Shown: positions 1 through 26,635 of the stretch, piece after piece
Layout: each line of letters begins with the position of its first letter
Numbering within the stretch: position 1 is the first letter of the stretch
NCBI GenBank assembly: GCA_964590575.1
Contig: CAZPWM010000038.1
Coordinates: 1 to 26,635 of the forward strand
Direction: 5' to 3'
Length of the DNA stretch: 26,635 nucleotides
Source: an uncultured archaeon
GTDB taxonomy: Archaea; Asgardarchaeota; Thorarchaeia; Thorarchaeales; Thorarchaeaceae
Translations under genes and position numbers: made by a program
The notes under the pieces: model-generated
What the model saw: the letters and a program-made list of their open reading frames with translations, nothing else
The model's database searches: none
What the model was told of the DNA's origin: nothing

Positions 1-954
1 GATGACTCCAGTGTTTCTGGGATTGAAGTCACAGACCTTCCTGGCGTAGGTCCAGCTATTGGAAAGCGATTAGCCGAATCAGGCTACAAAAATGTTGAAG
101 CGATAGCTGTTGCATCACCGGGTGAGCTTGCTGCAGCAGGTTCGATTGGAGAAACTACAGCTACTAAGATCATCAAAGCCGCGCGTGAAATGCTTGATAT
201 TGGTTTTGAAACCGCTGATCTTTTCTTGGAACGGAGAAGGACTGCTGGTCGTATCTCAACTGGATCAAAGGCTCTGGATGAGCTGTTTGGTGGTGGACTT
301 GAAACTCAATCCATCACCGAGATGTATGGTTCTTTCAGGTCTGGAAAGACCCAAATTGCACATCAATTAGCTGTTATGATTCAACGTCCTCCTGGAGAAG
401 GAGGGTTGAGCGCGAAAGCAATCTATGTTGATACCGAGGGAACATTCCGTCCAGAGCGGTTAGTTGACATGGCTGAAGCATATGGAATGGACACTGCAAA
501 AGTCTTGAAGAATGTCGTGTGGGCTAGAGCTTATAATTCAGACCATCAAATTCTGTTGTGCGACCAAGCAATGGAGATGGCTAGTGAACATAATGCCAAG
601 CTACTTGTTGTAGACTCAGTCACAAGCCACTTCAGAGCTGAATATACTGGCAGAGGCACTCTAGCAGCTAGACAGCAGAAACTGAATAAACACTTGCATC
701 ATCTTCAGAGAGGTGCAGAGATTAACAACATGGCTGTATACATCACTAATCAAGTGATGTCCCGTCCGGATGCTTTCTTTGGTGATCCAACAGCTCCTGT
801 CGGTGGACATGTACTAGCACATGTACCACAGACTCGTTGTTATCTTAGAAAATCAAAAGGTGAGCGAAGAATCTGCCGCCTTGTAGACTCACCTAATCTT
901 CCTGAAGGTGAAGCTGTCTTCACTGTGATGAAAGAAGGAATTCGTGACGTCTAA
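1..954 (+). CDS. radA: DNA repair/recombination protein RadA (5' end truncated by the window edge)
   Basis: The frame is open from base 1 and includes an HhH motif (DLPGVGPAIGKRL). Walker A GSFRSGKTQ, YVDTEGTFRPERL, Walker B LLVVDS and VGGHVLAH are typical of RadA/Rad51. Confidence 0.97.
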   Translation, partial: DDSSVSGIEVTDLPGVGPAIGKRLAESGYKNVEAIAVASPGELAAAGSIGETTATKIIKAAREMLDIGFETADLFLERRRTAGRISTGSKALDELFGGGLETQSITEMYGSFRSGKTQIAHQLAVMIQRPPGEGGLSAKAIYVDTEGTFRPERLVDMAEAYGMDTAKVLKNVVWARAYNSDHQILLCDQAMEMASEHNAKLLVVDSVTSHFRAEYTGRGTLAARQQKLNKHLHHLQRGAEINNMAVYITNQVMSRPDAFFGDPTAPVGGHVLAHVPQTRCYLRKSKGERRICRLVDSPNLPEGEAVFTVMKEGIRDV

Positions 955-974
955 GTCTTAGAACTGCTTGATGT

Positions 975-997
975 AGATGGTCTCTCTGAGACCATCT
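975..997. terminator. Perfect 10-bp inverted repeat between convergent radA and GGR genes; possible terminator or stability hairpin
   Basis: AGATGGTCTC-tct-GAGACCATCT lies in the 51-nt convergent gap. Confidence 0.5.
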
Positions 998-1005
998 CAT
1001 TTTCT

Positions 1006-2358
1006 CTACTCAAAATTGGCTGACTCGATGATTCCCAATACTGTTTTTTCCCAGGTATCGAGTTTATCCGGGCTGTTTGGATAATTACGATACACCTTGT
1101 CCATTTTTTTCATCAAACCCGCAGTTTTCTGTAATTTCAGCAGAAGTGAGATTTTGCCTGCACCCCTCTTTATCCTCTTCATTTTATCTGCCACACTTAG
1201 TGAAAGTCCATCCCCACGATTAGCAGCCATTAGGTCTTCTGCCTCTAAGAGTCGCCTTTCGAAACCGAAGTCCATATCCTCGTCAGATACTGCTTGCAGG
1301 AGTCTCCGGAAGATTTCGAGTGAAGCCAATCGTCTACCGAAATTCGGAAGATAGCGAGTGTTGTAGGACCATAGGCCTGTTGCTGTTAGATTTCTACTCG
1401 CAATTGATTCTCGCACAACTTCACCTAGTATAATTCCTGCTCGCATTCCGGCACCAATTCCGCCTCCATGAATTGGATTGACCTGCAATGCTGCATCACC
1501 AACAAAAGCTATCCCCTCTCCAACTAGGCTCTTGAGAGGCCTCCGGACTGGGACTGCTCCTCCTTTTCCATCGATTAGTTCTGCTCCAAAGAGTAATGGA
1601 TAATTCTCCTTGAACTTTGTGAAATATGATTTGGGTGATCCTCGCCCTTTTCCTCCTGTTATCCCAACACCTGCATTGACCTCTTGAACACCCTTTGGGA
1701 AGATCCATGCATATCCTTGTGGTGCTGCCTCACCCCCAAGAAAAACACGTGCGACCTCTGGTTCAGCTAATGGCATCTTAAGACGGACGACCTCCCTGTA
1801 ACAGAGGGCGATATCTTCTTTGTCAATATTGTTCTCAATCAAAGAGTGTTCTAATTTACTTCTAATCACTGCGGCAAAACCACTTGCATCGACAACAATC
1901 TTACACTTGATTATGACCTCTTCTCCAGATGTGAGGTCTTTGTACTCGATACCTTTGACTTGGTCTCCGAGCACCATGGGACTTCCAACATGGATATTCG
2001 GAAGGAACTTTGCGCCTGCAGTAATCGCCTCATTCAAGAGTCGTTGGCCAAAATTTAACCTGTTCACAGTCCATCCATCGAACTCTGTCCATCCTCTAAC
2101 TTTCAACTCGTTTTTCCTGTTGGGTGGATAGACATCTGCGCCCGTAATTTCATAGGAAACTTCGTCACCTTCTGGATAATCTATACCTGTTGCCTCAAAG
2201 TGTGATCTGCTGATCTCGTCTCCGCAAACTTTCTGTCCGATTTCTTTCAATGGTTTTCTGTCTAAAAGGAGTGTTTTCAAACCAAGTTCTGCACATCTTC
2301 TAGCAGTAACGCATCCTGCGGAACCAGCTCCAACAATTACAACATCAGGTCTCTTCAA
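1006..2358 (-). CDS. Geranylgeranyl reductase family flavoprotein (DGGGPL reductase-like)
   Basis: FAD-binding VVIVGAGSAG, KVCGD, YAWIFPKG and VGDAALQVNPIHGGGI motifs; TTG start. Confidence 0.9.
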   Translation of the reverse strand: MKRPDVVIVGAGSAGCVTARRCAELGLKTLLLDRKPLKEIGQKVCGDEISRSHFEATGIDYPEGDEVSYEITGADVYPPNRKNELKVRGWTEFDGWTVNRLNFGQRLLNEAITAGAKFLPNIHVGSPMVLGDQVKGIEYKDLTSGEEVIIKCKIVVDASGFAAVIRSKLEHSLIENNIDKEDIALCYREVVRLKMPLAEPEVARVFLGGEAAPQGYAWIFPKGVQEVNAGVGITGGKGRGSPKSYFTKFKENYPLLFGAELIDGKGGAVPVRRPLKSLVGEGIAFVGDAALQVNPIHGGGIGAGMRAGIILGEVVRESIASRNLTATGLWSYNTRYLPNFGRRLASLEIFRRLLQAVSDEDMDFGFERRLLEAEDLMAANRGDGLSLSVADKMKRIKRGAGKISLLLKLQKTAGLMKKMDKVYRNYPNSPDKLDTWEKTVLGIIESANFE

Positions 2359-2388
2359 AGTCTATCGATATGATAGGAGCGCTCTGTA

Positions 2389-2396
2389 ATTTAAAT
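2389..2396. promoter_or_regulatory. Putative archaeal TATA box (ATTTAAAT) in the divergent GGR/purA gap
   Basis: Palindromic TTTAAA about 31-38 nt upstream of the GGR start. Confidence 0.4.
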
Positions 2397-2464
2397 GCCT
2401 GCATGATTACCAAGGTCAAATACTAGCCATAATGGTTATCTGCAACCAACGACGGCACCGAATC

Positions 2465-3766
2465 ATGAACTCCTCGCAGAACTTGGTTATTGTCGGGTTG
2501 CAATGGGGCGATGAAGGGAAAGGAAAGATTGTCGATGTTCTTTCTGAGAACTTCGATATTGTGGTACGATTTCAGGGTGGTAGTAATGCAGGTCATACAG
2601 TACTCGTCGATGGTGTGACTCATAAATTTAGAATCCTACCCACTGGAGCAATCCGAGGAAAGAGAGTTGTGATTGGTAACGGTGTTGTTGTTGACCCAGT
2701 TGTACTGGTTCAGGAGATAGAAACTCTCACAAACAATGGCGTGAATATCGACCTTCTTATTAGTGATCGAGCCCACTTGATTACACCTTATCAGATTCAG
2801 ATTGACGGTCTCCACGAAGATGCAAAGGGTAGGAAAAAGGTTGGTACCACTAAACGAGGAATTGGTCCTACTTACGCTGACAAGGTATCACGGATAGGTG
2901 TTAGATTTTGCGATTTTATGGGAACAACAAATGAACAGTGGGAAATTCTAGAGTCTATGTCTAAATCTAGTATTGAGAAGGTGCATGAAACTACTATTGT
3001 TGACCCCGATTCCGCATCAAAGAAATCATTCTCTACCCTTGTTCAGAAGTTATTATCCTACGTTGGTGACTGTGGAGAATATTTGGAGTCCGAGATGAAC
3101 CTTGGAAAGCGTGTTCTCTTTGAAGGAGCGCAAGGAGCTTTGCTTGATATTGATCATGGAACATACCCCTATGTAACTAGCTCAAATTGTGTTTCGGCTG
3201 TGGCTTCAACTGGGACTGGAATCTCTTTTTCACGCCTTGGCTCAGTTCTTGGCATATCTAAGGCTTATTTGACACGAGTTGGAACTGGACCATTTCCAAC
3301 TGAACTTGAGGATGATATCGGAGAGAAACTGCGAGAACGTGGAAAAGAATACGGTACTGTGACCGGACGGCCTCGAAGATGTGGTTGGCTGGACCTTGTT
3401 GCACTAAAATATGCCATTCGTCTCAACGGCTGTGAATACCTCGCAATTACTAAAACTGATGTTCTGACTGGAATTGACCCGCTGAAGGTCTGCGTCGCAT
3501 ATGAGATTAATGGAATAGAAACAAGGACATTCCCTGCAAGTGCTGAAGTTCTTTCGGAGGTTATTCCAGTGTATAAAGAGATAGATGGCTGGTCAGAGGA
3601 CATTCAAGTTCCTTCCGACGTTGAAGGTCTGAAGGGTCTTCCTGATCAATTGCAAAAGTATCTCTCGCTCATTAATCAGTCAACTAGCTCAAAGATTGCT
3701 TTGGTTTCCATTGGTCCTGATAGAGCAGAAACTATCATGCTTCGAGAGACAGGATCTAACATCTAA
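2465..3766 (+). CDS. purA: Adenylosuccinate synthetase
   Basis: Motifs GLQWGDEGKGK, GGSNAGHT, GTTKRGIGPTY, FEGAQG and GTVTGRPRRCGWLD. The ATG at 2465 is preferred over 2432. Confidence 0.97.
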   Translation: MNSSQNLVIVGLQWGDEGKGKIVDVLSENFDIVVRFQGGSNAGHTVLVDGVTHKFRILPTGAIRGKRVVIGNGVVVDPVVLVQEIETLTNNGVNIDLLISDRAHLITPYQIQIDGLHEDAKGRKKVGTTKRGIGPTYADKVSRIGVRFCDFMGTTNEQWEILESMSKSSIEKVHETTIVDPDSASKKSFSTLVQKLLSYVGDCGEYLESEMNLGKRVLFEGAQGALLDIDHGTYPYVTSSNCVSAVASTGTGISFSRLGSVLGISKAYLTRVGTGPFPTELEDDIGEKLRERGKEYGTVTGRPRRCGWLDLVALKYAIRLNGCEYLAITKTDVLTGIDPLKVCVAYEINGIETRTFPASAEVLSEVIPVYKEIDGWSEDIQVPSDVEGLKGLPDQLQKYLSLINQSTSSKIALVSIGPDRAETIMLRETGSNI

Positions 3767-4299
3767 ACGTGTTTCACTTCTATCATCACAATGGAAATGA
3801 TGATGACTGCTGCAATGATGAGCAGTATAGGGGGAGCAAAGCTGAGGAAAATTCCAAAGTACTGTACAATCCTCGCAGGATCTAGAGCAATTATTGCTAG
3901 ATGTCCCCACACAAGAAGAAATCCATAGATTGCGAAAATCGGATAGAGGATTGGACCTCCAGTAATAACAAGGAGAAGAATGATCACTGCTAACCGATTC
4001 TTCGTAGGGTCAAACAGGGGCACCTTAATAGTTTCTTGATCACTTACTTCAAAATAGTACATAATGAGTATAGTCGGCAATCGCAGCCGAATCAATTCTA
4101 GAATTTGTACACCCTGCTGTATCGAGAGAAGTATGAATGTGTGGCATAGCATGTATCCTAGGACCATGCCGTTTAGGATAGGTAACGATGGTGTAAAAAG
4201 CTGCAAACTTTCGATGATTCCTACTAAAACTGAAAAGTTGACCAAAAATAAGATTAGATGCCCGAGTGCACCCTTCAGATACTGGAATTTAGATACCAT
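3763..4299 (-). CDS. Uncharacterised multi-pass membrane protein (about 4 TM helices)
   Basis: Several long hydrophobic segments and a purine-rich RBS; starts 23 nt after the stop of the Rab-like GTPase gene. Confidence 0.75.
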   Translation of the reverse strand: MVSKFQYLKGALGHLILFLVNFSVLVGIIESLQLFTPSLPILNGMVLGYMLCHTFILLSIQQGVQILELIRLRLPTILIMYYFEVSDQETIKVPLFDPTKNRLAVIILLLVITGGPILYPIFAIYGFLLVWGHLAIIALDPARIVQYFGIFLSFAPPILLIIAAVIIISIVMIEVKHV

Positions 4300-4322
4300 C
4301 CATTTCCTTCCTAGCAGTCTTC

Positions 4323-4922
4323 TCAGACGCCTAGCTTGAATGGTTTTGGTGGTTGTGATCCTGACATTGGATCATGTGGACCCACTTCCGCTTGCTTAGC
4401 AATTGCTCTTTGAACAAGATCTGTGAAGAGGGTGCTAACATTCTCACCTGTCTTTGCTGATGTTTCATAGTGCAGGACATCCAACCATTTAGTGACCATA
4501 TTAGCGGCTTCCGGAGGGACAAGTCTGTCCTCACGATCGATTTTATTGGCTACGATCGCAACTACGGCGTTAGGACACACAGTGATAAACTTGGTGAACC
4601 ACTCCCCTATGTCCAAAAACGTCTGAGGTCGGGTCACATCATATACAATAATTGCCATGGTGGCACCAGCCATGTACCTACGCCTAAGTTCGTTATAGGT
4701 AGGCTGGCCTGCGAGGTCCCAAAGGACAACTCGAGCTGTAACAGTACTCCCGCTTGGTAACACCGTGTTTACTGTCTTCAAGGCAAAGGTCGTTCCAATC
4801 GTTGCAATATAGCGTTCACTGAAACTGTCCTCTGTGTATCTCTTAATACAACTAGTCTTGCCAACCGCCCCGTTTCCCAGGGCGACAAGCTTGAACATAT
4901 GACTAGCGTCCTCTGTTGACAT
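4323..4922 (-). CDS. Rab-like small GTPase (Ras superfamily)
   Basis: G1 GNGAVGKTS, G2 TIG, G3 WDLAGQ, G4 NKID, G5 ETSAK; Rab-like IVYDVT. Confidence 0.95.
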   Translation of the reverse strand: MSTEDASHMFKLVALGNGAVGKTSCIKRYTEDSFSERYIATIGTTFALKTVNTVLPSGSTVTARVVLWDLAGQPTYNELRRRYMAGATMAIIVYDVTRPQTFLDIGEWFTKFITVCPNAVVAIVANKIDREDRLVPPEAANMVTKWLDVLHYETSAKTGENVSTLFTDLVQRAIAKQAEVGPHDPMSGSQPPKPFKLGV

Positions 4923-5111
4923 GACACGACGTCCTTAGTTTCACTACCAAGTATTTCTTTTTCAGTTTGACTAATAATAGTTCTGAGTATATCCTCGTAA
5001 TATTGTGAAAAATACCAAGATTAGAAGGAGTGTATTATCAGGTCTATCATAGTAAGGATTATACTGGACCTTTTCCATATTCGGATGAAATTTCGATTAT
5101 TGGTGAGAACC

Positions 5112-5834
5112 ATGGCAGAACAATTCCTTAGCCGTTTGACGAAGATCGAAGATAGTATAAACCAACTTGGGGAAACCTTGAAACGAATGATCACGATTTT
5201 AGGCACTGTTACTGAGATAAAATCCGAGGTACGTGTTGCAAAGGACGAGATCATTTCAGCTCTGGGAAAACAAGCTCCTCCTGCTCCAGCAGCTGACAAT
5301 CAGGAAGCTCTTGCTTCAATGGTTGTTCAAGAAGTCGGCGCTATTAGGGTCTTTGTCCAAGAATCAGTTGAGCGTTTAAGGAATGAGCTGACTCAGATAA
5401 TTGAAAACATGCCAGCTCCTGCACCTGCCGCTCCTGCACCCGGGCCTGTGATCCCAACTCCTACCCCTACACCTCCGCCTGTGCAAACTCCCTCTCCTGA
5501 ACCATCAATAGCTCCCACACCTGAACCAACACCTGCTTCCGCAGTAGCTCCATCATCAGTTCCTGCAGATAAAGCGATGCAAATTGCAGACCATCTCAAT
5601 TCTATCGTCAAATCACTAAAGATGGGTTGCATAGCTGGCGATGTCTTAGATGCTATGGCTGAAGCTAAAGACGCCATCACAAAGATTGTTCCCAGCGACC
5701 CAATTATGGTTCACATCGATAGATGGGCTGGTTTGGTGGGTGGTTATCAGAGGCGTAAAGAAATCCAAGCTCGAGATATTATAAAACTGAAGAAAGATAT
5801 CAAAGCAGAGATCCCAAAATATAAGATCGGTTAG
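5112..5834 (+). CDS. Hypothetical protein with an N-terminal coiled coil, a Pro/Thr/Ala-rich linker and a C-terminal helical domain
   Basis: GGTGA RBS before the ATG at 5112; heptad-like N-terminus; PAPAPAAPAPGPVIPTPTPTPPP linker. Confidence 0.8.
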   Translation: MAEQFLSRLTKIEDSINQLGETLKRMITILGTVTEIKSEVRVAKDEIISALGKQAPPAPAADNQEALASMVVQEVGAIRVFVQESVERLRNELTQIIENMPAPAPAAPAPGPVIPTPTPTPPPVQTPSPEPSIAPTPEPTPASAVAPSSVPADKAMQIADHLNSIVKSLKMGCIAGDVLDAMAEAKDAITKIVPSDPIMVHIDRWAGLVGGYQRRKEIQARDIIKLKKDIKAEIPKYKIG

Positions 5835-6262
5835 TATTCTTCCGCTTCTTCTTCTTCAGCTCCATCAGCTATAAGCTTCATCGTTGCTAATACTCTGATA
5901 ATATCAGTGGTAGCTAAAAGTCCGATGATGTCATGACCTTCAATAACTGGTATGTACCGGTATCCTGTTTGATTGATCAAAGAAATTGCTTGCCCAATAT
6001 CCGCCTCTGGGCCAATGGTCACAACAGGGGTGGTCATGATATCTTTCACACATAGAGATTGAAATGACTCTTTTGAGAGGAGTTGAGCTCCAACAATCTC
6101 ACGCCGAGTGACGAGCCCCGCAAGTACATCTGCTTTCGTAATAAGTAGACTCCCAACATCTTCTGCTGCCATCAATCTGGCAGCGTCTATAACAAGAGTG
6201 TCTGCATCAGCTGTGATAATTATCGAAGTCATGATGTCCCTTACTTTCACGTTCCCGTTCAC
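5831..6262 (-). CDS. CBS domain pair protein
   Basis: KVRDIMT...GLVTRREI and VKDIMTTPVVTI...GLLATTDI; GTG start; acidic tail. Confidence 0.92.
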   Translation of the reverse strand: MNGNVKVRDIMTSIIITADADTLVIDAARLMAAEDVGSLLITKADVLAGLVTRREIVGAQLLSKESFQSLCVKDIMTTPVVTIGPEADIGQAISLINQTGYRYIPVIEGHDIIGLLATTDIIRVLATMKLIADGAEEEEAEEY

Positions 6263-6277
6263 CTCATCTGGAAGAAC

Positions 6278-6886
6278 TCACATCAGAGGACCTTTGTTCT
6301 CTGAAAGTGCTTTTTCCAGTACAACCTCTGCAGTGCGAGTGAACACATTGTCGACCGCATTGCCAGTCTTTGCCGAAGTTTCAAAATACTCTGCTTGGAA
6401 CCAATCGCGTAACATCATTCCGGGCTCGTGAGGAACCATTCTCTTGTCTAATAGGTCCACCTTGTTAGCACTAATTATAACTGGTGAATCAGGACAGACT
6501 TCTTTGAATGATTCAAACCAGTTGTTCATTGCCATGAATGTTTCAGGACGTGTGACATCATACACGACGATGGCTGCTGATGCGCCTTTCATGAATTGTC
6601 TGCGAAGCTCTCTGTAGGTCGATTGACCCCCCATGTCCCATATATTCAAACGAACTTTCCGAACGATACCTTCGCTGTCAGTCACATCAATGTCCTTAGT
6701 GGCGAAGGTTGTTCCAATTGTTTGCTTGTACTCTTCATCAAAGAGGTTCTCAGTGTATCTCCTCACAAGCGATGTTTTTCCTACAGCTGCTTCCCCAAGC
6801 AAAACAACTCGAAACTTATATCCTTCGAAGCCATTGGAATTATCTGCCTCATAAATGGTTTCTGAAGAATCGTTTCTTTGAGTCAT
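6278..6886 (-). CDS. Rab-like small GTPase (second paralog)
   Basis: G1 GEAAVGKTS, TIG, WDMGGQ, NKVD and ETSAK motifs. Confidence 0.95.
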   Translation of the reverse strand: MTQRNDSSETIYEADNSNGFEGYKFRVVLLGEAAVGKTSLVRRYTENLFDEEYKQTIGTTFATKDIDVTDSEGIVRKVRLNIWDMGGQSTYRELRRQFMKGASAAIVVYDVTRPETFMAMNNWFESFKEVCPDSPVIISANKVDLLDKRMVPHEPGMMLRDWFQAEYFETSAKTGNAVDNVFTRTAEVVLEKALSENKGPLM

Positions 6887-6989
6887 GTTAGAGCACCCTA
6901 AATAGTCGCTTGCTGGATATGCAATGACACCTCTCAGTCTTTGTCTTATATCTTTTCTGCGGAGATTCTCATGGGTTTAATTCTATGCT

Positions 6990-8669
6990 TCAATCAGTCC
7001 ATTCAGTACTTCTTGGCATAAAGATCTCAAATGCGACAACTGGATATCCAATTCCGAAATTCCAGAGTATCTCAGGAGATATCTCACCAAAGGAACCCCA
7101 TTTTTTACCATCAATCTTGATGCTTGCAGATCTGCCATCTATGTAATCTGAGCTATTCTCTGACTCGAAAGCAAATCGTTCGTCAAGTCCAAGGTTTCGT
7201 AGTAGGAATCCAATCTCTGACATGAGTTTGGTGATGTTTACTTTGACATCGGTTTCCACACCACAAACAGAGGGAACTTGGTCGACACGTGTTTCTTTAG
7301 CCTCATCAGGAATTGCCACGTCTCCGACCTCGAAAATCTTCTGCGGATAGTCTGCATGCTGATTTTGTGAGGTGAAATCAAGAAGAATCGGTAGAAGTGA
7401 ATTTCTTAGTACAGAGTAGTTTCGACTCTTTGGATTCCCTGTCGTGACTATCGGTCGATCTCGAAGCATTTTATCATTGAGCAACTCCGGAGAACTCATG
7501 ATGTAATTCATGACTTCCTGATAACCCATACCCACCATAAGGTCTCTAACCTTGTTCTTTATTCTGGTCACTGGATCACTCTTACCTGTGGTCATTGTTT
7601 GTGGCATTGCAGGTTTGAGATTATCAAATCCATAGCCAATGGCAATGTCCTCCATGATATCAACAGGATGAAGAATGTCCATCCGGAACTTGGGAATGAG
7701 GATTTGCATCTGGTTTGTTTTCACAACCCTTACGCCATAGCCCATTCTCTCCAATGCTTGGATTATCTCGCTTCCAGTCAAATCAAGTCCAATCAACGCT
7801 GTGATATCCTCTATTTTGAGTGTCATCTTTTCAGGCTTGAAATCTGGAGTTTCATCTGTAGAACCATCTGGGTAGACCACAGTCACAGACTCAATCTTAC
7901 CTCCCCTTTCTGCAAGAGAGGCTGTTATGATGTTTAGTGCTTGATGGACTGTGGGAAGATGGGTCCCTGTGACCTCTACAAAGACATTCCGAGTTTCTGT
8001 GGTCATTCGACCTAGGTTGTTGCTATTGATGATTGGTGGGAGACTCAGCACCTGATTGTCTGAGTCGTAGAGCAGTGGCCATTTCTTGTGTTTCTGGATG
8101 ATTGATCCGAATTCGACTCCTTTTTCGTGGTTCGTCAGAATTGTAGGACCATCCATCTCGACTTCATAGCCTAATGGTACGAACTTGATCTTCTCAGGTG
8201 TTTGGGGTCCATAGATGACTGGGAACTTAAGGTCATCAAAGACGTAGAGGCCTATGCTGGCTTTGCTTCTGTTCCTTCCATGTGTTGATGTAAGGGCATC
8301 CTGCAGGTGCATATACTCCTTGATTAACTCATCATCTGTTGGAATGCCTTTGATGATTGAACAACAAATGTATGGTCTGATTTTGTCAAGACCTGGTTTG
8401 ATGATGATCTGTTTTCCTGACTTCTTCACAGGATAGTTCTTCAATCCTGTTTCAAGACGCAAGAATGACCTTACAGCTCGTGCTATCCCCTCTGTGGATA
8501 GCATATCTTGACGGTCTGGATTAACCTCTATCTCAATGATGTTGCCTTCAATCTTCTCAACCTCTGCTTTTATCAGAAATAATGTGTCCTCTAGCTGTTT
8601 TAAGGTCAATTTCTTTCCGATCAGTGAGAGAAGGTCATCAATTCTACTTTCGACGATCATAGTTTTCAC
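6990..8669 (-). CDS. pheT: Phenylalanine--tRNA ligase beta subunit (archaeal type)
   Basis: NPDRQDMLSTEGIARA, SLPPIINS, RMDILHPVDIMEDIAIGYG and LRNSLLP motifs; the GTG start directly follows the pheS stop. Confidence 0.96.
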   Translation of the reverse strand: MKTMIVESRIDDLLSLIGKKLTLKQLEDTLFLIKAEVEKIEGNIIEIEVNPDRQDMLSTEGIARAVRSFLRLETGLKNYPVKKSGKQIIIKPGLDKIRPYICCSIIKGIPTDDELIKEYMHLQDALTSTHGRNRSKASIGLYVFDDLKFPVIYGPQTPEKIKFVPLGYEVEMDGPTILTNHEKGVEFGSIIQKHKKWPLLYDSDNQVLSLPPIINSNNLGRMTTETRNVFVEVTGTHLPTVHQALNIITASLAERGGKIESVTVVYPDGSTDETPDFKPEKMTLKIEDITALIGLDLTGSEIIQALERMGYGVRVVKTNQMQILIPKFRMDILHPVDIMEDIAIGYGFDNLKPAMPQTMTTGKSDPVTRIKNKVRDLMVGMGYQEVMNYIMSSPELLNDKMLRDRPIVTTGNPKSRNYSVLRNSLLPILLDFTSQNQHADYPQKIFEVGDVAIPDEAKETRVDQVPSVCGVETDVKVNITKLMSEIGFLLRNLGLDERFAFESENSSDYIDGRSASIKIDGKKWGSFGEISPEILWNFGIGYPVVAFEIFMPRSTEWTD

Positions 8670-10178
8670 CTACCTCACGAAATAGCTCCTCCTAAGCCAA
8701 TTCAGATCTCGCGAGAAGAGATCCCTGATGTCATTGATACCCATTGCTGCCATGTATAGCCTACCAGCTCCAATTCCCCAGGCAAGGACTGGCTCCTTTA
8801 TTCCGAGGGGTTGCATGACCTCTGGTCTGAATATTCCTGAACCTCCAAGCTCAATCCACCCATGTTTTTCATGTTTCCCGAAGGTTTCGACACTTGGCTC
8901 TGTGAATGGGAACTGTCCAGGTTTGAACTTGAGTTTCTCAATACCAACTGCCTTGCATATTGATGTGAGGTATCCGAGTAGGTCTCGTAAGGTCAATCCC
9001 TTGTCCATGATGATTCCTTCACACTGATCGAATTCCTGTGCATGTGTCGCACTAAGTGTTTCAGATCTGAAATTTCGATCAATGATGAACATCTTCTGAG
9101 GTCCTTCACGATGCTCGTAGAGGTATCTCATTGATACTGGAGTTGTGTGTGGACGAAGACAGAGTCTGGTTGCCACTTCTTCGCTATATGGCCAATCCCA
9201 TCCCTTTGATCCTGTGTCACCACCATTCTCGTGGACCGCCTTCACTGCCTTGTAGTATTTTTTGTCCTCAATATGTCCATGATCATAAGGAGATACAACA
9301 CGGAACTGATCCTGTACTTCTCTTGAAACATGGTCTTGGGGTACGAATAAGGTGTCATGACCCCAGAACTCAGTCTCTACATAAGGTCCAAACCATTCTG
9401 TGAATCCTAAGCCAATCATGATTTCTCTAAGCCAGTCATTGAACTCAGCGTATGGGTGCTTTTTTCCATAGTTTGCGTAGGCTGGTACAATGTCCACATT
9501 ATAAGGTCTGAATGACTCTTCCTTCCAACTACCGCTAGCAAGTATCTCTGGAGTAAGGTCTCCAATACCTTTCACACCCACAGAAATCAGTTGGTCTATT
9601 TCTCCGATTCTGGCTCTAACAATCTCTGCTTCCATTTTCTTTGTGATTATCTCAGAAACCAGTTTCCTCTGAAGAGATTGTTTCAGAGAATCGGAATGTG
9701 CCGATGATACTGACTCTTTTCCTGATGAGAGTTGTGAGAGCACATCTGACAAATCAGATTCGGGTGTGTCAACCAGAGAACGTAGCACAGTTGTTCCTTC
9801 TTCTTTGGATATCTGTAGCCATCCATTTTTTCGAGCCCAGTTCATCGCTATGCCTTTGGTTTTTGGATCAAGTCCTGAATGAGCAACAGCATCATCAAAG
9901 AAAGCTTTGCCACCAAGATCCTTCACCCCATAAAAGAGTCGGACCTCAGGAAGCCCATTTTCAACATATCCCAGTCCTTCATCAGTAAGTGAATGTGAAA
10001 CTATCTCTCTTGTATGAATCTCTACAAGATTCCGACCAGCCAATGAGTTGAGAATCGAGATTACTCGTTCCTCACCCTGATTGAGATTGTTTGCAAGCTG
10101 AGCGGCTGGAACACGTTGACCTAAGTTCATTAGTCCTCTGAGTACGGTTCTCTCTCCTTCAGTCAACTGTTCGCTCAT
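8670..10178 (-). CDS. pheS: Phenylalanine--tRNA ligase alpha subunit (long archaeal/eukaryotic type)
   Basis: PQDHVSRE, LRPHTT, FRSE..ATH..EFDQ.EG, FPFTEPS, WIELGGSGIFRPE and AWGIG motifs. Confidence 0.97.
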   Translation of the reverse strand: MSEQLTEGERTVLRGLMNLGQRVPAAQLANNLNQGEERVISILNSLAGRNLVEIHTREIVSHSLTDEGLGYVENGLPEVRLFYGVKDLGGKAFFDDAVAHSGLDPKTKGIAMNWARKNGWLQISKEEGTTVLRSLVDTPESDLSDVLSQLSSGKESVSSAHSDSLKQSLQRKLVSEIITKKMEAEIVRARIGEIDQLISVGVKGIGDLTPEILASGSWKEESFRPYNVDIVPAYANYGKKHPYAEFNDWLREIMIGLGFTEWFGPYVETEFWGHDTLFVPQDHVSREVQDQFRVVSPYDHGHIEDKKYYKAVKAVHENGGDTGSKGWDWPYSEEVATRLCLRPHTTPVSMRYLYEHREGPQKMFIIDRNFRSETLSATHAQEFDQCEGIIMDKGLTLRDLLGYLTSICKAVGIEKLKFKPGQFPFTEPSVETFGKHEKHGWIELGGSGIFRPEVMQPLGIKEPVLAWGIGAGRLYMAAMGINDIRDLFSRDLNWLRRSYFVR

Positions 10179-10504
10179 GTTTCAATCAAAACTCCCAAGC
10201 ACATTTGATTCAGTCGGGATAGACACGCCGATTTACCTCTAATTTGATAGAATGAATGACCCCTTAAGGGTAGTGTGTAAATTGGTGGTTATCCATCCGT
10301 CCTTCACCTGTTTAAACTTGAAACATTGGATTCACCTTTTTAATCTGTCGCCAAAAGCCCATTTCTATAGCAAAAGATAGCTTTCGTGACAGTGTTACGT
10401 CGTAATGTTCAAATACGCCCCCACAGGGTTCTCAGTGAATGACTATTAACCACCTCTGATTTTGATGAAATCAGTAAAACAATAATACCTTGAAGGTGAA
10501 GAAC

Positions 10505-11584
10505 ATGTCCGCAGAAAGACACAAGCTTAGGCGCAAAGTAGAGCAGCTCAAGGCTCACAAAGGACGCCACAGTTCATTCACCACTATTTACATTCCACCT
10601 AGTAAGAACCTTACGGATGTCATCAGCTTTGTGAAGACAGAGCTTGCCGGCGCTGATAATATCAAGAGTAAAGCAAACCGTAAGAATGTATCAGACAATC
10701 TTACAGCTATACTTAGTGAACTCACCAAGATTAACGAGATTCCTGAGAATGGATTAGCTTTTTTCTATGGTGTCGAGGACGAAGGAGGCATAGGGAACAC
10801 GATCCGTGAGATTGTAATTCCACCGACACCAGTATCTCAGTTTATCTATCTATGTGGACGAGAGTTTGTTACTGAAGAACTTGAGAACATGACGAAACCC
10901 AAAAGCCTTGTTGTAATCGTTCTGATAGAAGGTGGGAAAGTTACAGTAGGATACCTCCGTGGAAAGCACATGGAGCTTGTTCGCGATGAAGATTTCTTCA
11001 TCATTGGAAAGACACGCGCTGGTGGTCAATCGGCAAAGCGATACATGCGACTTCGAGATGAGAAGATGATGGAGTTCTTCAAGTTTGTAGGCCGGATGCT
11101 TAACACACTCCTGCTTGAAGATATCGAGAATGTCGATGCAATTGTGTTGGGCGGAAACACAATTAGGGCTCAAGAATTCCTCGAGAAGGGTGATCTTGAC
11201 TATAGACTTCGAGAGAAAGTCGCAGAAACTATCATTCCTGTGAGTATCATCGACGAAACAGGTCTCTATCAAGCAATGAAGGAAGCCTCCAGGATACTTC
11301 GCGAAACCGAAATCTATGTAGAACGGCAGACTTGGGATCAGTTCATGGAGGACTTGATGAAAGGTCTAAACACTGTGACCTACGGCAAGAATGAGGTTAT
11401 GAATGCACTTCACGAAGGTCGAGTGGATACTATAATGGTGCTCGAAGATCTTTCTGACCAGATGGATGAACTCTATGATGAAGTAACCGCATATGGTAGT
11501 AATTTGCTAATCTTTTCAAACCAAACTGAATCTGGAGCACAGCTAAAAGGATTTGGTGGAATAGCTGCTCGACTCCGGTGGTGA
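10505..11584 (+). CDS. prf1: Peptide chain release factor aRF1/eRF1 family
   Basis: NIKS, YxCxxxF (YLCGREF), GGQS and C-terminal FGGIAARLRW motifs; GGTGA RBS before the ATG at 10505. Confidence 0.9.
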   Translation: MSAERHKLRRKVEQLKAHKGRHSSFTTIYIPPSKNLTDVISFVKTELAGADNIKSKANRKNVSDNLTAILSELTKINEIPENGLAFFYGVEDEGGIGNTIREIVIPPTPVSQFIYLCGREFVTEELENMTKPKSLVVIVLIEGGKVTVGYLRGKHMELVRDEDFFIIGKTRAGGQSAKRYMRLRDEKMMEFFKFVGRMLNTLLLEDIENVDAIVLGGNTIRAQEFLEKGDLDYRLREKVAETIIPVSIIDETGLYQAMKEASRILRETEIYVERQTWDQFMEDLMKGLNTVTYGKNEVMNALHEGRVDTIMVLEDLSDQMDELYDEVTAYGSNLLIFSNQTESGAQLKGFGGIAARLRW

Positions 11585-11599
11585 GGATTAACAGATTTG

Positions 11600-12016
11600 C
11601 TAACCTCTTGGTGGTCTAGGCAACCCCCTCAGAGTTTCTATATCCTCAATCCACTTTACAAGCTCATTGCTTATTTCATTGATATATTCCACGAGGGATT
11701 GCTGATACTTCCGCAGATGTTGCTGCTCTAGTTTTTTAGATTTTGCTAGGAAGTCCTTAGCTCTTTTTGGAAATCCGATTGCCCAACGTTGTAGACTGAG
11801 TTCAGCCTTTCTGTCCTCAAGTATTTTCTTCGCTACACTGATTGTACGTTTCTTAGTGATGAGGTCTTCAAGCAACTTTTGGAGCGTAATTGTAGCTGCT
11901 ACAAGCTCCTTTGCGTCTAGTTTTGTGTCTTGATTACGACTCGTATAGTAGACTCGTTTGAGGTCTCTCTTAGCAGTCATCACGTGCGTCAGGAGTCTAG
12001 TCAATGAATGAACCAT
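11600..12016 (-). CDS. Hypothetical basic alpha-helical protein
   Basis: 138-aa ORF that fills the gap; K/R/L-rich helical pattern with no recognised motif. Confidence 0.7.
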   Translation of the reverse strand: MVHSLTRLLTHVMTAKRDLKRVYYTSRNQDTKLDAKELVAATITLQKLLEDLITKKRTISVAKKILEDRKAELSLQRWAIGFPKRAKDFLAKSKKLEQQHLRKYQQSLVEYINEISNELVKWIEDIETLRGLPRPPRG

Positions 12017-12082
12017 GGCATCTTTCTGTAAAGTCTATAACGTAAAAAGGTCTGTGTTGCTGTATTCTCCGGTAATCTAACC

Positions 12083-12739
12083 TTAGACTACAGAAAAATT
12101 ACATCTGCTGTTATACGGACATACTCTACATTGGCTTTGCTCTTGGACTGGTCTTGGTTTTCGTCCTTCATACCACACTTCATCCAACCTATTGAGTATT
12201 TTGAGCAAGCTCATCGGTTTAAAGCTAGTAACGAATTTTTTACTATCACCGCAGTACCAACAATCTTTCATTGATTTACGATTAAGACATCTTCTTGCAT
12301 TGTTTTGCAGGCAATAGATTGTCACGAGCTTTGTTGACGAACATGATACCCCGCTCTCAAGAAGTGCAAGTGCATAAAGTCCTGACTGAAACTCATCTTC
12401 TTTTCTTGCTTGCTTTGGAAGTTGTTTCACAGGAAACTTATACTCAATGATAAGATCCAATATTGGTGCTTTTTCCCAATGAAGCACCGCACCATCAAAC
12501 CTCCCAACATATCTATGACCTAATGACCGCACATTCTCTTCAGAGAAGGAATAATACTGATTGAGTTTCCATCTATTGGGTTCCATTCTAATGAACTCTG
12601 CTAAACTCCCTGGCTCTGAGATTGCCTGCCTCATCTTCATTCCCACTGTAGTAAAACCAGTTCTTGGGTTCAATGCAAGAAGTATGACAATTCCAATAAT
12701 GACTATTAGTACCATTACCTGACTAGCTATGTCACTCAT
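12083..12739 (-). CDS. PD-(D/E)XK nuclease, Cas4/AddB-like catalytic part, with an N-terminal TM helix
   Basis: TM segment VMVLIVIIGIVILLAL; GRFDG...IIEYK; QSGLYA (QxxxY motif); C-terminal CRVCPYNSRC. Confidence 0.8.
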   Translation of the reverse strand: MSDIASQVMVLIVIIGIVILLALNPRTGFTTVGMKMRQAISEPGSLAEFIRMEPNRWKLNQYYSFSEENVRSLGHRYVGRFDGAVLHWEKAPILDLIIEYKFPVKQLPKQARKEDEFQSGLYALALLESGVSCSSTKLVTIYCLQNNARRCLNRKSMKDCWYCGDSKKFVTSFKPMSLLKILNRLDEVWYEGRKPRPVQEQSQCRVCPYNSRCNFSVV

Positions 12740-12743
12740 GTAA

Positions 12744-13013
12744 TCACCAGAAAATCCACAGGAATCCTACAATCAGTGTTACAACAATAACAAGTAAAGG
12801 CACGAGTTGGCTTCCTGAATTCTCAACCTGTCGGTTGTCCAACTTCATCAACACACGCCGGTGCAATTCTGTCCCAGTGACACTCGCAGGTGTATGAGAG
12901 TTACCAAGTTTGTGCTTCAGGTGTAGTCTATATTCACATTGATACTGTGTTCTAAGCTCCGAAACGTCTCGCATCTTGTAGTAGCGCCCTTTTTCTGCTT
13001 CATTCAGCCTCAT
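12744..13013 (-). CDS. Cas4-like N-terminal fragment with a C-terminal TM helix
   Basis: VSELRTQYQCEYRLHL...GTELH matches the Cas4 N-terminal 'S.l..y..C..r...G..lH' pattern; ends in LVPLLVIVVTLIVGFLWIFW. Confidence 0.7.
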   Translation of the reverse strand: MRLNEAEKGRYYKMRDVSELRTQYQCEYRLHLKHKLGNSHTPASVTGTELHRRVLMKLDNRQVENSGSQLVPLLVIVVTLIVGFLWIFW

Positions 13014-13142
13014 ATCAGGTCAGAGTATTGTTTCTAGCAATCCTACAAAAGGACCACCTATCAGACCTAACAGTAGAGATTCACTTATATTCGATGTTTG
13101 AGAAGTTACACCAACAGGATATCGCTACGGAGACCAATGCTG

Positions 13143-13565
13143 ATGTCAGACGAAACCTACGATGGTGCAACCGCCGGAAAAGTTTTAGTTTTTGATGCAA
13201 GTGAAACCGTTAAATTTCCAACTGCCTTCAAAAACGCTATGGGAACTGGTCAAGGACTAATGGTTTTGGTCCATAAAGACCGACTCATCAAGATTTTTCC
13301 TCTTGAGAGTGATGAGGTACTATTTCTCAGTCTTGAGATCGGAAAACTTACGAATGACTTCTTAACCAAACTATCCCAGATTTTCAAGAAAGCCGGTCTC
13401 GTTGATCTCTTATTCTCAACGGGAGTATGTCTCCGCGGAACAAGATGCTTCTACGAGTGTTACTTTAACCCTGGGCAACTAAGTTCGGACCTCTCAGAAC
13501 TTGAGGGTTCACTCAAGAGTCTGGATGGAGTTCAACGCGTAGTCGTTGAACCGGTATCAGTCTAA
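13143..13565 (+). CDS. Hypothetical protein, possibly with a C-terminal ACT-like fold
   Basis: Good ORF. The C-terminal LSQIFKKAGL...LKSLDGVQRVVVE pattern resembles ACT domains. Start could be 13137 or 13143. Confidence 0.65.
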   Translation: MSDETYDGATAGKVLVFDASETVKFPTAFKNAMGTGQGLMVLVHKDRLIKIFPLESDEVLFLSLEIGKLTNDFLTKLSQIFKKAGLVDLLFSTGVCLRGTRCFYECYFNPGQLSSDLSELEGSLKSLDGVQRVVVEPVSV

Positions 13566-13606
13566 GATAGAATCAAGGGGTTTCAAGTAGCATCGGTGCA
13601 TTTTCC

Positions 13607-14293
13607 ATGCAAGGTATTTTCGAATTAATTATAGAAATGATTAGTCAGGGGTATGTAGGTCTTTTCATCATCTGTTTTGCTATCAACATGATTCCATTCC
13701 TCAGCCCAAGTAACATGGTTCTTGCTGGAGCGGCAGTGTTGACATTCTCGATCTTGAGTCCAATTGGACTAACTGAGGCAATCCTCATTGGAATAATAGT
13801 TGCAATCACCGCAACTATGGCTAAATTAATTCATTTCTATATCGTTCGAGGATCTCGAGTAATTCTCTCTGAGGAGCGACTGCGGTCTTTAGATTCTGAA
13901 AAGCAACGTGTAGAGAAATGGGGTGCTCTAGCGCTGTTCATAGCTGCTGCGTCTCCAGTTCCAGATGATCCATTGATTGTCTATGTAGGTCTTACGAAGT
14001 ATAACCCCGTAAAATTCCTCATCAGTTATTTCACCGGAAAAGTGGTTGTGACAATTGCAGGAGCTATCATTGCTCTTTTTGGACTTACCCTGGGTGGAAG
14101 CTTTTTCGAGTCAATGCCCATTGTTGTAGCATCAATTGCTCTTACTGCTATCGTAACTGGAATTCTTTTCAAACGGAAGACTGAAGGAAAAGAATCTGAT
14201 ATGCTCCAAGATTTTCTTGAAGACGAGATGTTTGATGATGAAGATCCATTGGATATGAGTAATGATAGTAATTCCTCAGATACTGAGGATTAA
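13607..14293 (+). CDS. DedA/VTT (SNARE-associated) family membrane protein
   Basis: GLFIICFAINMIPF, KWGALALFIAAASPVPDD and FLISYFTGK motifs; acidic tail. Confidence 0.85.
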   Translation: MQGIFELIIEMISQGYVGLFIICFAINMIPFLSPSNMVLAGAAVLTFSILSPIGLTEAILIGIIVAITATMAKLIHFYIVRGSRVILSEERLRSLDSEKQRVEKWGALALFIAAASPVPDDPLIVYVGLTKYNPVKFLISYFTGKVVVTIAGAIIALFGLTLGGSFFESMPIVVASIALTAIVTGILFKRKTEGKESDMLQDFLEDEMFDDEDPLDMSNDSNSSDTED

Positions 14294-14345
14294 TTGTTTG
14301 TACGGAATTCTTAAGAGGACACCGAAGAACTGCATTGTAGCCTAG

Positions 14346-14750
14346 GTGACAATTTTGGTCGGTACAAGTTTAACAGAAGTGAAATGCTCAAAATGCAAAA
14401 CGGTCTACGAGACCGATGTAATAGATCATGTTGATTTGTCTGAAGACCGAGATTTGATAAAATCCCTAAAAACTGGTAAAGCAAATCGGGCTCAATGTCC
14501 AAAGTGCAAGAAAGTTATGTATTTGCAACGTAGTATTGTTGTAAATTTTGAACCTGAAAATAGAATTGTTGTCTTCGACCCAGATGCTCAAACGAGTAGT
14601 GCAAAAGAGAGTTTCTTAGAGGATTTTAATAGTATAATTTCATTCAACGAAACCCTAAGCGAAGTTGGCGAAGAAACCGATTTCATTGTCATTAGCAAAC
14701 TTGACAAATTCAAGTCAATGCTTGATGACTATCTGAAAGCCTACAAGTGA
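14346..14750 (+). CDS. CpXC-like zinc-ribbon protein
   Basis: CSKC and CPKC pairs separated by an 'L...L..G' helix, as in the CpXC domain. Confidence 0.7.
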   Translation: MTILVGTSLTEVKCSKCKTVYETDVIDHVDLSEDRDLIKSLKTGKANRAQCPKCKKVMYLQRSIVVNFEPENRIVVFDPDAQTSSAKESFLEDFNSIISFNETLSEVGEETDFIVISKLDKFKSMLDDYLKAYK

Positions 14751-14754
14751 TGTT

Positions 14755-15831
14755 CTAGGTTTTTCTTTTTCCCAGTAGGAATTCTTCAACCCATCTCTCT
14801 GCTCTGTACATAGTTGTTGGCGTTGGAGGCATTTTGAATCCATAAGCTGAGATTGATTCTAGAGACCCTCCAATACCTCTCTTCATTGCCAACTTTGTAC
14901 CCCTGATTGCGTCCATGAGAATTGGACCTGCATTAGGCCCATCAGTGACTTCCATCCGGATGTCAATCTTGATCGGAGCTCCACCAAACTGACGACCACC
15001 GATGTAAAAGAATGAGTCCCTTGCGTTCGACATGAAATCTACGAAATCACTTGACCCCGCAACCAATGGTGCATCATAAGGCAGGTCTTGACTAATAGCC
15101 TCACTCTTTACGCCCCTCTTCCTCATCCTTCCCCTATAATGAGAGTCCAAAGACTCCGCACCACCTCCAATATCGAGCTGGTAGCTTTGGTCCACTCTTA
15201 CACCTCTTGAAACAAGGAGTTGGAGAATACTGCGATGAAGTACAGTCGAACCTAGCTGGTCCTGAATATCATCTCCGACTAATGGGAGCCCTTTCTCATT
15301 GAATTTCCTACTCCACTCCAGGTCAGAAGCAATAGAGATTGGGGCACCATTGATAAAAGCACAACCAGCTTCTAGAGCTGCGTTTGCGTAATAGTTGGTC
15401 GCTTTTTCTGCTGAACCGGGAATTAAGTTAATGAGAATGTCGGCTCCAGAATCATTGAGAGCCCTAACGACATCGGCATCTTTGGTCGAAGAAACAGTGA
15501 CAAGTGCCTTGAGCATATCATCGACACCATCAAGCGTAGGACCCTTCATCACCTCAACACCAGTCTTTGGAACTTTTGCAAAAGCCATTACATTGTTGGG
15601 CTTGGCAAAGATAGCTTCTGAAAGATCAAAACCTACCTTGGTGTCAGCTACATCAAAAGCTGCTACAAATTGGATATCCCTCACATGAAATCCAGCAAAG
15701 TCAGGATGTCCAAGGCCAATGACCTCGGTGTTTGCTGTTGCATCCTTGTAAAACTCGACTCCCTGCACAAGTGCACTTGCACAATTGCCTACTCCGCATA
15801 CAGCGACTTTAATTCCATTCAAATGTGCCAC
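14755..15831 (-). CDS. ino1: myo-Inositol-1(3)-phosphate synthase
   Basis: GVGNCASALVQG, FVAAFDV, VGDDIQDQLGST..HR and DGPNAG..MDAIR motifs. Confidence 0.93.
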   Translation of the reverse strand: MAHLNGIKVAVCGVGNCASALVQGVEFYKDATANTEVIGLGHPDFAGFHVRDIQFVAAFDVADTKVGFDLSEAIFAKPNNVMAFAKVPKTGVEVMKGPTLDGVDDMLKALVTVSSTKDADVVRALNDSGADILINLIPGSAEKATNYYANAALEAGCAFINGAPISIASDLEWSRKFNEKGLPLVGDDIQDQLGSTVLHRSILQLLVSRGVRVDQSYQLDIGGGAESLDSHYRGRMRKRGVKSEAISQDLPYDAPLVAGSSDFVDFMSNARDSFFYIGGRQFGGAPIKIDIRMEVTDGPNAGPILMDAIRGTKLAMKRGIGGSLESISAYGFKMPPTPTTMYRAERWVEEFLLGKRKT

Positions 15832-15865
15832 CTCTTGCTCTAGTTCTTCGAAATCCGGCAGATTT

Positions 15866-15894
15866 CTTATAAGTTATTCTATGAGTATAGAATA
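15866..15894. promoter_or_regulatory. TATA-like CTTATAAG with an adjacent 8-bp inverted repeat (possible operator) upstream of ino1
   Basis: CTTATAAG at 15866-15873, followed by TATTCTAT-gagt-ATAGAATA at 15875-15894. Confidence 0.4.
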
Positions 15895-15947
15895 GTTAAG
15901 GTGATAGAACGTGGGGGAAGGACTTATGTTGGTATGTTGCATACAAT

Positions 15948-16196
15948 AGAGTGGACGATGGCTGATGTCTGTTGCTCCCGCATCATCGAAAAGTCGTGGG
16001 AATGATGCAACTGCGTTGAATCGGCGTATACGAATGTCCTCTGCAGGGAAATTCGTGCTCTCACCCCCGAGGGTTCAGAGACGTGTCCTGACAACGTATA
16101 TACTGGAGCACCACTCATGTTCAAAATAACAAAAAGAGGGTGGACCTCGAGCCCGCAAAATCGGGCACCAATTGGCGTCTGCTATCGTCCACCTCT
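15948..16196 (+). ncRNA. Putative structured non-coding RNA of unknown family (about 250 nt)
   Basis: The two ends pair over about 18 bp with three G-U wobbles on the + strand. There are several nested internal stems and no convincing ORF. Confidence 0.6.
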
Positions 16197-16387
16197 TCTT
16201 GTGCTACTTTGCTATTCTGGTTCGAAAATGGCAAGGGCATGAGTTTATAGGTACTTCAATCATCTTGAAAAACAGCAGTACCCTCAAAGATTAGTTGAAT
16301 CACAAGCTCCAGAGTTCCAGACACTGCTTTGCGATCCCTGAGGAAGATTCTACTTTTGAAGCCTGCAAATCTAGGACGTGAGATATC

Positions 16388-16798
16388 ATGGGATACCAAG
16401 AGAGAGAGCCCATTGAGGCTAAAATTTCAGAACTTACGCCAAGAATGAAGAGTGTGAACATTTCATTCAAGGTAGTCGACAAAGGCGAAGTCAGGGAAGT
16501 AACTTCCAGAGCTGACGGAGCACAACACCGAGTGTGTGACACAGTTGTTGGTGATAGCACTGGTATTGTGACAATCCCACTGTGGGATGCTGCAATAGAT
16601 GAAGTCGAGATTGAAAAGACATATCGTCTTGAGAATGGTTACACCACCCTCTTTCAAGGACATCTTCGACTTAATATCGGGCGTTATGGCACCTTGAAAG
16701 AAGCTGAAGACTCTATTGAAGAAGTCAATAAAGAAGTTGATTTGAGCGAACAAGAGCATGAAAGTCGACCAAGGTATGGTGGCCGCGGTCGCTATTAG
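16388..16798 (+). CDS. Single OB-fold single-stranded DNA-binding protein (SSB/RPA-like)
   Basis: KISELTP..KSVNI.FKVVDKGEVREV, VGDSTGIV..LWD and NGYTTLFQGHLRLNIGRYG motifs; Arg/Gly-rich tail. Confidence 0.92.
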   Translation: MGYQEREPIEAKISELTPRMKSVNISFKVVDKGEVREVTSRADGAQHRVCDTVVGDSTGIVTIPLWDAAIDEVEIEKTYRLENGYTTLFQGHLRLNIGRYGTLKEAEDSIEEVNKEVDLSEQEHESRPRYGGRGRY

Positions 16799-16823
16799 TT
16801 CTAGTTCAATATTATCTCATTAC

Positions 16824-16852
16824 GGCTGACGCAACGTTGAGTGGCGTCTGCC
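16824..16852. terminator. Hairpin between the convergent SSB and Fe-S oxidoreductase genes
   Basis: GGCtGACGC...GCGTCtGCC followed by a TCCTCTTTTT tract. Confidence 0.4.
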
Positions 16853-16864
16853 CAATCCTCTTTT

Positions 16865-18025
16865 TCATTTCAGCCTTTCTGCAAGCAAGTCCACCACATC
16901 GACGATACGAATCGAGCTATCAATGAGTGCAGCGCCTGCGATGAGATTATTCTCACAAAATGGACATGCGGTTGCGATTATTTCAGCATCAATGTCTATT
17001 GCACTCTTCACTCTATCTGCAGCCATCTTCTTCGATAGCTCCGCATCATATGAACGAAGACCGCCTCCTGCACCACAGCACATTGCAGTTTCTCTTGTAG
17101 TTTCCATTTCTACGAGATCAACGCCAGGAATCGCCTTGAGTACTTCTCTAGGACTTTCGTAGACCCCTGCTGTTCTTGAGAGATGACATGGGTCATGGTA
17201 TGTTACCCTCGCTCCTTTTTCCAAAGACGTCACTTCGAGTTTATTCTCTTTGATTATTTCCTGTAATAGCTCTGTCACATGCAAAATCTCAGGGAGTTCA
17301 ATACCAAGCTTTGGAAAGTCTAATCTAAGAGTCTTCAAACATCCTGCACAGGTCACGAGAATCTTCTTGGCTCCTGAATTCTTTATGACTTCTGCAAGCT
17401 TCTCTGCATTCTTCTTTGCATCTTCTACTCTTCCTGTTCTAAGCATGACACTACCACAGCAAGGCTCTTCCGCAAGCACTGCAAAATCAATACCCGCTGC
17501 CTTGAGAATTTTCGCTGTGGATTTGGCTATATTAGGTAATCTTATTCCCGCTGTGCAACCGGTGTAATAGAGCAGGTCTCCAGTTGATGGGACTTCGAAA
17601 CCGACTTCTTTGACCCAGTCACGTTTAATTTGGTTGTTTTCCTCATACGGGTTGTCATATTGCATGATCTTTTCAGCTATCGTATCGCGAACATCATTGG
17701 GAATATCACTTAGGACCGCTCTCACCTTCTCAAGGCATTCGGTAGGGTCAAACTCAGCCGCACAGATCTCAGTACAATTCCCACAGAGAGTGCAGGTAAA
17801 AAGTGCTTCAGCGTTCTCAGGTGTTTTTTCAAGAGTTCCATCAAGTAGAGCTAGTGCCACCTGAATTCTACCCCGCATGAAACTGGTTTCAAAACCGGAT
17901 GAATTACGCCAGACTGGACAGACTCCATCAAATCCTCTGTCCTCAAATACCGCATTACGACAGATACCACATCTGCGACATTGCAACAAGTTCTCAATGA
18001 GTTCATCAAGGTCTATCTCTGACAT
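16865..18025 (-). CDS. Fe-S oxidoreductase, GlcF/HdrD-like (two 4Fe-4S motifs and two CCG domains)
   Basis: CRRCGIC...VCP, CTLCGNCTEIC, YYTGC, CCG, YHDPCHL, CCGAGGG and TACPFC motifs. Confidence 0.92.
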   Translation of the reverse strand: MSEIDLDELIENLLQCRRCGICRNAVFEDRGFDGVCPVWRNSSGFETSFMRGRIQVALALLDGTLEKTPENAEALFTCTLCGNCTEICAAEFDPTECLEKVRAVLSDIPNDVRDTIAEKIMQYDNPYEENNQIKRDWVKEVGFEVPSTGDLLYYTGCTAGIRLPNIAKSTAKILKAAGIDFAVLAEEPCCGSVMLRTGRVEDAKKNAEKLAEVIKNSGAKKILVTCAGCLKTLRLDFPKLGIELPEILHVTELLQEIIKENKLEVTSLEKGARVTYHDPCHLSRTAGVYESPREVLKAIPGVDLVEMETTRETAMCCGAGGGLRSYDAELSKKMAADRVKSAIDIDAEIIATACPFCENNLIAGAALIDSSIRIVDVVDLLAERLK

Positions 18026-18028
18026 ATA

Positions 18029-19424
18029 TTAGATTCCTCCTAAGACACCTAGGTTCATTATATTGTTCGGGTCAATTGAGTTCTTGAGGAACCGGAGGAA
18101 TGCCATGTAGCCGTCCATGTCTTCGATGGCATCTTTCCAAAACTCAGCAAGTTTGAATGGTACTGCGCCAGATCTGAACAACTTCTTTGCAATTTCCTTA
18201 TGGGCTTCTACTACCTTCTTTTCCTCTTCTTTGTCTTGTGGGTCAAAGTAAAGGTGTGGATAAAGGTTCATAGAGCTGTGTCCACTATGAAACCCTGCAG
18301 TATGCCCTAGGAATCTGTATTTATCCATCACTTCCATGATGATATCTACTGACTTGTGTGAATTGGTTGGGGTCTGATGATGGTAAAGTATTTTCCAGTG
18401 CCAACCATGAGCGTATGAAGCTCGAACAAAATTCCAGAAGCGGCCTTCCCATTCCTGCTGTGGCATCTCACTAACGCCCAGCACTTTTCCCCCGAGTTTC
18501 TCGCAAATCTCACAAGCAAGTTTGGCATCACTCTTCATCATATCCTCGCGAACTCTACCTATTGTCATCGACACTGTGCGATTCGAGTACTCAAAACTTG
18601 GAAATCCAAGTTCCTCAGAAAGCATATCCATGAACAAGTCAAGAACTTCGCCCGAATAGAGCGAAGCAAAGAGACTGTTAATATCATTCTGCTTTACCTC
18701 GACCAGAAATTGCTCGGCCTGAGCTGCAGTATCAAATCCATACATATTGTAATCGAAGAACTTCATTCGTTTGAACGTCTTCATCGATGCCTTTGTGATT
18801 ATACCAAAACTTCCGAGCGAGCCAATGAACAAACCAGTGATATCAGGTCCAAATGCGTAGCGAATGAAAGGCCCTGGCGCATTAGGGTTTGCCTCTGACC
18901 CAGTCTGGATGATTGAACCATCAGGTAGTACAACCTCGAGCCCCAATACCATCTCACCGATGCAACCGAATAGACTTGATCCTGGCCCCGCACCATTAAC
19001 TGCAATGTTACCTGCCACTGTGCAAACTAGTGCGGACTCTGGATAGACTGGAAGGAAGAGGTCATGTTTTTTCCAATTCTCCATAGGTGACTCCTGCTCC
19101 AACTGTCACGGATCGAAGGTTCTCATAGAGTTTTATTCCTCCAAGTCTCAGCAGATCAACCACTAAACCCCCCGGTTTGGGAATTGCTTCTCCCTGAAGA
19201 CTTGAACCTCCTGATCGTGGAGTCACTGGTATCTTGTACTGATTCGCTAGTTTCAGAATCTGAGACACTTCGAGAGTATTTGCTGGCCGAACGACAGCAG
19301 CTGGAATGACTGGTTCGACTGCCAAGGATGCAGTCTGAGAATAGGTCAACAACACATCTGCTCTTGTTGATACAAATTCAACCCCAACTATTTCTTCAAA
19401 CTTCTTGATTATCTTCTCATTCAT
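18029..19424 (-). pseudogene. FAD-linked oxidase (GlcD/D-2-hydroxyacid dehydrogenase-like), interrupted by a frameshift near 19067-19072
   Basis: The N-terminal ORF (PAAVVRP, PRSGGSSLQG, VGAGVTYGEL) and the C-terminal ORF (HDLFLPVYP..CTVAGNIAVNGAG, LEVVLPDG, FIGSLGSFGIITK, DPNNIMN) are consecutive parts of one protein in different frames. Confidence 0.8.
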
Positions 19425-19447
19425 GGTTACATATTATCCCCTTAGGT

Positions 19448-19774
19448 TTAGAAAATGTGTTTTATCTTCACTAGATCAGAGGTTGCACCTTTCACCTTCA
19501 ATTTCCGTTTAACAATAGCTGAAATTGCACTCATTTCTTCGAGGAAGAGCTTACGAATTGTATCCTCGTCACTCAGAATTCTCATATCCGGATTAGCAAT
19601 GGGTCCTTCATGTACTGTGATATTATTGTCCTTGACAATGAAGTGATATTCCGGTCCTTCCTTCAAAGTGAGTTGTGCTGTCCTCTCCCATCCTTCGATG
19701 GCTTCTTTAGTTTTATCTCGTTCAAGTCCAATAGCGATTCGTTCTCGCATGAGTTCTAGCAAGTCTTGATTCAT
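19448..19774 (-). CDS. SCP2 sterol/lipid-binding domain protein
   Basis: VHEGPIANPDMRI and SAIVKRKLKVKG..DL match the SCP2 pattern. Confidence 0.8.
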   Translation of the reverse strand: MNQDLLELMRERIAIGLERDKTKEAIEGWERTAQLTLKEGPEYHFIVKDNNITVHEGPIANPDMRILSDEDTIRKLFLEEMSAISAIVKRKLKVKGATSDLVKIKHIF

Positions 19775-19832
19775 TTTTTCGCACTCCAATGGCCACGTGC
19801 AGGTTTAGAGCTAGATTTAGTTGTTTCCTTTC

Positions 19833-20483
19833 CTAGCTTCTGTACCTTTTCACAATATCAAGGAATTTCATGACGTTCTCTGTTATTACCTCAAATTTAC
19901 CTTCTTTGATAGCTTTCTTGTCAGTAATAGCGCTGCCTACTCCAAGTGCATAAGCTCCTGCCTCGAGCATAGGTCCCGCTGTTTCTAGGTCCACTCCTCC
20001 TGTCGGTACAAGTGGTATTTGCGGCAGAGGCCCTCTGATTGCTTTGAGATACTCCGCTCCTCCCAAATTACCACAAGGAAAGACCTTCACTGCATCTGCA
20101 CCTAATGTGTAGGCATCAAAAATCTCTGTGGGAGTCAGAGCTCCTGGGATTATAGGTTTTCCATGTTTGATAGCAGTTTCAATCAGGTCTCGAGAGTAGT
20201 TTGGACTTACGATAAACTCACTTCCTGCTTTGATTACTTCTTCTGCCATCCTTCCGTTAACAACTGTACCAGTTCCTATGAGTACTTTATCACCAAAATT
20301 CTCTATTAGCTGTTTCACGACATCAACTGCACCAGGAACGCTCATGGTCACTTCTATGATATTAACATCTCCGTCTAGAAATGCATCTGCAACTTTGAAG
20401 GCTGTTTCAGCTGATTCGACCCGGATTATTGGAATGAGTCCTGTGTCATAAATCAGTTTCATCGTTTTTTCCTTTGTCCACAT
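19833..20483 (-). CDS. eda: KDPG/KHG aldolase (bacterial Eda type)
   Basis: IIEVT, IGTGTV, FIVSP, PGALTPTEI, VKVFP and PTGGV motifs. Confidence 0.93.
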   Translation of the reverse strand: MWTKEKTMKLIYDTGLIPIIRVESAETAFKVADAFLDGDVNIIEVTMSVPGAVDVVKQLIENFGDKVLIGTGTVVNGRMAEEVIKAGSEFIVSPNYSRDLIETAIKHGKPIIPGALTPTEIFDAYTLGADAVKVFPCGNLGGAEYLKAIRGPLPQIPLVPTGGVDLETAGPMLEAGAYALGVGSAITDKKAIKEGKFEVITENVMKFLDIVKRYRS

Positions 20484-20489
20484 CTAAAA

Positions 20490-21485
20490 TCACCTATCGA
20501 TTCGAAGACCTCTTTCACGTCCCTTGATTAACTTCTCTACCTCTGACTTGTAGACAAAAGCAAGGTCTCCTGGAACTGAGTGCTTCAATGCAGAAAATGC
20601 TGAACCAAAATCTACAGCTTTCTGTATATCTTTTAACTCAAGATATCCGTAGATGAATCCCGCACTGCAGGAGTCACCTCCGCCTAGACGATCCACAACC
20701 TCGATGTCATAGACCGGACTTTTGTAGGCTTTGCCATCAGAATACGCAAAGACTGACCATTTATTCATCCAGACCGATGGGGTTTCTCTGAGTGTAATGA
20801 CAACAACGTCGAATCCAAAAGTATCAATCAATTTTGCTGCCACGTCTTCGTAGTCTTTTCCTTCAATTCCATAGACAACTTTGGTGTCTTCTTCAGTTGT
20901 AATCAAAATGTCGATGTACTCGGATGCTGGTTCAGTAAACTTCTGAGCTTCTTTCGGAGTCCAAAGTTTTCCTCGATAGTTGACGTCGTAAGAAACCTTT
21001 ACCCCTTGTTCTTTTGCCATCTTGAGCGCTTCATCAGTTGCGTCAGCACAATTGGAACTCAGTGCAGGTGTAATTCCACTAGTGTGAAATAGTTTAGTAC
21101 CTTCCAGGATTTTCTTCCAATCAATCTCTCCCGGTTTTATTTTACTGATGGCTGACTCCTTACGGTCATAGATGACTCGATTTGTTCTCGGAGCTGCCCC
21201 AAACTCAACAAAGTATACTCCACATCGACTGTCTGGGTCCCAGAGAATATGGGAGGTATCAACTCCATGTTCACGTGCTTTATTTCGAATGAAATGACCA
21301 ATGGAGTTGTCACCTAGTTTAGTGACATAGGCAGAGTTCAGCTCTAGTCTAGCACAGGCGACTGCTACATTCATCTCAGCGCCGCCTGCGTGCGCAATGA
21401 AGCTGTCAGTCTGTTCAAATCTCTTGAAGTCAGGAGGAGAGAGGCGAAGCATCACTTCTCCAAAGGTAACTACGTCATATCGCAT
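20490..21485 (-). CDS. kdgK: 2-keto-3-deoxygluconate kinase (PfkB family)
   Basis: FGEVMLRLSP, GGAEMNVA, SGITPALS, DVNYRGKLW and VDRLGGGDS motifs. Confidence 0.9.
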   Translation of the reverse strand: MRYDVVTFGEVMLRLSPPDFKRFEQTDSFIAHAGGAEMNVAVACARLELNSAYVTKLGDNSIGHFIRNKAREHGVDTSHILWDPDSRCGVYFVEFGAAPRTNRVIYDRKESAISKIKPGEIDWKKILEGTKLFHTSGITPALSSNCADATDEALKMAKEQGVKVSYDVNYRGKLWTPKEAQKFTEPASEYIDILITTEEDTKVVYGIEGKDYEDVAAKLIDTFGFDVVVITLRETPSVWMNKWSVFAYSDGKAYKSPVYDIEVVDRLGGGDSCSAGFIYGYLELKDIQKAVDFGSAFSALKHSVPGDLAFVYKSEVEKLIKGRERGLRIDR

Positions 21486-21561
21486 CAGTCGCAACTCAAT
21501 ACTTGTTTAACATCTACATACTATCTCATGGAAATGTTAAATCTGCCGTTGAGACTGGTCT

Positions 21562-23874
21562 TCAAGAGAATTCAGTTCGTGCTATTACTTCATCTTGCAC
21601 GAATGGATCAAGCTCAATGAAGTATGCACTATATCCTGCGACTCGAACAATTAAGTCTCTGTGTTGCATTGGGTTCAATTTTGCATCTTCAAGGGTTTCT
21701 CGTGAAACCACATTAAATTGAACATGGAAACCTCCCATTTCAAAGTAAGCGTCAATCATGCTGATGAATTTCTTTCTCCTGGATTCGGTATCGAAAAAGT
21801 CGGGTGTAAATTTCATGTTGTAGAGGGTGCCGTTGTAGCACAAAGCATGATCAAGTCTAGCAACAGATTTCATCGCTGCCGTTGGCCCATTTACATCTCT
21901 ATTTTGAGTAGGTGAAACACCATCGGATATCATGTAACCAGATTTTCGACCATCAGGTGTTGCTCCAAGGACTTCCCCTTGTGGAATATACATAGAAACA
22001 GAGAAGAGAGCTCCATGATAAGGTCCGTTTCTAGTTGTCATCCTATTTTGAATCGAGTTGCAGAATGCCCTCCCAGTATCCCTTGCAAGAAAGTCTACTC
22101 TTTCAATATCATTACCGTACTTTGAAGGATCATTCTCTAGTTTGACCCTAAGTTCTTCTTTTCCCTCATAGTCATTGGCGAGGATTTTAAGCAACTCATC
22201 CATCGATATCTCATTTTCTTCGAAGACGAATTTTCGAAGTACTTCTAGCGAGTCTGCTACTATAGCGATGCCAACTCCCATGATTCCCCCAGAGTTATAG
22301 AATGCTCCACCTTGCTGCAGGGTCTTTCCAGACTGATTGCAACCTTCAAGAAGTGATGATATGAATGGAGTGGGTGTATGCTCTGAAAGAATCCCAGCTG
22401 CGACTCTGTCCGCACGTGTTAGCAACTCTATTGTGTAGTCAATCTGTTCCTCGAATGCCAACCATAGATCATCAAATGTGGTGAAACTTCGAGGGTCTCC
22501 TGTTTCTCGACCGACAAGTTCACCAGTCTTTGGATCCTTACCATTATTCAGGGTGACCTCCAGTATCTTTGGTAGGTTCACATATCCAATATTCTGCCGC
22601 GGGTCAGATTTGCCGCCAATAATTGGTTCAACGCAACCGAGTATTGAATAATCATGCGCTTCTGCTGGATCGGTTCCCTTTTCATGCATCATAGGAATTA
22701 TTGCATCATCGTTGAACAGACCCGGTATCCCAAGACCTTTTGAGATTACATCCACCACTTGTAGTTTGATATCTTCAGGGGTGTTCTTATGCCATCGGAA
22801 CGAAACACTCGGTTGAGTGACTCTGATGTTTGCTGTAGCTTGAAGAATTAATCTAGTGAGGTCATTAGATGCATCAGTCCCATCCGCCTTTTGACCTCCA
22901 ATAGTGAGGTTCTGAAACATTGGATGGCCAGCAAATGCGATACTATAGTATTCATTTCTTATCTTGATAAGAGCTGTCAGTTTAACCCAAAGAACTTCTA
23001 GGAGTTCCAACGCATAGTCCTTGTCTATCCGTCCATTTCTGATATCATACTCATAGAATGGATACATATACTGGTCAAATCTGCCAGTAGACATGGAATG
23101 TCCATTTGACTCGGTCTGTACCAGCAAATGAATAAACCAGAATGACTGGAGTGCTTCTTGAAAAGTTTCTGCAGGTTCAGCTGGAACCTTCTTACAGATC
23201 CGAGCTATCTCGAGTAGCTCATCTTTTCGGTTTTCATCCGATTCTTTCTCTGCTAATTCCGTAGCTAGATGAGAGAATCGTTCTGCGAACCTAAGTACCG
23301 CATCTATTTCTGTTCTGACCGCCTCATAATAGACATCTTCTTTCCCTTGAATTTCTTCAAGAATCCCTCTGAAACCGTATGTCAGAATTTTCTCATAATC
23401 AACGATGACATGTCCGATACCTGTTCCTGGAGCTCCAATTGTGTATAGACCTGCTCTCGAAGCTTGGATTGATTCCTTAGGCATTGCAGTTCCTGCAATC
23501 TCAGCTGTGCTCTTTCCCTCCCAGAATTTGAAGACTATTCGGAGCTTATTCTTGTCTTCATCACTGATTCGGAAGCGTTCAGTTCTCCTTTTGTCAAACC
23601 TGTCGAGTTCCTCTTCAATCCATTTCCAGCTGTACTCTGGAAACACCTGGCAAGAACGGGGTGTTGGTCCCATGTTGCCAACGATTAATTCCTCGGGCTC
23701 TATTCTAATTGTCATATTATCAAGAACATGGGCAAAACCACCAGCGAGACGTAATATTGGATGTAAAGACCAGTTATCCTTAACATACTCAGTAAAGAGG
23801 ACCGCTCTCTCTGACGAAATCGTAGGCTCTGACTCAAGCATCGTTTGTTTGAGTCGTTTACTCCGGGAGGTCAT
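21562..23874 (-). CDS. Glycyl-radical enzyme, PFL2/glycerol-dehydratase-like
   Basis: Gly loop LIVRVAGYSAYF, single-Cys loop GCVEP, ESNGHS and FAGHPMFQNL. A GGAG RBS supports the start at 23874. Confidence 0.93.
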   Translation of the reverse strand: MTSRSKRLKQTMLESEPTISSERAVLFTEYVKDNWSLHPILRLAGGFAHVLDNMTIRIEPEELIVGNMGPTPRSCQVFPEYSWKWIEEELDRFDKRRTERFRISDEDKNKLRIVFKFWEGKSTAEIAGTAMPKESIQASRAGLYTIGAPGTGIGHVIVDYEKILTYGFRGILEEIQGKEDVYYEAVRTEIDAVLRFAERFSHLATELAEKESDENRKDELLEIARICKKVPAEPAETFQEALQSFWFIHLLVQTESNGHSMSTGRFDQYMYPFYEYDIRNGRIDKDYALELLEVLWVKLTALIKIRNEYYSIAFAGHPMFQNLTIGGQKADGTDASNDLTRLILQATANIRVTQPSVSFRWHKNTPEDIKLQVVDVISKGLGIPGLFNDDAIIPMMHEKGTDPAEAHDYSILGCVEPIIGGKSDPRQNIGYVNLPKILEVTLNNGKDPKTGELVGRETGDPRSFTTFDDLWLAFEEQIDYTIELLTRADRVAAGILSEHTPTPFISSLLEGCNQSGKTLQQGGAFYNSGGIMGVGIAIVADSLEVLRKFVFEENEISMDELLKILANDYEGKEELRVKLENDPSKYGNDIERVDFLARDTGRAFCNSIQNRMTTRNGPYHGALFSVSMYIPQGEVLGATPDGRKSGYMISDGVSPTQNRDVNGPTAAMKSVARLDHALCYNGTLYNMKFTPDFFDTESRRKKFISMIDAYFEMGGFHVQFNVVSRETLEDAKLNPMQHRDLIVRVAGYSAYFIELDPFVQDEVIARTEFS

Positions 23875-23921
23875 CTCTACTCCTCTGTTTTTTTTATTCA
23901 TTACTCTTCGCATCTGGCAAA

Positions 23922-25082
23922 CTAGTGCAATAATTTAGGCAGATAGCTATCCAGTATACTTAGAGCTTCGTTTATTTTCTCAGTTGAAACCGCATAACAG
24001 AGTCTGATGAATCCCTCACCAAAATCTCCGAAGGCTGTACCATGGACTGTAACGACATTAGTTTCCTTCAGGATTTTGTGAACAAGGTCATATGATTTCA
24101 TACCATAAGCAGACACATCTGGGAATGCATAGAATGCTCCTCCAGGAGGTGGCATATCGATACCCTCAATGTCATTGAGTCCTTTTGTGATTAAGTCACG
24201 TCGTTTTCGGAACGTTTGAAGCATTTCATCAACGCAGTCTTGAGGACCAATAGCTGCAGCCGCTGCGGCTTTTTGAGCAATTGAAGTTGGCATTGCTATA
24301 ACATGTTCTTGCAGTTTGGTCATCGCGCCTATTAGTTCACTGGAACCTGTTGCTACAGCAATACGCCATCCTGTCATTGCGTATGTCTTAGAGAGAGAAA
24401 ATATCGAGACCGTTCTTTCTTTCATTCCCGGAAGCGAACCTATGAATAGAGGCTTTTCATCTACATATCTGAATTTCTCATAAGCTTCATCTGCAACGAC
24501 ATAGATGTCCTTCTCAATACACAACTCTGCAATTTGTTTCAATTCCTTGTTAGAAGTGACTCCCCCAGTGGGATTGTTTGGTGAATTAAGCACAATCATT
24601 TTTGTTTTTGGAGTGATTTTTCTTGCAACATCTTCTGCAGTGAGTCCGAATCCATTCTCCTTCTTTATTTCAACAGGAACAGGAACTCCCTGGGCGAGTT
24701 TGATGTGTGCATAGTGGCTCACGAAACCAGGGTCTGGGTATATCACTTCATCACCTGGGTTCACAAGAATCAAATTAGCAAGAACGAGAGCTCCCATTCC
24801 ACCTGCTGTGCAGATTAATTCGTTCGCAGGATCTGCAATAATGTTGTTATCGCGTTTCAGTTTCTTTGCAAGAGCTTCTCGAACATCAATGTAACCTGCA
24901 TTGTGGGTGTACCTTGTGAATCCTTCGTCAAGAGCTTTCTTTGCCGCATCCTTGATGTGCTCAGGAGTATCAAAATCAGGGATGCCAACTGTCATATCAA
25001 TTACATCGGTTCTTCCAATGATTATGTTGAAGATTTTTCGGATTTCACTAGCGGGAACATCTACGTTTCTATCAGCAAGCAT
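23922..25082 (-). CDS. PLP-dependent class I/II aminotransferase (AspC-like)
   Basis: GIPDFDTP, NSPNNPTG, DEAY and SLSKTYAMTGWRI motifs. Start at ATG 25082, with TTATATAA at 25121-25128 upstream. Confidence 0.93.
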   Translation of the reverse strand: MLADRNVDVPASEIRKIFNIIIGRTDVIDMTVGIPDFDTPEHIKDAAKKALDEGFTRYTHNAGYIDVREALAKKLKRDNNIIADPANELICTAGGMGALVLANLILVNPGDEVIYPDPGFVSHYAHIKLAQGVPVPVEIKKENGFGLTAEDVARKITPKTKMIVLNSPNNPTGGVTSNKELKQIAELCIEKDIYVVADEAYEKFRYVDEKPLFIGSLPGMKERTVSIFSLSKTYAMTGWRIAVATGSSELIGAMTKLQEHVIAMPTSIAQKAAAAAAIGPQDCVDEMLQTFRKRRDLITKGLNDIEGIDMPPPGGAFYAFPDVSAYGMKSYDLVHKILKETNVVTVHGTAFGDFGEGFIRLCYAVSTEKINEALSILDSYLPKLLH

Positions 25083-25120
25083 CAGTAACACCCAACTGGA
25101 CGTGCAGGGATATTGCGAGT

Positions 25121-25189
25121 TTATATAACCTATCGAATGGACCTCTTTAGTTAAAGAAACAACAAAATGGCTCTCAGAGAGAGTTTTAA
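25121..25189. promoter_or_regulatory. Divergent promoter region with two TATA-like boxes
   Basis: TTATATAA at 25121-25128 (for the minus-strand operon) and TTTTAA at 25184-25189 (for the plus-strand gene pair). Confidence 0.45.
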
Positions 25190-25238
25190 GATACATATCC
25201 AATTAGTGGAATCAACTCTCAATGGAACGTGTTGAACC

Positions 25239-25712
25239 ATGTCGAATCCAAGTGCTGATGATGTTCGAAGAGCTAACATGAATACACTCGCAGACACTCA
25301 TGTAATCTATGTTGAAGCTATTCGTAGATTGACGGGTGATAAAGGATTGAAAGCTATTAGCGAAGCAAACCGACTTCACGGTCTGGAACTCGGCAAGACA
25401 GGTATCAAACAAGGGACGTTGAAGAAAGGAGACCTGCTTTCCATATTCCAGTTCTTTGATGGTGCTCATCCTTTCTTCGGTTTTAAGCTCTCTATAGGCG
25501 ACCAAACTGACAAGAGGTTCGACCTAAAGGTGACATATTGTCCTTGGTTAGAGTCATTTAAGGCTCGAGGTGCTGGTTCGGACATATGTCAATATGTGAC
25601 TAAGATAGACGAGGGAATCGGTCAGGCTGTGGACCCAGATGTAAAATTGTCAATTCCTAAATGTATGATGCGCGGTGATGATCATTGTATCTATCGCTGG
25701 GAGAAGGAGTGA
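25239..25712 (+). CDS. L-2-amino-thiazoline-4-carboxylate hydrolase-like (V4R-related) protein
   Basis: VTYCPW, ICQYVTKID.G and CMMRGDDHCIYRW Cys pattern. Confidence 0.75.
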   Translation: MSNPSADDVRRANMNTLADTHVIYVEAIRRLTGDKGLKAISEANRLHGLELGKTGIKQGTLKKGDLLSIFQFFDGAHPFFGFKLSIGDQTDKRFDLKVTYCPWLESFKARGAGSDICQYVTKIDEGIGQAVDPDVKLSIPKCMMRGDDHCIYRWEKE

Positions 25713-25717
25713 ATAAC

Positions 25718-26386
25718 ATGACAACTGATAGGAATACCATCATTGAACGAACAATGAAACTCTATGTGGCCGCACTGTCTGATGCCGCAGACGAGATAGG
25801 GCTTGAAAATGTGTGCATGGACAGAGGGATTGCTCCCCTAACCCTGAACAAACGAATGGCTGGATTTGCAAGAACTGGAAAACTAACCCGCTCTCCAGCT
25901 AATAGCCCATATGACGAGAAACAACTGGATGTCTTCATGAGTCTTGGAACTAAGGCAGTCGAAGGTGATCTACTTGTTATCGATATGGCTGGTGCAACAG
26001 ATTGCTCAGCTTGGGGTCAGATATTGACGAAGATTGGAATTTCAAAAGGTGTCCGAGGTGCTGTTATTGATGGGACTTCCAGAGATATACATGAAATCGA
26101 TAAAATGAACTTCACAGTCTTTGCCCGCGGGCGTCATCCTGGAACTATGAGAGGTCGCCTAGATATGGAGTCTGTTCAGAAACCCATTGTCTGTGGTGGA
26201 GTGACTGTAAATCCCGGTGACTTAGTCTTTGGAGATGGAGATGGAGTCGTGGTCATTCCTGCAAATATCATTCAAGAAGTCCTTTCGCACGCAGAGGAGG
26301 TTGTTGCTACTGATGATTGGTGGTCTGACAAACTAGACGATGGCGAAGATCCACATGAACTTCACAAAGAGAAACCCATTCCCTGA
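25718..26386 (+). CDS. RraA/HMG aldolase family protein
   Basis: AALSDA, SAWGQ, GAVIDG.SRD and GGVTVNPGDLVFGDGDGVVVIP motifs. Confidence 0.9.
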   Translation: MTTDRNTIIERTMKLYVAALSDAADEIGLENVCMDRGIAPLTLNKRMAGFARTGKLTRSPANSPYDEKQLDVFMSLGTKAVEGDLLVIDMAGATDCSAWGQILTKIGISKGVRGAVIDGTSRDIHEIDKMNFTVFARGRHPGTMRGRLDMESVQKPIVCGGVTVNPGDLVFGDGDGVVVIPANIIQEVLSHAEEVVATDDWWSDKLDDGEDPHELHKEKPIP

Positions 26387-26391
26387 TGAGG

Positions 26392-26634
26392 TCACTTGAG
26401 GGGATATACACCTCTTATTATGGCATAGTCATACAATTCCAGAATCTGTTCAGGAGTAGACTCTGGCTGGATATTGTGTGCGGGCGCAAGTATATACCCT
26501 CCACCGTGTGCAAGTGCATTTATTCGTTTGTCAACCTCTTTACGCAAATCATCAAGAGTACCCTGAGCTGACATCGCATGCTGAAGATCTATACCTCCAT
26601 GAAATGTCAGTTTATCTCCATACTTCTCCTTTAG
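26392..26634 (-). CDS. Uroporphyrinogen decarboxylase/MtaA-CmuA family protein, C-terminal part (truncated by the window edge)
   Basis: The frame is open to the edge: LKEKYGDKLTFHGGIDLQ...GGGYILAPAHNIQPESTPE. Confidence 0.85.
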   Translation of the reverse strand, partial: LKEKYGDKLTFHGGIDLQHAMSAQGTLDDLRKEVDKRINALAHGGGYILAPAHNIQPESTPEQILELYDYAIIRGVYPLK

Positions 26635-26635
26635 C

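Follow-up and report, generated by a model that had tools for sequence, protein, structure and literature searches.

The question raised by this locus is whether a compact and strongly folding stretch of about 250 nt, flanked by ino1 on one side and by an Ssb-like OB-fold gene on the other, is the gene of a stable RNA and, if so, of what kind. Of all known organisms, the Asgard archaea are the closest relatives of eukaryotes; very few of them have been cultured, and their repertoire of non-coding RNAs is almost unexplored. The first-pass annotation of the window (the whole stretch of DNA analysed, 26,635 nt from an uncultured archaeon) had offered two readings of the element, a novel Asgard non-coding RNA or a highly diverged RNase P/MRP-like RNA. 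The observation as a whole is partly confirmed, the element being real and far beyond chance, and the interpretation as a whole is partly supported.

Location, coding potential and distribution

The plus strand of the flagged element folds with a minimum free energy of −96.7 kcal/mol (z −4.99), which none of 200 dinucleotide shuffles equalled or bettered; the fold of the minus strand has a z of −1.52, and 17 of 200 shuffles were as good. A covariance model matches it over its full length and delimits a discrete non-coding RNA gene (Table 1). The mature RNA probably extends from about 15951–15953 to about 16190, some 240 nt. The sole internal ATG, at 16117, is ACG in other genera; there is therefore no conserved ORF, and the element appears to be non-coding. 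That it is a real single-copy gene and represents an RNA family is, in our view, almost certain.

Table 1. Features of the RNA element, its flanks and the aligned metatranscriptome contigs (window coordinates)
Feature	Position	Strand	Details
ino1	14755–15831	minus	divergent; Pfam Inos-1-P_synth
Putative promoter: BRE-like purine-rich stretch 15913–15921, TATA-like box ACTTATGT 15922–15929	15913–15929	plus	65 flanks
RNA gene	15951–16200	plus	R1 232 bits (model 1–251); R2 197 bits (model 1–248); fold z −4.99
P1 (GGACGA) and P1b (GGC), 5' strands	15953–15962	plus	pair with 16181–16190
P2, 5' strand GAUGUC	15964–15969	plus	pairs with 16174–16179 (GGCGUC)
P3, 5' strand GCUCC	15974–15978	plus	pairs with GGAGC 16105–16109; predicted to close central three-way junction
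H4, variable hairpin GCAUCAU.../...AUGAUGC	15980–16008	plus	10 of 10 pairs with double changes
Central arm	16012–16098	plus	H6 16012–18 with 16092–98; H7 16023–25 with 16085–87
H8 hairpin ACGAAU-G-UCC / GGA-A-AUUCGU	16030–16056	plus	96–99% paired; 7 of 8 pairs with double changes
H9/10 hairpin UCUC-ACCC / GGGU-(UCA bulge)-GAGA	16059–16081	plus	supported by covariation counts
3' domain: CCACUC, AYGUUYA, A-rich stretch, GAGGGUGGACCUC	16110–16151	plus	
H14, small hairpin CCCG-loop-CGGG	16152–16165	plus	94% paired; 3 of 3 pairs covary
Pyrimidine/T-rich tract, presumed terminator	16191–16215	plus	directly after P1; 66 flanks
Ssb-like OB-fold gene	16388–16798	plus	Pfam PF21473
Metatranscriptome contig X1	15989–16171		
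Metatranscriptome contig X2	15967–16154		
Metatranscriptome contig X3	16027–16177		
Metatranscriptome contig X6	15967–16151		

With a 286-nt query, blastn located the element once in each of 20 of the 24 congeners (genomes belonging to the same genus), with identities of 69–85%; one genome, G020, additionally has an 88-nt fragment on a contig of 541 nt. The search gave no match in 16 genomes of other Asgard genera. Alignment A1, comprising 21 of the 22 blastn places (the 88-nt fragment was omitted), was the source of covariance model R1. This model has a single full-length match (model positions 1–251) in 67 of 87 Thorarchaeia genomes, distributed over 15 of the 17 genera of one family and including 21 of the 24 genomes that are at least 90% complete. 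Genus g23 (four genomes) and the sister family f2 (one genome) gave no match to R1, and with filters switched off nothing was found beside ino1 in either; in G063 another ORF abuts ino1. Found in 0 of 4 genomes, at the syntenic site or elsewhere, the RNA appears to be dispensable in genus g23, these being metagenome-assembled genomes, for which a missing match does not equal absence.

A second model, R2, built from 27 sequences of 14 genera (alignment A3), was applied to a phylum-wide draw, in which it recovered the RNA from 23 of the 26 genomes belonging to the Thorarchaeota family. Nothing credible was detected by R2 among 124 genomes of 26 other Asgard families, where it gave just two marginal matches, at 16.8 bits (E 0.03) and 15.3 bits (E 0.09); the higher-scoring of them is missing the 130 central positions of the model. 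The element's own genome holds no paralogue, the next best match scoring 10.9 bits, and a search of that genome for the H8 and H9/10 modules, or for GGGUGGACCUC or its complement, found nothing elsewhere beyond chance. The element is thus a single-copy gene of one Thorarchaeota family rather than a repeat.

Covariation and secondary structure

Covariation among homologues, named in the first-pass annotation as a test of function, is present. The alignment used (A4) holds 66 sequences, from 65 of the 67 R1-positive genomes plus one (G094) from the phylum-wide draw; G076, with a 159-nt partial match, and G079, with a match at a contig end, are omitted. Its 60 modelled pairs are 93.1% paired, compared with 39–47% when the 3' partner is slid by 1–3 columns; double changes are seen at 49 pairs, and not one of 500 shuffles does as well on any of the five measures used, in an alignment that was fitted to the covariance model and leans to the model structure. 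A MAFFT alignment of the 21 congeners gives 98.0% paired against 37–46% when slid, with 14 double-change pairs and again 0 of 500 shuffles. Because the genomes are related and hence not independent, these shuffle controls exaggerate the significance.

The strand of the RNA can be read from the same data. The earlier argument that G-U pairs fit only the plus strand is borne out across A4, in which 408 G-U cells stand against 41 A-C cells (about 10:1), and pairing drops from 93.1% to 83.4% when the opposite strand is read. The excess of G-U and this drop together place the RNA on the plus strand.

The terminal stalk consists of P1, P1b and P2, 15 bp in all. P1 (15953–58 with 16185–90) is 95% paired with double changes at four of its six pairs, and P1b (15960–62 with 16181–83) is 97% paired with both its pairs covarying. 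The closing stem as first drawn was longer: its core GGACGA/UCGUCC (five of six pairs in 66 of 66 sequences) and the covarying distal GGC/GCU stand, and its outermost pairs, 15951–52 with 16191–92, are kept in only 15 and 33 of the 66 sequences and fall away. The GATGTC/GGCGTC stem, also proposed at first sight, corresponds to P2 and is 80% paired by cells with 4–6 pair types per position. The proposed TGCTCC/GGAGCA helix is 84% paired by cells, changes being almost all one-sided; in the form of P3 it is 92–96% paired, again with nearly all changes one-sided, and is compatible with the alignment rather than proven by it. The GCATCAT/ATGATGC hairpin (H4) was correctly recognised, at 82% pairing with strong covariation.

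The long arm had been drawn with an outer part that the alignment rejects. Its inner hairpin, CTCT.ACCC-loop-GGGT(TCA)AGAG, is supported as H9/10, but the outer pairings TATACG/CGTATA and CAGG/CCTG are only 59% and 45% paired; covariation instead backs UGCGUUG/CAACGUA (84%), GGC/GUC (97%) and ACGAAU.UCC/GGA.AUUCGU (96%). The first two of these are H6, 84–90% paired, and H7, 97% paired; they hold the top MI-APC pairs of the entire alignment and enclose the near-invariant H8 and H9/10. H8 carries a conserved purine-purine mismatch and a loop with CUGCAG, and contains the stretch that had been likened to CR-I. Within H9/10 the stretch GUUCAGAG is nearly invariant.

Two mutually exclusive folds can be drawn for the 3' domain, one pairing CCACUC with GGGUGG and the other a local GAGG-GUGGA-CCUC hairpin. 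Both fit most sequences, with one-sided changes and no decisive covariation. At H14 a letter is missing from one or both of columns 16152 and 16165 in 8 of the 66 homologues. In the consensus, conservation falls mainly on H8, H9/10 and the 3' domain, with peaks at the H8 mismatch, at the UCA bulge with GUUCAGAG, at the second GUUCA-type word and in the junction strands. An MI-APC scan over all column pairs of the 66 sequences gave no convincing non-nested helix, the top pairs all being nested pairs of the model. Of the non-nested candidates the strongest is 16071 with 16176, a solitary pair next to P2 that we judged to be phylogenetic noise.

Promoter, terminator and transcripts

A TATA-like box lies about 22–28 nt ahead of P1, the first helix. 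In the 65 upstream flanks aligned there it reads CTTAT(G/C)T or CTTAATT at a constant spacing to the RNA start, with A+T of 0.9–0.99 at three box positions and purines preceding it. Judged by established archaeal promoter architecture, the box and the purines would form a BRE/TATA promoter. Further upstream, at about 15886–15897, the word ATAGAATAGT(T) occurs within the intergenic region shared with ino1 and recurs in many genera 45–60 nt ahead of the RNA start; it may belong to the ino1 promoter on the opposite strand or be a regulator site.

At the other end, a pyrimidine-rich tract 3' of the hairpins had been noticed at the outset, and it is present in all homologues: 66 of 66 downstream flanks open with a CCNCYTYTTYT-like tract, and no conservation is seen farther on. 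We infer that this tract is the terminator. A putative promoter at fixed distance, the tract, the lack of a conserved ORF and compensatory changes are together what would be expected of a stand-alone archaeal non-coding RNA.

Support for transcription comes from RNA libraries. Seven metatranscriptome runs (seven studies) held 5–18% of the words sampled from a 1401-nt stretch centred on the element. Contigs were aligned for four of these runs (four studies), and element contigs were found in all four libraries, all within 15967–16177. The record of X1 is 257 nt long, with an insert of roughly 205 nt between loose ends on both sides that we take to be sequencing adapter letters. On its 3' side a relative's sequence runs on to the last base of P1 and is followed by adapter-like letters, a weak hint that X1 derives from a short discrete cDNA ending at about 16190. 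No contig lies on 15400–15966 and two low-depth contigs lie on 16290–16704, uncovered parts and depths of this kind being no basis for ranking genes. Neither strand nor true ends nor level can be read from assembled contigs, and DNA may be present in an RNA library; the contigs support expression and do not prove it.

Nature of the RNA and rival readings

The proposal of a novel Asgard non-coding RNA stands up well, the element being single-copy, covarying, apparently promoter-bearing and without an Rfam match. On balance, we lean towards a free-standing, stable RNA of about 240 nt that acts in trans and constitutes a new family within one Thorarchaeota family, a view that takes in the scaffold outlined below. 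"New" here denotes an RNA family without a detectable relative rather than a demonstrated new mechanism. No description of the RNA was found in the full-text literature covered, which excludes subscription journals and bioRxiv supplements.

The plus strand would be transcribed from its own TATA-type promoter, and transcription would stop at the pyrimidine/T-rich tract behind the P1-P1b-P2 stalk. By pairing both RNA ends, the stalk would shield the molecule against exonucleases. Inside the stalk, a multi-way junction is predicted to bear, first, a domain built on the three-way junction, with H8 and its mismatch and H9/10 and its UCA bulge at the end of its long arm; second, the 3' domain, which contains the A-rich stretch, the invariant GGGUGGACCUC and two motifs of the GUUCA type; and third, a small variable hairpin. 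The RNA would serve as the scaffold of a ribonucleoprotein, whose proteins would bind at the invariant nucleotides of the bulge, the mismatch and the junctions. A scaffold of this kind, probably protein-bound and acting in trans, is a tentative suggestion to which we give appreciable, if less than even, credence. It is put forward because conservation sits in irregular helical elements and not in one long unpaired seed, because the ends are locked in the 15-bp stalk, and because complementarity to 16S, 23S and SRP RNA was negative apart from a non-conserved match of the H8 loop.

A covarying single-copy RNA found in 15 genera and in metatranscriptomes of sediment can be regarded as a candidate lineage-specific machine of the cell; to experimenters it offers a defined sequence, a covariance model and a secondary structure that has been tested. 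Among known RNAs, the element resembles OLE, ROOL, GOLLD and the raiA motif in being lineage-restricted, multi-helix, strongly covarying and an orphan when found. Those are bacterial or phage RNAs, which were expressed and had no known function when found, and OLE, ROOL and GOLLD are larger than the ~240 nt of the element. The element differs from them in being archaeal and in having no Rfam match, whereas they are in Rfam.

Could the RNA instead act in trans by base pairing, as a regulator or as a guide or chaperone of pre-rRNA? We consider this unlikely. It does have conserved stretches that are predicted to be unpaired or weakly paired, the candidates being GGGUGGACCUC, AYGUUYA and the H8 loop, and six conserved segments were each compared with the genome's own 16S, 23S and SRP RNA (18 tests). 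Segment 16036–16049, with the H8 loop, is complementary to a 23S site (G000:C2:55048–55061; 12 bp, dG −24.8, z −4.07, 0 of 100 shuffles) and to the 5' end of 16S (G000:C73:13820–13834; 12 bp and one bulge, dG −22.2, z −2.99, 2 of 100 shuffles). The other 16 tests gave z of −0.8 to +1.5, however, and no other conserved segment is complementary. The H8 loop varies within the genus (CGUCGCA, CGUCAUG, CGACGUC and others) and rRNA termini are normally conserved, therefore the pairing is not maintained; the H8 stem itself would also need opening. The complementarity of the H8 loop to rRNA is probably chance.

The 16S match used in these comparisons (G000:C73:13812–16104, L128) has a peculiarity of its own: it covers 2293 nt for model positions 4–1467, on a contig that ends 47 nt later, and so contains about 800 nt of inserted sequence, possibly in the form of one or more introns.

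The H8 loop also bears on the idea that the RNA assembles with itself, into homodimers or larger bodies, by way of a self-complementary apical loop. Homodimers and assemblies have reportedly been described of late for some large bacterial orphan RNAs. A 6-nt Watson-Crick palindrome is present in 7 of 37 distinct H8 loops, where shuffles give an expectation of 2.6, and 10 of the 37 are palindromic when G-U is allowed; the palindromes differ by lineage (CUGCAG, GACGUC, AAAUUU, CUGUAG), the loop lying at 16040–16046 in the window. They may hint at loop-loop dimerisation. Yet 27 of the 37 distinct loops lack a 6-nt palindrome, the surplus over expectation is small, and the loops cannot be counted as independent, CUGCAG probably being one inherited state counted repeatedly, so that we regard self-assembly as quite unlikely.

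More far-reaching, and to be rated as very unlikely, is the notion of an RNA at the core of an Asgard-specific machine, either a catalytic or pre-rRNA-chaperoning ribonucleoprotein or a dimer held together by the palindromic loop. Complementarity of the H8 loop to the 16S 5' end invites comparison with U3, which pairs with eukaryotic 18S rRNA; the variation of the loop within the genus weakens the catalytic or chaperoning option.

A catalytic RNA, in particular a diverged paralogue of the RNase P/MRP type, is highly improbable. Like archaeal RNase P RNA (RF00373, clan CL00002), the element is a single-copy gene in the style of a housekeeping RNA, a few hundred nucleotides long, whose ends pair to form a terminal helix, with a second helix behind it, and whose fold has several domains. 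The size is about right for a ribozyme of this type, a helix joins the 5' and 3' ends, the element contains words, GAAUGUCC, that we take to resemble CR-I loosely, and its own assembly is without a detectable rnpB. Against this, the element has no covariance-model match and no P4 formed by CR-I and CR-V, and it is confined to one archaeal family. Rfam 15 (4227 families) gave no match anywhere in the window at gathering score. At E<=10 with lax filters, only isrK (16 bits) and mir-320 (14 bits) appeared in 15830–16400, both noise, and 14 distant homologous loci from other genera gave a single, unrelated match outside the RNA. The Rfam comparison suggested in the first-pass annotation thus returned nothing for the window or for its distant homologues, and even at E<=10 no model of clan CL00002 (RNaseP_arch, RNaseP_nuc, bacterial A and B, type T) or of RNase MRP matched.

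The two structural arguments for such a relationship fare no better. The CR-I-like stretch is the 3' arm of the covarying local hairpin H8. The suggested P4-like pseudoknot (16050–60 with 16163–73) has 54% of cells paired in the 66 homologues, with no compensatory pattern. Both of its strands are occupied by other covarying helices, the first being the H8 3' arm and the second lying with its 5' end in the GCCC/GGGC hairpin, H14.

A canonical rnpB elsewhere in the genome had also been proposed as a check. Of the 24 congeners, 21 have a canonical RNaseP_arch gene on another contig, scoring 142–170 bits for most, and 17 have this gene as well as the element. Among the 14 genera sampled, 13 likewise carry the canonical gene on other contigs. 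In the element's own assembly (91% complete, 194 contigs) no rnpB was found by covariance model or by blastn with the genes of three congeners; since 21 of the 24 congeners have the gene, the simplest reading, and the probable one, is a gap in the assembly. With no model match, with the P4 and CR-I proposals failing and with a canonical gene alongside, the RNase P/MRP relationship is largely refuted, and its exclusion removes a tempting but wrong evolutionary story.

One rnpB locus deserves separate mention. L126 (G001:C7:27600–32600), from one congener, has two RNaseP_arch matches, at 1004–1343 and 3650–3975, both on the minus strand, 2.3 kb apart and scoring 157.5 and 110 bits. The two do not differ by a letter over the first ~225 nt, CR-V is degraded in the weaker copy, and the space between them holds a single ORF of 743 aa (1402–3633, minus). 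The arrangement resembles an insertion with partial rnpB duplication rather than a functional pair of the P/MRP type.

Other known RNAs can be set aside on similar grounds. Archaeal SRP (7S) RNA (RF01857) is comparable to the element in size, closed ends and abundance in RNA libraries, but neither SRP model (RF01857, RF00017) matches the element, and the genome has a separate SRP RNA of full model length on another contig (G000:C124:23–333, L001; 83 bits). That score is below the Archaea_SRP gathering score of 96.5, and standard annotation would miss the gene. As to Y RNA, the partner of the TROVE protein Ro60, there is no Rfam match, and no TROVE domain (PF05731) was found in the element's own genome (91% complete), in a search whose control matched two named genomes; the La domain had no match there either, and its control also matched nowhere.

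The position of the element, on the same strand as the Ssb-like gene that starts 190 nt after the terminator-like tract, could suggest a cis-acting leader or riboswitch that controls this gene through termination or read-through. A comparison of neighbourhoods at 37 loci from 16 genera, plus the window, makes such a role exceedingly improbable. ino1 is upstream and divergent at 33 of them, and a convergent CCG/Fer4 gene occurs at 31, directly next to the RNA where the Ssb-like gene is missing; a same-strand Ssb-like gene follows at only 15 of the 37 loci, and the RNA is therefore not its leader. In addition, the RNA has what appears to be its own promoter, the sequence beyond the tract is unconserved, and the Ssb-like family is multi-copy and present where the RNA was not found. 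As a partner, too, the Ssb-like gene was rejected, for it has 1–11 matches per genome in 86 of 87 genomes and 0 in the 87th, and so shows no specific link. The family (PF21473) is an expanded one: the element's own genome has seven matches, for example G000:C80:7202–7603 and G000:C19:21063–21473, and tandem pairs are frequent across Thorarchaeia.

Finally, a mobile element (MITE) or a palindrome at the DNA level, which the long terminal inverted repeat might suggest from sequence alone, has a negligible probability, since the dispersed copies that the first-pass annotation associated with a MITE are replaced by one copy per genome at one syntenic site, and since compensatory changes and the ten-to-one preponderance of G-U over A-C are signatures of RNA.

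Follow-up and report, generated by a model that had tools for sequence, protein, structure and literature searches.

Conserved linkage of a glycyl radical enzyme with KDG kinase and KDPG aldolase in Thorarchaeota suggests a possible radical aldonate dehydratase

Based on sequence interpretation and comparison with related genomes, it is tentatively proposed that Thorarchaeota enter an Entner-Doudoroff-type route by means of a glycyl radical aldonate dehydratase. Such an enzyme would accomplish by metal-free radical chemistry what the IlvD, enolase-type, UxuA and UxaA dehydratases do elsewhere, and would give the archaeal glycyl radical enzymes (GREs) of the pyruvate formate-lyase (PFL)-like type their first assignable function. 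It would also be the first interpretable representative of a broader, carboxylate-acting GRE group featuring an Asp-x-Arg (D-x-R) motif, and would share one activase with the other GREs of the cell.

The window, i.e., the whole stretch of 26,635 nucleotides analyzed, harbors genes for a class I aminotransferase (AT), the GRE, KdgK, Eda, an SCP2-like protein, an FAD oxidase and a CCG Fe-S protein, which are arranged head-to-tail on the minus strand (Table 1). Each of the seven co-directional genes described in the earlier note was recovered at its claimed place. Gaps between the genes measure 48 (AT/GRE), 77 (GRE/kdgK), 7 (kdgK/eda) and 59 bases (eda/SCP2), and a GAGGAG ribosome-binding site is located upstream of the GRE start codon ATG at 23874. 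A promoter and terminator scan of the locus, applying a bacterial model to an archaeal host, yielded no signals above those of shuffled sequences. Another contig of this genome, C21, carries the remainder of the URO-D-fold gene together with more cluster genes; searching the ESM Atlas with the URO-D-fold protein returned URO-D clusters only.

Table 1. Features of the GRE-kdgK-eda locus (positions within the window; GRE residues numbered according to the 783-aa ORF, numbering of the 770-aa protein being lower by 13).
Feature	Position	Strand	Remarks
GlcF-like 4Fe-4S/CCG protein, accessory	16865..18025	-	likely FAD oxidase partner
GlcD-like FAD-linked oxidase, accessory	18029..19424	-	two ORFs in window
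SCP2-like small protein, accessory	about 19448..19774	-	PF02036; 27/40 loci
KDPG/KHG aldolase eda, Eda type	19833..20483	-	sole copy in genome; no paralog
KDG kinase kdgK, PfkB family, Thermotoga type	20490..21485	-	sole copy in genome
Glycyl radical enzyme (GRE)	21562..23874	-	770 aa from ATG 23874; glycerol-dehydratase-like 1,2-eliminase, lineage-specific clade
GRE radical-bearing Gly760 in RVAGY	21634..21636	-	PF01228
GRE Cys loop and next strand: Cys427, Glu429, Asp437, Arg439, Asn441	22591..22635	-	invariant in 52/52 clade sequences
Class I PLP aminotransferase (AT)	23922..25082	-	usual first operon gene
Divergent intergenic region	25083..25238	.	putative TATA-like TTATATAAA ~38 bases upstream of AT start, read from sequence
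ATC-hydrolase-like small protein	25239..25712	+	PF14196; divergent; conserved-cluster member, 33/43 loci
RraA-like protein (HMG/KHG aldolase or oxaloacetate decarboxylase family)	25718..26386, start approximate	+	PF03737; 37/41 loci
URO-D-fold (methyltransferase-like) protein, C-terminal end only	26392..26635	-	39/40 loci

The FAD oxidase appears in the window as two ORFs of 120 and 357 aa, its relatives comprising 468–478 aa. Contigs of three of the four sequencing runs contain 11 extra bases at 19067/19071, which were not shown by run X2 (depth 2.8). The split is likely due to an assembly gap near 19067–19071, and interpretation as a pseudogene was rejected because of these extra bases and the full-length relatives.

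The GRE is PFL-like, possessing the RVAGY Gly loop, the Cys loop and the ten-stranded barrel, with invariant motifs. All motifs reported previously, namely GCVEP with its single Cys, ESNGHS, FAGHPMFQNL and RVAGY, were observed. The predicted model (pLDDT 91.9) superimposes on 1r8w, the best solved relative, with a TM score of 0.97, and the nearest solved relatives are ~42% identical. Among the family models, solely the broad TIGR01774 was passed (731.5 bits; cut-off 678.2), scores being below the cut-off of every characterised GRE. The enzyme is not a pyruvate formate-lyase, since it carries a single Cys instead of Cys-Cys and reaches 163 bits vs the 994 bits specified for TIGR01255. Likewise, it scored 601.7 vs 1100 with the HypD model NF043068, and a separate HypD above that cut-off (1235.8) is encoded by a paralog on contig C11 of the same genome. 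Scores against the HpfG, HpsG, CutC, PflD-type and decarboxylase NCBIfam models were also below the cut-offs (598 and 545 vs 1000; 572 vs 1050; 579 vs 1109; 412 vs 1100; 350 vs 1150). The GRE shares 31–35% identity with the solved HpyG, HpzG, HplG and YbiW enzymes and is not a member of these groups; a true HpyG ortholog encoded in another locus reaches 1165 bits. Clustered at 50% identity, the enzyme falls into a single group; matches of at least 64% were confined to the Thorarchaeota family studied here, where they occur in 53 of 76 relatives, and other GRE clusters reach at most 46%. Given these cut-offs and the distance to solved enzymes, the GRE lies outside any characterised cluster with an unrelated substrate. 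It is an uncharacterised, oxygen-sensitive radical enzyme that likely performs a radical dehydration of a previously undescribed kind. The 1,2-eliminase signature Cys427-Val-Glu429 is present in 52 of 52 clade sequences, consistent with a putative elimination activity. No radical-SAM activase is encoded in the operon, a point on which the earlier note is silent; the single activase of the genome is located on another contig (C41) beside another GRE.

Regarding the active site, alignment to 1r8w showed that the glycerol dehydratase residues His164, His281, Ser282, Cys433 and Glu435 are all kept and invariant among 52 sequences. Tyr339, Asp447, Tyr640 and Ser642, which we take to be the identifying set of glycerol dehydratase, are replaced by Phe333, Asn441, Phe637 and Val639. 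At two of these columns, the residues (Phe333 and Val639) are those of propanediol dehydratase; Phe and Val there, together with a WHD strand, are presumably diagnostic of propanediol dehydratase, but this signature is incomplete, WHD being changed to RQN. Together with Met641, the residues Phe333, Phe637 and Val639 render the pocket less polar than that of glycerol dehydratase. Moreover, the strand following the Cys loop acquired the D-x-R motif, which was found in 120 of 120 close homologs. Its Arg439 corresponds to position Cys+12, where YbiW-like enzymes also possess Arg, presumably for anion binding in YbiW. The ‘unusual His’ of FAGHP (His330), highlighted in the earlier note, proved to be variable (41 His, 10 Phe and 1 Tyr in 52 sequences; 111 His and 9 Phe in 120) and was rejected as a specificity residue for that reason. 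It aligns with glycerol dehydratase Tyr336, outside the catalytic residues named in the June 2026 GRE review PMC13450708.

Linkage of the GRE gene to kdgK and eda is family-wide and not unique to this genome. The kdgK gene follows at a distance of at most 300 bases in 43, and is located within 5 kb in 45, of the 47 testable loci; eda is near the GRE gene in 42 of 44 loci, and AT is the preceding gene in 46 of 49 loci. The kdgK and AT placements indicate that this order is not due to chance; the SCP2, FAD oxidase (28/41 loci) and Fe-S genes constitute a looser part of the operon. Among 76 relatives, 51 were listed with both GRE and kdgK, 21 with neither and 2 + 2 as discordant. In three of the discordant genomes, a fragment of the second gene is present at the end of a contig; the fourth genome has a completeness of 66%. 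In five further genomes, both genes (three cases) or neither (two cases) were found. Since all compared genomes are kin and incomplete MAGs, the linkage and co-occurrence tallies are not independent.

Furthermore, three genomes have cleanly lost exactly GRE-kdgK-eda, AT being directly adjoined by the genes located behind eda in their congeners. In genome G055 (97% complete), the GRE gene contains three stops and kdgK two, and eda is frameshifted, while AT is intact; GRE and kdgK-eda decayed despite the two loci being unlinked, and no activase was found in this genome. As a point against the proposal, kdgK is frameshifted in genome G152 while the GRE gene next to it is intact; other genes there also carry frameshifts. 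Joint loss and joint decay support a functional link, and since the three genes are kept, lost and broken together, the GRE likely makes the substrate of KdgK and Eda. AT was retained without these genes in four genomes, making its participation in the pathway less certain. The interpretation in the earlier note is thus partly supported: the idea that the GRE feeds KdgK/Eda in some manner is considered probable on the basis of linkage, joint loss and joint decay, while the FAGHP His offers no useful clue.

The nearest solved relative of KdgK is a KDG kinase (best PDB match 2afb, E 6e-85), and the motifs GGAExN, YDR, DVNYR and GGGD show no or almost no variation among 43 sequences; GGAExN, YDR, DxNYR and GxGD are taken here to be functional motifs of KDG kinases. 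With a mean identity of 86%, kdgK is the best-conserved gene of the cluster, its product scoring below the NCBIfam equivalog cut-offs (NF041332, 307 vs 440; fusion model NF041633, 386 vs 700). Eda passed TIGR01182 (183.6; cut-off 156) with invariant catalytic Glu and Schiff-base Lys motifs, in line with the bacterial Eda type previously assigned. KDPG aldolases of the Eda type also occur in haloarchaea, so that the enzyme type does not establish the horizontal transfer suggested in the earlier note. Kinases of the KdgK family phosphorylate KDG at C6, and Eda-type aldolases cleave the resulting compound into pyruvate and glyceraldehyde-3-phosphate and also act on KHG. AT is most closely related to a solved archaeal aromatic aminotransferase and features clade-invariant SH, GM and QEH positions.

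As previously stated, the operon lacks IlvD and enolase-type dehydratases, and a search of the genome (91% complete) detected no IlvD, UxuA, UxaA, KduI, DgaE or MR/enolase-type dehydratase. Neither IlvD nor MR_MLE occurs in 32 of 53 kdgK-positive relatives (hand count), and UxaA was found in 0 of 58 relatives. IlvD (6/86) and MR_MLE (28/86) were rejected as kdgK partners because they do not track kdgK. The same applies to the PF14031 fold-type III PLP enzyme as KDG supplier, a family we take to include a glucosaminate dehydratase: it is present in this genome and 44 of 58 relatives, and absent from the seven genomes searched of two kdgK-positive genera. In another Asgard family, a UxaA/GarD-family dehydratase gene precedes kdgK; Lokiarchaeal-type kdgK homologs (~40–47%) have BKACE and SDR genes as neighbours, and a GRE gene was absent from the loci listed. 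No conserved aldonate supplier or sugar-acid transporter was found in the cluster, the usual transporter being an amino-acid permease. A Zn dehydrogenase is encoded in 5 of 53 loci, and the genome carries several, which are candidates for a glucose dehydrogenase role.

The GRE could well be a radical aldonate dehydratase yielding 2-keto-3-deoxygluconate, e.g., from gluconate or mannonate, although this assignment is held with reserve. In the proposed mechanism, the activase encoded elsewhere in the genome would install the Gly760 radical, and Cys427 would abstract hydrogen from C2 of the acid. By analogy with the mechanism put forward for glycerol dehydratase, Glu429 would deprotonate the C2 hydroxyl and His168 would donate a proton to the C3 hydroxyl as it departs. 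Arg439 would hold the carboxylate. The roles of glycerol dehydratase Glu435 and His164 are assigned accordingly in the available part of PMC13450708. Subsequently, KdgK would phosphorylate C6 of 2-keto-3-deoxygluconate and Eda would cleave its product to pyruvate and glyceraldehyde-3-phosphate, the GRE thus filling the gluconate-dehydratase slot of the semi-phosphorylative Entner-Doudoroff lower half. The less polar pocket is unlike the obvious need of a six-carbon polyhydroxy acid, and the amino-acid permease, the methyltransferase neighbours and the pairing of the bacterial sister clade with N-methylhydroxyproline dehydratase argue against plain gluconate.

These neighbours would suit a nitrogen- or methyl-bearing substrate feeding KdgK/Eda, which is nevertheless judged rather unlikely. 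An amino-sugar acid such as glucosaminate might undergo HypD-like loss of the 3-OH, the resulting imine being hydrolyzed to KDG. Alternatively, the URO-D-fold, MttB and corrinoid proteins and AT might take part with the GRE in processing a sugar acid methylated at N or O. The presence of the URO-D-fold gene (39/40 loci) and AT (46/49), the permease, and MttB, corrinoid protein, MtaA-like and RACo genes adjoining cluster genes in seven loci are consistent with such a substrate. The sister clade is paired with HpyG and EamA, TRAP or Liv transporters, and the hydrophobic pocket changes could accommodate a methyl group. However, the cluster of this genome has no nearby MttB or corrinoid genes, its only MttB homolog being 28% identical; AT persists without GRE and kdgK in four genomes; and the GRE keeps the diol-type His/His/Ser/Glu set, of which the sister clade lost His168 and Ser273.

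Dehydration of a neutral polyol or sugar, or of a short diol or acid (glycerol, propanediol, glycerate, tartrate), is more doubtful still. Its product would be linked to KDG or to Eda's pyruvate and triose by FAD oxidases, dehydrogenases or the RraA-like enzyme, and the closest solved relatives (glycerol and propanediol dehydratases), Phe333 and Val639 as in propanediol dehydratase, and the two GlcD/GlcF-like pairs and RraA-like protein of the cluster fit this scheme. It leaves KdgK, the product of the best-conserved gene, without a direct supplier, the downstream FAD oxidase is missing from 13 of 41 loci, and glycerol dehydratase Asp447 and Tyr640 are replaced and an invariant Arg added. Hydroxy-amino acid breakdown, in which Eda or the RraA-like aldolase would receive 4-hydroxy-2-oxoglutarate or a similar keto acid from AT, the substrate of the GRE would be a cyclic hydroxy-imino acid and that of the kinase a different compound, accords with KHG cleavage by Eda, with AT, RraA-like, GlcD/GlcF-like and permease genes suiting a glyoxylate-yielding route and with HpyG adjoining the sister clade, but is improbable given the KDG-kinase motifs and best solved relative of the kinase, the separate HypD above cut-off and the loss of GRE, kdgK and eda as a block without AT.

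The available part of PMC13450708 lists six C-O eliminases, none acting on a sugar acid, and does not contain the word ‘gluconate’; PFL-like GREs of known function are all bacterial there, archaeal ones representing a gap. Since the downstream KdgK and Eda provide a ready coupled assay, the function of this archaeal GRE is directly testable. If true, the radical aldonate dehydratase would open a radical route into sugar-acid catabolism and indicate a carbon source for a widespread, eukaryote-related sediment lineage; the reaction would still be new should the acid consumed turn out to be nitrogenous or methylated.

Among known systems, the uncharacterised Synergistota/Desulfobacterota D-x-R GRE clade shares the D-x-R-x-N/H strand, FAGxPxFQN and 42% identity with the Thorarchaeota clade, and both group together with SH 97 in a FastTree phylogeny of 56 rows that is unrooted in effect. 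The sister-clade enzymes differ by His168>Asn and Ser273>Ala, have their own activase and usually occur in tandem with an HpyG ortholog; neither kdgK nor eda was found beside them in the loci compared. The hosts of the Synergistota enzyme are cultivable. In YbiW/PflD anhydroglycolysis, as far as described in the available part of PMC13450708, a GRE with Arg at Cys+12 also prepares a sugar-type substrate for a downstream aldolase, but acts on phosphorylated rings and with a different aldolase, whereas in the proposed route phosphorylation would come after the GRE step; identity is ~34–35%, and the Thorarchaeota enzyme is below the NF007437 cut-off. The GRE 1,2-propanediol dehydratase (5i2a/5i2g, 9rco) has the same fold, ~40–41% identity and the Phe and Val columns, the differences being the lack of the WHD strand (RQN) and of a Tyr640 equivalent; unlike propanediol dehydratase systems, no microcompartment genes were found among the annotated neighbours. 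The B12-independent glycerol dehydratase of Clostridium butyricum (1r8w/1r9d) agrees in fold (TM 0.97), identity (42%), Gly loop and the residues His164, His281, Ser282, Cys433 and Glu435. The Thorarchaeota GRE deviates from it by Tyr339>Phe, Trp445>Arg, Asp447>Asn, Tyr640>Phe and Ser642>Val, a shorter Gly/Pro loop before His164, the lack of an adjacent activase and the kdgK-eda linkage. Finally, the semi-phosphorylative Entner-Doudoroff pathway of Haloferax volcanii, according to the available part of PMC10838023, also employs KDG kinase followed by KDPG aldolase, yielding pyruvate and GAP; in contrast to that pathway, no canonical gluconate dehydratase was found in the Thorarchaeota genome (91% complete), and its slot would be occupied by the GRE.

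The AT-GRE-kdgK-eda cluster (class I PLP aminotransferase, glycyl radical enzyme, KDG kinase and KDPG/KHG aldolase genes) is real and conserved. GRE loci were fetched from all 53 GRE-bearing genomes of the family and counted wherever enough sequence was available: kdgK follows the GRE gene within 300 bases in 43/47 loci and within 5 kb in 45/47, eda is located near it in 42/44, and the AT gene lies upstream in 46/49. Furthermore, a URO-D-fold gene (39/40 loci) and an RraA-like gene (37/41) accompany the GRE. Both GRE loci devoid of kdgK come from a single genus that has AT, kdgK and eda grouped at another site. In one genus, two genomes carry a gene for a 1147-aa multi-PAS histidine kinase inserted between GRE and kdgK.

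The genes, their order and the motifs described in the earlier note were confirmed, including the co-directional arrangement of seven genes. The SCP2, FAD oxidase and Fe-S genes, listed there at the end of the gene order, turned out to be accessory (27/40 and 28/41 loci), and the supposedly unusual His of the FAGHP segment (His330) occupies a variable position (41 His, 10 Phe and 1 Tyr among 52 clade sequences). The four core genes are spaced by 7 to 77 bases, and a TATA-like box precedes AT. Residues are numbered according to the 783-aa ORF; the GRE likely starts 13 codons into it. Contigs from three of four runs contain 11 extra bases at the FAD oxidase split, and the frameshift in the window is likely an 11-base assembly gap. 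The cluster also extends in the opposite direction by ATC-hydrolase-like, RraA-like and URO-D-fold genes within the window, and is continued on contig C21 of the same genome (3.4 Mb, 194 contigs, 91.5% complete; the window is its contig C38) by another pair of FAD oxidase and Fe-S genes and a gene for an amino-acid permease. Close GRE homologs are mostly labelled Thorarchaeota and in a few cases other Asgard; many labels are blank. The window also encodes RadA, geranylgeranyl reductase, PurA, PheS/PheT and a 249-aa protein that matches no Pfam family and contains a linker rich in Pro, Ala and Thr.

Features of the window, of further contigs of its genome (C numbers) and of fetched loci (L numbers)
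Feature	Location	Remark
AT	window 25082-23922	minus strand
GRE, 783-aa ORF	window 23913-21562	likely start ATG 23874
kdgK	window 21485-20490	minus strand
eda	window 20483-19833	minus strand
FAD oxidase split	window 19062-19102	
Inositol-1-phosphate synthase	window 14755-15831	
PD-(D/E)XK nuclease-like gene	window 12083-12739	
eRF1-like gene	window 10490-11584	
Ras/Roc-family small GTPases	window 4323-4922 and 6278-6886	typical Asgard genes
249-aa protein	window 5085-5834	
Cluster continuation	contig C21 1-16000 (L170)	order: second FAD oxidase/Fe-S pair, ThiS-like, Mrr-like, amino-acid permease
Genes past the permease	L170	two S-methyl-thiohydantoin-desulfurase-like genes, hydantoin racemase, MFS transporter, luciferase-like protein
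GRE activase locus	contig C41 20739-24124	
Multi-PAS histidine kinase	L130 11372-14815; L132	
MttB/corrinoid/MtaA-like/RACo neighbours	L270, L274, L279, L281, L115, L119, L278	
Synergistota two-GRE blocks	L251-L264, L171, L175-L177, L061	

Based on the matches listed for 76 relatives, GRE and kdgK were both present in 51, both missing in 21 and discordant in four; in three of the latter, the missing partner is a contig-end fragment. Five further genomes contained both (three) or neither (two). In G257, G161 and G224, AT runs directly into thioredoxin and EamA genes, which come after eda in the congeners G203 and G143; GRE-kdgK-eda was therefore lost as a block. Genome G055 represents a pathway in decay: at two separate loci (L127, L153), three stops interrupt GRE, two interrupt kdgK, and eda is frameshifted, with AT and the housekeeping ORFs alongside left intact; a genome search found neither an activase nor a URO-D-fold ortholog. 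In G152, a frameshifted kdgK adjoins an intact GRE, and two other genes of that locus are split too. Since the genomes compared are kin, joint loss and retention reflect a handful of events, not dozens.

Regarding its family, the GRE exceeds only the cut-off of the broad model TIGR01774 and scores below every characterised-GRE cut-off tested. Its predicted model (pLDDT 91.9) best matches glycerol and propanediol dehydratases (TM 0.97, 40-42% identity). Among 1.84 billion cluster representatives searched, its own 50%-cluster scored 1301 bits vs 653 for the next, and the 149 other matches listed share at most 46% identity. Within 301 genomes of the phylum, listed matches of at least 64% identity occurred in 53/76 other family genomes and in none outside the family (best listed 41%), with 326 weaker matches, possibly including fragments, beyond those listed. 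The enzyme probably works like a C-O eliminase GRE and belongs to none of the characterised subfamilies tested.

The genes kdgK and eda are each single-copy in the window's genome. The best solved relative of KdgK is a KDG kinase and family motifs are kept; its scores lie below NCBIfam equivalog cut-offs. In this 91.5% complete genome, IlvD, UxuA, UxaA, KduI and DgaE types were not found and no MR/enolase-type dehydratase exceeded its cut-off, with positive controls detected; these were the enzyme types covered by the searches. Within the family, IlvD occurs in 6/86, MR_MLE in 28/86 and UxaA in 0/58 genomes; 32/53 kdgK-positive genomes contain neither IlvD nor MR_MLE (hand count). A fold-type III PLP enzyme, considered as KDG supplier, is encoded in the genome and was rejected, its distribution being independent of kdgK. 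In another Asgard family (G090, L156), genes for a Zn dehydrogenase, a UxaA/GarD-family dehydratase, KdgK and a DHDPS-family aldolase lie in a row. Downstream of Lokiarchaeal-type kdgK homologs (L158-L169), a BKACE-family gene and SDRs take the place of eda.

KdgK and Eda convert KDG to pyruvate and GAP, as in the semi-phosphorylative route of Haloferax (PMC10838023). It is probable that the GRE product reaches both enzymes within one or two steps. More tentatively, and with slightly less than even confidence, the GRE is proposed to be a radical aldonate dehydratase: the thiyl radical would take the hydrogen at C2 of the aldonate, Glu429 would act as base, His168 would serve as the acid towards the C3 hydroxyl and Arg439 would contact the carboxylate, so that the 2-keto-3-deoxy acid forms in a single step. 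What the analysis shows directly is the fold, the catalytic residues, the linkage of the genes and their joint loss; the reaction steps are inferred. In the review PMC13450708, acid-base roles in diol dehydration are assigned to Glu435 and His164 of glycerol dehydratase.

Cluster neighbours, a less polar pocket, the sister clade and the AT surviving alone argue against the aldonate reading. Across GRE loci, neither an aldonate source nor a sugar-acid transporter is conserved in the cluster; its transporter is the amino-acid permease, and the URO-D-fold protein is nearly always present. In some relatives, genes for an MttB-family methyltransferase, a corrinoid protein, MtaA-like protein and RACo adjoin the URO-D-fold, ATC-like and permease genes; MttB/corrinoid genes were not among the cluster neighbours in the window's genome. 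The AT, which carries clade-specific invariant residues, persists without GRE and kdgK in four genomes. Moreover, Asp437-x-Arg439 (D-x-R), invariant in 120/120 close homologs, recurs in 99/101 members of the nearest outside clade (Synergistota, Desulfobacterota), which groups with the GRE clade and two smaller clades at SH 97 (FastTree, 56 rows). In this sister clade, the GRE is paired with HpyG. The sister-clade evidence speaks for carboxylate substrates in the group, but makes a nitrogenous or methylated substrate likelier too. Since His168 and Ser273 are no longer present in the sister-clade enzyme, it may catalyse a different reaction from the GRE.

The operon proposed to contain a radical aldonate dehydratase is testable. 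The genome encodes one GRE activase vs three GREs, namely the window GRE, a HypD above cut-off on C11 and a GRE lacking family assignment on C41. Based on 24 candidates scored per genome, 73/86 family genomes possess an activase, mostly as one copy; sharing among GREs would go against the usual picture of one activase per enzyme. The GRE review PMC13450708 names archaeal GREs as uncharacterised and does not contain 'gluconate'. Nothing on a GRE sugar-acid dehydratase or an AT-GRE-kdgK-eda cluster was found among the titles and abstract openings covered, mainly from literature outside subscription journals. Furthermore, activase-GRE-GRE-activase blocks with EamA, TRAP or Liv transporters alongside were observed in 17/201 Synergistota genomes; they pair an HpyG ortholog with an uncharacterised D-x-R enzyme, which is a candidate for a new GRE from bacteria that can be cultivated.

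Mapped by alignment on glycerol dehydratase, the GRE retains His164, His281, Ser282, Cys433 and Glu435 of that enzyme, all invariant across the GRE clade. At further pocket positions, in contrast to glycerol dehydratase, the GRE features Tyr339>Phe, Asp447>Asn, Tyr640>Phe and Ser642>Val, a shorter loop before the His164 position and a less polar pocket. Arg439 occupies the same position as the Arg at Cys+12 of YbiW-like enzymes; in those enzymes, this Arg binds the anion of the substrate.
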